Origin: Gemmatimonadota bacterium
GTDB lineage: Bacteria > Gemmatimonadota > Gemmatimonadetes > Gemmatimonadales > GWC2-71-9
Length of the DNA: 64,000 nucleotides
Direction: 5' to 3'
NCBI GenBank assembly: GCA_036679605.1
Contig: JAZDCZ010000247.1
Span: forward strand, 1 to 64,000
Every line of letters starts with the position of its first letter. Positions within the stretch are counted from its first letter, which is position 1. Shown piece after piece: positions 1 to 64,000 of this stretch. A program made the translations under genes and the position numbers. The notes beneath the pieces were generated by a model, which made no database searches, was not told the origin of the DNA, and saw nothing but the letters and a program-made list of their open reading frames with translations.

Positions 1-1408
1 GGGGTTGGATGCAGATTGGGGTAGTGGTGTTGTGGCTGCTCGCGAGTTTGGTGTAGTTCCGGGCGAGATGAGCAGTACGGGTCCTCTGGCAGTGGCGGAT
101 TATGATGGCGATGGGGATTTGGATTTATTTGTGGGCGGTCGAGTAGTTCCGAATCGGTATCCGACGTCCCCGGTGTCGCGTTTGTATTTGAATGATGGAT
201 TGGGTGGTTATGAGTTGGACACGTTGAATGCGGGTGTATTGTCGGGCATTGGAATGGTGTCGAGTGCAGTGTATACGGATGTGGATGCTGATGGAGACGT
301 GGACTTATTGTTGGCGTTGGATTGGGGGAGTTTGCGTTTGCTGGAGAATGAGGGTGGAGTGTTTTCTGATGTTACGGAGTCGTGGGGGTTGTCAGGATAC
401 GAGAGCATGTGGAACGGAGTGACGACGGGTGATTTCAATGCAGACGGTCTGCCTGACATAGTGGCTACCAGCTGGGGAAGAAACACCGGACATGAGGTTA
501 GCAAGGACCGTCCACTCATGGTCTTCTTCTCCGACTTTGATGAGAACGGCACGATGGATCCAATTGAAGCTCGCTATGATGACAGGTTGAATGGTCTCGC
601 CCCCATTCGCGGGCTTACGGCACTGAGGAGGGGAATCCCGTTTGTAGGGCGCCGGTTCTCCAGTGCCGACGAGTTTGCCGATGCGCTGCTGCAGGATGTT
701 CTGGGTCCCGCACTTGGCAGTGCGTCGGTGCTGAAAGTGAATGTGCTAGACAACATGGTGTTCATGAATCAGGGGAATGGCTTCCGGGCCCGGCAACTCC
801 CGACCGAAGCACAGGTTGCGCCCGCATTCTATGCCGGAGTAGCAGACATCGATGGTGACGGCAACGAAGACGTCTTCTTGGGGCAGAATTTCTATCCCAA
901 CGAGGTAGAGGTCGGGCGCTATGCCGGGGGCCGAGGGCTTTGGCTGCGTGGAGACGGTCAGGGTGAGTTCGATGCGATATCGGGCACTTTGTCAGGGGTC
1001 AAGATCTACGGAGATCAGCGTGGCGCCGCGCTCGCAGATTACGATGGCGATGGGCGAGTGGATCTGGTGGTGAGCCAAAACGCCAACGCAACCAGGTTGT
1101 ACCACAACGAGGGGGCCGAGCCTGGTATGCGAGTTAGGCTGGTGGGTAACCGCTCCAATCCCAGGGCTGTGGGGGCGACGGTTCGGTTGGTGTATGGCGA
1201 CAGGCGCGGCCCAGCGCGGGAGATACACGCCGGCTCCGGCTACTGGTCCAATGATGGTGCCATACAGGTTCTAGGGCTGAGCGGGCAACCGACAGGTGTT
1301 TGGGTACGGTGGCCCAGTGGAGAGGAAACGCTAACCGGGGTAGGATCCGGCCCCGGAGACGTCACGGTCAGAACGCCAAGTGCCGGCGGGGCAAGCGGTG
1401 GGCTCTAG
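1..1408 (+). CDS. FG-GAP/VCBS-repeat protein with C-terminal ASPIC/UnbV domain (CRTAC1-like), 5' truncated by window edge
   Basis: Repeated DxDGDGxxDL motifs (ADYDGDGDLDLFV, GDFNADGLPDIV, ADIDGDGNEDVF); C-terminal 'AVGATVRL...GSGYWS...VRWPSG' typical of ASPIC/UnbV. Confidence 0.85.
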   Translation, partial: GLDADWGSGVVAAREFGVVPGEMSSTGPLAVADYDGDGDLDLFVGGRVVPNRYPTSPVSRLYLNDGLGGYELDTLNAGVLSGIGMVSSAVYTDVDADGDVDLLLALDWGSLRLLENEGGVFSDVTESWGLSGYESMWNGVTTGDFNADGLPDIVATSWGRNTGHEVSKDRPLMVFFSDFDENGTMDPIEARYDDRLNGLAPIRGLTALRRGIPFVGRRFSSADEFADALLQDVLGPALGSASVLKVNVLDNMVFMNQGNGFRARQLPTEAQVAPAFYAGVADIDGDGNEDVFLGQNFYPNEVEVGRYAGGRGLWLRGDGQGEFDAISGTLSGVKIYGDQRGAALADYDGDGRVDLVVSQNANATRLYHNEGAEPGMRVRLVGNRSNPRAVGATVRLVYGDRRGPAREIHAGSGYWSNDGAIQVLGLSGQPTGVWVRWPSGEETLTGVGSGPGDVTVRTPSAGGASGGL

Positions 1409-2292
1409 CGTGTTCCCACAATTGCCAGCCATTCTCCGGTAGAGCTTGCAGCTAGGCGCGAGATTCCCTTGACGCCTGCGCTAGAGAAATCTGCGACCTC
1501 CCGCCAACCTTCTTTCGATTCCGGATCCCAACTGAACAGTTTTGCGTCTTGGCCCATCAGGACGGTGCCAGAGGAAGTCCACGAATAGAACTCACTGCCT
1601 TCCAATAACTGAATGAGCGGACGCACCGTGTAGGTATCGAGGTCGATCTCCTTGATCCAGAACTCCGGAACCCGGTGAGTAAAACTGATGGCATGTCTTG
1701 TGGGAATCTTGTGAAGAGATCGTCCTATGTTGTAGGCAACGATCGTTGCTTGACCAGTTCGAGTGTTGGCTATCTGCAGGGTTGACGGTCGACCGAGCAC
1801 GAACAACGCCAGCGTGCTGTCGTCGCCCCACGCGTGGTATCCGACCGGCTTGATGTCGGTGAGGACAAGGCTCGGTTGGGTGCCATCGAGTTTGAACTGC
1901 CAGAGCCTCTGGGTCGAATCTGCTTCCACTTGAATGACCGAAAACGTATTGCCACCCGGGGTCACGGTTGCGGAGTACTCGCTCTCCGGAGCGGTCCGTG
2001 TAACCTGGCTAGTCGAACCCGCCGCGATATCGTAGCGATATATATCGGTTTGACCGCCGCGGTTAGACGTGTACAGGACAGATTGGCCGTCCGGAGAAGA
2101 CGACGGCTGATTGTCGTATCCGTCTCGGTCTGTAATGTTGACGGGCACACCAAAACTCATGCGACCACCATTGATTGCGAACTTCACCACGTAGATGTCC
2201 GACCCCGGCGCCCCTTGTGACAGGCATGGGGTCGAGTGCATGCCGAATCCGAGCAGCAGCATTGCAAGGAACGGAAGGCGCCGAGTGTGCAT
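1405..2292 (-). CDS. Secreted TolB-like/PD40 beta-propeller protein
   Basis: Signal peptide; PD40-like repeat '[30 protein letters not shown]'. Confidence 0.75.
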
Positions 2293-2397
2293 AGGAGTTA
2301 TCCTTACGGACGAATTTTGTGCGTTGTGCCGCTAGTCGAAGCAAGATGTGTAGCAGAGTTACTCATGTCAAATTTCCAAAAACCTTTTGGAGGACGG

Positions 2398-2865
2398 ATG
2401 CGTAAGCTGGTTACATTGATGTTGGCCTTCGTTGTCGGAGCGTGCAGTGGCGACAACGGAGAGAGCGATAGCCCAGAGTCAAGTACTGCGTCATTTGCCG
2501 CCGAGCTAGGAGTGAATGTGGACGAATTGATTGAAACCGCGTCGGGATTGCGGTACCAGGATCTAGAGGTCGGGACCGGAAGCGAAGCCGTGCCGGGCAC
2601 TTCTGTCTCGGTGCACTACACCGGTTGGCTTACGGACGGTACCAAGTTCGACAGCAGCGTAGATCGCGGTGAGCCGTTTGAGTTCCGGCTGGGCGCCGGC
2701 ATGGTCATCGCCGGTTGGGATGAAGGCGTAGCCGGCATGAACATCGGTGGAAAACGCAAATTCGTGATTCCGAGTGACCTAGGATATGGGGCGGCCGGAG
2801 CCGGACGGGATATTCCACCCAACGCCACCCTTGTATTCGACGTGGAGTTGCTCGCCGTCAGGTAA
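2398..2865 (+). CDS. FKBP-type peptidyl-prolyl isomerase, lipoprotein
   Basis: '[16 protein letters not shown]...VIAGWDEGV...[14 protein letters not shown]'; GGAGG before ATG 2398; lipobox VGAC. Confidence 0.95.
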
Positions 2866-2904
2866 CTGCGTTGTCCCGGTGTTCGGTGCTGCACTCGAGA
2901 TGTG

Positions 2905-3657
2905 CTAACGTCCCGTATGCAGCACCTTCGCCAGCCCGAACCATGACAACACTTTGATGTAGATCCAGCCAACGTCAAGCTCAAACCACCGCCGCCGGAA
3001 CCGGGCTGACTTCGGGTCTGAGTGGTGGTTGTTGTGCAGTTCCTCGCCACCCAGCAGAAAACCGACGGGGAAGAAATTCCGTGATGCGTCCTTGGTGTTG
3101 AAGTTACGATAGCCCCACACGTGTCCGATCCCGTTCACAACACCGCCGAGTGCAGGGGACCACAGCACTTGCGCGAGCCAGACAACCGGGCCCCACAGCC
3201 AGCCCATCAGGTAAATGTCGATGGCAAGTAGAATGACCACTCCCAAGGTCTGCCACTTCGAAAAAATCCAACGCTCCAGCCAGTCCTCCGGGCATCCCTT
3301 CCCGTATTTCTGCAGGACAACGGGGTCGCGGCTGGCCCGCCGGTAATAGTACCAACCGCCAAACAAGATGTTCTTGAGGCCTACCAGTATCGGACTATGT
3401 GGATCTCCGTCTCGGTCTGCAAACGCGTGGTGCTTCCGGTGGCAGGCAACCCACTGTTTCGTGATGATGCCGGTCGTGAGCCACAGCCAAGTCCTCATCG
3501 GTACTGACACGATTGCATGAAGCTTGACGCCATTGTGAGTCATGCCGCGATGGAGGTAAATCGTCGTTGCGGCATTCGTGAGGTGCCCGGCGACAGCCAT
3601 GTAGACCAATGGAACCCACCAAGCTAAGAACAAAAATCCGATTTCTGGCACAGGCAT
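2905..3657 (-). CDS. Membrane fatty-acid desaturase (DesA/delta-9-like)
   Basis: His boxes HRGMTH, HRKHH and GEELHNNHH; DPHSP motif. Confidence 0.9.
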   Translation of the reverse strand: MPVPEIGFLFLAWWVPLVYMAVAGHLTNAATTIYLHRGMTHNGVKLHAIVSVPMRTWLWLTTGIITKQWVACHRKHHAFADRDGDPHSPILVGLKNILFGGWYYYRRASRDPVVLQKYGKGCPEDWLERWIFSKWQTLGVVILLAIDIYLMGWLWGPVVWLAQVLWSPALGGVVNGIGHVWGYRNFNTKDASRNFFPVGFLLGGEELHNNHHSDPKSARFRRRWFELDVGWIYIKVLSWFGLAKVLHTGR

Positions 3658-3844
3658 ACATCCTATCCGAAGAGTGTCGGTCCGGCGGCCTAAAACTATC
3701 GTATTCAGTGCCTTACCGCGAGTGGTGGCGAGCCGTAAGCAGGCCGGGGTCTGATTCGTTTCTTGTCTAGGATTCCCGGCATGTTACTTTTCTTGGCGTC
3801 ACGCTCTAATAGAGAGCGACAACGGCCTAACCAGGGAAACAAAT

Positions 3845-4723
3845 ATGACCGTTAAGCAAGAACGCGGAATTCGGTGGCACAACGTCATCGTGGTGGGAGG
3901 CGCCACGATCGTCTCGCTGATCGGTGTTCCGTGGTACATCATCACCACTGGATTACATACCGCCGAAGTCGTGACGGCCGTGGCACTTTTTGTGGCGATC
4001 AGCCTGTCCGTCACGGGCGGATACCACCGGTTGTTCGCGCACCGTGCGTACGAGGCGAAAGCGCCGCTCAAGTTGGCCTACCTGATCTTCGGTGCAGGAG
4101 CGCTCGAGAACACAGCGCTCGAGTGGGCGGCCCAGCACCGCGCGCACCACGCCAACACCGATAGGGAAGGTGACCCTTACAGCATCAAGGAAGGGTTCTG
4201 GTGGGCGCACGTCAACTGGGTGTTCCATGATCTGAGTGACAGTGAAGATGTTGCGACCAAGCGGTGGCGTGATCTGCAACGTGACCCGCTCGTGGTGTGG
4301 CAGGACCGAAACTATCTACCGATAGCGATAGGTATTGCCTTCGGCATTCCCTTGATCGTAGGATTGGCGGTGGGCAATGTGTTGGGGTTACTGCTAATTG
4401 CCGGGGTGCTTCGCATTAGCGTGACGCATCACGCCACGTTTCTGATCAACAGCCTGGCGCATTTCTGGGGCTCGCAGCCCTACTGCTCGGATCACACGGC
4501 ACGCGACTCGAGCCTGGTGGCTTTGCTCACGATGGGCGAGGGCTATCACAACTATCATCACACCTTTCCGACCGACTACCGAACCGGTGCCAAGTGGTGG
4601 CACCTCGATCCCACGAAGTGGATGATCTACTGGCTTGCAAAGCTGGGTCTTGCCCGGCGTCTCAAACGTGCTTCCCCCGAGCGAGTTGCGCAGGCGCTAG
4701 CATCGCAGCAACAACCGGGCTGA
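3845..4723 (+). CDS. Membrane fatty-acid desaturase (stearoyl-CoA delta-9-like)
   Basis: His boxes GYHRLFAH, HRAHH and GEGYHNYHH; INSLAH motif. Confidence 0.92.
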   Translation: MTVKQERGIRWHNVIVVGGATIVSLIGVPWYIITTGLHTAEVVTAVALFVAISLSVTGGYHRLFAHRAYEAKAPLKLAYLIFGAGALENTALEWAAQHRAHHANTDREGDPYSIKEGFWWAHVNWVFHDLSDSEDVATKRWRDLQRDPLVVWQDRNYLPIAIGIAFGIPLIVGLAVGNVLGLLLIAGVLRISVTHHATFLINSLAHFWGSQPYCSDHTARDSSLVALLTMGEGYHNYHHTFPTDYRTGAKWWHLDPTKWMIYWLAKLGLARRLKRASPERVAQALASQQQPG

Positions 4724-4771
4724 TCGGATTGGTGCCGCGGCTGGGCGGCGGGGCGGCGGGAGCGGCGCATC

Positions 4772-5998
4772 ATGAAAACCAACAATAGACGTCGCATAGC
4801 GGTGATCGGAGGGGGCCCGGTAGGGCTCGAGGCGGCCGCAGCCGCAGTGCGTCTGGGCTTTGAAACCACCGTGTTCGAACGCGGCGAGATCGCCCGGCAC
4901 GTGTCACAGTGGGGGCACGTCAAATTGTTCACGCACTTCGGGATGAACGCCGGACCCGAAGGCAGGCGGCTCGTGACCGAGTTAGGTGGCTCGCTGCCCG
5001 GTGATGACGACTTTTTGACAGGTGGTGGGTTCCGCGATCGTTTCCTGGTGCCACTGGGAGCGGTGCTCGGGAAGTCGGCTTGTGTCAGAACACAGTGCCG
5101 GGTGATCGCGGTCGGCCGAAATCACCTCTTGAAGGGCGAGGACATCGGAGACTCCGTGAGAGCCGATGACGGATTCCGGATCCTCTTCGAGCATGAGGGT
5201 GCCGAACATGTGACAGAGGCCGACGTTGTGCTGGATTGCACGGGCACGTATGGCAGTCCGAGTTGGCTTGGCCCAGGCGGAAACGCGGCGGTCGGCGAGC
5301 GGCGGCTGCGAGATGCAGTTGAGTACGGTCTGCCCGACATCCTCGGTTCCGACCGCGACACGTATGCCGGCAAACACACACTCCTCGTTGGCGATGGTCT
5401 GTCCGCCGCGACTTCCGTGCTCTTGCTCGCCGAACTGGGTGACAAGCACCCGGGGTCGACCTTTCATTGGGCTACACGGGGCGAGAAACGGCGGCCGGTC
5501 GAACCGATTCCCGGTGACGAGCTTTCCGCGCGGAGAGATCTCACGTCTCGTGCTAACGCACTTGCCGGTGACCCACCCCCAGGATGCACGTGGGAGTGCG
5601 ATGTGCATGTCGCATCGATCGAGCGGTCGGGAGACGACGGACCGTTCTCGGTGGCCCTGAGCAATGGTTCGGGAACACGCACCGAGTCGTTCGATCGAAT
5701 CATCGCCAACGTCGGGTTCGAGCCCGACGACAGCATCTACCGGCAACTGCAGATCCACGAGTGCTACGCCTCCCGCGGCCCGATGAAGCTGTCGGCTGCC
5801 CTCATGGCGGCGAGCGGAGACGGGCCGGCCGACTGTTTATCGCTCGGTGGGTTCGGCCCTGACGCACTGATGAACCCCGAGCCCAACTATTTCATTCTGG
5901 GTATGAAGAGCTACGGCAAGAGTTCGGCGTTCCTGCTTCGGACGGGTTACGAGCAGGTGAGAGATGTGTTTGCGTTGCTTGGTGGGACGGGGCGGTAG
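4772..5998 (+). CDS. FAD/NAD(P)-dependent oxidoreductase (flavoprotein monooxygenase-like)
   Basis: GxGxxG (VIGGGPVG), DCTG motif, second Rossmann motif VGDGLSA, C-terminal 'GMKSYG...FLLRTGYEQV'. Confidence 0.8.
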   Translation: MKTNNRRRIAVIGGGPVGLEAAAAAVRLGFETTVFERGEIARHVSQWGHVKLFTHFGMNAGPEGRRLVTELGGSLPGDDDFLTGGGFRDRFLVPLGAVLGKSACVRTQCRVIAVGRNHLLKGEDIGDSVRADDGFRILFEHEGAEHVTEADVVLDCTGTYGSPSWLGPGGNAAVGERRLRDAVEYGLPDILGSDRDTYAGKHTLLVGDGLSAATSVLLLAELGDKHPGSTFHWATRGEKRRPVEPIPGDELSARRDLTSRANALAGDPPPGCTWECDVHVASIERSGDDGPFSVALSNGSGTRTESFDRIIANVGFEPDDSIYRQLQIHECYASRGPMKLSAALMAASGDGPADCLSLGGFGPDALMNPEPNYFILGMKSYGKSSAFLLRTGYEQVRDVFALLGGTGR

Positions 5999-6036
5999 GG
6001 TGGTAGGGCGAGCGGGAAGCGGGAAGTGAAATGTGA
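5994..6036. repeat. Degenerate 7-bp tandem repeat tract
   Basis: CGAGCGG GAAGCGG GAAGTGA AATGTGA immediately after the oxidoreductase stop. Confidence 0.55.
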
Positions 6037-6039
6037 CGG

Positions 6040-6081
6040 GTGGTGCTCAACTGGTTCGAGGAGTTGAAGGAAAAGCGCTGA
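6040..6081 (+). pseudogene. 3' tail remnant (VVLNWFEELKEKR*), like the C-terminus of Ser/Thr kinase-PD40 propeller proteins
   Basis: Hand translation; 'VVLNWFEELK' resembles the terminal motif of that family. In-frame TGA just upstream and no gene body. Confidence 0.55.
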
Positions 6082-6098
6082 GGTGGACACCCGTTCCA

Positions 6099-6230
6099 TC
6101 ACCACACCGTCGGAACTCCATACTCCGTGAAGACCGGATCCTGGCTCACGCATGTCAAGTCTTCGAGTTGCGTCTGCGCAATCAACATGCGATCGAACGG
6201 ATCTTTGTGGTGTAGCGGCAGATCTGCGGC
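6099..6230 (-). pseudogene. vapC: C-terminal fragment of a PIN-domain (VapC) toxin
   Basis: Hand translation AADLPLHHKDPFDRMLIAQTQLEDLTCVSQDPVFTEYGVPTVW*; HxDPFDRxLIAQ is a VapC signature. 5' part missing. Confidence 0.85.
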
Positions 6231-6237
6231 ACACGGG

Positions 6238-6279
6238 ACGAGTGAAAAGTGAGAGGTGAAATGTGAAAGGGGACGAGTG
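6238..6279. repeat. Degenerate 7-bp tandem repeat tract (6 units)
   Basis: ACGAGTG AAAAGTG AGAGGTG AAATGTG AAAGGGG ACGAGTG. Confidence 0.7.
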
Positions 6280-6467
6280 ACCGAGCGAGGCTAGCATGAT
6301 AACCAGCGGTTGATGCGGTTGGTAGGTCCCTCTGCGCCGCTGTGGTCCGGCCGGCATTCGGTGATCTAGGAGGCAGCGAGCGGACCAACGCGGCGCTCCG
6401 GGACCCACCAACACGCGTCTCCGCTGCCGGGCATCTGCGTAATCTGTGGCCCCCTGAATTGTCACAC

Positions 6468-6599
6468 CCCTAACCAGCTTGATTGCGCATCAAGTGTCCC
6501 AGTCACGCTCTACGGGCCGAGGTTGTGGGCGCCAAGTTCAGATGTGGCTAAAGTAGGGCTGTTGGACTTGCAGGCGGGGGTATGGCGGATACGTTAGAT
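6468..6599 (+). other. Degenerate attC-like site
   Basis: CCCTAAC at 6468 and GTTAGAT core at 6593, 132 nt overall; inner partial complementarity CAAGTGTCCCAGTC / GGCTGTTGGACTTG. Confidence 0.35.
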
Positions 6600-6839
6600 C
6601 GTTCCATGCATTCTAGATCGAAGGTCCTCCGATCTAGTACGTCCCGCCGTCAGATATGAAGTGAGTACCGTGGAGATGCGTGCACGATTACTCCAGAATG
6701 ATCACACCTTGGAGGGGCGAATAGGTGACCTGCAAATGGTATCTCGCGAATCGGTTGTGAACAACCTGTGGCGGTTCTACGATCAGGAGCATCCCGAGGT
6801 AGGCGCGTTCGCATGTCAGCATCAGGATTGGGTGATGTG

Positions 6840-7382
6840 ATGGGAGTGCCTCGTTTCAAGCTCCAATTCCATCGACGGCGCATTCCGGAACTGGCCGAGT
6901 GCTACGCGAGCGAGCAACCACCGGACGCCCGGGCCGAAGAGCGTCGCCTCATCAAAACAGTCGGTCCAGCTGTTCGCAAACGCGGGCATTATGAATTGCG
7001 AGAGTTCGTGGATCTCTGCCTTTGGAAGAGTCAGCGTGCTAAGAAGCGCTACCAGTCACTCCCTAAATCACTCGTCGTTGAGGCCACCAGGGCGGCGCTC
7101 GCTGCCCGAGACGATCGGCTTCGGATAGGCGTTCTCACACTCCTCGATGGGGTTAGTTGGCCCACGGCCTCCGTGCTACTCCACTTTGGGCACCTGGATC
7201 CGTATCCGATCCTGGACGTACGCGCTCTCGAGTCACTCGGTGTGTCGCAGCCCTCCAGCTACACATTCGATTTCTGGTGGGCGTACGTCTCTGAATGTCG
7301 GTGGCTGGCTGGCGAGAATAACGTGGACATTAGGACACTGGATCGAGCGCTGTGGCAGTACTCGAAGAGAGACGGTAGGTGA
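6840..7382 (+). CDS. Helix-hairpin-helix (HhH-GPD-like) DNA glycosylase-fold protein
   Basis: HhH-like 'LTLLDGVSWPTASVLL', then 'YPILDVRAL' (conserved Asp) and terminal 'RTLDRALW'. Start uncertain. Confidence 0.65.
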   Translation: MGVPRFKLQFHRRRIPELAECYASEQPPDARAEERRLIKTVGPAVRKRGHYELREFVDLCLWKSQRAKKRYQSLPKSLVVEATRAALAARDDRLRIGVLTLLDGVSWPTASVLLHFGHLDPYPILDVRALESLGVSQPSSYTFDFWWAYVSECRWLAGENNVDIRTLDRALWQYSKRDGR

Positions 7383-7476
7383 AAAATGAAAAATGCAATG
7401 GCCAGCATCTGCTAGTGCATTACGTGATAGGGTGGCACCTTACTACCCCTTTTCTGACTGTGTTGGAGGGTCACCG

Positions 7477-8652
7477 ATGAGTGGAATATTCGTGCTCCAG
7501 GGCGAGAGTGACCTCGTGGAACTCGAGGAAACGGCCTACGATAGTGAAGCTCGGTTACAGGATCTCCTCGCCAGGTTTCCATCACTGATTCCAGGTGATC
7601 AAGTCGATCCTGATGCACCACGGAAGTGGCTGTTGGTCACTCGGGAGCAGGGTGTGCCCGATCAAGAGGGCGGCTCTGACCGATGGTCACTGGATCACTT
7701 GTTCCTCGATCAGGACGGAGTCCCGACATTGGTCGAGGTCAAGCGGAGTTCAGATACACGTATCCGCAGAGAAGTGGTCGGTCAAATGCTCGACTATGCC
7801 GCGAACGCCGTCGTGTATTGGCCGGTAGAAGCGATCCAAGCGACGTTCGAGGCCCGCTGCGAACGCGAAGAAGTAGATCCTGATCAGTTGCTTGAAAGTT
7901 TCCTTGGAGAGGAAGCGGATCTCGAAGACTTCTGGCACAAGGTCAAGATCAACCTACAAGCTGGCCGAGTACGATTGCTTTTCGTTGCGGATAAGATTCC
8001 TTCGGAACTCCGGCGGGTTGTGGAATTTCTTGACCAACAGATGGATCCGGCGCAGGTTCTGGCGGTTGAAGTCAAACAGTATCAGGGACAGGGCCTCCGC
8101 AGTCTTATCCCGCGGGTGATCGGTCAGACTGAGCAAGCACGGCGTCGCAAGACACCAGGGGCTCGCCGAAGGGACTGGGATGAGCCGTCATTCTTTGAGG
8201 TGTTGGAGGCTCGTCCCGATACAAGTGATGTGAAGGTGGCAAGGGCTCTTCTTGAATGGGGCAAGAAATGCGCTGTCCGTATTGGGTGGGGCAAGGGGAA
8301 GAAATGGGGGTCGTTCGCGCCGATTCTTGAAGTCGCGGGCACCGATTTCTATCCGATCAGAGTCTGGCCTGGCTATAGAAATGCTCAAGTAGAGATCCCG
8401 TTCCAGGCTATGAAGGTGCCTCCCTTCGACACGGAGGACGGCCGTCGCTCACTGCTTGATCGTCTCAATGAAATTTCCGGAGTCAAGTTATCGTCTGACT
8501 CGGTGGCAAAGTTTCCAAATATTCCGCTGCACGTGCTCAGCAGTCAGGCAACCCAGGCGCAGTTCCTATCAGTTTTGGATTGGATTTGCGAGGGAGTCGT
8601 CGAAGCAGGGTCAGATGCAAATGGGCTGGAGGGCGATCATGGCGATATTTGA
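7477..8652 (+). CDS. NucS-like PD-(D/E)xK endonuclease-domain protein 1
   Basis: 'EARLQDLL...RE...SLDHLFLDQDGVPTLVEVKR...VVGQMLDYA'; GGAGG before ATG 7477. Confidence 0.75.
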   Translation: MSGIFVLQGESDLVELEETAYDSEARLQDLLARFPSLIPGDQVDPDAPRKWLLVTREQGVPDQEGGSDRWSLDHLFLDQDGVPTLVEVKRSSDTRIRREVVGQMLDYAANAVVYWPVEAIQATFEARCEREEVDPDQLLESFLGEEADLEDFWHKVKINLQAGRVRLLFVADKIPSELRRVVEFLDQQMDPAQVLAVEVKQYQGQGLRSLIPRVIGQTEQARRRKTPGARRRDWDEPSFFEVLEARPDTSDVKVARALLEWGKKCAVRIGWGKGKKWGSFAPILEVAGTDFYPIRVWPGYRNAQVEIPFQAMKVPPFDTEDGRRSLLDRLNEISGVKLSSDSVAKFPNIPLHVLSSQATQAQFLSVLDWICEGVVEAGSDANGLEGDHGDI

Positions 8653-9730
8653 AGTTGGACAGGACAAGATCACGATGGTGCAGGCTACCTCGTTTGCCGC
8701 TGCCGGGCTTAAGGAAAGGACTGATCTGCAGCGTCTGTTGCGCGACCAGATCGAAGTGGTTGCGCCCGACGTGTTGGTGATTGCGGAAGAGTTCGGAGAT
8801 TGGACCGAATCCCGTAGACGCATTGATCTCCTCGGCGTCGACAAGGATGCTAATCTCGTGATCATTGAGCTAAAGCGGACGGACGACGGCGGCCATATGG
8901 AATTGCAGGCGGTGCGATACGCAGCGATGGTTTCGACTTTGACCGCCGAGCGCGCGGTTGAAATCTTTGGACGGTTCCTGAAGGAACGAGGACGCGAGGC
9001 CGATCCCAAACAGACACTGCTCGATTTTTTGGAATGGGATGAGCTGGATGAGGACAGGTTCGCACAGGATGTACGGCTCGTGCTGGTCTCGGCCGACTTT
9101 TCCCGTGAGCTAACCACAGCGGTCATGTGGCTAAACGAAAAGGAACTCGATATTCGATGCGTGCGCATCCGACCGTATTCCCACGATGACCGAACACTCA
9201 TTGATGTGCAGCAGGTAATTCCGCTACCTGAGGTGGCGGACTACCAGGTGCAGGTCCGTGAGAAGAAGCGACGAGAAAAACAATCACGAACGGGTGCTGA
9301 TTTCACCAGATTCGACGTCATGATAAACGACAACAAGTACTCGGATCAGTGGAAAAGAAACGCCATTCTGCTGGTGGTGAAACACCTTTGTGCGCATGGT
9401 ACAGCTCCAGATGACATAGCCGACGTGCTGGAGCCCACGAAAGGAAAAGTCCGGCTGTGGCGTGCTGTTGAAGGTGAGATCAACGATGTAGAGGAGTTCG
9501 ACGTGAGAGCCTCTGCCGATGCGGAGACTCACGGCAAGAAATACCATAGCCGTCGCTGGCATACCCGCGATGGCGATCTCATTGTCCACGATGGCAGCAC
9601 GTATGCCTTCAGTAATCAATGGGGTCGGTCATGGTCGCAAGCTATGGAACTACTGAGGGAACACTATCCAGAGGTGCGTCTTCAGTGGGTTCCGACCAAA
9701 GAAATGAAGGGAGGTATGGGGATTGGATAG
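8639..9730 (+). CDS. NucS-like PD-(D/E)xK endonuclease-domain protein 2
   Basis: 'ERTDLQRLL...AEEF...RRIDLLGVDKDANLVIIELKR...QAVRYAAM'; ATG 8639 with GGAGG overlaps the previous gene end. Confidence 0.8.
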   Translation: MAIFEVGQDKITMVQATSFAAAGLKERTDLQRLLRDQIEVVAPDVLVIAEEFGDWTESRRRIDLLGVDKDANLVIIELKRTDDGGHMELQAVRYAAMVSTLTAERAVEIFGRFLKERGREADPKQTLLDFLEWDELDEDRFAQDVRLVLVSADFSRELTTAVMWLNEKELDIRCVRIRPYSHDDRTLIDVQQVIPLPEVADYQVQVREKKRREKQSRTGADFTRFDVMINDNKYSDQWKRNAILLVVKHLCAHGTAPDDIADVLEPTKGKVRLWRAVEGEINDVEEFDVRASADAETHGKKYHSRRWHTRDGDLIVHDGSTYAFSNQWGRSWSQAMELLREHYPEVRLQWVPTKEMKGGMGIG

Positions 9731-9776
9731 TCAGTTTCTGCACGGAATATTGGTTACGGGATACGCTTAGTACTTG

Positions 9777-9992
9777 TTAGGAAAAAAGAAGATAACGATC
9801 TGGGCATTCAATCCAGTTGACGTCGATGCGGTCGAACGTGGCTCGTACGAACTCGTTGGTTCGTTCCGTTGAGACGGGCCGTCCGCTCAACTTGAGGGCG
9901 GCTCGTTTGTGTCGGTAATGGGGGGCTTTCCCAATCGGCCCGACCTTGAGCCAGTCGTCAACCAACGCAGGGATGCCTTTGAGGATGCTCAC
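9777..9992 (-). pseudogene. Probable 5' fragment of a third gene of the minus-strand operon
   Basis: GTG overlaps the upstream gene's stop (GTGA); protein-like 'SILKGIPALVDDWL...PHYRHK' ends abruptly in AT-rich sequence. Confidence 0.35.
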
Positions 9993-10675
9993 CGCGAAGA
10001 CGTGGGCGTGTCCGAAGCCCATCCGAGATTGACTCTTCGAGCGTCTGCGATGTCGCCAAGGTTGTGCACGGTGTCCATTTCGACCTCGACACCGTACAAA
10101 CCCGCGAACGCTCGATAATCGCTGAAGCCTTCGCGAGTCTTACTGAACGAGTGCACCAGCATGACCGCCGTCGCCGCACCATATTGCTCCGCCACGATCA
10201 AGGCCGACGCTGTTCGATGCAGTAACTGGTAGCGGATATCGTCCGGCACCGGGGTGTCGAGTCCGAGCGTGCGGTGGAGAAAGTCGAGTCGCTTGGTTTG
10301 ACCGGGAGAGGCATCAACGCGCTTCTCGCCAACCGTCGGTCCGAACGTCTCATCCACTTTGCCCTCGACCGCGATGACGACGAGTCCGTCGGCCCCTTTG
10401 GCGACCACCATCAGATCGGTTTGCGATGCTCGGCTGCCTCCTGGGAGAGGCACCTTGTATTCAGGGAAAGCCGCGAGGATTTCGAGATTGGCAAGCTCGG
10501 GGGCACCGCTAAACGTCAGTGCCTGTTCGACCGGCGCGGGGAAACCTGGTGCAGCCTTCTCCCACGATTCTGCAAGGCATTTAGCAGAGCGGCCGGAGAC
10601 CCAGTGTTTCTCGGGGTCGGCGAGGAGTTGTTTCCAGTCACCCGGTCCCCGGGTTGGGAGGAAGATTCGACTCAT
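9989..10675 (-). CDS. DUF6946-like putative PD-(D/E)xK nuclease
   Basis: 'DWKQLLADPEKHW.SGRSAK.LA..W', 'FPEYKV...SQTDL...VEGKVDE.FG', 'RYQLLHRTASA'. Confidence 0.7.
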   Translation of the reverse strand: MSRIFLPTRGPGDWKQLLADPEKHWVSGRSAKCLAESWEKAAPGFPAPVEQALTFSGAPELANLEILAAFPEYKVPLPGGSRASQTDLMVVAKGADGLVVIAVEGKVDETFGPTVGEKRVDASPGQTKRLDFLHRTLGLDTPVPDDIRYQLLHRTASALIVAEQYGAATAVMLVHSFSKTREGFSDYRAFAGLYGVEVEMDTVHNLGDIADARRVNLGWASDTPTSSR

Positions 10676-11088
10676 TCGGACTCTTCTTCCAGGCCCGCGC
10701 GCAGCGCCATGTTGATCGTCATCTTGTCAAACCCCTTGGCGACCAGCAACTCGTGTACGGCGCGATTGTGCTCTTGGTTGGCCTGAGCCAACCGTCGTGC
10801 CTCAGTCGGATCGTCGCTCGTAAGGAACATCCCGTTGATGGCAGGCAGCCATTCCTCGCGCCCATCCGCATGGAGCCGCATGTGGCTGTCATCGGTCATC
10901 CGATGCGCGGCGTAGTAGTCGAGGTACTCCGCCCCAGCGTCCAACCCGAAGCCGTACTGGATCAGCCATCCCTGCTTGGTGATGGACCCGGAGGTGCCTT
11001 GAGCTACGTTTGCCCTGGGGATCCGTATCCGCCAGTGGCTGAACCGGTCGGCAAAGGCGGCGGCGAGTCGGTCTCGTGCTTGTGTCAT
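10672..11088 (-). CDS. Hypothetical protein
   Basis: GAGG before ATG 11088; ATGA overlap with the next gene; conserved-looking 'YLDYYAAHRMTDDSH' motif. Confidence 0.6.
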   Translation of the reverse strand: MTQARDRLAAAFADRFSHWRIRIPRANVAQGTSGSITKQGWLIQYGFGLDAGAEYLDYYAAHRMTDDSHMRLHADGREEWLPAINGMFLTSDDPTEARRLAQANQEHNRAVHELLVAKGFDKMTINMALRAGLEEESE

Positions 11089-11310
11089 GACCTCTAACCT
11101 AGCTGGGGGGTGTGAGATGTAATCGACGACTTCCTCGAGGATGATGTTGTCGGGCCAGTCGTCACGGCTCTGCAACATTAGGGGCGGTCCGGTTGAACCC
11201 GCTTGCTGCTCTCCGCGAACCACCTCGCTACGGAATCTCGCAGCTGGTTACGGTATTTCTGATATGCTGAATAGTTCATGGGCCCAATGTATCAGGGGAG
11301 TGTGACATTC

Positions 11311-11352
11311 TAAGGGAAAAGGGAAAAGGCAAGCTATGAAATGTGAAAAGGG
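11311..11352. repeat. Degenerate 7-bp tandem repeat tract
   Basis: TAAGGGA AAAGGGA AAAGGCA AGCTATG AAATGTG AAAAGGG. Confidence 0.5.
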
Positions 11353-11724
11353 TGATCGCGTTGCGTCTTTTGACCCAGGTTGCCCTTGAGGGCGAGCGCG
11401 GTTTTCAAACCGCGAACTATCGAAGGCTGGCCAAACCGTTCTGCGTTCTTTTGGTACTCGTTACAAGAAACAGGTTTGGTCTGAAACCTAGTATGCAGCA
11501 CTTTGAGGCATTTGGGGGGACTTTGAGATCAACAATTGTGATCTCAACAATGATGGGAGGAGGACGAAAGGAGGGACAGGCAGCATGTATTCAATCGCTA
11601 CACGGACGCTACAGACCTCCAACCGAATACCTGACACCATGATCGTGACAAGAAACACGACATCCTGTCGCGATCACACCCTGCTTCGGATGGAGCAAGG
11701 GGAATCCCGACATCAAGTAGCGCC

Positions 11725-11928
11725 ATGGCATTCACCGAATCTGTCATCGAACAAGCTGCCCTCGCTTGGCTCGAAAGCCTCGGCTGGAACGTCATGCACG
11801 GCCCGAACATCGCGCCCGACACACCCACCGCCGAGCGCAGCGACTACGGGCAGGTGGAGTTGACGCAGGAGAATGCGGACGAGACTTGGGCGAAGCGCAC
11901 GCGCGGCACGAGGGGTGCGAGATCGTGA
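11725..11928 (+). pseudogene. hsdR: Type I restriction endonuclease HsdR N-terminal stub fused to an unrelated tail
   Basis: [28 protein letters not shown]....AERSDYGQV is a typical HsdR N-terminus; the frame ends after 67 aa. Confidence 0.8.
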
Positions 11929-13349
11929 TCTCGGCAGAAAACATCGCCGCCTGGGCCGCCACCGGCGAGTCTGAGAGGCTCGAGTTCAAGCGGAGCACGG
12001 GACAGCGCCGGGAAGCCGCGCGAACCATGTGTGCGATGCTCAACCATCGAGGCGGTCGGGTGCTGTTCGGCGTCGAGCCCGATGGTCGGGTCGTGGGCCA
12101 GCAGGTCAGCGATCACACCGTCGAGGAGGTCGTGCAAGAGCTGCGGGAGATCGACCCACCGGCATTTCCGACCATCGATCGGGTCGATCTCGGGGAGGGT
12201 CGGGATGTGCTGGTGGTCAGCGTCTCTGCGGGACAGAACCGACCGTACAGCTTTCGCGGGCAGGCCTACCGCCGGGTGGGCAATACTAGTCCGGCGATGT
12301 CGCGCGACGAGTACAACCGCGTGCTACTGGAGCAGCTTCACGGCGAGCACCGCTGGGAGAACGAACCGACGGCGGGCTGGACCGCTGCCGACCTCGATCT
12401 CGCCCAGATCGTGCGAACGGTGGAGGAAGCGATCCGTTGGGGACGCGCCGAAGATCCCGGAACGCGTGACCCGAACGAACTGTTGCGGGGCCTGGGACTG
12501 ATTCGGGATACACACGTGTTGCGCGCCGCCGCCGTGCTGTTCGGGCGCGCGGAGCGGCTGGAGGCGGAGTACACGCAGTGCCTCTTGCGTGTGGCGAAGT
12601 TCCGCGGCACGGACCGAACGGAGTTCCTCGATAACCGGCAGTTCCACGGGAACGTGTTCGAGCTGCTCCTGCATGCGGAGCGCTTTCTGCGTGAGAACCT
12701 TCCGGTGGCCGGCCGCATCACCGCAGGGCTCTTCGAGCGTGTGGACGATCCGATCTATCCACCGGAGGCGCTACGCGAGGCGCTGGCCAATGCCTTCTGT
12801 CACCGCGACTACGCGATCGGCGGCGGATCGGTAGCCGTTGCGATCTACGACGACCGGTTGGAGGTCACCTCGTCCGGCCCACTCCACTTCGGCCTGACCG
12901 CAGAGGCGCTGTTCGAGCCGCACGAGTCCTTGCCTTGGAACCCGCTCATCGCCCGGGTCCTGTACCGGCGAGGCATCATCGAGACCTGGGGCCGGGGAAC
13001 CATCAAGATGGCCGAGCTGGTGAAGCTCGCGGGGTTGCCTCCCCCGGAGATCGAGGACGCCGGAGGATGCGTAACGGTGCGGTTCCGCCCCAGCCGCTAC
13101 ATACCTCCGCAACGCGTTGGTCATGATCTCAGCGAGCGGCAGCAGTTCCTGCTTGAACTGATCTCGGCCCGATCCGACGGGGTCGCCCTCAGGGAGATGC
13201 GGGCAGCTCTCGGGGACCAGCCCGCCGAATGGGAAGTCAAGGACGACCTTGGCCTGCTCAAGAAGGTGGGGCTGATCCAACCGCGCGGACGCGGACGCGG
13301 TGCGGTCTGGCTCCTCGTGAAGCAGCCTGGGGGAGGGTCCGACTCATGA
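11925..13349 (+). CDS. AlbA_2 (Schlafen-like) + RecG_C/HATPase_c_4 + winged-helix protein
   Basis: '[11 protein letters not shown]...CAMLN..GG..LFGV', '[16 protein letters not shown]', 'NP.IA......G.IE..G.G', C-terminal wHTH 'GRGRGAVW'; GTGA overlap start. Confidence 0.9.
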
Positions 13350-13350
13350 A

Positions 13351-13494
13351 CTCCCATTCCACTCCCATTCCACTCCCATTCCACTCCAATTCCCGCGACC
13401 AGCCGTCGCGCGAATGCCGGAAGTGATGCCACAACAATGGGTTAGGGCGTTCGGACGGCCCCCCTCCCATTCCCGCTCATTCCCCTCCCATTTT
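13351..13494. repeat. 11-bp tandem repeat (CTCCCATTCCA x3+) plus a second degenerate cluster
   Basis: CTCCCATTCCA three times then CTCCAATTCC from 13351; CTCCCATTCC CGCTCATTCC CCTCCCATT near 13464-13492. Confidence 0.8.
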
Positions 13495-13535
13495 GGATCT
13501 GCGGCCGGGAGGCCTGAGGCGGGAGCGGTGACACC

Positions 13536-13577
13536 ATGAGCGGCTTCACCGAATCCGTCGTCGAAGACGCCGCCCTC
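13536..13577 (+). pseudogene. hsdR: Second HsdR N-terminal stub (MSGFTESVVEDAAL)
   Basis: 28 of 33 nt identical to 11731-11763; breaks into an NYN fragment. Confidence 0.65.
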
Positions 13578-13579
13578 AC

Positions 13580-13921
13580 GTCGCCGCGGACAACGCATTC
13601 TGGAACCACTTTTGGGCTCACAAGCCGGCGATGCTCGGCCGCCAGGGTCTGCACATCTATAGCCGACCGCTTCGCTACCGTAACAGACACGTCCGGCTGT
13701 CCGATGGGCGCGAGCACACGTTCCTTACGGGAGAGGAGAGGGGGATCGACGTTCGGATCGCCCTGGACGTCATCCGCATGGCGCACCGGCGAGAGTACGA
13801 CGTGGCCCTCCTGTTCAGCCAGGACCAGGATCTCTCCGAGGCGGCCGACGAGATCGACCGGATCACCGACGACGCTTGCCTCGACCCGCGCGACTATCGG
13901 CCCAAAGGGAGTCTCTCCTAG
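13580..13921 (+). pseudogene. NYN (LabA/DUF88) domain protein fragment
   Basis: 'DNAFWNHFW...GRQG...RPLRYRN...GEERGIDVRIALD...ALLFSQDQDL'; N-terminus missing and probably internally deleted. Confidence 0.7.
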
Positions 13922-13929
13922 TGCTGCAG

Positions 13930-14238
13930 TCCTGCGAGAAAACGGCCCCGATCCAGGAGCAGAAACAACCGAAGAAACGTCGGCGCGATCATGCCGGGAC
14001 CTGTATCGATCCCCGTATTCAAGCGGTCGATGGTAGGTCGGTTTGTCTGGTATCGTGTAGGCGCAGTCCTGAGTCAGTGTTCTTGAGATGGAAAGACACC
14101 GAACAATTGCCCGAAGGCGACTTGTTCGTAAGGAGCGGGCCGGGGACTGTGAAATTGTCACGGGAAGATGAGAGGGAGTATGTGGCTACGCGGTTTCCGA
14201 AGGCGGCGTATTCTTCTGGATTGGCGGGAACGAATTAA
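13930..14238 (+). pseudogene. C-terminal fragment of an AlbA_2-type domain protein
   Basis: 'DGRSVCLVSCRRSPESVFL...LFVRSGPGTVKL...EYVATRF' resembles AlbA_2 C-termini; no proper start. Confidence 0.45.
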
Positions 14239-14282
14239 GAGCAACAGCGACGGATTGAGGACGCGAATAGAATGTGTCGAAG

Positions 14283-14338
14283 GCCGCCAAGATCGCCGCC
14301 AGTGATTTCACCGTAACACCGCTCTCACCGCGTTCCAG
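14283..14338 (-). pseudogene. XRE-HTH gene fragment (copy 1)
   Basis: Reads LERGESGVTVKSLAAILAA; near-duplicate of 15115-15170. Confidence 0.65.
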
Positions 14339-14473
14339 TGGAGGTGGAGGCATTCAAAGTTCCTATTGGATTATCTTGAAAGGAACATGTCTCAAGGAAG
14401 GCGGATGGCGAAGAAACGTTTGCCCAGGGAGCAGGGGAACCCTGACCTCAATCCCGAGCGATGCACCAACGCC

Positions 14474-14950
14474 ATGCTCTCCCGGTTCAGAGTGGTTACC
14501 TCGTCTCTTGTGCTGAGCACCACTGTGCTCGTCGTCGCCTGCGCCGGGCCGGGCGGCCCCTCGGTCGAGGAACTGGTGCGAGCCCCTCAGACGCAATTCA
14601 TAGACGGCCATGCATACGCGTTGCGCGTGGATCTCTGGCGGGACTTCCAGCCGGGCGGGCCACCGAGCGGCCTCATTGCCCTCGTCGAACTCGTCGAGCG
14701 GGATTCCCTGGCAATCCCGAGCGGCGTGGACGTGGACCATTTGTGGGTCTGGGGTGGAGCAGAACTCTGGGAGGCGTCTCTAGTCGACGAGGGACACATC
14801 TCCTCGCCGTGGGTTCTTGTGCGACTGGGCCGTGATGGACCGTCGTGGGAGACCGGACGCGCGGTCGACCTCGCGGTCCGCATCGTTACTGATGCGGCAA
14901 TCAGCCACTTGTTGGGACTGGCGAACCAAACCACGGCGGCCGTGTATTGA
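14474..14950 (+). CDS. Hypothetical lipoprotein
   Basis: Signal peptide with lipobox LVVAC; protein-like 'LWRDFQPGGPP...GPSW' body. Confidence 0.6.
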   Translation: MLSRFRVVTSSLVLSTTVLVVACAGPGGPSVEELVRAPQTQFIDGHAYALRVDLWRDFQPGGPPSGLIALVELVERDSLAIPSGVDVDHLWVWGGAELWEASLVDEGHISSPWVLVRLGRDGPSWETGRAVDLAVRIVTDAAISHLLGLANQTTAAVY

Positions 14951-14959
14951 GGGGCAGCT

Positions 14960-15017
14960 ACCTAATAAGCAACTGGACTTGGCGAGCGCATACCTGTTGA
15001 AGGGACTGTCGTTGATG
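14960..15017 (+). other. Truncated attC-like left arm
   Basis: ACCTAAT-AAGCA-ACTGGACTTGGCGAGC 9 nt after a stop codon resembles R''/L'' boxes; right arm absent. Confidence 0.35.
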
Positions 15018-15035
15018 AGCACTACGTGAGCGGGA

Positions 15036-15198
15036 TTAGCTCCGTCTCCTCGGTGTCCGCGGCCTCACTACCTCTTTGAACGGCCTGAAGAACTGACCTA
15101 GGATGACATCCAGCGCCGCCAAGATCGCCCGCCAGTGTCTCCACCGTAACGCCGCTCTCACCCCGTTCTAACCTACCCACATAGGTACGGTGTGCACC
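15036..15198 (-). pseudogene. Frameshifted XRE-HTH gene fragment (copy 2)
   Basis: HRTYVGRLERGESGVTVETLA; one extra base at ~15128-15130; removing it restores AILAALDVILGQFFRPF...* (TAA at 15036). Confidence 0.75.
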
Positions 15199-15367
15199 TG
15201 GCCTTGTGGGCCAGAGATTCCTGGGATGTAATCTCCGCCTCCTGCCGACGACGAAGTTCCCACCGCGCCCGCTGACACTGACGCTGCCGCTGCCACCTCT
15301 GCCTTCGGCCTTCCGGTCATTCTGCACAGGGGTTACTAAGTACCGGCATAGAATATATAGAATAAGA

Positions 15368-15411
15368 TATTGACAATTGTTGTGATATATATTACAATAT
15401 GACAGTCAATA
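15368..15411 (+). promoter_or_regulatory. sigma70 promoter with overlapping operator for hipBA
   Basis: TTGACA (15370)-17 nt-TACAAT (15393); inverted repeats TATTGAC/GTCAATA and TTGTGATAT/ATATTACAA. Confidence 0.75.
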
Positions 15412-15468
15412 CTTTATGCTATATTGTTATTATTCTCAACATATCATACTATATGAAAACTAAAAAAT

Positions 15469-15813
15469 ATGCCCGGTTCTGATATACTGCGAGTCCTCTC
15501 CGAAACACGAGGCGCGCTTTCACTCAGCCAGGCCACACTAGCTCGGAAGCTCGGGCTCACCCAAGCGCAGATCTCTCTTATTGAGAGAGGTTTGAGCGAT
15601 CCTCGGTTTTCGACCCTGCAGAACATCGCGGGCGCATTGGACCTCCAGCTCATGCTCGTCCCCAGACAGCTTGGACCGGTGGTCGCGACTCTGATCGCTG
15701 ATTCTCTGGTCACTCAAGATTCTGTATCGGATGCCGACTTCGAGCCGCCACTCTATCGACTCGAGTCGCAAGACCATGCTGCTCTGAGTTCGGCGTCGGA
15801 TGTCGTCAAATAA
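15469..15813 (+). CDS. hipB: HipB-like XRE-HTH antitoxin
   Basis: 'LSQATLARKLGLTQAQISLIERG..DPRFSTL'; overlaps the hipA start. Confidence 0.85.
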   Translation: MPGSDILRVLSETRGALSLSQATLARKLGLTQAQISLIERGLSDPRFSTLQNIAGALDLQLMLVPRQLGPVVATLIADSLVTQDSVSDADFEPPLYRLESQDHAALSSASDVVK

Positions 15814-17041
15814 GCTGGGTACGCCGGCCGTTTCAGTTCTCGAGGTACTCCTGGGAAACGATCTTGTCGGGACGCTAACACACGTTCCCGACGGACGGAC
15901 TTTCTGGGCCTTTGATAGCTCCTACACCGACAATCCTAGTCGACCCACATTGAGCCTCTCCTTCAAAGCCGCGTCCGGAGGACTAAGAACAGCGACCAAA
16001 CCAACGAGCTTGAAGCTGCCGCCCTTCTTTTCCAACGTCCTTCCCGAAGGCCATCTACGGGATTACCTAGCGGCCAAAGGTCCTGTGAATCCCGAGCGAG
16101 AATTCTTCCTCTTGTGGCTGCTCGGCGAAGATCTGCCGGGGGCAATCCGAGTACGACCAGTTTCCGGCCAACCACTTCCGCCAACTGTGTCCGAGGCAGC
16201 CAAAGAAGCAGATGGCGACGCTGTCGATGAACTGTTGCGATTTTCGCTGGCCGGGGTCCAACTAAAGTTCTCCGCCATCGTGGAACCTAGCGGGGGTCTG
16301 ACCATCCCCGCCCAGGGTGTGGGGGGTACATGGATTGCAAAGCTTCCTTCAGCGCGATTCAGAGCCGTGCCTGAGAACGAATTCGTCATGCTCAAGCTTG
16401 CCGCAGCGGCGGGGATCGTAACTCCCGAGGCCCGCCTCGTGTCTCTCGACAAATTTCGCAACATCCCCCGGGACACTTTCACGAGTTCAGGTCCGGCGCT
16501 TGTGGTGCGGCGCTTCGACAGAGGTGCGGACGGTGCACGGGTCCATATGGAGGATTTTGCCCAGGTCTTCGGTGTGTTCCCGCATGACAAATACAAGAAC
16601 GCTAGTTACGAAGACGTCGCGCGAGTCCTTTGGGCGGAGACGGGTGAGCCCGGCGTTGCAGAGTTCACCCGACGTCTGGTCATGACGGCTTTGATTGGGA
16701 ACGCCGACATGCACCTCAAGAACTGGTCGTTACTCTATCCTGACAGAAGAACACCCGTCCTAAGTCCAGCGTATGACTTGGTTAGCACCGTCTCCTACAT
16801 CAAGGACGATGAGATGGCGCTGAGCCTAGGAGGGTCAAAGTCATTCATGCTGGACGAAGAGCGTTTATTGCGATTCGCGCAGCGTGCCAACCTCGCTGAT
16901 CGAATTGTTAAGCAGGTTGCTGTCGAAACGGCTGAGCGGGTGAGAGATGCGTGGACATCGCTTCCCGAGAAGGAGCTTCTTCCGAAGGAGAGCATAGCGG
17001 CGATCGACGCCCAAATGAGGCTCGTACCGCTGGGTCAGTAA
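15800..17041 (+). CDS. hipA: HipA-family Ser/Thr kinase toxin
   Basis: 'FSLAGVQLK', 'RRFDR', 'HMEDFAQ', 'GNADMHLKNWS', 'LSPAYD'. Confidence 0.95.
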   Translation: MSSNKLGTPAVSVLEVLLGNDLVGTLTHVPDGRTFWAFDSSYTDNPSRPTLSLSFKAASGGLRTATKPTSLKLPPFFSNVLPEGHLRDYLAAKGPVNPEREFFLLWLLGEDLPGAIRVRPVSGQPLPPTVSEAAKEADGDAVDELLRFSLAGVQLKFSAIVEPSGGLTIPAQGVGGTWIAKLPSARFRAVPENEFVMLKLAAAAGIVTPEARLVSLDKFRNIPRDTFTSSGPALVVRRFDRGADGARVHMEDFAQVFGVFPHDKYKNASYEDVARVLWAETGEPGVAEFTRRLVMTALIGNADMHLKNWSLLYPDRRTPVLSPAYDLVSTVSYIKDDEMALSLGGSKSFMLDEERLLRFAQRANLADRIVKQVAVETAERVRDAWTSLPEKELLPKESIAAIDAQMRLVPLGQ

Positions 17042-17120
17042 TCGGGCTTGAACTTACACATTTTCAGAGAGGAACGCCGCAAAAGATCGTTTGATTGGTG
17101 ACGAACCGTCGTGAACCATT

Positions 17121-19127
17121 TCACCGCCGATCCCTATCCCACACGTCGTTGCGCCGGTCCGTGTCGGGAAACACATGCGCTGCGTCGATCTCAACTCGCA
17201 CAACTGGTGAGACGGACGGGACCATCAACTCGGCGGTCGTCTTGCCCTCCAGCCATGTCTCTACCGGAACTTCCTCTACTGTGACATCGCCGTTCGCAAG
17301 AGTAATGGTCACACGGGCCGGCATCGGTAATAGCCCACGGTCCTCGATCACTATCAACGTTTGGCGGGAACCAGGTCTTACGCTGGCGACCGCATGGTCC
17401 AGCGTCCACGTTTCGTAATACCAGGAACGCCAAAACCAATCGAGGTTCTGCCCGCTAGCGGTGTTGAATGTGTTGAACAAGTCCCAAGGGGTGGGATGCT
17501 TGAATGCCCAGTTGTGAATGAACGTGTGGAATCCACGCTCGAATGTCTCCGTGCCGATCAGTCCGCGCAACGCCATCAGAACGGATGCCGGCTTGGAGTA
17601 GGAAGCAGTGCCGTAGGCCGGTCGCGAGTAGTGAAAGTCACTGCGGCGCATGAGTTCGCCCTCGATCCCGAGGTTCGCTATCTGAAGATATTGGGCCCGC
17701 TCCGGAGCTTCGTGGTCTACATCGGGATAGAATTCGTTCTCGGCTTGCGTGGTGTTGAATTGCGTCGTTCCCTCGTCGATCCAGGCGTATCTGCGCTCGT
17801 CACTGCTGATCGTCATGGGAAACCACATGTGACCTAGCTCGTGGGCTGTCACGCTGTAGAGCGCTGCGGCCTCACCGTCCTGGTATCCCCCGATCAACGT
17901 CATCATTGGGAACTCCATGCCGCCTTGGATGATGCCGTTTCCCTCAACCACTGTCATGTGGGGCCAGGGATAGGGCAGAGTCGTGAAGCGGGATAGGAAA
18001 TCGATACTGTGCTGGGCGTAGCGCCACGCCTGACTCCAGTTGGGTGCAGACGTGCGCCACAGTGCATGGACGGTTGCATAATCTGTGTTTCCATCGCCAT
18101 CACGATCTCCTACGGGAGTTCGGGCTGCGTCCCAAAGCGATTGTCTTGTTGCACTAAATACCACGTCCCGAACGCTGTCACTGTGGAATTGCCACTTGAG
18201 GTATCCGTTATCTACGGTGGTCAACGTCGCTTTACCGGGGCCCAGGTCAGCCTCAGTGAGAATGTGTACGACGTTATCGCTCTGTGCGGCCTGGGCGATG
18301 CGTGCAATGATGGATGCGGGCAGCACCTCCTCCGGATTCTGCAGTGAACCGGTGGCCGATATGACCCAACCCTCCGGAGCCTCGACCGTCAGGTCGTAGT
18401 TGCCGAAGCCTGCGTAGAACTCGGAGCCTCCGGTGAACTGATCGAGTTGCCAGCCGGAGAATCCTGCCGCCGTTGAAAAGTCTTGCAAGTCATCGTACAC
18501 GGCCGTCTGCGGATACCAGTAGGCTATGTGAAATAGGTTGTCACTATCGAACCCCATGCGCTCGCTCGCCCCCTTTTGCGGAATCTGGAACGCCCACTCC
18601 AGCTCGATCGTGACTGAGTCGCCGGTCGCCACTGGTCGCGGCAGTAGCACGATCATGTTGGTGCCGTTCATCAAATATCCTGCACCTTCGCGGGGGCTCG
18701 CGATCTGGTGGAGACTCTGGTCTGCGACAGCAACGCGCCCGAGCTGTATTCCGCCGGTCACTTCCTGTTGTTCGTTTCGCTGTGCGCCTGGTGCATGCAG
18801 GTTCTGCAGTAGTTGAAGCGCTACGAACCGGAGCGGGTTGGGCGAGCGGTTGTGGTAGACGAGGTGCGCGCTTCCCGCCAGCAGCTTCTCCTCAGGGATG
18901 AGGCGCGCACGCAATGTGTAGTCGGTCCACTGTTGCCAGTATGCCGGACCGGGCTCACCAGTCATGGTCCGGGTACCTTGCTCAACCGCCTGCTGAAAAT
19001 TGGCAGGCGGAACGACCGGATACGGTATCGGGCGCCGCGTGGGTTTAGATTGCCCGAACAGAGATCCCGCGCTGCCTGTAGAGATGACTAGCGTCGCCAA
19101 GCATACGGCTCTTGCAATCATTGCCAT
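17121..19127 (-). CDS. Secreted M1-family zinc aminopeptidase
   Basis: GGMEFP and HELGH...DEG motifs; signal peptide; AGGAG before ATG 19127. Confidence 0.9.
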   Translation of the reverse strand: MAMIARAVCLATLVISTGSAGSLFGQSKPTRRPIPYPVVPPANFQQAVEQGTRTMTGEPGPAYWQQWTDYTLRARLIPEEKLLAGSAHLVYHNRSPNPLRFVALQLLQNLHAPGAQRNEQQEVTGGIQLGRVAVADQSLHQIASPREGAGYLMNGTNMIVLLPRPVATGDSVTIELEWAFQIPQKGASERMGFDSDNLFHIAYWYPQTAVYDDLQDFSTAAGFSGWQLDQFTGGSEFYAGFGNYDLTVEAPEGWVISATGSLQNPEEVLPASIIARIAQAAQSDNVVHILTEADLGPGKATLTTVDNGYLKWQFHSDSVRDVVFSATRQSLWDAARTPVGDRDGDGNTDYATVHALWRTSAPNWSQAWRYAQHSIDFLSRFTTLPYPWPHMTVVEGNGIIQGGMEFPMMTLIGGYQDGEAAALYSVTAHELGHMWFPMTISSDERRYAWIDEGTTQFNTTQAENEFYPDVDHEAPERAQYLQIANLGIEGELMRRSDFHYSRPAYGTASYSKPASVLMALRGLIGTETFERGFHTFIHNWAFKHPTPWDLFNTFNTASGQNLDWFWRSWYYETWTLDHAVASVRPGSRQTLIVIEDRGLLPMPARVTITLANGDVTVEEVPVETWLEGKTTAELMVPSVSPVVRVEIDAAHVFPDTDRRNDVWDRDRR

Positions 19128-19134
19128 ATCTCCT

Positions 19135-20730
19135 TCATTTCTTGTTCTTGAAATCTCGCAAGACTTCACGTGCCGCGTTGTACCCAGGTGCTCCGGTGAC
19201 ACCGCCACCAGGGTGAACCCCTGCGCCGCAGAGGTAAAGCCCACAGATGGGAGTCCGGTAAGCGGACCACCCTGAGACCGGTCTCATGAAGAAGAGCTGG
19301 TCAAGTGTGAGTTCTCCATGGTAGATGTTCCCCTCGGTGAGTCCGAAGACGGTCTCCAGGTCGGCGGGCGTGTACACCTCACGGTGTAGGACGGCCGCTG
19401 GAAGGTTTGGAGCGTACTGTGCCAGAGTGTCGATGGCGAGGTTGCCCAGCTCGTTCCGCTTGGCGTCGTTCCACTCTCCGTCCCGCAATTGGTAGGGCGC
19501 GTATTGCATGAAGATTGTCATCACGTGCATACCCTCGGGTGCCAGCCCCGGGTCCGTGAGAGATGGAATCGAGACCTCGAGGTAAGGTTCCCGGGAGATC
19601 CTGCCGTACTTCGCATCGTCGTATGCCCGTTCGAGGTAGGTGAGACTCGGACTCACCGAGATCAGTCCGTTAAGATGCGGTCCGGATCCGGGCAGGCATG
19701 AAAAGTTGGGTAGCTCGCCCAGTGCTATGTGCACTTTGGCGCATGCACCCTTGTATCTAATGCTGCGCACCTTGCCGAGGAATGTCGGGTCGAGGTGTGC
19801 TGCATCCATCAGGCCGAGCAACGTTCGCTTGGGATCAGCGTTCGAGATGACGCGTTGGGCCTTGATGAGGTCGCCGCCGGCGAGCGTCACGCCGACAACA
19901 TGCCCGTTCTCAACGACGATTTCCTCTACCTCTCGCCCCGTCATGACTTCCGCACCGTGCTGTGTCGCGATCCGGGCCAATGTGGCGGTCAACTCTCCCA
20001 CGCCCCCAACCACCAGTTGTGATCCTCGAATCACACCATCGCCGCTCCACACCTGGTGATGTAACATGACGAAGGCTGTACCGGCGGCCATGGGTCCTTG
20101 AAACACACCGGTAATGCCGCTCGCCCCCAACACACCCTTCAGGACATCGGTTTCAAACCACTCGTCGAGGAGATCGGCTATCGACATCGGCAATATTCGC
20201 ATTGCCTCTGTCATCTCGCGTCTTCCAAGCCGACGCAGGCCGCGACCCAGCTTGAGCATTTTCAAGAGATCGCTCGGCCCGGGTTCAGGAAGTCGTGGTG
20301 GGGTGGTCGAGTACACCTCCTGCAAGAACTTGGCGATTCCTGCGATACGTGAATTGAAGTCGGGCCACCGGGCCGCGTCGGCACGGGAGAAGTTGCGGAT
20401 TTGGTTGATGGTGGCTTCCGAGTCACGCCACAAGAGGAGGTGGCGGTCGTCTTTCAATGGAGCGAAGACCACTGGGTCTGTCGGCACCAAGCGGACTCCG
20501 TTTTGCTCCAGGCCCAAATCTTTAGTCACTGTCGGGTGGAACCCACCAATGCGATGCGCCCCCGCATCGACCTTGAACCCCGGGTGGAACTCCTGAGTGA
20601 CTGCTGCTCCGCCGACTACGTCTCGCCGTTCGAGAACAATCACACGCTTTCCGGCTCGCGCCAGGTACGCCGCGGTCACTAGTCCGTTGTGCCCGGCACC
20701 GATCACTACTGCGTCGTATTGCTGGGTCAC
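19135..20730 (-). CDS. Phytoene-dehydrogenase-superfamily (PYROXD2-like) FAD oxidoreductase B
   Basis: 'GAGHNGLV.A.YLA', 'GNIYHGEL', 'LCGAGVHPGGGVTGAPG'; GTGA overlap. Confidence 0.9.
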   Translation of the reverse strand: MTQQYDAVVIGAGHNGLVTAAYLARAGKRVIVLERRDVVGGAAVTQEFHPGFKVDAGAHRIGGFHPTVTKDLGLEQNGVRLVPTDPVVFAPLKDDRHLLLWRDSEATINQIRNFSRADAARWPDFNSRIAGIAKFLQEVYSTTPPRLPEPGPSDLLKMLKLGRGLRRLGRREMTEAMRILPMSIADLLDEWFETDVLKGVLGASGITGVFQGPMAAGTAFVMLHHQVWSGDGVIRGSQLVVGGVGELTATLARIATQHGAEVMTGREVEEIVVENGHVVGVTLAGGDLIKAQRVISNADPKRTLLGLMDAAHLDPTFLGKVRSIRYKGACAKVHIALGELPNFSCLPGSGPHLNGLISVSPSLTYLERAYDDAKYGRISREPYLEVSIPSLTDPGLAPEGMHVMTIFMQYAPYQLRDGEWNDAKRNELGNLAIDTLAQYAPNLPAAVLHREVYTPADLETVFGLTEGNIYHGELTLDQLFFMRPVSGWSAYRTPICGLYLCGAGVHPGGGVTGAPGYNAAREVLRDFKNKK

Positions 20731-22313
20731 TTTGCTTCTCGGAGTATGCGCATGGCCGCCAATCGACCAGGCGCTCCCATGATCCCGCCGCCTGGATGGG
20801 TGCCCGATCCGCACTGATAGAAATTATCGAGCGGCGTGGTGAATTGTGCCCAAGGCGCTGCCGGTCTCAGAAAGAACAGCTGATGCAGCGAGAGTTCGCC
20901 GTGGAAGATGTTTCCCTCGGTGAGGCCGAAGACATTCTCGAGATCCCAAGGCGTCAAAACCTGTCGGTCGATGATGGCTCGTTTTATGTTCGGCGCGTAC
21001 TGAGCCAGCGTGTCGATGACGGTATCACCGAAGTCCTCACGCCGTGCATCGTTCCATCCGCCGTTCAAGCCGTAAGGTGCGTACTGAACGAAGATCGACA
21101 TGACATGTTTTCCCGGCGGCGCCATCGTCGGATCGATCATGGAAGGTATGATGATGTCCATGAAAGGGCGCCGAGAGAATTCTCCATACTTGGCGTCGTC
21201 GTACGCGTGTTCTAGGTACTCGATTGTGGGGCTAATCGACACGGCTCCGCGAAGGTGAGGTCCGGCTCCCGGAAGGCAGCTGAAATCAGGCAATTCACTC
21301 AAGGCCAAATTCACTTTGCCCGACGATCCGCGGATGTTGTAACGTTGAATGGATGCCACGAACTCGCTGGGCAAGTGTGCGGTGTCGATGAGCTTTAGAA
21401 ACGTGCGCTTCGGATCCAGTGCAGAGACCACCGTTTTGGCACGAATCTCTTCACCGTCAGCTAGATGCACTCCCACGGCCCTGCCATGCTTGACGATCAC
21501 CTCTGCGACATCTGCGTTGGTACGGATCTCTGCGCCGAAGCCCCGTGCCGCACCTGCTATCGCCTCGCTTACTGCGCCCGTCCCTCCCTTCGCAAAACCC
21601 CATGCTCGGGCCGCACCGTCGATCTCTCCGATATAGTGATGCAAGAGTACGTAGGCCGTGCCGGGGGACCGTGGGCCGAGGAATGTGCCTATGATACCGC
21701 TGGCCGACATGGTGGCTTTGAGCGCCTCGGTTTCAAACCACTCGTCGAGAAAATCAGCCGAACTCATTGTCATCAGCTTGTAGAGAGCGGAAAACCTCTC
21801 CTCACCCAAGTCCCGGAAATGCTTACCGAGTTTCAGCATACCCTTCAGCTCACGCGGACTGAGGGAGGTCGGATCGGGCGGTACCATCGACAGGAGCGGC
21901 TTGACTGCCAGGGCCAATTGATGCATGAGGTGGCCGAACCGGTCGTATGCCTCGGCATCCCGCGGTGAGTGTCGATAGAGTTCGCTCCGAGTCCGATCGT
22001 GATCGGCCCAGCGCACCAAGTGATCTCCGTTCGGCAGTGGAGTGAGCGTGCTTTCCAGTGGAAGAGTCTCTAGCCCGTGGCGGGCGAGTCCAAGTTCACG
22101 GATGATCTCCGGTCTCAGCAAGCTCACGACGTACGAGCACACCGAGAACTTGAACCCCGGAAAAATTTCCTCGGTTACAGCTGCTCCGCCGACTAACTCT
22201 CGGCGCTCTAACACCAAGACCCGTTTACCCCCTCTGGCGAGGTAGGCGGCGTTGATCAGCCCGTTATGACCACCCCCGATCACCACGGCATCGTAGCTGC
22301 GTCCGCTCGTCAC
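20727..22313 (-). CDS. Phytoene-dehydrogenase-superfamily (PYROXD2-like) FAD oxidoreductase A
   Basis: 'GGGHNGL', 'PGFKFSVCSYVVSLLRP', 'GSGTHPGGGIMGAPG'. Confidence 0.9.
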   Translation of the reverse strand: MTSGRSYDAVVIGGGHNGLINAAYLARGGKRVLVLERRELVGGAAVTEEIFPGFKFSVCSYVVSLLRPEIIRELGLARHGLETLPLESTLTPLPNGDHLVRWADHDRTRSELYRHSPRDAEAYDRFGHLMHQLALAVKPLLSMVPPDPTSLSPRELKGMLKLGKHFRDLGEERFSALYKLMTMSSADFLDEWFETEALKATMSASGIIGTFLGPRSPGTAYVLLHHYIGEIDGAARAWGFAKGGTGAVSEAIAGAARGFGAEIRTNADVAEVIVKHGRAVGVHLADGEEIRAKTVVSALDPKRTFLKLIDTAHLPSEFVASIQRYNIRGSSGKVNLALSELPDFSCLPGAGPHLRGAVSISPTIEYLEHAYDDAKYGEFSRRPFMDIIIPSMIDPTMAPPGKHVMSIFVQYAPYGLNGGWNDARREDFGDTVIDTLAQYAPNIKRAIIDRQVLTPWDLENVFGLTEGNIFHGELSLHQLFFLRPAAPWAQFTTPLDNFYQCGSGTHPGGGIMGAPGRLAAMRILREAK

Positions 22314-22314
22314 G

Positions 22315-23520
22315 TTAGGCACGCTTTCTCGGGGGATTGAAGAAAGGGGTTTCAACGATTGTCGCGACGGCCTGCTTGCGTCGATGCTCAACCGTGATCT
22401 CCATCCGGACCTCTCGTCCTACATCGGCATGTAGGGCTTCGATATGGGCCAGCGCGATGTATTGCTTCAAGATCGGTGACCAGCATCCGCTGGTTGCGTA
22501 ACCGATTTGCTTTCCATCCGAGTAGACCGGAACGCTCGTGCGCCAGGCGGTTGTTGGAAGCTGCACAGGTAGCCCGACTTCGTCGTATAGCTCTTCGAGG
22601 GATTCCCAATGGACATCGAGGCCCCGGAGTTGCCATTTCGGTGTGCGATTGTTTTCGGCCAACAGAGCCTGGTGTCCAACGAAACCATTGCTCTTGAGTT
22701 TCACAGTCCAGCCGAGTCCCAACTCGTACGGCGACGATTTCTGCCCTTCGATCATTGCCCTGTGAGCCGAGACGTAGTCTACGTCGATTAGCAGCAAGCC
22801 GGCCTCTATCCGTGCGATATCGAGCGCCAACATTCCGGCCGGTGTAATGCCGTACGAGTCACCCGTTTCCATCAAGGCATCCCACACCAATCCTGCATGC
22901 TCCGCCGGAATCCAGATCTCATAGCCCAGATCTCCGGTGTAGCCCGTGCGCGAGATGGTCACAGGGATGTCCCGGACCACTGCCGGGGTCAGGTGGAAGA
23001 ACTCGAGTGAGTCCAAGTCGGCATCCGTTGATTGTTTCAGTATATCGCGTGCGGCTGGTCCCTGGAGCGCCAGGGCTGCCGTAGTGGCGGAAACATCGTC
23101 GATCGTTACATCGAGTCCCGTGGAGTTGTCCTGGAGCCACATGAGAGTGGGATCGGCTGCGGTGAGACGAAATGTGGTCTCGTCGAGTCGCGACAATGTG
23201 CCGTCGTCGATAACCTTGCCGGCCTCGTCGCACCACGGCGTGTACATCACCTGATTGACCGCGCAGCGTGACACATCTCTAGTGACGACTCGATTCAGCA
23301 GCGCAATCGCGCCGCGCCCACGGATCAAATACTTGAACAGCGGTGAGATATCTATGAGGCCGGCGGCACTGCGGATGGAGTGGTACTCGCGCTCGTGGCC
23401 GAGTTCGTACGAACTGGCTGCCAAGTACCCCGCCCAGCGACGCCAGTTCTGTGCCTGGCAGAGTGCACTGGTTCTGGCGTGCAGGGGTGTGCCCTTGAGC
23501 ATCCATCGTGCGCGAGTCAT
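22315..23520 (-). CDS. GcvT-family aminomethyltransferase / THF-dependent demethylase
   Basis: 'GKVIDDG', 'ISRTGYTGDLGYEIW', 'ARIEAG', 'PFFNP'. Confidence 0.88.
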   Translation of the reverse strand: MTRARWMLKGTPLHARTSALCQAQNWRRWAGYLAASSYELGHEREYHSIRSAAGLIDISPLFKYLIRGRGAIALLNRVVTRDVSRCAVNQVMYTPWCDEAGKVIDDGTLSRLDETTFRLTAADPTLMWLQDNSTGLDVTIDDVSATTAALALQGPAARDILKQSTDADLDSLEFFHLTPAVVRDIPVTISRTGYTGDLGYEIWIPAEHAGLVWDALMETGDSYGITPAGMLALDIARIEAGLLLIDVDYVSAHRAMIEGQKSSPYELGLGWTVKLKSNGFVGHQALLAENNRTPKWQLRGLDVHWESLEELYDEVGLPVQLPTTAWRTSVPVYSDGKQIGYATSGCWSPILKQYIALAHIEALHADVGREVRMEITVEHRRKQAVATIVETPFFNPPRKRA

Positions 23521-23601
23521 TAGGTTCTGGTGTTGAATTCTCTCAAGGACAGTGTGTTGGGGGTTGGTGGCCTGGCCGTCGCTCCCAGCGTGTTTGTATC
23601 G

Positions 23602-23741
23602 TAATGAGTAGGGTACAGCAAGACCAGCGGGTTCCGGGTTCCCGAAGGCAAGGCTAGGCCAACGGCAGACGACGTTCGCGGAAGAATCTAGGCAACCCGA
23701 ACTCGCTGCGGTCCCCTTCTGGAGCTGATACCTGCTCGTTA
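23602..23741 (+). ncRNA. Candidate structured RNA (long nested hairpin), family unknown
   Basis: 23602-23619 pairs with 23724-23741 and 23622-23640 pairs with 23694-23713; non-WC pairs are G-U on the + strand. Confidence 0.4.
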
Positions 23742-23751
23742 GGTTGCCTCA

Positions 23752-25020
23752 ATGTCCAGCACCACAGTTAGGCGCAGACGGATGAGGAGTCATGCCGTCA
23801 TGACCATTGCGGTCGTCCTACTCGTTTCACTCACGTTCTTGAGCGCGGGGAAGCAAGGTCGGCAGCTCGACCCCACTGTCATTCTTATCAGCCTGGACGG
23901 ATTTCGCTGGGACTTCCTGGGGCGAGCGGAAACTCCCAACCTCGACCGTCTCGTGGAGCGGGGCGTGCGCGCCGAACGTTTGGTTCCCGTGTTCCCTTCG
24001 CTCACTTTTCCCAATCACTACAGTATGGTCACCGGCCTGCACCCGGAAAATCATGGGATTGTGTCCAACACTATGTACGATCCCGTTTTGGACGCGCGTT
24101 TCCGCATCGGCGATCGGGATGCTGTAACTGACGGAAGGTGGTGGGGTGGAGAGCCGCTCTGGGTCACCGCGCAGAAACAAGGCCAGATCGCGGCGTCGTT
24201 TTTTTGGCCCGGGTCCGAAGCCGCTATCCAGGGCATCCGCCCCAACTTCTGGAAGCGTTTCGACTCGCGTATACCGCACCGCGCCCGCGTCGCGCAGGTC
24301 ATGGAGTGGCTCGATCTAGCAGAGCGAGAGCGACCGACATTCATAACCCTGTACTTCAGCGATGTAGACCACGAGGCGCACGATAACGACCCTGACACCG
24401 CGCCTGAAGTGGATGCGGCTATAGCGCGCGTCGATTCTGCGATTGGGTTCCTACTCGCGGGTTTGGATGAGCGCGGGATCACCGATCAGGTGAACATCAT
24501 AGTTGTCTCCGATCATGGCATGGCCGGGAGGTCGCCCGATCGAGTAATCTTGGTCGATGACTACATCAACATAGGGGATGCCAATGTCATTGACTGGACT
24601 CCCAACATCGCTCTCCGGCCTGACGAGAACCATGTAGACGAGATCTACCGAGCACTGAAGGGTGCCAGCCCTCACCTCAAGGTCTACCGCAGGGAGGAGA
24701 TCCCCGAGCGGTTCCATTACCGCGATAATCCACGCATTACCCCGATCCTGGGTATTGCGGATGAGGGATGGTCGATCAGCTCACATGGGTATTACGATTC
24801 CCGTCCCGACCGGTTTGAAGGCGGCACGCATGGTTGGGATAACCAAGCTCTTTCCATGGGCGGGCTGTTCGTTGCTTCGGGCCCTGCGTTTCGCAATGGC
24901 CTAGTCGTCTCGCCGTTTCAGAACATCCACATCTACGAGCTGATTTGCCATGTGTTGGGTTTGGAGCCAGCACCCAATGACGGGAGCATTGATTCTATTC
25001 GGGTAATGTTGCGTCGGTGA
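23752..25020 (+). CDS. Ectonucleotide pyrophosphatase/phosphodiesterase (NPP, alkaline phosphatase superfamily)
   Basis: 'LISLDGFRWD', 'FPSLTFPNHYSMVTG', 'VVSDHGM', 'GTHGWD'. True start may be 23782 or 23800. Confidence 0.92.
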   Translation: MSSTTVRRRRMRSHAVMTIAVVLLVSLTFLSAGKQGRQLDPTVILISLDGFRWDFLGRAETPNLDRLVERGVRAERLVPVFPSLTFPNHYSMVTGLHPENHGIVSNTMYDPVLDARFRIGDRDAVTDGRWWGGEPLWVTAQKQGQIAASFFWPGSEAAIQGIRPNFWKRFDSRIPHRARVAQVMEWLDLAERERPTFITLYFSDVDHEAHDNDPDTAPEVDAAIARVDSAIGFLLAGLDERGITDQVNIIVVSDHGMAGRSPDRVILVDDYINIGDANVIDWTPNIALRPDENHVDEIYRALKGASPHLKVYRREEIPERFHYRDNPRITPILGIADEGWSISSHGYYDSRPDRFEGGTHGWDNQALSMGGLFVASGPAFRNGLVVSPFQNIHIYELICHVLGLEPAPNDGSIDSIRVMLRR

Positions 25021-26342
25021 CCGACGGCACTCCGCCACGCCAGCTGTTTACGTCCCGCTGGGGTGTCATGATGTCGTTTATCGGTGTGGCGGTGGGGTTG
25101 GGGAATGTGTGGCGGTTCCCGTACATGGTGAGCGCCTTTGGTGGCGGAGCGTTTCTGATCGTCTACCTCCTGTTCCTTGCCGCGTTCGGGATCCCTGCGA
25201 TATTGGCGGAATTGACGTTGGGGCGGATGACAGGGCGAAGCACAGTGGGGGCGTTCAAGCAAGTCGGCATGCCGGGGGGCCGTCTTGTCGGATGGTTGCT
25301 GTTCATCACGGTATTGATGGCCACCTCCTATTACACCGTTATCGTTGGCTGGGTGCTCAAGTACCTGGTCATATCGCTTACCGGCCAAGTCATGTCCATC
25401 TCCCCAGAATCTTTCTTCGACAGCGTCTTGGGGGGCTTTGCAGGTCAGTTTCTGATGACGGCGATCGTAGTGGGTCTAGCGGGGATCGTCTTGATGCTCG
25501 GCATCAAGCGGGGAGTGGAGCGCATTAGCACGATCGGTATGCCGCTTCTGTTCGTTTTGCTGCTCGTCTTGATCGGGCGGTCGGTGACGTTGCCTGGTGC
25601 GGCTGAGGGTTTGCGGTACTATTTGGTTCCCGATTTCTCTAAGATCAATTCAGGAGTGCTGACCGCCGCTTTGGGTCAGGTGTTCTTCTCTTTGAGCTTG
25701 GGCGGAACATTCCTGCTCACTTATTCCAGCTACTTGCCGAGGGACGTCAACCTAAAGCGCACTGCGATCACTGTCGGAGTTGGCGAGACCTTGGCGGCGG
25801 TGCTGGCCGGCTTCGTTATCGTTCCTGCCGCCGTAGCCTTCGGGCTCGAACTGAGTAGTGGACCGCCACTCACATTCGTAACGGCGCCTGCGATTTTCGC
25901 ACTAATGCCGGGGGGGGCTTTGTTCGCGGCTTCCTTCTTCGGCCTGCTCTTCTTCGCCGCCTTCCTGTCGGACGTTGCCGCCCTGGAGGTCTTGGTCGCC
26001 GCCGCGACCGACGAACTGCACGTTCCAAGGCCTCGGGCCATAGTGATTTTCTGCATACTTACGCTCGCTCTCGGTAGCGTGGGAATGGTGAGTCTCGATT
26101 ACATCCTTAAGAGTGACCTCGTTTGGGGCTCTATCATGCAGCCTGTGGGCAGTGCACTGGCCCTCATAGCGCTCGCATGGGTGGTAGGGCAGGGTCGGGC
26201 GCTCGAGGCGGCAAACGAGGGCAACGACGGATCGCCGGTCGGCGGGGTCTGGCTGTTCTGGATCAAGTGGGTGATCCCTGCTGGGATCGCGGTTATTCTT
26301 GCCCTCGGCGTCCGAGATCTATTTGGCACATTTCTGCGGTGA
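25017..26342 (+). CDS. Sodium-dependent transporter (NSS/SNF family)
   Basis: 'GVAVGLGNVWRFPY...GGGAF', 'ALGQVFFSLSLG'. Confidence 0.93.
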   Translation: MTDGTPPRQLFTSRWGVMMSFIGVAVGLGNVWRFPYMVSAFGGGAFLIVYLLFLAAFGIPAILAELTLGRMTGRSTVGAFKQVGMPGGRLVGWLLFITVLMATSYYTVIVGWVLKYLVISLTGQVMSISPESFFDSVLGGFAGQFLMTAIVVGLAGIVLMLGIKRGVERISTIGMPLLFVLLLVLIGRSVTLPGAAEGLRYYLVPDFSKINSGVLTAALGQVFFSLSLGGTFLLTYSSYLPRDVNLKRTAITVGVGETLAAVLAGFVIVPAAVAFGLELSSGPPLTFVTAPAIFALMPGGALFAASFFGLLFFAAFLSDVAALEVLVAAATDELHVPRPRAIVIFCILTLALGSVGMVSLDYILKSDLVWGSIMQPVGSALALIALAWVVGQGRALEAANEGNDGSPVGGVWLFWIKWVIPAGIAVILALGVRDLFGTFLR

Positions 26343-26362
26343 CAACAGGATATTGAACCGAC

Positions 26363-27007
26363 TCATTCCCCCCTCACGATCGCCCGTACCTTGGTGAGAA
26401 GCATATCCACTGCCACCCGGTTGCGAGCCCCTCCCGGAATAATCAGATCTGCGTACCGCTTGCTGGGCTCCACGAAATCAAGGTGCATTGGTCGCACGGT
26501 CTTCATATACTGCTCGACCACCGATTCTAGTGTGCGTCCGCGCTTGGAAGTGTCGCGGCCAAGACGGCGAATGATGCGGAGATCGGCGTCCACATCAACG
26601 AATACCTTGATGTCCATGAGATCTCGGAGGGCACGGTCGGCCAGAATGAGAATCCCCTCTATGATCACTGCCTTGCCGGGCTCCACTGCCACCGTTTCCC
26701 CGGTCCGAGAGTGGTTTGTGAAGTCGTAGACCGGCACGTGGATCGTCTTGCAGGCGATCAAGTTGGCGAGATCCTCTACCAATAGCGCAGTCTCGAGCGA
26801 GTCGGGGTGATCGTAGTTGATGCTCACCCTCTCATGTGGCGGCACATCACTGCGGTCGTAGTAGTACGAATCATGTTCGATTACGCTAACGTGGTCGGGC
26901 TCCAGTCCGCGCACGATCTCACGCACCACGGTTGTCTTGCCTGATCCCGACCCTCCGGCAACGCCTATGATTATCGGACGAATTTTTGACCCTGGCTGTT
27001 GGGGCAC
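26363..27007 (-). CDS. udk: Uridine kinase
   Basis: 'IIGVAGGSGSGKTT', 'NYDHPDS', 'EGILIL', 'VRPMH.DFVEPSKRYAD'. Confidence 0.95.
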   Translation of the reverse strand: MPQQPGSKIRPIIIGVAGGSGSGKTTVVREIVRGLEPDHVSVIEHDSYYYDRSDVPPHERVSINYDHPDSLETALLVEDLANLIACKTIHVPVYDFTNHSRTGETVAVEPGKAVIIEGILILADRALRDLMDIKVFVDVDADLRIIRRLGRDTSKRGRTLESVVEQYMKTVRPMHLDFVEPSKRYADLIIPGGARNRVAVDMLLTKVRAIVRGE

Positions 27008-27131
27008 AAGAATTTCCTTAGGCCGGCAATGTGAAGGTTGCTGTCCGCGCAATACCTCTCATAACCTCTGTCTATGATACAGGTTGCCGATGTCGGGCGA
27101 AACCGCGAGAAGATTGGGTCTGGGCGACGGC

Positions 27132-27174
27132 AAAAAAGACGAAGGGCTCCGATACCTGCTTTCGGAGCCCTTTC
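27132..27174 (-). terminator. Rho-independent terminator of the ferredoxin gene
   Basis: AAGGGCTCCGA/TCGGAGCCCTT stem, followed on the - strand by GTCTTTTTT. Confidence 0.75.
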
Positions 27175-27202
27175 GAAAAGAACGCGGGGCGTAGTGCCAG
27201 TG

Positions 27203-27472
27203 TTATGTCCGACCCTGTGCTACCTCCCTTTCTTCTCCGCCGGCGAAGTAATCATAATTCTTCTTGGTGTAGGCGTCCCACTCCGGTGGCACATCCTCTT
27301 CTGCGAAAATCGCGGTAACCGGACATTCCGGTTCACATGCGCCACAGTCGATGCATTCGTCCGGGTGAATGTAGAGCATGTCCGGACCTTCGTAGATGCA
27401 GTCTACCGGGCACACATCCACACATCCTCTATCTTTCACGTCAACGCAAGGCTCTGCGATAATGTAGGTCAT
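27203..27472 (-). CDS. fdxA: Dicluster (7Fe-type) ferredoxin
   Basis: [26 protein letters not shown]...[13 protein letters not shown]. Confidence 0.93.
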
Positions 27473-27582
27473 AATCTCTCCGTGTGGCGGCGTTGGGTTG
27501 CCGTAGTGCGCAATGTTGCCATGCTGGTGCGACCTGTCAAGTTGCCGGTTGCCCATGGGTATGCCGTGGGTAAACTTGAGGT

Positions 27583-28497
27583 ATGCGGATAGCCTCACTC
27601 CTGGCCAGCGGGACCGAGATCACGTGCGCTCTGGGCCTGGGAGACGATCTGGTGGGAATCTCGCACGAGTGCGACTATCCACCGGAGATCCTCAATAGGC
27701 CGTGCCTGAGTGCGCCGCGATTCGACTCGACGGGGCTTTCGAGTGGTGAGATCGACGAGGCGATACGGGCCGCCGCAGCTGAGGGCGAAGTCTACCGACT
27801 CGACGTCGGACGGCTAGCTGAACTCGAGCCCGATCTGATCATCGCGCAGGCGGTCTGCGAAGTCTGTGCGGTACCTACTAGCCTGGCCGAGCAGGCTGCC
27901 GCGACATTGGACGGACGAACCGAAGTGCTGTCGCTGGATTCCCACTCGATTGACGGCATTTTGGGTAGTATCCTTGCGGTTGGCAAGGCCGCCGGAGTGC
28001 CACACAGGGCTGATGATCTGGTGGCTGATCTCAGGGGCCGCATATCTGCAGTGGCTAGTCGGGTGTCGGATAGGTCCCGGATTCGCGTACTTGGGATCGA
28101 GTGGCTGGAACCGCCTTTCGTCCCGGGGCACTGGGTACCCGAGATGATAGAAGCGGCTGGAGGCCACTGTCTGCTAGGTGCTCCGGGGAAGCCGTCTCGG
28201 TCTTTGCCTTGGGACGAGCTGAGTGGACACGACCCAGACCTACTGGCCATCATGCCATGCGGTTACGGACTCGAACGCTCACGAGCGGAGGCAGACCAGC
28301 ATTCCGGCAGTCTGTTAAGCGTGGCCGGTCGGGCGATCGAGAACGGGCGAGCATTTGTCGTGGACGGCTCGGCATATTTCAATCGTTCAGGTCCTCGGAT
28401 GGTTGATGGGGTTGAAATTTTGGGTGCTTTGTTGCATCCGGAGTGCTTTCCTGGCGCAGACCTGGAGGGCAAAGCGTCCCGGTGGTATCCGGGTTAG
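27583..28497 (+). CDS. BtuF/cobalamin-type binding-protein family member (no signal peptide)
   Basis: 'MRIASLL.SGTEI..ALG...[11 protein letters not shown]', 'QAVCEVCAV', 'YFNRSGPR'. Confidence 0.8.
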
Positions 28498-28553
28498 GCT
28501 AAGGAGCCGGTGGTTCCGCCGGCTTAGAGATAGATTCTTGGAAGGAGCGAGCT

Positions 28554-29000
28554 ATGGAGATGAATACGTTTCGATATGATCCTGTGATGGTGCAGCCAAT
28601 GCGGGAAGAGCTTACATCGGCCGGGTTTGAAGAGCTACTTACGCCAGAGGCGGTTGACCAAGTGTTCTCAGCAGAGGAGGGGACATTGTTGGTTATGGTG
28701 AATTCTGTGTGCGGCTGCGCTGCCGGGTCCGCGCGTCCTGGAGTGAGGCTTGCGTTGGAGGGTGGCGCCAGACCTGACAAATTGACCACGGTCTTTGCCG
28801 GCATGGAAATGGCCGCCGTCGACAAGGCGCGAGAATACTTTGTGGGTTACCCACCTTCGTCGCCCCAGATAGCCCTGTTCAAGGGCGGGCAGGTGGTGCA
28901 CATGATGGAGCGGCAGGACATAGAAGGACTGCCTCCGCAGGCGATCGCCGACAACTTGAAGAATGCGTTTGCGAAACACTGCGAACCCGAGGGAGACTGA
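28554..29000 (+). CDS. BrxA/BrxB-family bacilliredoxin (YphP/YqiW)
   Basis: 'VNSVCGCAAG.ARP', 'TVFAG', 'PPSSP.IALFK'. Confidence 0.92.
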   Translation: MEMNTFRYDPVMVQPMREELTSAGFEELLTPEAVDQVFSAEEGTLLVMVNSVCGCAAGSARPGVRLALEGGARPDKLTTVFAGMEMAAVDKAREYFVGYPPSSPQIALFKGGQVVHMMERQDIEGLPPQAIADNLKNAFAKHCEPEGD

Positions 29001-29021
29001 TGTCGACCGGCCGGTAATGGC

Positions 29022-29744
29022 ATGATCCTGTTGGACCCGAACGCGCGGCCTGTGGTCGCGCACCGGGGAGCATCAGGAGAGTATCCTGAGAATACGCTCC
29101 TGGCTTTCGAGCGAGGCTTGGAGCAGGGTGCCGATGCGATAGAATTCGATGTTCGTGTAACTCGCGATGGCATACCGGTGGTGATCCATGACGGAACAGT
29201 CGATCGAACCGCGGACGGAAGCGGTGAAGTAGGTCGCCTCACGTGTCACGACGTTTGCAGTTTTGATCTGGGGGCAGGTCAGAAGATTCCCAGACTCGAG
29301 CATGTGTTCGAGAGTTTCCCGGGGGTCCCGATGATAATCGAGATGAAGGACGAAGCGGCCTCGGAGCCCGCACTTCGAACCATCGAACGGTGTGGTGCAG
29401 TGAAGCGTGCGTTGGTCGGTTCATTCGACCATGGCGCACTGAAACCATTTCGAGATGCTGCGATCGAGTGTTCCGCTTCCCGTCGAGATTCGACCATCTT
29501 TTGGCTGGCTTCTCGGCTCGGCTGGGCAATGAGAGGGCGAAGATACGCTGCTTTTACTGTACCCGCTCAGCGTGGCGCTTTGCGGGTGGTGGATGTTCGC
29601 TTTACCTCACTTGCGGCCAAGCATTCGAAGCCAGTACATGTATGGACAGTAGACGATCGTTCAGTGGCTATGAAACTGCGCGCCATGGGCGTTGCCGGTA
29701 TCATCACTAACTTTCCGGCTCGCATGCGCGATCTGAGTTCGTGA
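29022..29744 (+). CDS. Glycerophosphodiester phosphodiesterase
   Basis: 'AHRGASG..PENTL', 'EFDV..T.DG..VVIHD', 'WTVDD', 'GIITNFP'. Confidence 0.93.
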   Translation: MILLDPNARPVVAHRGASGEYPENTLLAFERGLEQGADAIEFDVRVTRDGIPVVIHDGTVDRTADGSGEVGRLTCHDVCSFDLGAGQKIPRLEHVFESFPGVPMIIEMKDEAASEPALRTIERCGAVKRALVGSFDHGALKPFRDAAIECSASRRDSTIFWLASRLGWAMRGRRYAAFTVPAQRGALRVVDVRFTSLAAKHSKPVHVWTVDDRSVAMKLRAMGVAGIITNFPARMRDLSS

Positions 29745-29862
29745 AGAGTCACGACGGACCCACCAAGGAGAGATCGTGAGATTTCGACAACTTGCTAAGG
29801 CAATGAGCCTGAACTGCGGGACACCGCTGGTGTCGGTCTCTCGGATAGGCGGGAGCGCTTAA

Positions 29863-30717
29863 GTGCAGCTGACGGATCTCTTTCTCCTGGGGGCGGTGGG
29901 AGCCGCAATAGTTGCGTTGCTCTTGGCGTCGCGATCACCATCCGCTCTGCGTCGGCCCGACCCGACCAAGGAAGTATTCGAGGTCGATGATGGGCCGATG
30001 CCACAACTGGACGGCAGTCACATGCGACCCGGGAGAGAGTTGCTGTCAGCTTGGGTGCAGTTTCTGCGGAGTGCAATTGCCGAAGCCGCGAACGCACTGC
30101 ACAACAGACTCAATGTCATCGCCGCCGTAGCGGACATGGACTCATCCAATCTCACTAAGGAGCAGCAAAGGGCCCTGAGTCAGATCAAGATCGAAGTGGC
30201 CAGGGCTGCGAAAATATCGAACGGTCTTATGCGACGTGTGACCACGATGGCGCCAAACACCTCGCCTGTGGCTCTTTATGAATACGATGGCGAGGGGATG
30301 GAGCCGGCGCGCATCCTGATCGTAGAGGATGACGATGCCAACCGATCGGTCATGGTTAGATTGTTCCAGAGCCTGGGCCATGAGGTTACCGCGGTGACCG
30401 ACGGCCGGGATGCCTTCGAAGAACTCAAGCTGCGTCCGATTGATTGCGTGATCAGTGACATACGGTTGCCATACGTGGGCGGACGAACTCTGTTTGAGCA
30501 GGTCGAGGAGCGGTTACCGCACCTTGCGAGTAAATTCGTCTTCGTGACTGGAGACTACACGCGTCCGGAGTCGCGGGAATTCTTGGAGCGGACGGGACAG
30601 CCCTTCATTGGGAAACCGTACGAGTTGAATGAGTTATTGGGGGCGGTTGCCATGACTCTCAAACGCCGCCTGAGTATCTCGGCGACTGACCGGCCCGTAT
30701 CGGGACAGGCAACATAG
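29863..30717 (+). CDS. Membrane-anchored receiver-domain protein with degenerate HisKA-like segment
   Basis: N-terminal TM helix; 'AEAANALHNRLNVI' H-box-like helix; REC motifs 'IVEDD', 'ISDIRLP', 'VTG', 'KP'. Confidence 0.8.
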   Translation: MQLTDLFLLGAVGAAIVALLLASRSPSALRRPDPTKEVFEVDDGPMPQLDGSHMRPGRELLSAWVQFLRSAIAEAANALHNRLNVIAAVADMDSSNLTKEQQRALSQIKIEVARAAKISNGLMRRVTTMAPNTSPVALYEYDGEGMEPARILIVEDDDANRSVMVRLFQSLGHEVTAVTDGRDAFEELKLRPIDCVISDIRLPYVGGRTLFEQVEERLPHLASKFVFVTGDYTRPESREFLERTGQPFIGKPYELNELLGAVAMTLKRRLSISATDRPVSGQAT

Positions 30718-30767
30718 GTAACTGCTGTAGACGTAGGATCTTGGAATCGAAACTGGAGTAAGAACCA

Positions 30768-31802
30768 ATGGCTTCTAGGTTTGAAAGGATTCCCTTCCGT
30801 CCGTTGCTCCGCTTGGCGATCTACTATGCGGTGCTGATCACGGGCGCGCTGCTTGTAAAGTCGCGCTGGCCGGATCTTTACAATTTGGTTTCCCGTTCTC
30901 GACTGCAGGGCTCGGGCGTGGCGGCCAATATCATGGCTGCCCCTGGTGGAGCAGGATCGGTCACTGCCCATCCGGGCATGACCGCGATAGCTATTGTGAG
31001 CGCACTCGTCGTCATGTTGCCGGTGGCATGGGTCTACATGATAACCAAGCACCGGAAGGGCTACGATCAATCGGTTGTCCACACACTCATTGTGTTGCCA
31101 GTCGCCATATGTGGTGTGGTGGTGATCGTACAAAACAGTGTGGCGCTCGCGTTTAGTCTGGCCGGAATTGTGGCCGCAGTACGATTTCGTAACACGCTCA
31201 AAGACACGAAGGACGCCGTCTATATCTTTGTTGCAATCGCTATCGGGTTGTCTGTGGGCGTACAGAATCTAGAGGTTGCCGGGGTAATCTCGATCCTGTT
31301 CAATCTGATCGTCTTGGGCCTGTGGTGGACGAATTTCGGCAATGTGTATGCGGATCAGCTCAGTCGAACCGGTCCGGTTACGGCGGGGCAAGCCGTGGCG
31401 GGGTCCAGCCCAGATAACGTCCATATGCTCGGTGACCCCGAATTGCTGGAGGCCATGGATTCTACAGAGCTGGGGGAGTTGGCGGATCGAGCCCAACGGT
31501 TTCGCGAACATGTCGCGTCCAGGAGCGATGACGATGCTAAGAAACGACCGAATGCGGTGGTGATAGTGCATGTGTCGGACGCCGAACAATCGCAGAGCAG
31601 CATCGAAGATGTGTTGGAACGGTTGACCAAGGACTGGAAACTGGTAGAGATCATGCAGGGAAAGGAGGAGCGGTGGGTTTTGGAGTATCTGATTCGCGCT
31701 AAGCAATCTCTCGCTCCCTCAGCGCTGCTGCAACAGATCAAGGATGGTGGTGCTCCTTTCGTGCTCGCTACTGAGTTTAGATCTCTCAAGGGGCTGCGTT
31801 AA
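30768..31802 (+). CDS. DUF4956-family membrane protein
   Basis: 'NSVALAFSLAGIVAAVRFRNTLKDTKDAVYIF.AIAIGL' signature; multiple TM helices and a soluble C-terminal domain. Confidence 0.85.
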   Translation: MASRFERIPFRPLLRLAIYYAVLITGALLVKSRWPDLYNLVSRSRLQGSGVAANIMAAPGGAGSVTAHPGMTAIAIVSALVVMLPVAWVYMITKHRKGYDQSVVHTLIVLPVAICGVVVIVQNSVALAFSLAGIVAAVRFRNTLKDTKDAVYIFVAIAIGLSVGVQNLEVAGVISILFNLIVLGLWWTNFGNVYADQLSRTGPVTAGQAVAGSSPDNVHMLGDPELLEAMDSTELGELADRAQRFREHVASRSDDDAKKRPNAVVIVHVSDAEQSQSSIEDVLERLTKDWKLVEIMQGKEERWVLEYLIRAKQSLAPSALLQQIKDGGAPFVLATEFRSLKGLR

Positions 31803-34800
31803 TTGTCGCTGTTGAACGATTCCCTGGTGAGGCTGATCGTAGCCGATGCTGACCTTCTGAATCGGCTCAAGACAGACCCGTTGCCAGTCAAGCTCCGTTC
31901 GGGCGAAGCACAGCGTAGTTTCTTCCGTGACTTGTACTTCGACACGCATGACCGCGTCCTTGAAAGCAAGAGGGTGACCTGTCGGTTGCGTATGCCGCCT
32001 CAGGGAGAGAGAATCCTGACGGTTCGAATACGAACCGGCGTCGAGGACGATTCGTCGAATACCGGCGGAAACGTTTTCAGCGCGGTCGTGCCGGTTGTTG
32101 ACGAGGAAGAGCTGTTCGAGCATCCGACCGAACCCACACAGGTGCTGCGTGCGATCATTGATCCGCAGCGACTGAGTCCACGCGTGGAACTGGAAATGGA
32201 TCGCACGGTGCGAGCCGGCAGAGGTCGGTTTCGCATGAAGCCGCAATTCGAGTTTCGATATGACACCGTGACTGTCCGGGCCGGTGAGCTAGAGGGGGTG
32301 TTTCAGGATCTCACCATTAGGCGTGTGGCGCCGGGCGGTCCCGATCTCAAGGCTTTGACCGCAGCGTTTGATGACGTATACGGCATCCAGCCCGGACTCG
32401 GCGGCAGGTTGGATCGGGCCCGTTCTGTGCTCGACAGGCTTGAAGTGGAGTCGCTCGAGCATGCAGTGCAGGCGGCACGGGAAGTTGCCGTCATCCCGTT
32501 CGACTTCGGTAGGGTGGGGATGCATCTGGACAACGGCGTTCTCAAGGTACTGACTGGGTCTGGGGGTGGAGAGGAAGCCGCCCGGGCAGTGCTCAAGACC
32601 TGGTTCTTGAGTTCGCAAGCACAACTTAGGCTCTTGGGGACGTCACCGGGGACAGGCAATCGTCCGGCGATGGAGGTGTGGATAGCCCGCCGAATACCGA
32701 CGGGTCGAGACGGCCAGCCGGAACTCGAGTGGTTGTTCTTGGACGACATGATCTCTCTGGTGGGATCGCCTTCTGTGAGAGACAGCAGAACGTTGGCCGC
32801 ATTGCATGTTGCGGCGCGCTCAGAACTCGTGCGGGAACGACCCGTCTGGGCGCAACGTGGCAAGATCCCCGAGGGGATCTCGATGGATCTATCAGACGAG
32901 ATGCCAACGCAGGGACGCACGTCAGGCGCGCTGAGGGATCCGCAACTTGCAGCGAGTGCCCTGGATGTGTCGAGGCCCGACCCCGAGCAGTTCATCAACC
33001 GGGATTTGAGTCAACTCGCCTTCAACCTGCGGGTGCTCGAACTTGCTGAGGACAGACGTGTGCCCACGCTTGAACGGTTGAAGTATCTGTCGATCTTCAA
33101 CGCGACGATGGACGAGGTGTTCATGGTCAGGGTCGGAGTGCTGAAGCGCGCGACAGCCGGCGGTGGGTCGCGGAGGAGTATCGATGGATTGACGGCGGGT
33201 GAGCGGTTGGAGGCGGTGGCCATTCGTTCGAGACGGTTGATTGAGCGTGCCTATGGTTGTCTTTCCGACCAACTCTTACCCGAGCTTGCCGAGCATGGCA
33301 TCAAGATTCTCCGTTATTCGGACATGACCGATGAGCAGATCAAGTTTCTGAGAGGCCATTTCGAGGAGCAAGTCTTTCCGGTGTTGACTCCTCTGGCTGC
33401 TAGTCCCAGCCACCCGTTTCCGCACATCCCCAACTTCACAATTGCAATTGCATCGATGGTGCGAGATCCTGGAACCGGTACGGAACACTTTGCGGCTGTG
33501 CCGGTGCCGCCGTCAATTCCCAGATTCATTCGCCTACCAGAGACACATCACTTTGTGCCGATAGAGGCTGTGATGTGTGCGAACATCGAGATGATGTTCC
33601 ATGGCCTGGAGGTGATATCTTCGCATTGGTTGCGGGTGACTCGAAGCGGTGAAGTGCGGGTGGACGAATGGAGTTCACAGGATCTCATGCAAGCCATCGA
33701 GGAGGAAATTGAGAAGCGCCCATTCGGTCCTGTGGTACGTCTCGAGGTAGATGCGGCGATGCCGAAGGCGATGGTAGAGCTCTTAGTACAGGAGTTTTGC
33801 TACGAGGAGCCGTGTGATGTGAGCATGTTCGGGGAGTCGGATGTGTATCAGTATGATTGGCTTCCCGATCTAGGTGGCCTAGGAGAGATCGCCAAAGTAG
33901 ACAAGCCGGAGCTGCACTTTGGGAAGTTCGCTCCTGCCGAGCCCGACGATCCTGATCGCCTTCTGGTCGATCTGATTAGTGAAGGCGATATCATAAAGAA
34001 CTTCCCGTTCGATTCATTCGAAATGTCCGCAGAGCGATTCTTCGTGGAAGCTGCCGAAGATCCGGACGTGCTCGCCATCAAAGTGACACTCTATCGAACA
34101 AATCAGAACTCACAGATAGTCAGAGCCCTCGAACGCGCAGTTGCTACGGGTAAACAGGTCGTTGCACTGGTAGAATTGAAGGCCCGATTTGAAGAGGAGC
34201 GCAACATCGAATGGGCGAAATCGCTGGAGCGCGCTGGAATCCACGTGGTCTACGGCCTCCTGGGTCTCAAGACCCACGGCAAGATAGGGTTGGTCGTTCG
34301 GCGAGAGGGAGATGCCATGCGGCGATACGTTTATGTCGGCACGGGTAATCTTAACTCTGAAACGGCCAAGCACTACACAGACTTCGGGTTCTTCACTGCC
34401 GATCCCGAGATTGGTGCTGACATTAACGATCTCTTCAACGCAGTATCGGGTTACGCTCCCAGAGAAAAATATCGGCGGCTACTGGTTGCACCCCACACAA
34501 TGCTTCCACGATTTCTGGAACTCATCGAACGTGAGAGCGAGCACTCTAAAGCCGGGCGCGGTGGGAGAATCAGGGCCAAGATGAACGGATTGGGAGATCC
34601 GGAACTGATCGCCGCCCTCTATAGAGCATCGCAGGCCGGGGTGCATATCGATCTCATCGTGCGGGGAATATGCTCGCTCAGACCCGGAGTGCGTGGCCTT
34701 TCAGACCGTATTCGCGTGATCTGTGTGCTTGGCCGCTTTCTGGAGCATCCCCGCATATTTCATTTCGGCAACGACGATGACGATGAGTACTACATCGGAT

Positions 34801-35018
34801 CGGCCGACTGGCGCACTCGAAACCTCAGACGTCGCGTAGAGGTTGTAGTACCAATCACGGATAAACGCTGTCAGAGCGTACTGGACAAGGTTCTCGATAT
34901 GCAGTTGTACGATCCACTGGCGTGGGAGCTGACCGCTGATGGTTCGTACGTAAGGCGCAATATGCAGGGCGTCGGCTCGCAAGAGCAATTGATCGCCCGT
35001 GCCCTTGGAGACACGTAA
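31803..35018 (+). CDS. ppk1: Polyphosphate kinase 1 with ~390-aa N-terminal extension (CYTH-like + Nudix-like)
   Basis: PPK1 motifs 'FINRDLS.LAFN.RVL', 'ELKARFEEERN', 'GLKTHGK', 'RFLEH.RI', 'GSADW..RNL.RRVE'; N-terminal 'DLYFDT.D..L.....CRLR'. Confidence 0.92.
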   Translation: MSLLNDSLVRLIVADADLLNRLKTDPLPVKLRSGEAQRSFFRDLYFDTHDRVLESKRVTCRLRMPPQGERILTVRIRTGVEDDSSNTGGNVFSAVVPVVDEEELFEHPTEPTQVLRAIIDPQRLSPRVELEMDRTVRAGRGRFRMKPQFEFRYDTVTVRAGELEGVFQDLTIRRVAPGGPDLKALTAAFDDVYGIQPGLGGRLDRARSVLDRLEVESLEHAVQAAREVAVIPFDFGRVGMHLDNGVLKVLTGSGGGEEAARAVLKTWFLSSQAQLRLLGTSPGTGNRPAMEVWIARRIPTGRDGQPELEWLFLDDMISLVGSPSVRDSRTLAALHVAARSELVRERPVWAQRGKIPEGISMDLSDEMPTQGRTSGALRDPQLAASALDVSRPDPEQFINRDLSQLAFNLRVLELAEDRRVPTLERLKYLSIFNATMDEVFMVRVGVLKRATAGGGSRRSIDGLTAGERLEAVAIRSRRLIERAYGCLSDQLLPELAEHGIKILRYSDMTDEQIKFLRGHFEEQVFPVLTPLAASPSHPFPHIPNFTIAIASMVRDPGTGTEHFAAVPVPPSIPRFIRLPETHHFVPIEAVMCANIEMMFHGLEVISSHWLRVTRSGEVRVDEWSSQDLMQAIEEEIEKRPFGPVVRLEVDAAMPKAMVELLVQEFCYEEPCDVSMFGESDVYQYDWLPDLGGLGEIAKVDKPELHFGKFAPAEPDDPDRLLVDLISEGDIIKNFPFDSFEMSAERFFVEAAEDPDVLAIKVTLYRTNQNSQIVRALERAVATGKQVVALVELKARFEEERNIEWAKSLERAGIHVVYGLLGLKTHGKIGLVVRREGDAMRRYVYVGTGNLNSETAKHYTDFGFFTADPEIGADINDLFNAVSGYAPREKYRRLLVAPHTMLPRFLELIERESEHSKAGRGGRIRAKMNGLGDPELIAALYRASQAGVHIDLIVRGICSLRPGVRGLSDRIRVICVLGRFLEHPRIFHFGNDDDDEYYIGSADWRTRNLRRRVEVVVPITDKRCQSVLDKVLDMQLYDPLAWELTADGSYVRRNMQGVGSQEQLIARALGDT

Positions 35019-37216
35019 TGAGACAGCATTGCTTGCTGGTCATGATCGCCCAACTCTTGGCAGTGCCGGCTCTAGCGCAGGTATCTCAGCTCAGAGAGCT
35101 ACCTAGGCTCAGCAACGAGACCATTTGGAACTCGCCGGAGTTCACCAATGATATGGTGTCTGCCGACTGGGACCGGAACCCGCAGTACTTCACCATTACG
35201 CGAAGTGGCAGCAGTGGGGCATCGGATATTTATCGGATCGACGCGCGCTCGGGTACGGAGGAGTTGCTGGTCAGTGGCAGTGACCTAGTGCCACGCGGAC
35301 AACACAATCCGATCAAGGTTGAGTCGTACCGATTTTCCGACGACGGGACGAAAGTGCTCATCTTCACGAACTCAGTTCGCGTCTGGAGACAGAATACCAA
35401 GGGTGAGTACTTCATCTGGGACAGGAATAGACGGCAGCTCAATCCGATCAGTGACCGTCCCGGGTTACAGCAGTTCGCCAAGCTATCACCCAACGCGAAG
35501 TCGGTAGCGTTCGTACGAGATAACAACATCTTTGTCGCGGAATTGCGATCCGGGAGGGAAAAGCAACTCACGTTCGACGGCGATGAGAACGTAATCAACG
35601 GTACGTCCGATTGGGTTTATGAAGAGGAACTGGGAGTGCGAGACGCGTTTAGCTTCAGTCCCGATGGCAAACGGATTGTGTTTTGGCGGTTTGATCAGTC
35701 AGCGATCAAACCGTTCTTTTTGATCGACCAAACGTCACCGCATCCTAGTCTACTTTCCGTCCGATATCCACTTGCAGGTGAACAAAACTCGGAAGTGAAG
35801 ATCGGTGTGGCTGAAATCGCCTCAGGCAAAACCACCTGGGTTGATCTCGGTACTGAAGAAGATATCTACGTCGCCGCGTTGGGTTTTGCGGAACAGTCCG
35901 ACGACATTTGGCTCACTCGTCTCAATCGGCATCAGAATAAGCAGGACCTGATGATGGCCGATGCCCAGACAGGCGTGTCTAGAGTCATCATGACCGACAC
36001 TGATGATGCCTGGATCGACGCTCGAGCGCCGAGGTGGATCGACGACGGTGAACGATTTCTGATCGAGAGCGAGCGCGACGGCTACAATCAGGTGTTTCTG
36101 TACAGCCGTGACGGCAGTTTAGTACGCAAGGTGACTACGGCGGAGTGGGATGTTATGCGTGTATTGGGGGTCGATGAGGAGCACAGGGTCCTCTATTTCA
36201 CCGGAGCAGGCGAGGGGCCCTTGGTCAGGCCGCTCTACAGTGTGCAACTCGATGGCACAGGTCTCAAGAGGATATCGTCTGCGAACGGTACTCACAGCAT
36301 CGAGTTCAATAGCGACTACTCAATGTATGTGGATACCTACTCTAGTGCCGGCGTGCCTCCCGTGAAGACGTTACACGATTCGGACGGCAGCGTTGTCCGC
36401 ACCATTGCCGACAACGAACGGGTGATTGAGAATGTGCGGGCGTTGAGTCTAACGCCACCCGAGTTCATCAAGGTTCCTGCGGCCGACGGGACCAGACTGA
36501 ACGCCTACATCATACGGCCGCCGGACTTCGATCCGGGAAGAAAGTATCCGGTTCTCATGTACGTTTATGGTGGTCCGGGATCGCAGACAGTGCAGGACTC
36601 TTGGGGTGGTGGGCGCTATCTCTGGCACCAACTCTTGGCTTCGGATGGCTACGTCGTGATGAGCGTGGATAACCGCGGCACGGGTGCTCGCGGACGCGAC
36701 TTCAAGAAGCAGACCTACTTGAACCTCGGGAAGCTTGAGGCGGCCGACCAGATTGCCGTCGCCGAGTACTTGGGTTCGCTGGCGTTCGTCGACGCCAACC
36801 GCATAGGCGTATGGGGATGGAGCTACGGTGGCTACATGTCGCTCTTGGCTATGTTGCGGGGCAACGGTGTGTTCAAGGCGGCGTTGTCGGTGGCACCTGT
36901 CACCGATTGGCGCTTCTATGACACAATCTATACCGAGCGATACATGCGAACGCCTCAGGAAAACGAACAGGGGTACAACTCCGGCGCTCCGCTAGGTTAT
37001 GCCGATAGGTTGCAGGGGAATTTGTTGCTGGTACACGGTACCGGCGACGACAACGTGCATCCACAAAATACCATACGGATGATCCAGGCGCTGGAAGATG
37101 CAAACAGACAGTTCGACATGCGTCTGTATCCCAACAAGACCCACTCGATCAGTGGTGGTCGCACTAGAGTGAACCTGTATGACCTGTTCACTGAGTGGCT
37201 GAAAGAAAACTTGTAG
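35018..37216 (+). CDS. Dipeptidyl peptidase IV (S9B)
   Basis: 'NGTSDWVYEEE', 'GWSYGG', 'HGTGDDNVH'; signal peptide. Confidence 0.95.
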   Translation: MRQHCLLVMIAQLLAVPALAQVSQLRELPRLSNETIWNSPEFTNDMVSADWDRNPQYFTITRSGSSGASDIYRIDARSGTEELLVSGSDLVPRGQHNPIKVESYRFSDDGTKVLIFTNSVRVWRQNTKGEYFIWDRNRRQLNPISDRPGLQQFAKLSPNAKSVAFVRDNNIFVAELRSGREKQLTFDGDENVINGTSDWVYEEELGVRDAFSFSPDGKRIVFWRFDQSAIKPFFLIDQTSPHPSLLSVRYPLAGEQNSEVKIGVAEIASGKTTWVDLGTEEDIYVAALGFAEQSDDIWLTRLNRHQNKQDLMMADAQTGVSRVIMTDTDDAWIDARAPRWIDDGERFLIESERDGYNQVFLYSRDGSLVRKVTTAEWDVMRVLGVDEEHRVLYFTGAGEGPLVRPLYSVQLDGTGLKRISSANGTHSIEFNSDYSMYVDTYSSAGVPPVKTLHDSDGSVVRTIADNERVIENVRALSLTPPEFIKVPAADGTRLNAYIIRPPDFDPGRKYPVLMYVYGGPGSQTVQDSWGGGRYLWHQLLASDGYVVMSVDNRGTGARGRDFKKQTYLNLGKLEAADQIAVAEYLGSLAFVDANRIGVWGWSYGGYMSLLAMLRGNGVFKAALSVAPVTDWRFYDTIYTERYMRTPQENEQGYNSGAPLGYADRLQGNLLLVHGTGDDNVHPQNTIRMIQALEDANRQFDMRLYPNKTHSISGGRTRVNLYDLFTEWLKENL

Positions 37217-37223
37217 GGCTGGC

Positions 37224-38342
37224 TTAGTCCGACAAGAGATTCTGAAGCGCGGGTTGGAGCATTCCCAGCGCCTGCTCGAGTTCCCATAGCTCATTGCCGT
37301 AGCCGAGCCGCAAGGATCGCGGATACCCGAAGTGATCGCCCGGCTCTAGGAGAATACTTTTCTCGATGCGGATTCTATTCGCAAGGTCGAGTGCGGAAAT
37401 AGCTTGGCTGTAGCCTACGAAGCAGATCGCCCCACAGTCCGGCTTCTTCCACTGCACTAGGTCACCGAATCCGCGCAGCCACTCCTCCAGCACCGGATAG
37501 TTCTTGTTCAAGATGCCGCGGGTTCGGGCAAACAAACGGTCGCGTACACTGAGCGCCTGCCGGGCGAGGTAGTCGCTTGCAGCCGGCGGACATATCACCG
37601 TGTAGTCGTGGCGTGCATGGAACGATTCCTTGAGTTTGCTTGGTCCCACGATCCAGCCGATGCGGAGGCCAGGTAGTCCGTACGCTTTGGAGAGTCCACT
37701 CACCACTATGGTTCGTTCATAGCTACCCCAGAACGATCTCGTAGTCTGGCCGTCCAACTCGGCGCCCATATAGATCTCGTCCGCCAGCAGCCATGCACCG
37801 GCTTCCCGGGTACAAGCCAGGATGACCTCGCGTGACCGCTCCGTCAGTACGTGACCTGTCGGGTTGTTGGGATTGGTGACGACCACGAGCTTGGTCCCGG
37901 GAGAGATAGCTCGCCTAACGTCGTCCGGATCGAGCTCCCAGTCTAGCTCCCGTCTGAGATGAAACTCGGCAATGTCGGCGCCGAGGTTCTGTGCCAAACC
38001 CCAGGCCTGACGGTACATGGGAACCAGGGTTGCGATACGGTCGCCCGGCTCGATGAGTGACCAGCAGGTTAGAAAATTTGCCTCCGAGCTGCCCACGGTC
38101 ACTAAGACGTTTTGGTCGGTTGCCCCTGTGTAGAGCGCCGCGATAGCCGTGCGCAACTGGTCGGTGCCGTCAGCTTGTGAATAGCCGAGTGCTAAGGAGT
38201 CCAACTCCTCTCGATCGGCTCCAGCCAGTTCCAGCAGTTCCTTGATGGTAAGGGGGTGTACGCCGCTCTCTGACAGGTTGAAGTGCACGCGGTGTTCCCA
38301 CTTGCTTTGCCAGCGCTCTAATTCGAATGGTATGAAGGGCAA
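37224..38342 (-). CDS. PLP-dependent aminotransferase class I/II
   Basis: 'NPNNPTG', 'DEIY', 'SGLSKAYGLPGLRIGW'. Confidence 0.92.
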   Translation of the reverse strand: MPFIPFELERWQSKWEHRVHFNLSESGVHPLTIKELLELAGADREELDSLALGYSQADGTDQLRTAIAALYTGATDQNVLVTVGSSEANFLTCWSLIEPGDRIATLVPMYRQAWGLAQNLGADIAEFHLRRELDWELDPDDVRRAISPGTKLVVVTNPNNPTGHVLTERSREVILACTREAGAWLLADEIYMGAELDGQTTRSFWGSYERTIVVSGLSKAYGLPGLRIGWIVGPSKLKESFHARHDYTVICPPAASDYLARQALSVRDRLFARTRGILNKNYPVLEEWLRGFGDLVQWKKPDCGAICFVGYSQAISALDLANRIRIEKSILLEPGDHFGYPRSLRLGYGNELWELEQALGMLQPALQNLLSD

Positions 38343-38347
38343 CGGGT

Positions 38348-38384
38348 CTCCCGGGTTACTTGCCGAAGCAAGGTAGCCCGGGAG
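38348..38384 (-). promoter_or_regulatory. cUUCGg-capped hairpin covering the aminotransferase Shine-Dalgarno
   Basis: - strand reads CTCCCGGGCTACCTTGC-TTCG-GCAAGTAACCCGGGAG; the terminal GGGAG lies 5 nt before the TTG start. Confidence 0.55.
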
Positions 38385-38396
38385 TCCAGTAAGTGG

Positions 38397-39479
38397 CTAG
38401 TTAGATCGGCGGATATGCACGCTTCCCGATCCGGTGTCGATGGAGAGCCGAGTGCCGCCGTCACCGATTGTGCCGCTAAGATGGTCACGCGACCAGCGGC
38501 GGGTGGTCACGGGCATTCCCAGTTCGATGTCTCCGCTCCCCGTCTCGATATCGATGCTGGCGCCGAACGATTCAGGCACGGTAATCGTGACGCTCCCCGA
38601 GCCGGTGTCTATCTCGATGTTCCGGGCATCTGACAGCAGCTCCAGCGTTATGGATCCGCTTCCCGTATCGAGCCGGATGTCGGTTGCCTTTACTCGCTCG
38701 ACCCGGATTCTGCCCGATCCAGTATCGACGTCGAGATCCGAGATGTCGACGTCGGAAGCGGTAACAGAGCCTGAACCGGTATCGATCAACAAGGACCGGC
38801 CCTGTACTCCGGTCACCTCTACGCCACCCGAACCGGTGTCCAGGTTGACCTCTCCCTGAGCGTCGGTGACAGCAATTTGGCCTGAGCCTACGTCCACCAT
38901 CAGAGACCCCGTCGTCCCGCTCGCCGTTACATCGGCGCTGTGAGTGTCAATCAAGATTTCACCGTCGACGTTGGTGATCGAGGCTTGACCCACAGCCAAA
39001 TATATCTCGATGTGCTGTCCCTTCGGGACTCGGATCGTTAGGTCGGCGTAGGCCTCCAATCCACTTCCGGACCCTGCTACCGTCACACGGTCACCGCGGC
39101 CGCGCCGTCCGCCACGCGAATTGCCGCCGAACGTACCGTCGGCCCGTACCCTCAGTTCGGTGCGCGAGCGCCGTCCCAAGGAGGGATAGATGACGCGATC
39201 GTCCGGATAGATCACGCGCAGTGTCTGGGCATCGCCCAGGCTCCCCACTTCCACCGTTAGCTTGTCTGCATCATCCCCGCTCCGAACTACCTCCACTGTC
39301 ACGTTCGATCCTGATCCGGCCTCGACCTTCACCTCGCCCGCGATATTGTATATCGCGACGGTACGACCCGAGAGATCGTAGCTCTGACCGTGCGCCGCAG
39401 TGCTACCGACTCCTAGCAATCCCAGCCCTGCTGCCAACGGGATCAGTGAAAAAACGGCACTTCTACTCACAACCGACAT
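38397..39479 (-). CDS. DUF4097-type beta-strand repeat (putative adhesin) protein
   Basis: Signal peptide; many 'IDTGSG.V' repeats. Confidence 0.88.
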   Translation of the reverse strand: MSVVSRSAVFSLIPLAAGLGLLGVGSTAAHGQSYDLSGRTVAIYNIAGEVKVEAGSGSNVTVEVVRSGDDADKLTVEVGSLGDAQTLRVIYPDDRVIYPSLGRRSRTELRVRADGTFGGNSRGGRRGRGDRVTVAGSGSGLEAYADLTIRVPKGQHIEIYLAVGQASITNVDGEILIDTHSADVTASGTTGSLMVDVGSGQIAVTDAQGEVNLDTGSGGVEVTGVQGRSLLIDTGSGSVTASDVDISDLDVDTGSGRIRVERVKATDIRLDTGSGSITLELLSDARNIEIDTGSGSVTITVPESFGASIDIETGSGDIELGMPVTTRRWSRDHLSGTIGDGGTRLSIDTGSGSVHIRRSN

Positions 39480-39537
39480 GGTTTTCTCCTGGATTATGAA
39501 TGACTTCTACTGTCCTCAGGTTTGATACCTCAATCGG

Positions 39538-40476
39538 TCATAAGGTTGCGGGCGGTGGCCCGCCGGCACGTGCTCCCTCTTTGCCCTCCGTGGCATTGTC
39601 GAAAATCCGTCGCGTCGGGTAGGCGAAATCTATGTCGTCGCACACGCTGAATTCTCTCAGAATGTTCTCCCAGATTGCTGCGGTGCTCGTACGCCGTTTT
39701 CGTGGGTCGCAGAGGTAGCGCATCGTCAGAAGGACTCCGCAGTCGGGAACGGATGTGTAGACGATGGGAGTAAGACTCGAGTAGAATATCAGGTAACGAT
39801 TGGCAGCCTCTCTTATTCGTTCTTCCGCCTTCTTGGTAAGATGTTCCGAGTGGTCCCGTACAATTCTCCCTAGTATCTCCTTGGCCTTCTCCCAATCGCT
39901 CTCAAAAGTCACCAAGACACCAATTTCATTCCATATGTACCGGAAGCCTTTGCTGTAATTGGCAAGCACATCGGTCAATATCTTGCCGTTGGGGATGTGA
40001 ATTACCCGACCTGTGCTCTGATCGGCCTCAACCCAGTTGCCGATTTCCAGCAGAGTAAACTGGAAGATTCTCTGGTCGATTACGTCGCCCGCGTTTTCAC
40101 CAATCTGGATACGGTCTCCCACCTCAAACGGACGTCTCCAAAGGATGATGATCCAAGCGGCGAAGTTGACTACAATATCCTTGAGGGCGATGGCCAGACC
40201 GGCGCTCAGCAGTCCGAAGAAAGTTCCTAGAGATTGGAGTATCTCCGACCAAAGGGCTCCGACGATCACGAGTCCGGCGCCGACGGCGGCATACCGCGAT
40301 GTCTTTTGCCACCGGTACACTGTACGGACGTCTTCGATCCTCTTCCGCACTATGGTCAGAACAATGCGGCGCAGGATCGCCAGGCCCAGTACGATGATTA
40401 GCGACCAGATCAGCTTTCCCTGGGCGCCTGGGACGAAGTTCAACGTTTCTTGGAACCAGTTCGTAACATTAGGCAT
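39538..40476 (-). CDS. MscS-family mechanosensitive channel
   Basis: 'GLAIALKD...RPFEVGDRI.IG...GDV', 'IPN', 'FAYPT'. Confidence 0.9.
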   Translation of the reverse strand: MPNVTNWFQETLNFVPGAQGKLIWSLIIVLGLAILRRIVLTIVRKRIEDVRTVYRWQKTSRYAAVGAGLVIVGALWSEILQSLGTFFGLLSAGLAIALKDIVVNFAAWIIILWRRPFEVGDRIQIGENAGDVIDQRIFQFTLLEIGNWVEADQSTGRVIHIPNGKILTDVLANYSKGFRYIWNEIGVLVTFESDWEKAKEILGRIVRDHSEHLTKKAEERIREAANRYLIFYSSLTPIVYTSVPDCGVLLTMRYLCDPRKRRTSTAAIWENILREFSVCDDIDFAYPTRRIFDNATEGKEGARAGGPPPATL

Positions 40477-40531
40477 AGCGGCCTGAGAGTTGTTGCCGGG
40501 ATTTGCCCCCCCCACCCCGATGTGGTGGAGG

Positions 40532-41194
40532 CTAGCCCCTGCAGTCGGTTCTGGTTGCGAAGGTGGCGATCTCAGAGGGCTGGGTCAACCAGCGGTCCGG
40601 CGGCGGACTGTCGAGGTCGCTACGCTCGAAGGGTCCCCAAAGGGCAGCTGCGGTGATCACTCCGGCGGCCCGTCCGGCGGCCATGTCGTGTGGTGAGTCT
40701 CCCACAAATACAGTCCGGCTGGCGTTGGCTTCGAGGAGTTCGAGCGCCCTAAGGACGGGAGCCGGATCCGGCTTGTGTTTTGTGACATCGTCGGCAGCCA
40801 CGAGAGTATTGAACAGGCCTGAGAGTTCGCAGACCTCGAGTCCGCGGTGCGCACCGGCCCGGGCTTTGCTAGTGACGATGCCCAGGCGATCCGTCGTGCT
40901 CCGGAGTGATTCGAGCGCATGCTTGATGCCGGGATAGGGGCGGACCGATTCGTCATGGTGAGCCAGCGTGTAGTTTCTGTACGTTGTTATCATCGAGTCG
41001 AGTTCGGCGGAGTCTCGGGCAAAGGCCTTGAGCTGAGTTCGCAACGGCGTTCCGACTCCGGCGAGCCACGCACGGTCGGGTGGAACCGATTGACCGTGTT
41101 CTCGAATAGTGTGTCGAAACGAACTGAGGATTAGTTCTATTGAATCGATCAGTGTGCCGTCGAGATCGAAAAGGAATGTGTCGATTATTGACAT
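40532..41194 (-). CDS. HAD-family phosphatase (PpaX-like)
   Basis: 'FDLDGTLIDS', 'VTSK', 'KPDP.P', 'VGDS..D'. Confidence 0.9.
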   Translation of the reverse strand: MSIIDTFLFDLDGTLIDSIELILSSFRHTIREHGQSVPPDRAWLAGVGTPLRTQLKAFARDSAELDSMITTYRNYTLAHHDESVRPYPGIKHALESLRSTTDRLGIVTSKARAGAHRGLEVCELSGLFNTLVAADDVTKHKPDPAPVLRALELLEANASRTVFVGDSPHDMAAGRAAGVITAAALWGPFERSDLDSPPPDRWLTQPSEIATFATRTDCRG

Positions 41195-41290
41195 TTGCAG
41201 AAGATCTCCGGTCTCTTCTATTTTCGCTAGCTCGAGAGGATTCGCGATGGTGCCGCGTGGGTCCTCTTTGCCTGTCCTAGAGATGTGTTG

Positions 41291-44005
41291 ATGAACATTA
41301 AAGTACTGAAAGCCAGTGTTGTCCTTTCGCTTGTCGCCGCTGGTTCGGCGGGGGCTCAGGGATCCCCTGTCCAGGAATCCCTGAGCAGTCAAGGTAATCG
41401 TGACGCTAACCCGGGTAGTGACGTTCCTACGGAGATTAGGGCGGTGCGGGCGCAGGGTGCGGCGCCTGTAATCGACGGAAAACTCGATGATGAGGCATGG
41501 ACGCGGGCTCCTGCGATAACACGGTTTTTGCAGCGGAACCCCATTGAAGGTGCAGAGCCGAGTGAATCGACCGCAGTCAAGTTCGTATACACCGACCGGT
41601 CGTTGTACGTGGCATTCCGTGGTTACGACAGCGATCCGGGCAAGGTTTACGGCCGTCTCACCCGAAGAGACCAGCGGACCTCGGCCGATGGTTTCTCGCT
41701 ATTCATCGACTCGTTCTTCGATCGTCGTACCGCCTTCGAGTTCTCCTTCAATCCCTCGGGTTCGCGGCGCGACGTTTTCATATACGACGACGGGCGAGGT
41801 CGAGACGATACTTGGGATCCGGTATACGATTGGGCTACCAAGATCGACTCGCTGGGATGGACGGTTGAGCTACGGATTCCGTTCTCGCAACTGCGGTTTC
41901 CGGCCGGTGATTCGGTGGTGTTCGGTATCCGGCTCAGGCGTCAGATCAATCGGCGCAATGAGGACGAATCATGGCCGTTCTTCCCCAGGGATCAGGCCGG
42001 AGAGGTGTCGAATTATGCGACGCTGGTGGGCCTGGAAGGTCTGCCACGACCGCGCCGCGTTGAACTCTTACCTTACACGGCGGGGAGTGCGCAGTTCGAT
42101 CCCGCCGAGGCAGGGAATCCGTTTGAAACGGGGCAACAATCCACCGTGAGGGCCGGTGCAGATCTTAAGGTCGGCCTCACGAGCGCGATAACGCTCGAAT
42201 TGACAGCCAACCCCGACTTCGGACAAGTTGAGGCAGATGCCGCCGAGGTCAATCTGTCGGCCTTCGAGACTTTTTTCCCGGAGAAACGTCCGTTCTTCGT
42301 CGAGGGCACGAACCTCTTCAGATTTGGTCTTACGCCGGCCGCGAGGGGTCGCTTTGGGTTCTCCCGTGGGGGTAGTGAGGGGCTGGTGTTTACCCGGCGG
42401 ATCGGTAGGCCCCCGCAGATCTCGCCCGACGCCGCCGGCGGTTTTGTGGATCAAATGAGACAGACGACCATCCTTTCGGCCGGCAAGTTGACCGGCCAAC
42501 TCTCAGGGGGGTGGGCGTTCGGGCTGCTGCAGGCTGTGACGGCCAAGGAGAGGGCATCGCTGGTCGATTCAGTTGGCCTTCGCGGTTCCTCTGCTGTAGA
42601 ACCATTAACGAGCTACTCGGCGTTGAGGATCCAGCGTAACGCGGCGCGTGGGCGTGTGGCTTATGGCGCGATGGCGACGTCTACGGTGCGGCGCCTCGAC
42701 GATGCGAGCTTCAATGAGATGCACGAGCGGGCGTTCTCGGGTGGCACCGATTTGAACCTGCGCTTCGCCAGCGATCGGTACGAGATCGGGGCGGCCGTAA
42801 TGGGTTCCCGAGTCGAAGGTTCGCCCGACGCCATACTCCGTACGCAGCGCGCTTCCGCGCGCTACTACCAGAGACCGGACAAAGACTATGCAACATTGGA
42901 CTCCTCACGCACCGCACTGGAGGGATTCGCCGGTAATGCGAGGGTGGCCAAGGTCGTCGGGTTCTTCACGTGGGAGGCCAGATACGCTACGCGGAGTCCC
43001 GGTTTTGAAGTCAACGACCTAGGGTTTCTGCGTCAGGCGGATCTTCACGAACAGCGAACGCAAGCCAATCTGCGATGGCTCAAGCCAGGCAAGGTCTTTC
43101 GGCGGTTCGAATGGAGAGTCCAGGAAGATGCACGGTTTACGTACGGGGGCGAGCGCACGCAGACCCAATTCCAGACGAGGATCGACGCGGATTTTCTCAA
43201 CTACTGGAATATGAATATCAATGTCCAGCGCAGCCTCTCGAGCCTTTCGACTCGACTGTTGAGAGGCGGCCCGGCCTTGACTCAGCCGGGACGCTGGCAA
43301 GGGAGCTGGCGGGGACGTACGGACTTCAGGCGGCGCATATCGGGCGACTTAGGAGTAACGTACTCGCGAGAGGATGAATCCCAAGCTACTACGTTGAGGC
43401 TAGACACCGGCTTCCGACTCAGACCGCCGGGCGGTTTTTCACTGACGCTTGATGCCGATGCGACGTTCAACACGTCCGACCGGCAATTTCTCACCAGCGA
43501 GACAGCGCTCGATTCGACCTTCTATGTATTCGGACGTCTCGATCGCAAGGAATTCTCTATCACTTTGCGAGGAGATCTGGCACTGACACCTCGACTGTCG
43601 CTCGAACTGTATGCGCAGCCGTTCGTATCGACCGGCGAATACGAATCGATCAAGCTAGTCGACGATCCGCGCGCTAGCGCCTACGGTGACCGCTTCGACG
43701 TGCTCGGGCCTGACCGGCTAGACCGGCCTGGTGGGGGTGTCGATGTGGCCGTGGACGTGGATCGTGATGGCACAGCAAACTTCACGTTTGGAGACCCCGA
43801 CTTCCGTGTTGTATCGCTTCGTACCAACCTGGTGTTGCGGTGGGAGTTTGGCCCCGGTTCGACGCTCTTCCTAGTTTGGCAACAGGACCGGCGCGACCGC
43901 ATTGACGATGCCTCCTTCAGGATCGGAAGCGGTTTGGCCGATGCGTTCTCGGCCGAGGGGACCCAGGTGTTGGCGATGAAGATCGCGTATTGGTTGGGCA
44001 GCTAG
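41291..44005 (+). CDS. CBM9-like / DUF5916 outer-membrane protein
   Basis: Signal peptide; 'IDGKLDDEAW', 'W.VE.RIPFSQLRF', 'NPDFGQVEAD...NL..FE.FFPEKRPFF.EG'; terminal 'KIAYWL'. Confidence 0.85.
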   Translation: MNIKVLKASVVLSLVAAGSAGAQGSPVQESLSSQGNRDANPGSDVPTEIRAVRAQGAAPVIDGKLDDEAWTRAPAITRFLQRNPIEGAEPSESTAVKFVYTDRSLYVAFRGYDSDPGKVYGRLTRRDQRTSADGFSLFIDSFFDRRTAFEFSFNPSGSRRDVFIYDDGRGRDDTWDPVYDWATKIDSLGWTVELRIPFSQLRFPAGDSVVFGIRLRRQINRRNEDESWPFFPRDQAGEVSNYATLVGLEGLPRPRRVELLPYTAGSAQFDPAEAGNPFETGQQSTVRAGADLKVGLTSAITLELTANPDFGQVEADAAEVNLSAFETFFPEKRPFFVEGTNLFRFGLTPAARGRFGFSRGGSEGLVFTRRIGRPPQISPDAAGGFVDQMRQTTILSAGKLTGQLSGGWAFGLLQAVTAKERASLVDSVGLRGSSAVEPLTSYSALRIQRNAARGRVAYGAMATSTVRRLDDASFNEMHERAFSGGTDLNLRFASDRYEIGAAVMGSRVEGSPDAILRTQRASARYYQRPDKDYATLDSSRTALEGFAGNARVAKVVGFFTWEARYATRSPGFEVNDLGFLRQADLHEQRTQANLRWLKPGKVFRRFEWRVQEDARFTYGGERTQTQFQTRIDADFLNYWNMNINVQRSLSSLSTRLLRGGPALTQPGRWQGSWRGRTDFRRRISGDLGVTYSREDESQATTLRLDTGFRLRPPGGFSLTLDADATFNTSDRQFLTSETALDSTFYVFGRLDRKEFSITLRGDLALTPRLSLELYAQPFVSTGEYESIKLVDDPRASAYGDRFDVLGPDRLDRPGGGVDVAVDVDRDGTANFTFGDPDFRVVSLRTNLVLRWEFGPGSTLFLVWQQDRRDRIDDASFRIGSGLADAFSAEGTQVLAMKIAYWLGS

Positions 44006-44074
44006 GGACCGTAACGGTGCTCTTGCGAACGCACCGACAATAGACTTGACCATACTCACTGCTCTGGAGAACGA

Positions 44075-45796
44075 ATGAAGCGATCCGTCCTGGTCACTCT
44101 GATCCTGTCCGCACTGTGTGTTGTCCCGATCCAAAGCGCAATTGCCCAGACTCCGCAGTTCGATCTAATCATCGTCGGTGGAAAGATCATAGATGGGGCG
44201 GGTAACCCATGGCGCTACGGAGACGTCGGAATTCGTGCTAACCGAATAGCCGCGATCGGCCGCTTGGAGCACGCGAGTGCGGCAAGAACGATCGATGCCA
44301 AGGGCAAGATCGTGGTACCTGGTTTCATCGATCTACACTCGCACGCAGGTGGGCCGATCTACGGGCCGCGCGGGCTCAGGAACCCGGACCCGCATCGTCG
44401 TGCGGCGCCAAATCTCGTTGCGCAAGGCATCACCACCGTGGTAGTGAACCAAGACGGCCGATCGGTTTGGCCCATTGCCGAGCAGCGCAGCGCGCTGGAA
44501 AGGCTCAGGTTCGGGCCCAATACCATACTCATGGTCGGGCACGGGACGGTGCGCCGCGAAGTAATGGGAGGTGATTTTCGCCGGGCAGCAACGGACGACG
44601 AAGTAGAACAAATGCGGGCCTTGGTTCGGCAGGGAATGGAAGAGGGAGCATCTGGGATGTCGGCTGGACTGGAATACGCACCAGGTCGCTGGAGCACCAC
44701 CGACGAAGTAGTGGCGTTGACCGAAGAAATAGTACCCTATGGTGGCGTGTACATATCGCACGAGCGGAGTGAAGGCGCCGACCCGATGTGGTATTGGCCG
44801 AGTCAGTACGACCAACGTCCTCCCAGTCTACTGGATGCTGTGCGCGAGACCATTGAGATAGGGCGCCGAACGGGTGCTACGGTCGTCGCAAGCCATATCA
44901 AGGCAAAGGGTGCCGACTATTGGGGTGCGTCCAGCGCAGCAATTCGACTCATCAACGAGGCGCGCGCGGATGGTGTGTCGGTTTACGCCGACCAATACCC
45001 CTACAATACTACCGGTAGCGACGGCAACACGGTGCTCATTCCAAGTTGGGTCTGGCAATCATCTCGTGGGGAGCGTAGGAGGCAGCAAGATTTTGCCGGC
45101 CGAGTAAAAGCGATAATGAACGACGAGGTTGCCGCCCTTGCATTGCGTGGCGACATAGCGCACGAGATTCAGCGGCGAGGTGGTGCATCACAGGTTGTAG
45201 TGATGGCCTTCGTAGATTCGAGCTATGTTGGAAAGTCCATTGAAGAACTGGCCGTTGCTCGCGGCATTACGCCTGTCGATATGGCAATAGCGTTACAGTT
45301 GGAGGGCGAGTCCGGTCGGCGAGGTGGCGCCAGATTACGTGGTTTTTCACTGTCGGAATATGACATCGAACCGTACGCTTCACAGCCTTGGACGGCTACG
45401 GCTACCGATGGTTGGATAACGTTGCCCGAGGATGGTCCAACTCACACGCGCGTGTACGGTACCTACCCAAGAAAGATTCAACGATACGCCATTGAGCGCG
45501 GAATTATCTCAGTGGAGGATGCGGTTCGGTCGGCAAGTTCGTTGCCCGCTCAGATACTGGGACTAAAGGACAGAGGCCTGATACAGGAGGGATTCATCGC
45601 CGATCTGGTAGTGATGGATCTCGCGAAGCTCAAAGACAACTCCACTTTCTTCAGGCCCCACCAGTACCCGAGCGGCATTGACTATGTGATGGTGAACGGT
45701 ACCATGGTAGTGGACGCCGGCGAAATAACCTGGGCATTGCCGGGCTTGATCATTCCGTCTGCCAAGAGCAAGAACGTGGACACCACGGGAGGTTGA
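44075..45796 (+). CDS. N-acyl-D-amino-acid deacylase (amidohydrolase)
   Basis: 'PGFIDLHSH', 'GL.YAPG', 'DQYPY', 'YGTYPR', 'ADLVV'. Confidence 0.9.
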   Translation: MKRSVLVTLILSALCVVPIQSAIAQTPQFDLIIVGGKIIDGAGNPWRYGDVGIRANRIAAIGRLEHASAARTIDAKGKIVVPGFIDLHSHAGGPIYGPRGLRNPDPHRRAAPNLVAQGITTVVVNQDGRSVWPIAEQRSALERLRFGPNTILMVGHGTVRREVMGGDFRRAATDDEVEQMRALVRQGMEEGASGMSAGLEYAPGRWSTTDEVVALTEEIVPYGGVYISHERSEGADPMWYWPSQYDQRPPSLLDAVRETIEIGRRTGATVVASHIKAKGADYWGASSAAIRLINEARADGVSVYADQYPYNTTGSDGNTVLIPSWVWQSSRGERRRQQDFAGRVKAIMNDEVAALALRGDIAHEIQRRGGASQVVVMAFVDSSYVGKSIEELAVARGITPVDMAIALQLEGESGRRGGARLRGFSLSEYDIEPYASQPWTATATDGWITLPEDGPTHTRVYGTYPRKIQRYAIERGIISVEDAVRSASSLPAQILGLKDRGLIQEGFIADLVVMDLAKLKDNSTFFRPHQYPSGIDYVMVNGTMVVDAGEITWALPGLIIPSAKSKNVDTTGG

Positions 45797-45797
45797 T

Positions 45798-46919
45798 ATG
45801 AACATTCGCCGATTGCTAACTGCTACAGCACTTGCAATCTTTGTTAGCGTAACGCCGGCAACGACGGTAGCGCAGGTCAGTCGGGTTGCAACCGCCCCGG
45901 CTCCGGGTTCTTACACCGAGGTCGTGAATCAGAGCCGTACGCTTATCGACTCTGTCATGCGAGCGCGCAACATCCCGGGTCTTTCGATAGCGGTCAGCAT
46001 GGACGGCAATGTGGTCTGGTCCGAAGGATTTGGATATGCCAATTTGGAACAGCAAACCTCGGTAACGTCGACCACCAAATTCCGTATCGGCAGCGTATCA
46101 AAATCACTGACGTCAGTCGCGCTGGGTCAGCTGTATGAGCAGGGCAAATTGGACTTTGATTCGCCGGTTCAGAGTTATGTTCCGTCGTTTCCCGAGAAGG
46201 AAAAGGGAGAAGTGACGGTTCGATTGCTGGCCGGACACCTTGCAGGCATACGACATTATGACGGCAGGGAAATGCTTAACAGCAGACGGTACGGCACTGT
46301 GTCGGACGGCTTGGATATCTTCAAGAACGACACATTGCTGACTTCTCCCGGCACAAAGTACTCGTATTCGAGCTACGGATGGAACCTGCTGAGCGCCGTT
46401 GTGGAAGGCGCTTCAGGCGAACGATTCCTTGCCTACATGAGCGACCATGTTTTCGGTCCACTAGGGATGCGTCATACAGTAGCCGGTCACACCGATAGCA
46501 TCATCGTCGGCCGCACGGGTTTCTATGTTCGCAGCGGGGAAGGCAGCCTCATCAACGCGCCGTATGTGGACAACAGTTACAAGTGGGCAGGTGGTGGGTT
46601 CCTTTCGACACCCGAGGACCTGCTTACTTTCGCCAATGCGCTCTTGCTACGGGATTTTCTGAAGCCTGAGACGGTTCAAATGATGTGGACGTCGCAAAAG
46701 AATTCGGCTGGTGAAGATATAGGCTACGGCATCGGCTGGTTTATGGGTGAGCGTGGTGATGTTCCCGCCGTGTGGCATGGTGGTGGATCGGTGGGAGGAA
46801 ACAGCCTGCTTCTCATCATCCCGAGCGCGAAGCTGGTACTTGCGCTTACGACGAACATTTCAAACGCGGGGTTCAGAGACGCGCCACTGCGGATTGCAAA
46901 GGCTTTTGCCGGGATGTAG
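45798..46919 (+). CDS. Serine hydrolase, beta-lactamase class C / LACTB-like
   Basis: SxxK ('IGSVSK'), 'YSSYG', 'HGGG'. Confidence 0.9.
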   Translation: MNIRRLLTATALAIFVSVTPATTVAQVSRVATAPAPGSYTEVVNQSRTLIDSVMRARNIPGLSIAVSMDGNVVWSEGFGYANLEQQTSVTSTTKFRIGSVSKSLTSVALGQLYEQGKLDFDSPVQSYVPSFPEKEKGEVTVRLLAGHLAGIRHYDGREMLNSRRYGTVSDGLDIFKNDTLLTSPGTKYSYSSYGWNLLSAVVEGASGERFLAYMSDHVFGPLGMRHTVAGHTDSIIVGRTGFYVRSGEGSLINAPYVDNSYKWAGGGFLSTPEDLLTFANALLLRDFLKPETVQMMWTSQKNSAGEDIGYGIGWFMGERGDVPAVWHGGGSVGGNSLLLIIPSAKLVLALTTNISNAGFRDAPLRIAKAFAGM

Positions 46920-46931
46920 GGGAGAGCAGGC

Positions 46932-48008
46932 CTACGCCGGCAGAAAAAAGAACGCCATTGCAAGAATAGCGTAAACGGCGAGTAGTAATACTCCTTCCAT
47001 CCAGTGGGTTTCTCCGTCTTGCGCGATCGCGAGAATCACTCCGACCGACATTGCGATAGCCAGCACTTCCATCGCGGTAAATCTCAAGTCCATCGGGGAA
47101 GGCCCAACCATGTAGCTCAGAAACACGAGAAGTGGTGCCACGAAGAGAGCAATCTGTAAAGACGATCCAAGAGCTATGTTGATACTGAGGTCCATCTTGT
47201 TCTTCATCGCGACCAGAACCGCGGTCGAATGCTCCGCAGCATTGCCTATGATCGCCAGCAGAACTACCCCAACAAAGACGTGATTCATCCCGAAGGTTTC
47301 AGCAGCGCTCTCGGCGGATCCCACCAACAACTCACTCATCACACCGATCGCACCAGCCGCTAGCAGCAGTACGGTGATTGCTTTGCGGAGCGACCAGCTG
47401 GGTGTTTGGGGCTGCGGTTCGAATTCGGGGGACATCCCGGCATAGAGGTGCTGGTGTGTCCGAAGAGAGAAGACTAGTGAGAGTATGTAGGTCACCATGA
47501 GAACAATCGAGATAAGCAGACTCAATGTTTGTTCGTTCGCGGCCGCTCCACCTCCGGAAACCATGTGAAAGATCGCGGGCACTACTAACCCGATCGCACT
47601 CAGGAGCAGCAACGAGGCGCTTTGACTTGCAGCCGTAGGGTTGAACTTGAGCGTCTTGGAACCGAGGCCTCCCAGTAGAGCCGAGAGACCGAAGACGAAT
47701 AACACGTTGCCGATGATCGAACCGGTGAGCGAGGCTTTGACAAGGTCGTATAGTCCCGCACGTAGCGCAATGATCGCGATTATCAGTTCGGCGGCATTGC
47801 CGAAAGTCGCGTTGAGGAGTCCTCCCAAACCAGGACCAACATGTTCCTCGAGGTGCTCGGTGGCCTGGCCCATCAGGCCGGCCAACGGAATCACCGCAAG
47901 GGCAGAGGCAACAAAGACCCACGTGGCCGGCGCATGGACGCCAAGATCGAGTACCAATGCCACTGGCACGAAGACCAGTAGCAATAACCCAATCATGTTC
48001 TTACCCAT
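46932..48008 (-). CDS. cax: Calcium/proton exchanger (CAX family)
   Basis: '[13 protein letters not shown]', 'GNAAEH', 'GSSLQIALF'. Confidence 0.93.
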
Positions 48009-48023
48009 GACGGATGCGGTCCC

Positions 48024-50480
48024 CTAACGTCCCCCGATCGGGGTCCCGGGCGGGGCCTTCAGCGGCTTGGTTCGTTCGGTGGCGCCGGCACTTCTATTGA
48101 GGAAGCGCTGAATATCTGCCGCTGCCAGTGCTTGATGAGCCTCTTCTTCCGGGAGCCTGGCAATGCGACTCTGGATCATCTCTGAGATTCTACGGAGACC
48201 CCATTCAGCAGCGGCACGAGATTCGACGGTGGCGTCGGCGTTGCCCGCCAGGTCGATCAATTGGTCCACGGCCACTCTCTGTACTACGCGCCGGAGTGGT
48301 GCTTGGGGCCCGCCTATTAGAGCGCCCCAGGTGCGCTCGATAACGCGGGCGATCACTTCCTCCAGCCCTGGCGATTCGCTGTTCCGGGCGCTAAAGGCCG
48401 CTAGGCGTGCCGTGCGCTCCGGAGCGAGCAGGTTGTCGATGACCATGGTGGCCAGAGTGCGCGCCGTGCCCAACTGGTCGAATGCGGGAGCTGCTTTGGC
48501 CCCGAAGTACCACTCATCCCTGGATTCGCCGAATGCCCGAGGAGCCATGATTTCGATGATCCGTTCGGGTATGTCCAATTCGCTCGGCTCGAGCGCATCG
48601 AGCACTTGCTCGAGGGCCCTACGCTGGCGCTCCGGTGCTATGATCTGCGTTACGCTCAGCGGGTCCCCTCTCACGGCGTAGCGATACTCCATACCGCCCA
48701 CCGCCTTGATCGCAGCTTCAAGTGCGTAGCGGTGGTGGAGGTACACTGGTACAAACCTTCTGTTGAGGAGCGCCATGGGCTGTCCATCTCCGATAGCCCG
48801 CGCGTCGAATTTTCTGATCAGTTCCCGGCGCACATCCATCACTCGAGACAGCTCCTCGACAGCATCGCTACCGTTGGTCCACGGGGTAACCTCAGGGAAG
48901 GATCCCCAGCTCGCGTTGTCGCCGTCGGCGATGAATCGGATGCCACGCTCCATTCCTTCATCGACTATCGCCTGGAGTCCCTGTTCTTCTTGGCTTGGGG
49001 GGAATTCGGAGTAGGCGTACCGAATCGCGAGCGAATCATATGCGCCCGGTCCCGGACGGTATGCATCTGACAGATCTACCTGACCGCCGACCAGTTTGAT
49101 AAGTGGTCCGGGGTAGTCCATGACTGACGCTCGTCCATCGGCGGCCGCCACGAAATTGTGGGAGAGTCCCAGGGTGTGGCCAACTTCATGGGCCGCGTGC
49201 TGTCGTCGACGAGCCATGGTGAACTCTTCGGCGGTGACCGTGGGGTCGAGCGAAGCCAGCCAGTCCGGATTGGGAGTAGTGGGTTCACTCACGTCGGGGT
49301 TCGTGCCGGCGTAAACATTGAAGTCTGTGAGCGACCGGTAACTATCCATCCGCACTGCGGCCTTGATAATTTCCCCGGTTCGGGGATCCACGAATGACGG
49401 CCCTATCGAGGAACCAGGATCGCTCCGATGGACCCACTGGATCACGTTGTATCTGGCGTCCATCGGATCCATGTCGTCCGGCATGTCTTCAATGCGGAAC
49501 GCATTTGTGAACCCGGCGGACTCGAGCACCTTATTCCACCACATGGCGCCATCTCGTATGGCCGATCGATATGGCTCGGGCATTCCGCGATCCAAGTAGT
49601 AGACGATTGGTTCGGCGGGGTCGCTCAGGTCGGCCATCGGGTTCGTCTTCTTGAGGCGATGTCGCTGGATGTAGCGCGATCGGTATTCATCGTCGAATGT
49701 CTGCGAAAAATCATAGAAGGAAATCCCAAATAGGCCGATGCGCGGGTCACCCCTGCGCGGGACATAGCCGTCATCCGGCAGGCGCACCAGAGAGTGATGT
49801 TGCCGCAGCGTGATGGCTCGGGGGTCGGGTACGTGAGATCTCACTACTCTGCCCGGGTCGGTGGCTGTGAAAGTCAGCACGACCTCTACCTCGGTATTGT
49901 CGGGGAAACCCTTTGTCCGCTGCAGATAGATCCTGCTCCTGTCCTTATTCAAGCCGAACGAACCTTGGTTCTCCACGCGCAGCCGACGAACCACACCTGC
50001 GTGGTCCTGCAGGAAGTAATCGCTAACGTTCACCAAGACTGCGTTTTCATGTTCATCATTCTTGCCCACAGCGACGATGTCGAACGCCGCTACAGTGGAT
50101 GTCGGAAACGATTCCTCCACGGAACGGACCAGAGCAGGGTTCGACTCGTCCAGGGTTCGGAATCGGGGGTTGGTGAGAACAAGAAATACCTTGGTTCCCA
50201 CGCGCTCGAATCGGGCGATGGAGGAGCTGTTGATGGCGCCGCGGTCCAGGCCCAATCGTGTGCTGCCAAAGCCCGTAGCCAGGGATGTGAGATATAGGAA
50301 CTCTTCGTCCATGCTCCGGATCTCGAGTAGCAGCTGGGCCTGCGCGGAATCCCAATAGAGGGGGAAGAATCCGTCGCGCCGCTCGAAGTCCTTCGTGTAA
50401 TCTTTGACTGACTCTTGGGCGAAGCTCGCGGACGGCAGTATCAACAGCGAGCAGACCAAGCTTACAACAATACGCTTCAT
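48024..50480 (-). CDS. Secreted zinc metalloprotease (DUF5117/DUF4953, EcxA-like)
   Basis: '[13 protein letters not shown]', Met-turn 'SVMDYP', 'DPRTGEI'. Confidence 0.88.
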
Positions 50481-50566
50481 AGAGACTCCCGACTCCGGCA
50501 GTGTTTGCTAGGATGGAGGGATACGGAGGCGGGTCGGGAATGTCTAGGGGTGCACCACCTGCACCC

Positions 50567-50596
50567 TTGAATTAATGACATCAATATGATATCATT
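50567..50596 (+). promoter_or_regulatory. sigma70 promoter overlapped by tandem TGAYATCA palindromes
   Basis: TTGAAT (50567)-17 nt-TATCAT (50590); AATGACATCA-ATA-TGATATCATT inverted repeat. Confidence 0.65.
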
Positions 50597-50619
50597 ACAA
50601 TATCAGCAAATGGGAGGGA

Positions 50620-51489
50620 ATGATGATACGCGAAAAACAAGCGCACTCGGTATCGGGATTCACGATGCTTTTTGTCCTGCTGGCAGCGCATGCTGGCACC
50701 ATCCTTTGGTTTGTCAAAGCAACCATGGCTACGAACGTGCCGAGTATCATTGCGGCGGTGTTCGTTTGGGCATTCGTCTTCGTTATCTCGATCGGGTTCT
50801 TTATGGTGAACCCGAACGAAGCCAGGGTGCTCCAACTGTTTGGCAGCTACAGCGGAACAGTCAAAACACCCGGACTCAGGTGGTCGAATCCGTTCTTGCT
50901 GAAGCGCAAGATCTCTCTGAGGGTGCGGAACTTCGAAACCGGAAAGCTCAAGGTGAACGACTCCACCAGCAACCCGATCGAGATCGGGACGGTGGTGGTC
51001 TGGAAAGTGGTAGACACTGCCGAGGCGCTGTTCGAGGTGGACGATTACGTAAACTACGTCCACGTCCAGAGTGAGGCTGCGCTACGCAATTTGGCAACAG
51101 ACTATCCCTACGATGCGCACGAACACGGTGACGTGGCCCTCAGTAGTCACACCAGCCAGATCTCCGAGCAGTTAAGAGGAGAGGTGCAGGCGCGGTTGGA
51201 GAAGGCCGGTGTAGAGGTGATCGAGGCTCGAATCAGCCATCTGGCATATGCGCCGGAAATCGCTCACGCCATGCTACAACGGCAGCAGGCCAGCGCTGTC
51301 ATTGCCGCGCGCACAAAGATCGTCGAGGGTGCCGTCGGAATGGTTGACATGGCACTCGACTTTCTTTCGCAGAGGGGCATCGTAGAATTGGACGAGGAGC
51401 GAAAGGCGGCAATGGTCAGCAACTTGCTGGTCGTGCTTTGCTCCGACCGGGCTACGCAGCCGGTCGTTAATGCAGGATCGCTATACTAG
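50620..51489 (+). CDS. SPFH/Band-7 domain protein
   Basis: Two N-terminal TM helices; 'LKVND...NPIEI..VVVW.V', '[18 protein letters not shown]'. Confidence 0.92.
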
Positions 51490-51498
51490 CAGACTACC

Positions 51499-51657
51499 GT
51501 GGCTCAGCGAAAACCTTTTCTCTTGAGAATCGACCGCAAGGTTCTGGACGCGATCCAACGGTGGTCGGCCGACGATTTGCGGAGTCTCAACGGTCAAATA
51601 GAGTTTCTGTTGCGTCGTGCGTTGCAGCAGGAGGGACGGCTAAAGGAGAAGACCTAG
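51499..51657 (+). CDS. Small Arc/ribbon-helix-helix DNA-binding protein (52 aa, not in ORF track)
   Basis: Hand translation MAQRKPFLLRIDRKVLDAIQRWSADDLRSLNGQIEFLLRRAL...; 'RSLN.QI' is an Arc-like motif. Confidence 0.85.
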   Translation: MAQRKPFLLRIDRKVLDAIQRWSADDLRSLNGQIEFLLRRALQQEGRLKEKT

Positions 51658-51678
51658 GCCGTCCCTCACTGCTTGACG

Positions 51679-53796
51679 CTAAACTACCTTGCCGATCGGT
51701 AGAGTGCGGATTCGCTTGCCCGTGAGCGCGAAGATGGCGTTGCACATTGCAGGCGCAATCGGCGGCAGCCCCGGCTCGCCGATGCCACCAAGCGCGTCTC
51801 CGCTCGTCACGATATGCGTCTCCACACGGGGCATCTCGTCGATCCGTAATACAGGATATTTGTCGAAGTTTCCTTCAGCAGCGCGGCCACTTTCGATCGT
51901 GATCTTGCCGTAAAGCGCCGCGGAAAGGCCGTAGACGATGCCACTTTCCATCTGTGCCACGATCGTGTCTGGATTGATCACGTGTCCGCAGTCAACCGCA
52001 CAGACCACCCGGTGTACGCGAACCGAACCGTCGTCGCGTATCGACACTTCCGCCACCTGCGCCACAAAACTCCCGAACGACTCGTGCACCGCTATTCCGC
52101 GTGCCTGACCCTCCGGCAGGGGCGTGCCCCAACCGGCCTCTCTCGCTGCCGTCTCTAGGACTCGCCTATGACGTGGCTTATCTGCGAGCAGCAGCCGTCG
52201 GAGTTCGAACGGGTCCCTTCCACCTAGTGCAGCGAGTTCGTCGAAGAAACTCTCGGTGACGAACGCGTTCTGCGAACTGCCCACCGAGCGCCACCAGTGG
52301 ACCGTGATCGGAAGGTCTGGTTTGGCCCACGTGACGTGCACGTTGTCGATGCTGTAAGGTATGTTTTGGGCACCCTCTACCGCGGCTCCGTCAATCGGAC
52401 CCCGGAGGAATCCCTTGGCTTCGAAGATCGATGGGCTCGCGATCTTGTGCACCCAGGCGACCGGCAAACCGGTGTCGTCTACCGCTCCACTAAACGTGTT
52501 GTACGCGGTCGGTCTGTACCAGCCGCCCCGCATGTCATCCTCACGTGTCCAAATCACTTTGACCGGTTTGCCTACGGCCTTTGAGGTGTGCACCGCATCT
52601 TGCACGAAGTCGGTTTCCGAACGGCGGCCAAATCCGCCACCCATGAAGGTGGTATGAACCGTAATCTTTTCGGCTGAGAGCCCGGTGATCTCTGCGCCCA
52701 CCCGTTGCGAGCCACTAGGGGATTGGGTTGGGGCCCATATCTCGCAACTGTCGGCTCGGACATCGGCCGTGCAGTTCATCGGCTCCATCGTGGCGTGAGC
52801 GAGGTAGGGAACCATATAGACCGCATCAATTTTCTTGGCGGCGGTGGCAACGGCACGCTTCGCATCGCCGTCGTTACGGGCTTCCGCCCCGTTGTCCACC
52901 AGCCTGCGGCACTCTTCTGTGATCTGGTCGCTCGTTAGATCGCCATGTCCGCCGTCGTCCCAAATGACGTCGAGAACATCGCGACCTTTCTTCGCCGTCC
53001 AATAGCTGTCGGCAACGACGGCTATGCCCGTGGGGATCTCGACCACGTGCCTGACTCCGGATACACCGAGGGCCTTACTGGCATCGAAGCTGCGCGCCTT
53101 TCCGCCAAACACGGGCGGACGTACGACTTGTGCGATGAGCATCCCGGGCACCTTGACGTCGATGCCGTAAACAGCGCTGCCGTTCACTTTGAGCGGCGTG
53201 TCCAGCCGTTTTGTCGGCTTCCCAATGATGCGGAAATCCTTGGGATCTTTGAGCGGCGGATCGTCGGGCGGAGTGAGCGTCGAAGCTTTGTCGGCGAGCT
53301 TGCCGTAAGACAAACTCCTGCCCGATGCTTGATGTACCACTGCTCCATTCTCTGCCCGGCAGGTGCCTCGGTCTACGCCCCAAGTCTCACTCGCCGCCGA
53401 AATCAGCATCTCACGAGCCGCTGCTCCGGCCTTTCTGAGTTTGTCGTAGTTGGTACGTATGCTCGTGCTACCGCCGGTTCCTTGGTTGCCGTATTTCGAT
53501 CGGTCGGCTAGAGCGTGTTCCGCACTCACCTTGGTCCAATCTGCTTCCAGTTCCTCGGCGAGAATCATCGGCAGGGATGTCATAATGCCCTGGCCCATCT
53601 CGGATTCGCTTACAAAGAAAGTGATCAGGTCGTCTGTTCCGATCCTGATCCAGCCGTTTGGCTCAAATGCTCCAACCGTCTCTGTCATGAAAGCCCGGGC
53701 TTTGGCCGGCAGGTAGAACGACAGGACCAAACCGGCACCCGCACCACCAGAAACCTTGATGAAGTCTCTTCTGGAAACACCTGGGCTAGCGGTCAT
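51679..53796 (-). CDS. iorB: Molybdopterin oxidoreductase large subunit (isoquinoline 1-oxidoreductase beta family), Tat-exported
   Basis: 'SRRDFIK' Tat motif, 'SEMGQG', '[10 protein letters not shown]', 'GGGFGRR', 'GGIGEPG'. Confidence 0.9.
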
Positions 53797-54259
53797 TGTC
53801 CACCCCCTGTCCCGCTGCGCGCTTGACCGCGCGCCGAATGCGATTGTATGTGCCGCAGCGACAGATATTCACCTTCATCCACTGATCGATTTCCTGGTCC
53901 GTGGGGTCGGGATTCTGGTCCAACAATGCCGCGGCCGTCATTATCTGACCCGATTGGCAATAGCCACATTGTGGTACGTCTTCCTCGATCCACGCCTGCT
54001 GCAATGGGTGGCTCTTGGAGGAAGACAGCCCTTCGATGGTGGTAATGTTCCGGTCCGCCACAGCGGCTATCGGCAGTTGGCAAGAAAAGGTTGCGGTTCC
54101 GTCAACGTGAACGGTGCAGGCCCGGCACTGGCCGATTCCGCAGCCGAACTTCGTACCGGTTAGTTCCAGTTCGTCGCGAATCACCCAAAGAAGAGGTGTA
54201 TCTTCGGCGACGTTGACTGTGCGGCGACGGCCGTTGACGGTGAGAGAATACTCGGGCAT
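53786..54259 (-). CDS. iorA: (2Fe-2S)-binding small subunit
   Basis: 'GTKFGCG.G.C..CTV', 'QCGYCQSG', 'NICRCGTY'. Confidence 0.92.
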
Positions 54260-54365
54260 AGGCGTCTCTCGTGAGAGGGGTCATTGAAGTTTGGGATAAG
54301 GACTGTGGGTAGTCAAGTGCGATCGGGAATGGGATACGGGCCGTTCAGGGGATATAATTGGTGCC

Positions 54366-54875
54366 ATGCCAGACAGTGACCAGTCCGTTGTGTTTGAGCC
54401 GCTGCACGATGACGTGGCTCCCCCTGCGCGCCAAACCGAGGGCTCGGCAGGGTACGATCTTAAGGCATACCTCAAGGATCGTGTCGTTGTGGTGCGAAGC
54501 GGTGCCACTGGCGAGTTGTCGGAGGTCAATATCGAGGATGGTAGAATCGTCCTGGAGGCTTCAGATACGGCGCTCGTGCCGACCGGATTGAAGGCTCGTG
54601 TCCCTGCCGGCTACGAAGCTCAGGTGCGCATTCGATCGTCGATCGCGTTCACGCGCGGGCTCATTCTCCCCAACGCTCCTGGCACCATCGATGCCGATTA
54701 TCCCGACGAATGGCTGGTCATGGTGAAGAACATCTCGAACCGGGCTGCGGTCATCGAGCACGGCGAGCGGATCGCGCAGGTGGTATTGAGCCGGTTCGCC
54801 GTACTTCCTTGGAAAGAGGGGACCGTCGGAGTATCCACGGATAGAGGGGGCGGACTGGGGAGTACAGGTGCTTGA
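54366..54875 (+). CDS. dut: dUTP diphosphatase
   Basis: 'SAGYDL', 'RSS', 'NAPGTIDADY', 'ERIAQ', 'RGGGLGSTG'. Confidence 0.93.
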   Translation: MPDSDQSVVFEPLHDDVAPPARQTEGSAGYDLKAYLKDRVVVVRSGATGELSEVNIEDGRIVLEASDTALVPTGLKARVPAGYEAQVRIRSSIAFTRGLILPNAPGTIDADYPDEWLVMVKNISNRAAVIEHGERIAQVVLSRFAVLPWKEGTVGVSTDRGGGLGSTGA

Positions 54876-54894
54876 CGACCTAGGATGTCTTGGC

Positions 54895-54970
54895 GAGCAG
54901 GGAGGGGGAGTGAGGCCGCCGAGAGAAATTTGCGTCTGCTGACGGCGGAGGCCACTCCCCGCTCCCGCTC
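54895..54970. terminator. Long GC-rich hairpin between convergent dut and aceA
   Basis: GAGCAGGGAGGGGGAGTG / CACTCCCCGCTCCCGCTC arms with inner CCGCCG/CGGCGG; no U-tract. Confidence 0.5.
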
Positions 54971-56282
54971 ATGAAACCCGTTTCACCATGCGTGATGTTC
55001 GACCGGGTGTAAACTGATCCTGTTCAGTGGAGCCTTCGAGGGCTAGCGTAGATGATTTTCCAATGCTTACGGCCCGTGCTATGGCGTCGTAGTAGCCGGC
55101 ACCGACGAACTCTTGGTGTCTGGTAGCCTCATAGCCCTCATCCTCCAAGGCAAACTCACTCTCTTGCAGCTCGGCGTACGCCGCCATACCGCGTCTGCTG
55201 TAATCCTTGGCAAGCGCATAGGTGGCGTGATTGATGGCATGGAAGCCCGATAGGGTCACGAATTGGAATTTGTATCCAATCGCGCCCAGATCTTTCTGGA
55301 AATCTTCTATTGCTTGGTCTCCCAAGTGCAGCTTCCAATTGAAGGACGGGGAGCAGTTGTATGCTAGAAGCTTGTCGGGGAACTTGTCGTGTATCGCAGC
55401 AGCGAACCGTTTGGCCTCGACGACATCTGGTCGCGAGGTCTCGAACCACAACATGTCGGCGTATGGCGCGTAGGCTAGCGCGCGCGCTATGGCCGAGTCG
55501 ATTCCGGTTCGGACCATGCAGAATCCATCGGGTGTGCGTTCGCCGGTCGTGAATTCCCTGTCGTAGGGATCGCTATCAGACGACAGCAACCCTGCACTGA
55601 GAGCGTCAGTACGAGCGATGATCACGGTTGGGACTCCACATACGTCAGCGGCCAGCCGAGCCGCGATCAATTTCTGCACGAACTCTTGGGTTGGAACCAG
55701 CACTTTGCCGCCCAGATGTCCACACTTCTTTGCGGACGCGAGTTGGTCCTCGAAGTGCACGGCAGCCGCGCCCTTCTCGATCATCTGCTTCATTAGCTCG
55801 TAGGCGTTCAACACACCGCCGAACCCTGCTTCCGCGTCGGCGACAATCGGCACCATCCAGTCGACATCGTCATCACCTCGGACATGGTGGGTCTGATCGG
55901 CACGGAGGAGGGCCTTGTTGATGCGCGCAACTAGGTTGGGCACACTGTCGACGGGGTAGAGACTCAAGTCGGGATATATTTCTCCCGCATCATTCATGTC
56001 TCCAGCGACCTGCCAACCGCTGACGTAAATGGCTTTGAGCCCGGCCTTCACTTCCTGCACGGCTTGGCAACCGGTGATCGCACTCAACACCGGTAGGTAC
56101 GGCTCGTCTTCGAGAAGCGCCCACAGCCGCTCTGCGCCCAGTCGGGCCAACGTGTGATCCAGTCGCACGGTGCCGGCCAGCTTCCAAACATCTTCAGGGG
56201 TGTAGGGTCGTGTGACGCCTTCCCAGCGCGGATCATGGTTCCAGGAATGTTGGTATTGTCCAGCAAATATCTTCTTATTCAT
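54969..56282 (-). CDS. aceA: Isocitrate lyase
   Basis: 'KKCGHLGGK', 'DAEAGFGG', '[10 protein letters not shown]'. Confidence 0.96.
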
Positions 56283-56304
56283 GAGAGCTTCACCATGTAA
56301 GGGA

Positions 56305-57933
56305 CTAGTCGAGATACTCGTAGGCCGTCGTTGTGAGCCAGTCACCGAAGTGACTTGCCGTCATTAGACGTTCCAATATTCTCGCTGCTAACGGGAGTCC
56401 GCCCGGAGACATGCCGCCATGTCGCGCGGCCTTGATGTTCTCCAGTTCGTCTCGAACTACTTGGCGGACCAGCTCGGCTGTAACGGTATGACCGTCATCG
56501 AGTTTCGCCCCGTGTTTGACCCACTGCCACAGCTGAGAACGACATATTTCGGCAGTTGCTGCATCCTCCATCAGGTTGTAGATGGGTACGCAGCCCGCCC
56601 CGTCTAGCCATGACTCGAGGTATTGCACTCCGACGTTCACATTGTGTCGTAGCCCGGCACCGGTGATCGTGCCGTCTGGAACGGTCAAGAGATCGCTGGC
56701 GGTTACGCAGACGTCCTCGCGTCTCCGGTGGATCTGGTGTTGACCGGTCATGTGTTGGTCGAACACGTCTCTGGCAATGCTCACCAACCCCGGGTGAGCC
56801 ACCCATGTACCGTCGTGACCCGCTTTGACCTCTCTTACTTTGTCTTGCCTGACCTTCTGCAGGGCTGCCTCGTTGGCTTCCGGGTCGTTCTTGATCGGTA
56901 CTTGCGCCGCCATGCCACCAATCGCATGTATACCTCTCCTGTGGCAAGTACTGATTAGAAGATTGACGTATGACTTCAGAAAGTGACGATCCATGGTGAC
57001 CTGCCCGCGATCGGGCAGTATGTATTCCGGCTTGTTATGGAATTTCTTGATGAAGCTGAAGATGTAGTCCCATCTACCGCAGTTGAGTCCGGCTGAGTGT
57101 TCCTTCAATTCCCAGAGTATCTCGTCCATCTCGAACGCAGCCAGAACGTTTTCGATCAGTACGGTGGCTCGGATCGTTCCATGGGGTATGCCCAGGTATT
57201 CCTGTGCAAAACTGAATACGTCGTTCCACAGGCGTGCTTCTAAGTGGCTCTCCAGCTTTGGGAGATAGAAATATGGTGCACTGCCACGCTGGATCAGTGT
57301 GTTGGCATTATGGTAGAAGAAGATCCCGAAGTCGAAGAGGGACGCCGACACTGGGTGTCCACTAACCTGAATGTGCCGTTCGTCGAGGTGCCACCCTCGT
57401 GGCCTCATCATCAACGTGGCTATTTTGTCGTTGAGTTGGTAATGCTTGCCGTCGGTTCTCGTAAAATCGATTGTGCCGCTTATGGCATCACGAAGATTGA
57501 TCTGTCCCTCGATGATGTTGCTCCACTGGGGGGATGTGGAGTCCTCGAAGTCGGCCATGTACACATTCGCACCCGAGTTAAGTGCGTTGATGATCATCTT
57601 TCGGTCGACGGGTCCGGTAATTTCTACGCGCCGGTCCATTAGATCGTCGGGTATGGAAGCGACCGCCCAGTCAGACTCTCTGACCTCCCGTGTTCCCTCC
57701 AGAAAGTCTGGCAAGTGTCCTCGATCAATATGCTGTTGGCAGGTTATGCGTTGTCCCAGTAGACCACTACGCCTGTCCTCGAACTCTCGATGCAACTCAG
57801 CGACGAACTGCAGTGCAGAGAGGTTGAGGATATCCGCGTAGTCCTCGCGCATCTGTCCCAGCACCTTGACCTCTGAGTCGGGCGAGCATGTATGGTTCAA
57901 GCTTAAGACCGCTGCCTCAGACGGCATGTGCAT
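56305..57933 (-). CDS. aceB: Malate synthase A
   Basis: 'DRRVEITGP', 'RPRGWHL', '[12 protein letters not shown]', '[10 protein letters not shown]'. Confidence 0.96.
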
Positions 57934-57999
57934 CTCCGATGATTAGCGTGCTGTGCTACGAGCCCGGCGTTTGGTCATGTGCTCCGAGCGATCGAAAAG

Positions 58000-58014
58000 G
58001 CAACTCGCGTGCCA
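58000..58014 (-). promoter_or_regulatory. sigma54 (-24/-12) promoter of aceBA
   Basis: TGGCACGCGAGTTGC fits TGGCAC-N5-TTGC, ~67 nt upstream of aceB and in the right orientation. Confidence 0.75.
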
Positions 58015-58181
58015 AAGTCGAGTACCATCAAACGATTGTGTTTGAATGACTTGTAGCGAGATGCAGCAGCCAGTAGTGCTCGTTTCGTGGAGATGATGCA
58101 ACATGTGGCTTGACGGCTCCCACCGGTGTCGAGTTGGTGCAACCGAGGGTTTGTGACGGGCGCAGAAGCTACTCTGTGTCC

Positions 58182-58251
58182 GTTAAGACATCGTCAAGAA
58201 AGGGATTTGATGTGATTGTGCGAGCGGTGTGGTGCGAGGTTATGGTTCAGT
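58182..58251. repeat. 70-bp imperfect direct repeat, copy 1
   Basis: Aligns ungapped to 58740-58809; the last 38 bp differ at one position. Confidence 0.9.
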
Positions 58252-58298
58252 ACTGACGGTCAGGGGAATTTGGTGGAGGTGTGAGGAAGCCCGGGTGT

Positions 58299-58694
58299 CT
58301 ACTGCACAATGACTATCGCCGAGTCCCGTGCAGCTGTGTCCCCGAGAATGGCTACGACGTACGTCGTACCGACTGTCTTGGCTTCAAAGTTTACAGTGTA
58401 AGGACGTACGACCGGTCCGATCTGGTCGACCAACGTACCCACGGACTGGTCACGGATGAACCAGTTCAGGGACGGGCGCATAGAAACCGGGGCAAACACA
58501 CTAGCCTCAAACAGGACACTGTCTCCGACCGCCATCATCACACTATCAGGCCCTAGGCTGACGCTGAGTACAAGAGCGTCCTCACCCTCATCGAGAACAT
58601 TACCGGAAGCAGAACCACATCCAACAACGAGGCACAGTGAGGAGACTGTGGCAACGAGCAAGGTAGGACGACGTATGAAAACGGCGCAACGCAT
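58299..58694 (-). CDS. Lipoprotein with Ig-like (Big_2-type) domain
   Basis: GGAGG RBS; lipobox LVVGC; 'MAVGDSVLFEASV...W...D.SV...A...GTTYVVA' pattern. Confidence 0.7.
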   Translation of the reverse strand: MRCAVFIRRPTLLVATVSSLCLVVGCGSASGNVLDEGEDALVLSVSLGPDSVMMAVGDSVLFEASVFAPVSMRPSLNWFIRDQSVGTLVDQIGPVVRPYTVNFEAKTVGTTYVVAILGDTAARDSAIVIVQ

Positions 58695-58739
58695 GGTAGC
58701 CTCCGAGCGACTGGGCTTCTCAGCGGAGAATCTCACTCT

Positions 58740-58809
58740 GTCAAGACTTTGTCAAGAGAGGCGCCCGCTGCGATTGTGCGAGCGGTGTGGTGCGAGGTTA
58801 CGGTTCAGT
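58740..58809. repeat. 70-bp imperfect direct repeat, copy 2
   Basis: See copy 1; offset 558 bp. Confidence 0.9.
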
Positions 58810-58810
58810 C

Positions 58811-59530
58811 TCATGGAGGCGAGCCACCCCCCTTGATGTTCTTTGGTATCTGGACGTTGCCGTCATCATCAAAAGGGATGTCGGCGGGAAAGAAGTGATC
58901 AAACCCTTCGGGGCCTTTGAAGTGCATGAGGCGCACTACGAACAGCGACCGTAGAACTTGTATCAGGTGAGTGAACTCCTTGGCTTGTTCCCCAGTTTCG
59001 CGAAACTCATCAATTGTTCGGTACCGCGCATCCGCAGCTAGCCCCTGTTTATTGCGCCGATACCCCGGTGCCACCACGCCATTCTTCTCACCGCTCCACC
59101 CTATGAACCAAGCGCTATGCACTGCCTCGTTTCGCCGTTCACACAAGGCCAGCCATCGATCCGAAATGTTCTTGACGACCCGGAGATCATTCTCGGACAA
59201 TGTTACCGTTTCCTCTTCTTTGTTGATCGGCGGAAATCTAAACCCAGCAAGTAGGGCTCTGAGAACCTCACCAATTTCTCTTGCGGTCATCCGATGCATG
59301 AAGGTACGAGCCGTAAACTGGAGGGGTACGTAGTTGAACAAGTGGGCAGCGTCCATTATCCAAATTCGCATGCTTTCGGTGGCATGCTCAAACTGCACGA
59401 CGAGTCTGCCAATCGCTTGGTAGTAATCCTCTGCAGTCGGGCCTTCAGTGATGGTCCATTCTCCTCGTCTGTTCACTTTCGAGTGAGCTGTCCAAGCTAG
59501 TATTACGCGACTCCCGTACCAGGTTCGCAT
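58811..59530 (-). CDS. Hypothetical protein with HEPN-like RxxxxH motif
   Basis: Helical-looking protein with 'AIGRLVVQFEH' and 'ERRNEAVHSAW'. Start uncertain. Confidence 0.55.
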   Translation of the reverse strand: MRTWYGSRVILAWTAHSKVNRRGEWTITEGPTAEDYYQAIGRLVVQFEHATESMRIWIMDAAHLFNYVPLQFTARTFMHRMTAREIGEVLRALLAGFRFPPINKEEETVTLSENDLRVVKNISDRWLALCERRNEAVHSAWFIGWSGEKNGVVAPGYRRNKQGLAADARYRTIDEFRETGEQAKEFTHLIQVLRSLFVVRLMHFKGPEGFDHFFPADIPFDDDGNVQIPKNIKGGGSPP

Positions 59531-59572
59531 CGTTCTACCGGAAGAACCAAGCGACCGAATCGTGGTCCGCGA

Positions 59573-59899
59573 TCAATCGGCCTTGGGACCTCCAGAGGCA
59601 CCCAGGCCCCCAACGTGCAGTACGAAGTCGGAAAACCACACAGGGAAGCGTCCGGTAGCCGCGCGGTAGAGCTGGTGCAGTCCGACGCTCAGGAGGCCGA
59701 TTGCTACGGCCAGTGACACGACTCGGCCGAGTGGTACGAGGGGCCCACGGCCGAGGCTCCAACTCCCGAGTGCTACGAGGGGCCCGCTGCCAAGGCTCCA
59801 ACCCAAAACCCCGGCTCCGAACAGGGTCAGCACGATGCCCAGCAGTGCAAGAATCCCTCGATTCAACCAATGGCCAATGTGCGATGTCGGTCGTGTCAC
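59573..59899 (-). CDS. Small membrane protein
   Basis: Purine-rich RBS, two hydrophobic helices, internal 13-aa duplication. Confidence 0.5.
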   Translation of the reverse strand: MTRPTSHIGHWLNRGILALLGIVLTLFGAGVLGWSLGSGPLVALGSWSLGRGPLVPLGRVVSLAVAIGLLSVGLHQLYRAATGRFPVWFSDFVLHVGGLGASGGPKAD

Positions 59900-60117
59900 G
59901 ATTCGTCCCCTTCCTTCTGGGAAAGTATAGTTCCTACATCACTGTCGGACTAGTTGGAAAGGCGAAGATCGGGCCGGCTCGCCGCAGTCCCTTCGTTTTT
60001 CGCAACCTCGTCACGTTCGGGATTGCGATCGGCTCACACACACGATCCTCGGGCCTCGTTCCGGAGTGCGAGCTGCTCGAGCAGCTCCTGGGTCCTCTTT
60101 TCGCTTCGGACGGATGT

Positions 60118-60732
60118 TCAAATCAATCGTGCTCCTCCCCAGTCCGAGCAACTCAATCGGCGCAGATAAACCCAGAGGGGAGGAAGATCGCGCGCCAGCT
60201 GGCGGGGATAGAGCTGCCCAATTCCGGCATACCCATCGGGAACCGCCGCCAGAAACGCCACAACACTACCCACCGGGCTGTTCCAACTTACTGCAATGGA
60301 GTCGCCAGCCAGATCGTGTGGCTGATCGAGCCGGTCGAAAACAAGCCTATCCGCTGGCGTCCGCCACCATCGCCTCAGTCTATTGTCCCAGTTAGCCCAA
60401 AGCTGCCCTTGAAATTTCCAGTCCTTCGGCAGTCTCACTACCCGGACGTTTGAAAGATTCGATACTGAGTCGAGACGGATCGCCGGTGGCAGCTTGGGCA
60501 AGCCTGTCACCTGCGCCGTCCTGTCAGTCCAATGCAGAACTTGAATTGTGTAGCAGTCAAATGCCGCCGGTCGCGGCGCCGGCCCAGGATAGGAACATGC
60601 CTGAGCGGAGATCACAATGCAGAGCATCACAGTTGCGACTGGCGACTTCTCGTTAGAGTTGGACCGCCCGTCCAAAATGAACTTACGGCGGTTTGACACC
60701 GGAGATTTCATAGGCATTACACTGCGCCCCAC
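60118..60732 (-). CDS. Hypothetical lipoprotein (start uncertain)
   Basis: Hydrophobic stretch ending in SAQAC, then a protein-like body. Confidence 0.45.
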   Translation of the reverse strand: MGRSVMPMKSPVSNRRKFILDGRSNSNEKSPVATVMLCIVISAQACSYPGPAPRPAAFDCYTIQVLHWTDRTAQVTGLPKLPPAIRLDSVSNLSNVRVVRLPKDWKFQGQLWANWDNRLRRWWRTPADRLVFDRLDQPHDLAGDSIAVSWNSPVGSVVAFLAAVPDGYAGIGQLYPRQLARDLPPLWVYLRRLSCSDWGGARLI

Positions 60733-60734
60733 GA

Positions 60735-61148
60735 TCAGTTGGGCAGCGGGATGTCCAGGTCAGCGTTCCGACATACCGGACCGCATCTCGGTCCATTTGG
60801 CCGGAACTCGCGGTATTCGAGCTGTACTATTTCCACAAATACGGTGTCGCTGGCGGTGGTAACACGGACACTCACTGCTTCTGGGATAAAGCTGGGAAAG
60901 AAAATCTTCGCACAGTCTGCGGGATCTTCGCAATCGCGAACAAACGATACAGGATGCCCTAGGGGTGAGACCTCAACTCGAAAGGGGCCTGTAGGCAACG
61001 GCGTAACCTGCACCGTTACACCGCTGTTGCACCCGGCCAAAGTGCAGAGCATTCCGGTCGAGTCGCCGCAGCCGACCTCCCCGAATACGGAGCCGGCCAA
61101 CACTGCAAATGCGGCCATTGCTGGCGCAGATCGACACCTGCGGAACAT
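60735..61148 (-). CDS. Hypothetical Cys-rich lipoprotein
   Basis: 'VGCGDS...CTLAGC...FRPNGPRCGPVC'. Confidence 0.6.
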   Translation of the reverse strand: MFRRCRSAPAMAAFAVLAGSVFGEVGCGDSTGMLCTLAGCNSGVTVQVTPLPTGPFRVEVSPLGHPVSFVRDCEDPADCAKIFFPSFIPEAVSVRVTTASDTVFVEIVQLEYREFRPNGPRCGPVCRNADLDIPLPN

Positions 61149-61195
61149 TGGAGCGAATGGGGAAACGGGACGCAAAAAAACCCGTAACATCGGTA

Positions 61196-61630
61196 TTACT
61201 GAACTTCCAACGTACGCTGTAACACCACCGTGCGACTCTGGGTAGCACTCTCGAACGCGTGAACGACGCGCATCTCATACGTGCCAGCAAGCAGACCTCG
61301 CAAAGTGACTTGATAACGGTAGGGGATCGGAATTGTGATACCCCCCGAAACTTCGGTCGCCACGACCGTCACTTCATAAGTCCGCCCTGATTGACCAAAC
61401 TCGGCACGCAGCTCGTAGCCGCCTTGCGGTGTGGTGAGTGTTCCAGTCACCTCCACTAATCCCACTCCCGCTGACATCGTCACATCAGACACCGGCGACC
61501 CGAAAGCGATCTCCGTGACGAACTCAACGTCTACGGACTCAGGATCTACAGAAGTGACTCGATCGACACAGGCCGCCATTAGAATCACGGCAGCGCAACC
61601 AGACATGTACCGAATTGCTCGATAGCTCAT
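61196..61630 (-). CDS. Hypothetical lipoprotein (beta-sandwich-like)
   Basis: Lipobox LMAAC; 'Y...L.GL.AGTY...V.H' pattern. Confidence 0.65.
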   Translation of the reverse strand: MSYRAIRYMSGCAAVILMAACVDRVTSVDPESVDVEFVTEIAFGSPVSDVTMSAGVGLVEVTGTLTTPQGGYELRAEFGQSGRTYEVTVVATEVSGGITIPIPYRYQVTLRGLLAGTYEMRVVHAFESATQSRTVVLQRTLEVQ

Positions 61631-62105
61631 GATGTGTCCTATAGGGGGTACAATATGCTACCCGGTTCGGCATCCGAGGTGCCGCTGCCTACCTAGTGCT
61701 ACGCGACTTCCCGCAACGGGTTCGCATCCTACGAGAAACCGCGTAGCGAACTGTGCTGTTATGGGTGCCCCTTGGCGGTTTGATCTGTCTAGTACTTTAG
61801 TCCCTATTGCACGGTCGGACTAGTAGCATAGTAGCCGCACAATGCCTCATTTCTCTAAGGTGCCACAAAGCCCGCGGATGTTACGCAGGACGCCATTCCC
61901 GCTGCCGTCGATTTCATAGCCGTAACGTTTTCCACGCTCATGGCACCTACAGAGATAAAGGGGGAACTTGAATCGCTGGGCCGATGCCTGTTCTTGGGCT
62001 CCTGTGCATTGGCAGCAACGGTGCCGACAACTTCGCTGCAGTGACCGCGTCAGTCCCCACAAGACCTCCGGGGCACGCGGCACAGCATAGGGGGTAGTAT
62101 TAGAC

Positions 62106-62555
62106 ATGCGTCGTCTAATACCAGCGGTTGCTGTCTTTTCGTTCATCGCCACGTCGTGCGGTGGTCCAGACCTCGTCGAGCGACGAGGCTCCATCATGGA
62201 TCGGGATGGCGTGGTCGTGCTGGAGTTACCAGCGGAATTCCAGGTCAATCAACCAGGCACCGTGGCGGTAACCACATTCGGGAACAGCTGTATCAGCTTT
62301 GCGCGCACCCAAGTCACCGTACAGGGCCTGATCGCCACCGTCGAACCGTATGACTTTGACGATCGCTTGAGACAAGACCTAACCGGTCTGGTGGTTTGCA
62401 ATGACAATCGAATGCTGGTCCGACATCCTGCGGAGCTGGTCTTCGCCACAACCGGGGAAGCCGCGATCCAGTTCACAGGGTTGCACGAATGGGTGGACAG
62501 CGTTGGCCAACACGATTCAGTCATTACGGTCGAGCGGCGAGTCCCGGTGCGCTAA
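62106..62555 (+). CDS. Hypothetical lipoprotein
   Basis: Lipobox IATSC; 'V.V.TFG..C....T.V...G..A.V.PYD' pattern. Confidence 0.65.
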   Translation: MRRLIPAVAVFSFIATSCGGPDLVERRGSIMDRDGVVVLELPAEFQVNQPGTVAVTTFGNSCISFARTQVTVQGLIATVEPYDFDDRLRQDLTGLVVCNDNRMLVRHPAELVFATTGEAAIQFTGLHEWVDSVGQHDSVITVERRVPVR

Positions 62556-62655
62556 CCGCTACGTCGTCTTCGCCTCGGCGATCTAGCAATGGCCCGCTTT
62601 CAGCTTCAGAGCCTCGGGCCTACGCGATTTCGGTAACCTTTTGACCCAAACGCGC

Positions 62656-62808
62656 GGTGTCCGGAGCGGGATGGGTTACTGCGGCGCAGCCACGCTGGAC
62701 GAACTACGGTGCAATACCGAGTTCGTGCAGGTGACGCCGGCCGGACAGCGCGAGTCTCACCCGCACGACGTCGTGATCACGCGCGAGTCTCCCAACTACA
62801 GTTTGTAG
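62656..62808 (+). pseudogene. guaB: 3' fragment of IMP dehydrogenase
   Basis: Hand translation GVRSGMGYCGAATLDELRCNTEFVQVTPAGQRESHPHDVVITRESPNYSL*, the characteristic GuaB C-terminus. Confidence 0.9.
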
Positions 62809-62823
62809 GTTTCCCGATCAGGC

Positions 62824-63018
62824 TTAGTGTAGCCTGTGCTCTTCTTTTAGACGCCGGTGCAGTTCGGCGTTCTCGATCCACGGTTTGCGCTCGAAGTAGC
62901 TCTTGCTCATCTCGGCCACCTTCGGCGACAGAATTATGAGCGCCAAGAGATTCGGCAGGATCACTATACCCAAGAACACGTCGCCCATGTCCCAAATGAC
63001 CGACAGTGCGAGTAGAAT
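62824..63018 (-). pseudogene. 3' fragment of an alanine/glycine:cation symporter (AGCS)
   Basis: 'VIWDMGDVFLGIVILPNLLALIILSPKV......YF' matches the last AGCS TM helix. Confidence 0.8.
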
Positions 63019-63479
63019 ATTACAGCAGTGCAACGTTCTGACCGCTGCGGTCAATTCATTGCAGAACTGCAATATTATTGTAGCCTGCCGCAGGGGACCT
63101 TAATGCGAATTTCACCGGGCGTTCATGCACCGTGTTCGATATTAGGCACAGTCCTCAGCCGCCAGCTCACGCGAATTCGCGTATAACCTTTTGACTCGAA
63201 TCGAGCAGCTAGTACGTGAGGGAATCGCTGAGCCGCCGTCTCAAGGTAAACCCCAAGCCTGATGCCGCGTTCTTGCTATCGCGTGTCGGGTTTTGGGTCT
63301 TGTGTAGGGTGACGATCCTTAGCAGATGTGCCTAGGTCAGTTGCAGTGCAGGAGATCTTGGCGTTGCCCATGGCGGAGCGCCAAAGGGTGGGAAGCTTGA
63401 TGACGTAGGATGTCCGGTCTAGGTAGCGTGGCTTCCTTGCGAAGTCGCTTCGATATCTTCTGAATGAAGGGTTGTCATC

Positions 63480-64000
63480 ATGCGTCAGAAATGCCCAATA
63501 AAGCCTCGTTTTATGCAAGCACTCGGCGTCGTCGTTGCTGTCGGTTTCATGGTCGCGTGCGGTGAGTTCACCGGTAGTTCTCCGGAGGGACCGTCGTTGG
63601 CCCAGCAGGCTGCGGACGTCGAAGTTGCCCTCAGCCAAGAGGGGGACTACGATGCCTGGTTGTTGCAGGTGGCGAAACGGGTCCCGGGGTTCGCCGGTGT
63701 TTACCTCGATGGTGATGGAAACCTAGAAATCGCCTTGACTGACTTGTCACGGGAATCGTTAGCGAGACAAGCGATAGCTCCCCTTCGCGCCGATCGTCCA
63801 GGAATCGGAGACGGGAGAGCTGTATTGGTGGAGTTCAACTTCGAGGAGCTGGCCACGTGGCGTGACCGCGTCGTGGGTGGCATTGACAACCTCGACGGTC
63901 TAGTATTTTTAGATGTCAACGAGGGATTGAATCGACTCGTACTGGGAGTCACAACGCCGGAGAAGGGTCTGAGTATCACGCGAGAGCTAGCTTCCCTTGG
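63480..64000 (+). CDS. Lipoprotein with probable S1 protease pro-domain, runs off the window
   Basis: Open frame from ATG 63480 to the end; lipobox FMVAC; 'VPGFAGVYLD...FNFEELATW...LDVNEGLNRLVLGV'. Confidence 0.65.
   Translation, partial: MRQKCPIKPRFMQALGVVVAVGFMVACGEFTGSSPEGPSLAQQAADVEVALSQEGDYDAWLLQVAKRVPGFAGVYLDGDGNLEIALTDLSRESLARQAIAPLRADRPGIGDGRAVLVEFNFEELATWRDRVVGGIDNLDGLVFLDVNEGLNRLVLGVTTPEKGLSITRELASL

Follow-up and report, generated by a model that had tools for sequence, protein, structure and literature searches.

A DUF4956 membrane protein beside an extended PPK1 in Gemmatimonadota: a candidate module for membrane-anchored polyphosphate synthesis

Introduction

Synthesis of polyphosphate (polyP) coupled to a membrane has been ascribed to lower eukaryotes (10.1101/567040). 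In the eukaryotic VTC complex (Vtc1/Vtc3/Vtc4), synthesis is coupled to translocation; one study describes a pore lined with Lys/Arg in TM1 and the inactivation of Vtc4 by mutation of R264, R266 and E426 (PMC9911596), and another describes a yeast Vtc4 tunnel lacking the acidic patch (ExExK) and retaining only the site-1 Glu (PMC4641920). In bacteria, genes for CotH, a VTC polymerase (PF09359) and DUF4956 are described as accessory genes of Gram-positive pel loci, as in SIR_1592-1594 of S. intermedius (10.1101/768473; PMC12345266), where two members of the trio affect Pel-dependent aggregation (PMC12345266).

Here we analyse a Gemmatimonadota locus lying in a 64,000-nucleotide stretch of DNA (the window). 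Like the bacterial trio, it places a predicted MgtC-like, ACT-bearing membrane protein beside a gene for polyP synthesis, and most relatives add an exported kinase-like gene. Unlike the trio, it has a PPK1 with a degenerate tunnel and a pseudo-Nudix domain in place of the VTC gene, its DUF4956 belongs to a distinct long clade in which gene fusion is frequent, and the kinase-like partner, which scores under the Pfam cut-off for CotH or else is carried on an Omp85 barrel, is not a direct neighbour at this locus. As in eukaryotic VTC, polyP would be synthesized next to a membrane domain, and the predicted TTM tunnel lacks the hydrolase acidic patch; in contrast to VTC, the likely polymerase is PPK1, there is no SPX domain, and the DUF4956/MgtC-like helices lack basic residues.

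Results

The DUF4956 gene (30768..31802, + strand) encodes a 344-aa protein of the long Gemmatimonadota clade and matches PF16316 (E 2.6e-13; 50.5 bits against a cut-off of 30.6). Six hydrophobic helices span aa 16-187, and the alignment shows two conserved basic loops, aa 93-101 and R139-F-R141..D146-x-K148-D149, in which R139, R/K141 and K/R148 are invariant. In the AF2 model (pLDDT 79.8), aa 260-342 (31545..31793, + strand) form an ACT-like (ferredoxin-fold) domain that matched several ACT/ferredoxin folds in the fold search (Z 9.4-9.7), the C-terminal domain of MgtC (2lqj; Z 9.5, rmsd 2.9, 88 aligned) being tied with other ACT folds. The modelled architecture, membrane helices followed by a C-terminal ACT-like domain, is MgtC-like; the MgtC membrane domain itself (PF02308) gave a sub-threshold match, in the short DUF4956 clade only (E 4.6e-4). 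The positive-inside pattern suggests that the basic loops, the ACT domain and the fused PPK1 of relatives lie on the same side of the membrane. No VTC or other membrane-channel match was returned by a fold search whose lists were filled by the ACT domain and which barely probed the membrane part.

The TAA stop of DUF4956 (31800-31802) directly abuts the TTG at 31803 that starts a 1071-aa frame ending at 35018, exactly as the first-pass annotation had placed them. At this junction (31788..31805, + strand) the two genes are in the same frame with zero gap, and a ribosome-binding-like AAGGGG (31788-31793) lies 9 nt 5' of the TTG; a later TTG at 31812 may be the start instead. Read-through of the stop into a single 1416-aa chain was considered and rejected: it is in frame here, but the junction frames differ among the relatives inspected. 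Misassembly or a false gene split is unlikely, as the same-genus relative G001 and others share the split architecture. Contigs from two other studies span the junction gap-free at ~91-92% identity. One run has this stretch within a single contig, with zero differing letters, and may be the source of the window.

The second gene (31803..35018, + strand) encodes a CYTH-like/pseudo-Nudix/PPK1 fusion, the sole PPK1 found in this genome. Its PPK1 N, middle, C1 and C2 domains all exceed curated cut-offs, and the TIGR03705 score is 722 against a cut-off of 466. These domains span aa 397-1055 (32991..34967, + strand), in agreement with the proposed N-terminal extension of ~390 aa beyond canonical PPK1. 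The autophosphorylation site of E. coli PPK1 is His435 (PMC4400040). Its equivalent is H825 and the second HKD-type His is H982, both conserved in 67/67 extended rows. At the E. coli 454 position, Y844 replaces a His found in 23/23 canonical and 52/52 direct-fusion rows; Tyr is present in 41 of the 67 extended PPK1s and 2o8r has Leu. The importance of this His is disputed. Since Y844 and T435 (for Asn) depart from canonical PPK1, it is not certain that the core makes polyP; the other active-site positions checked match. The protein is thus comparable to canonical PPK1 (E. coli 1XDO) in its four domains and active-site positions, and differs by its extension, its separate clade and its linkage to DUF4956 rather than to PPX/CHAD/SixA.

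The first 219 aa of the fusion gave a sub-threshold CYTH match (E 1.4e-4), and a profile of the extension family matched E. coli YgiF (E 5.9e-4); as a single sequence, the extension matched nothing among PDB sequences. Residues ~1-210 had been assigned to a CYTH/tunnel fold, and the AF2 model of aa 1-386 (pLDDT 85.7, 57 sequences) agrees: its aa 7-212 (31821..32438, + strand) are predicted to form an eight-stranded TTM tunnel matching 2gfg (Z 15.4, rmsd 3.5, 174 aligned), YgiF (5a61; Z 14.0) and Vtc4 (3g3q; Z 12.1). Tunnel residues were placed by alignment to YgiF, not on coordinates. The basic residues R10, R61, R63, R75, R134, R202 and R205 are present and the site-1 acid is D169, while the site-2 acidic patch is lost (D6, L8, S93, T171). 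The glutamates of ExExK and ExE are indeed missing, these positions reading DxLxR and DxT. Across the family, Glu occurs at site-2 positions 6, 8, 93 and 171 in 16, 13, 39 and 17 of 57 rows. Among 104 sequences, R61 is conserved in 85, R63 in 95 and R134 in 99, and position 169 is Glu in 69, Glu or Asp in 73 and without an acid in 31; positions 75 and 202 are not always basic. The domain resembles the tripolyphosphatases YgiF and AtTTM3 (CYTH, PF01928) in its predicted fold, in its basic residues and in where the site-1 acid would lie, but has lost the site-2 patch for two-metal hydrolysis and is fused to PPK1 rather than CHAD.

The first-pass annotation suggested that the tunnel may be non-catalytic, which is not established: loss of ExExK does not imply a dead tunnel, because yeast Vtc4 lacks it too (PMC4641920) and this protein still has the basic residues and an acid at site 1. 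R61, R63 and E/D169 would be the counterparts of Vtc4 R264, R266 and E426. The retention of these three positions would fit a tunnel that is itself active in the manner of Vtc4, as polymerase, trimmer or maker of primers, alongside the PPK1 core. We nevertheless rate it very improbable, given that the site-1 acid is absent in 31 of the 104 and is Asp here, that positions 75 and 202 are variable, that the fusion has no PF09359 match and only 1.3% probability against four bacterial VTCs in hhalign, and that the domain is lost from 51 fusions (see below).

Residues 222-346 (32466..32840, + strand) are predicted to adopt a Nudix fold (1vhg; Z 13.5, rmsd 3.3, 121 aligned). The catalytic Nudix motif is Gx5Ex7REUxEExGU; here GxGE is kept and the helix reads AcRxVLRxxFG (86 rows), so that the catalytic glutamates are absent, in line with the earlier description of aa ~225-340 as a Nudix fold without the REUxEE box. 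Non-catalytic Nudix domains (NrtR, AraR, the MutY C-terminus) have a ligand-sensing role; they share the fold without catalytic glutamates (structural matches Z 10.6-11.9), although here the fold is joined to an enzyme instead of a DNA-binding domain. Both domains of the extension are thus likely to be phosphate-handling folds unable to cut phosphate chains. All unfused extended PPK1s examined have CYTH and some lack Nudix, and no free-standing CYTH-Nudix protein was recognized among 145 new representatives, mostly contig fragments.

The adjacency of DUF4956 and extended PPK1, proposed from this locus, is conserved: DUF4956 lies within 6 kb of such a PPK1 in 23/29 Gemmatimonadota genomes carrying one, upstream and on the same strand in 22 of the 23 linked cases. 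No DUF4956 was found around other PPK1 genes in 20 fetched loci (~4 kb flanks). Moreover, among 63 long DUF4956 relatives, 58 are fused in frame to PPK1, either directly, with CYTH/Nudix dropped (51), or as triple fusions, with CYTH/Nudix kept (7); the ACT domain was unmatched in all 58. Fusions also occur in genomes G009, G014 and G031. The idea that PPK1 is coupled to the membrane gains support from these relatives, in which it is joined covalently to the membrane domain of DUF4956.

On the PPK1 tree, the extended proteins group with both the direct and the triple fusions in one clade, separate from canonical PPK1 (SH-aLRT 100). Within it, the direct fusions fall inside the CYTH-bearing forms (AU p 0.0003), and have therefore lost CYTH/Nudix. 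The test rejects placing all fusions in a single clade (AU p 0.0005).

These data also bear on whether the unfused proteins form a lasting complex at all. The two genes could simply share a phosphate operon and PPK1 could be soluble, CYTH/Nudix acting within it as ligand-binding regulators or to aid processivity. CYTH/Nudix are indeed kept in the triple fusions and in three of 23 genomes, namely G063, G094 and G131 (completeness 95-99%), in which no DUF4956 was found and a CotH-like gene lies directly 5' of the extended PPK1; Nudix is conserved like the core between this genome and G001 (89% versus 83% identity); PPX, CHAD and SixA cluster at some extended-PPK1/DUF4956 loci; and PPK1-linked DUF4956s do not cluster on their tree beyond shuffles (95/500 as low). 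On the other hand, membrane-domain fusion is common and does not trace to a single clade, ACT and CYTH/Nudix are lost together in direct fusions, and linked cases share order and strand, so that we find this explanation unlikely. A complex prediction for DUF4956 1-344 with fusion aa 4-347 (score 0.02, mark 0.32) weighs neither way on binding. That the tunnel serves to tether PPK1 is doubtful as its sole role, because the domains persist in the seven triple fusions, which need no tether, and in the three operons without DUF4956 found; the same observations cast doubt on the two proteins acting as a unit.

VTC genes were found in 4/61 genomes, each beside DUF4956 of the short clade. The extended PPK1 occupies the corresponding place beside the sister, long clade, as the survey suggested by the first-pass annotation would have it. 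In this genome no VTC gene (PF09359) was matched, none lying beside DUF4956, and PF08757 (CotH) was absent. A true CotH (PF08757, E 1e-8) accompanies one VTC/short-DUF4956 pair, making up the canonical CotH/VTC/DUF4956 trio in a relative (L055). Many long-clade loci have no nearby PPK1; in family f3, DUF4956 is present in 6/12 genomes and PPK1 in 0/12.

The commonest neighbour of long-clade DUF4956 is an exported kinase-like gene (38/50 loci), a link that the earlier annotation missed. Its product in relatives is a signal-peptide protein with the motif NTDW..HN..PYDFD. The CotH label of this neighbour is weak: Atlas matched it at 0.96-0.97 with a cluster of which 17% is CotH, the CotH Pfam match (E 0.09, in 1/25) is below cut-off, and no PDB match was obtained. 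Its profile scored below shuffles against true CotH, yet aligned at the D..HN motif, in an alignment (A7) that includes one wrong-strand ORF. The N-terminal kinase-like domain of the Omp85 proteins matched CtkA only at E 0.63, and a profile comparison did not connect it with the CotH-like family. Neither this locus nor that of G001 has a kinase-like neighbour; the three CotH-like and two Omp85 genes of this genome are on other contigs.

In a true VTC analogue, PPK1-made polyP would be threaded by the tunnel into a DUF4956 oligomer and would leave the cytoplasm to supply phosphoryl groups to an exported CotH-like or Omp85-anchored kinase-like protein. This would suit the covalent fusions, the invariant R139, R/K141 and K/R148, which lie on the same side as PPK1, the Vtc4-like tunnel pattern and the kinase-like neighbours, which would need an extracytoplasmic donor. 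However, the idea of a VTC-like translocation channel is weakened because the DUF4956 helices carry on average 0-0.4 Lys/Arg each (33 sequences), without conserved charge, whereas the VTC pore is basic (PMC9911596); furthermore, DUF4956 and the kinase-like gene persist in genomes where PPK1 was not found, and the tunnel is missing from the 51 direct fusions. We therefore regard such an analogue as improbable.

Of the flanking genes, a dipeptidyl-peptidase IV family gene (35018..37216, + strand) overlaps the PPK1 stop (TAATG) and does not recur with the module; a receiver-domain gene (29863..30717, + strand) ends 50 nt 5' of DUF4956 and also adjoins the polyP cluster in G001 and G036. There are no pel genes within the annotated stretch 20730-44005, promoter or terminator signals at the locus did not exceed shuffles, a plasmid search gave no match, no RNA data set containing the sequence was listed, and PPX was not found in this genome.

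Discussion

The reading we favour, with roughly even confidence, is membrane-anchored polyP synthesis, with DUF4956 and the extended PPK1 as a PPK1 version of the CotH/VTC/DUF4956 module; export of polyP by this system seems to us rather unlikely. The MgtC-like DUF4956 and the extended PPK1 would likely act as a single unit, DUF4956 keeping PPK1 on the cytoplasmic face of the inner membrane, where the PPK1 core would synthesize polyP from ATP. When the two are separate proteins, the CYTH-like domain may be contacted by the ACT domain or basic loops of DUF4956, since ACT and CYTH are lost together in direct fusions. With no more than one metal bound, the tunnel would grip polyP or a triphosphate end but not hydrolyse it, both guiding the chain and docking, and the pseudo-Nudix may bind a nucleotide or pyrophosphate ligand and tune activity. 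DUF4956 would not form a polyP pore but would serve as scaffold or regulator, and synthesis at the membrane would be tied to cell-envelope phosphate chemistry.

CYTH-Nudix-PPK1 and DUF4956-PPK1 fusions were undescribed in the literature searched, a scope that excluded subscription journals and domain-architecture databases. Bacterial PPK1 is treated as soluble or peripheral, and here an entire clade of PPK1 is linked with an integral membrane protein, in many cases within a single polypeptide of ~930 aa that might be purified and reconstituted. The fusions thereby open a direct way to find out what DUF4956, and the uncharacterized CotH/VTC/DUF4956 trio, do. An independent Gemmatimonadota equivalent of VTC, in which a Vtc4-like tunnel guides polyP from its synthesis at the membrane to the periplasm as donor for exported kinases, is a doubtful prospect; if true, it would explain how extracytoplasmic kinases function without ATP. 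Finally, of 13 genomes checked, 7 yielded no PPK1 other than the extended form, which therefore likely carries most polyP synthesis in these seven soil and sediment bacteria.

Conservation of the DUF4956-PPK1 gene pair

Both open reading frames lie in the window sequence where the first-pass annotation had placed them. The DUF4956 gene (30768-31802, 344 aa) scores above the PF16316 cut-off, and the codon following its TAA stop is the TTG start of a 1071-aa PPK1 frame (31803..35018, plus strand), confirming that the two genes abut. All four PPK1 domains fall within residues 397-1055, and the protein scores 722 bits with TIGR03705 (cut-off 466 bits). At 35016-35020 (TAATG) a DPP IV family peptidase gene begins, its ATG overlapping the PPK1 stop; this gene is likewise found downstream of PPK1 in a same-genus relative (G001). 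Genes for phosphate-ester hydrolases near the locus (nucleotide pyrophosphatase/phosphodiesterase, 23752-25020; glycerophosphodiesterase, 29022-29744; HAD hydrolase, 40532-41392) were not seen recurring as neighbours of the module. Homologues of the locus carry names that indicate Gemmatimonadota. Searches of the assembly (6.7 Mb; completeness 96.5%, contamination 6.3%) found one PPK1, one DUF4956, a PPK2 and a second, ordinary CYTH gene. No VTC gene was found in it and, despite PPK1 and PPK2, no Ppx-GppA family (PPX) gene at this 96.5% completeness.

Extended PPK1s turned up in 13 of the 61 relatives and, across five families of the phylum, in 23 of 121 genomes, giving 29 distinct genomes. 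In 23 of these DUF4956 lies within 6 kb on the same contig (22 times upstream of PPK1 and on its strand), a conserved link; the counts carry no p-value because kin are not independent. The locus is fragmented in three of the six unlinked genomes (G004, G015, G066). No DUF4956 was found in G063, G094 and G131, where a CotH-like gene lies directly upstream of PPK1. No DUF4956 was seen in 20 loci around other PPK1 hits, two of them truncated extended forms, although canonical PPK1s lie near DUF4956 in G036, G043 and G014. Family f3 keeps DUF4956 in 6 of 12 genomes, with PPK1 found in none of the 12; DUF4956 is therefore not dependent on PPK1.

Several loci differ in content. L021 (G036:C1:3950000-3966000) has the same slot as the window, running from a receiver gene to the DPP IV and aminotransferase genes, and holds there a long-branch canonical-type PPK1, SixA, DUF4956, an SdiA-like propeller and CHAD; this different gene set between the same flanks suggests that the polyP genes at the slot were exchanged. 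At L046 (G014:C7:71000-88000) a DUF4956-PPK1 fusion faces a canonical PPK1 with PPX, SixA and CHAD, placing two PPK1 types within one cluster. In genus g24 (L087:4408-6867, L088, L090) DUF4956 and the extended PPK1 are separated by a gene for a eukaryote-like Ser/Thr kinase-TPR protein.

Folds and residues of the PPK1 extension

An AF2 model of residues 1-386 (57-row alignment, pLDDT 85.7) shows two domains and a disordered linker at about residues 347-390. Foldseek ranked E. coli YgiF first (E 4e-9), also reached by a 15-row sequence profile (E 5.9e-4). With VIA-align, residues 7-212 match TTM tunnels (Z 15.4 for 2gfg, 14.0 for YgiF, 12.1 for Vtc4) and residues 222-346 match Nudix folds (Z 13.5). 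The model thus upholds the proposed CYTH/tunnel and Nudix folds. Judged against the catalytic Nudix box motif, the Nudix domain retains GxGE and has its box glutamates substituted (86 rows), as had been noticed. Between this genome and the same-genus relative it is 89% identical (dN 0.08; PPK1 core 83%).

According to passages of PMC4641920, TTMs have two metal sites: site 1 is a single Glu, and site 2, an acidic patch missing from Vtc4, is catalytic for hydrolysis. Mapped through the YgiF alignment, the extended PPK1 lacks the site-2 patch (D6, L8, S93, T171) and retains an acid, D169, at site 1. Among 104 sequences (171 covering the CYTH domain, thinned at 60% identity), Glu occupies site 1 in 69 and Asp in 4, and the tunnel arginines are largely kept (R61 in 85, R63 in 95, R134 in 99, R205 in 88). 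Loss of site 2 makes two-metal hydrolysis unlikely on residue grounds. Of the claim that the tunnel is non-catalytic, the missing acidic patch stands; as the site-1 acid and basic residues remain, the tunnel need not be dead, and the predicted pattern is Vtc4-like rather than simply dead. A tunnel active in the manner of Vtc4 would share that pattern; we regard such activity as improbable. The PPK1 core retains H825, H982 and the remaining residues that were compared, save T435 for the canonical Asn and Y844 for the canonical His. R42 (31926-31928) and R137 (32211-32213) are near-invariant (103/104 and 96/104); strand alternation would place them on the tunnel's outer face, where they could mark a binding surface.

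Fusions and history of PPK1

A search scoring the best 8000 candidates returned 63 long DUF4956 relatives. Among these, 51 join the DUF4956 membrane domain directly to PPK1, giving chains of about 930 aa as in L045, 7 are DUF4956-CYTH-Nudix-PPK1 triple fusions, and 5 lack PPK1 and look like frameshifted run-ons. In all 58 PPK1 fusions the match stops short of the ACT domain of DUF4956. CYTH-PPK1 without Nudix also exists (L039). At L062 (G021:C3) a canonical PPK1 lies within an open frame of 1247 aa that has no DUF4956 or CYTH match and is probably a high-GC run-on.

In PPK1-core trees (FastTree, 150 rows; IQ-TREE quick, 49 chosen rows), extended and fused PPK1s form a single clade against canonical PPK1 (SH-aLRT 100), with the direct fusions nested as a clade (SH-aLRT 99). 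Grouping every CYTH-bearing form in one clade was rejected (AU p 0.0003, optimistic since the groups were named after the first tree), as was a single clade of all fusions (AU p 0.0005, likewise optimistic and possibly hinging on a single unfused row that falls within the triple fusions). CYTH-Nudix-PPK1 would then be ancestral, and covalent anchoring would have let one lineage shed ACT and CYTH/Nudix.

This joint loss accords with docking through those parts. The retention of CYTH/Nudix in triple fusions, and in operons where no DUF4956 was found, indicates that they also have a function of their own. The idea of the tunnel as a tether to DUF4956 therefore survives in part, favoured by the direct fusions and opposed by this retention. 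A soluble PPK1 with internal regulators would suit the DUF4956-less operons and sits poorly with the membrane fusions; we think it unlikely. No published description of CYTH-Nudix-PPK1 or DUF4956-PPK1 fusions was found in the literature searched, which included passages of 10.1101/567040, 10.1101/469122, PMC4400040 and PMC12995831.

Comparison of DUF4956 with VTC systems

In the DUF4956 model (pLDDT 79.8), six hydrophobic helices are followed by an ACT/ferredoxin fold at the C terminus, with the MgtC C-terminal domain among tied structural matches. Passages of PMC12345266 describe SIR_1592 as combining an MgtC membrane domain with ACT, encoded beside a polyP polymerase and CotH, and report reduced aggregation on deletion of SIR_1592 or the CotH gene. 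We take SIR_1592, a gene of the pel-linked CotH/VTC/DUF4956 trio, as its DUF4956 member; the window protein, as modelled, resembles it in pairing a membrane domain with an ACT-type domain.

In eukaryotic VTC, Lys/Arg of TM1 line the pore (excerpts of PMC9911596), whereas the membrane helices of the long DUF4956 clade, to which the window protein belongs, carry only 0-0.4 Lys/Arg each (33 sequences). Conserved basic residues occur in two loops (R139 in 33/33). With helices so nearly uncharged, a VTC-type pore in DUF4956 is unsupported. The suggested PPK1-driven analogue of VTC gains from the membrane fusions of PPK1 and is weakened as regards a pore. Of the 61 relatives, 4 carry VTC genes, each next to a short DUF4956 belonging to a separate clade; a true CotH lies near one of these four pairs.

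Exported kinase-like neighbours

Self-built profiles placed an exported kinase-like gene near 38 of 50 long-clade DUF4956 loci; 8 lack one and 4 end at a contig edge. The product either is about 350 aa long and bears a signal peptide, or is an Omp85 barrel carrying a domain with the motif GDWDRH. The former is labelled CotH by its motifs and by its similarity in Atlas features (0.96-0.97 to a cluster with 17% CotH), a label that failed sequence-level tests. Metallophosphoesterase and SdiA-regulated propeller genes also recur. Export of polyP to periplasmic kinases would make sense of these neighbours, and we give this reading a small chance. No exported kinase-like neighbour was found at the window locus. 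Away from DUF4956, the genome carries three CotH-like genes (L098, L099, L100; contigs C142, C276, C365) and two Omp85 kinase-like genes (C161, L101; C88).

A candidate membrane-anchored PPK1 unit

Our best reading, to which we give roughly even odds, is a membrane-anchored, dedicated PPK1 unit, a PPK1 version of the CotH/VTC/DUF4956 trio (passages of 10.1101/768473). DUF4956 would act as an MgtC-like membrane scaffold or regulator that anchors its own PPK1 to the inner membrane. The tunnel would bind or guide polyP and aid docking, and the pseudo-Nudix domain may sense a ligand. Such a unit would serve envelope phosphate chemistry.
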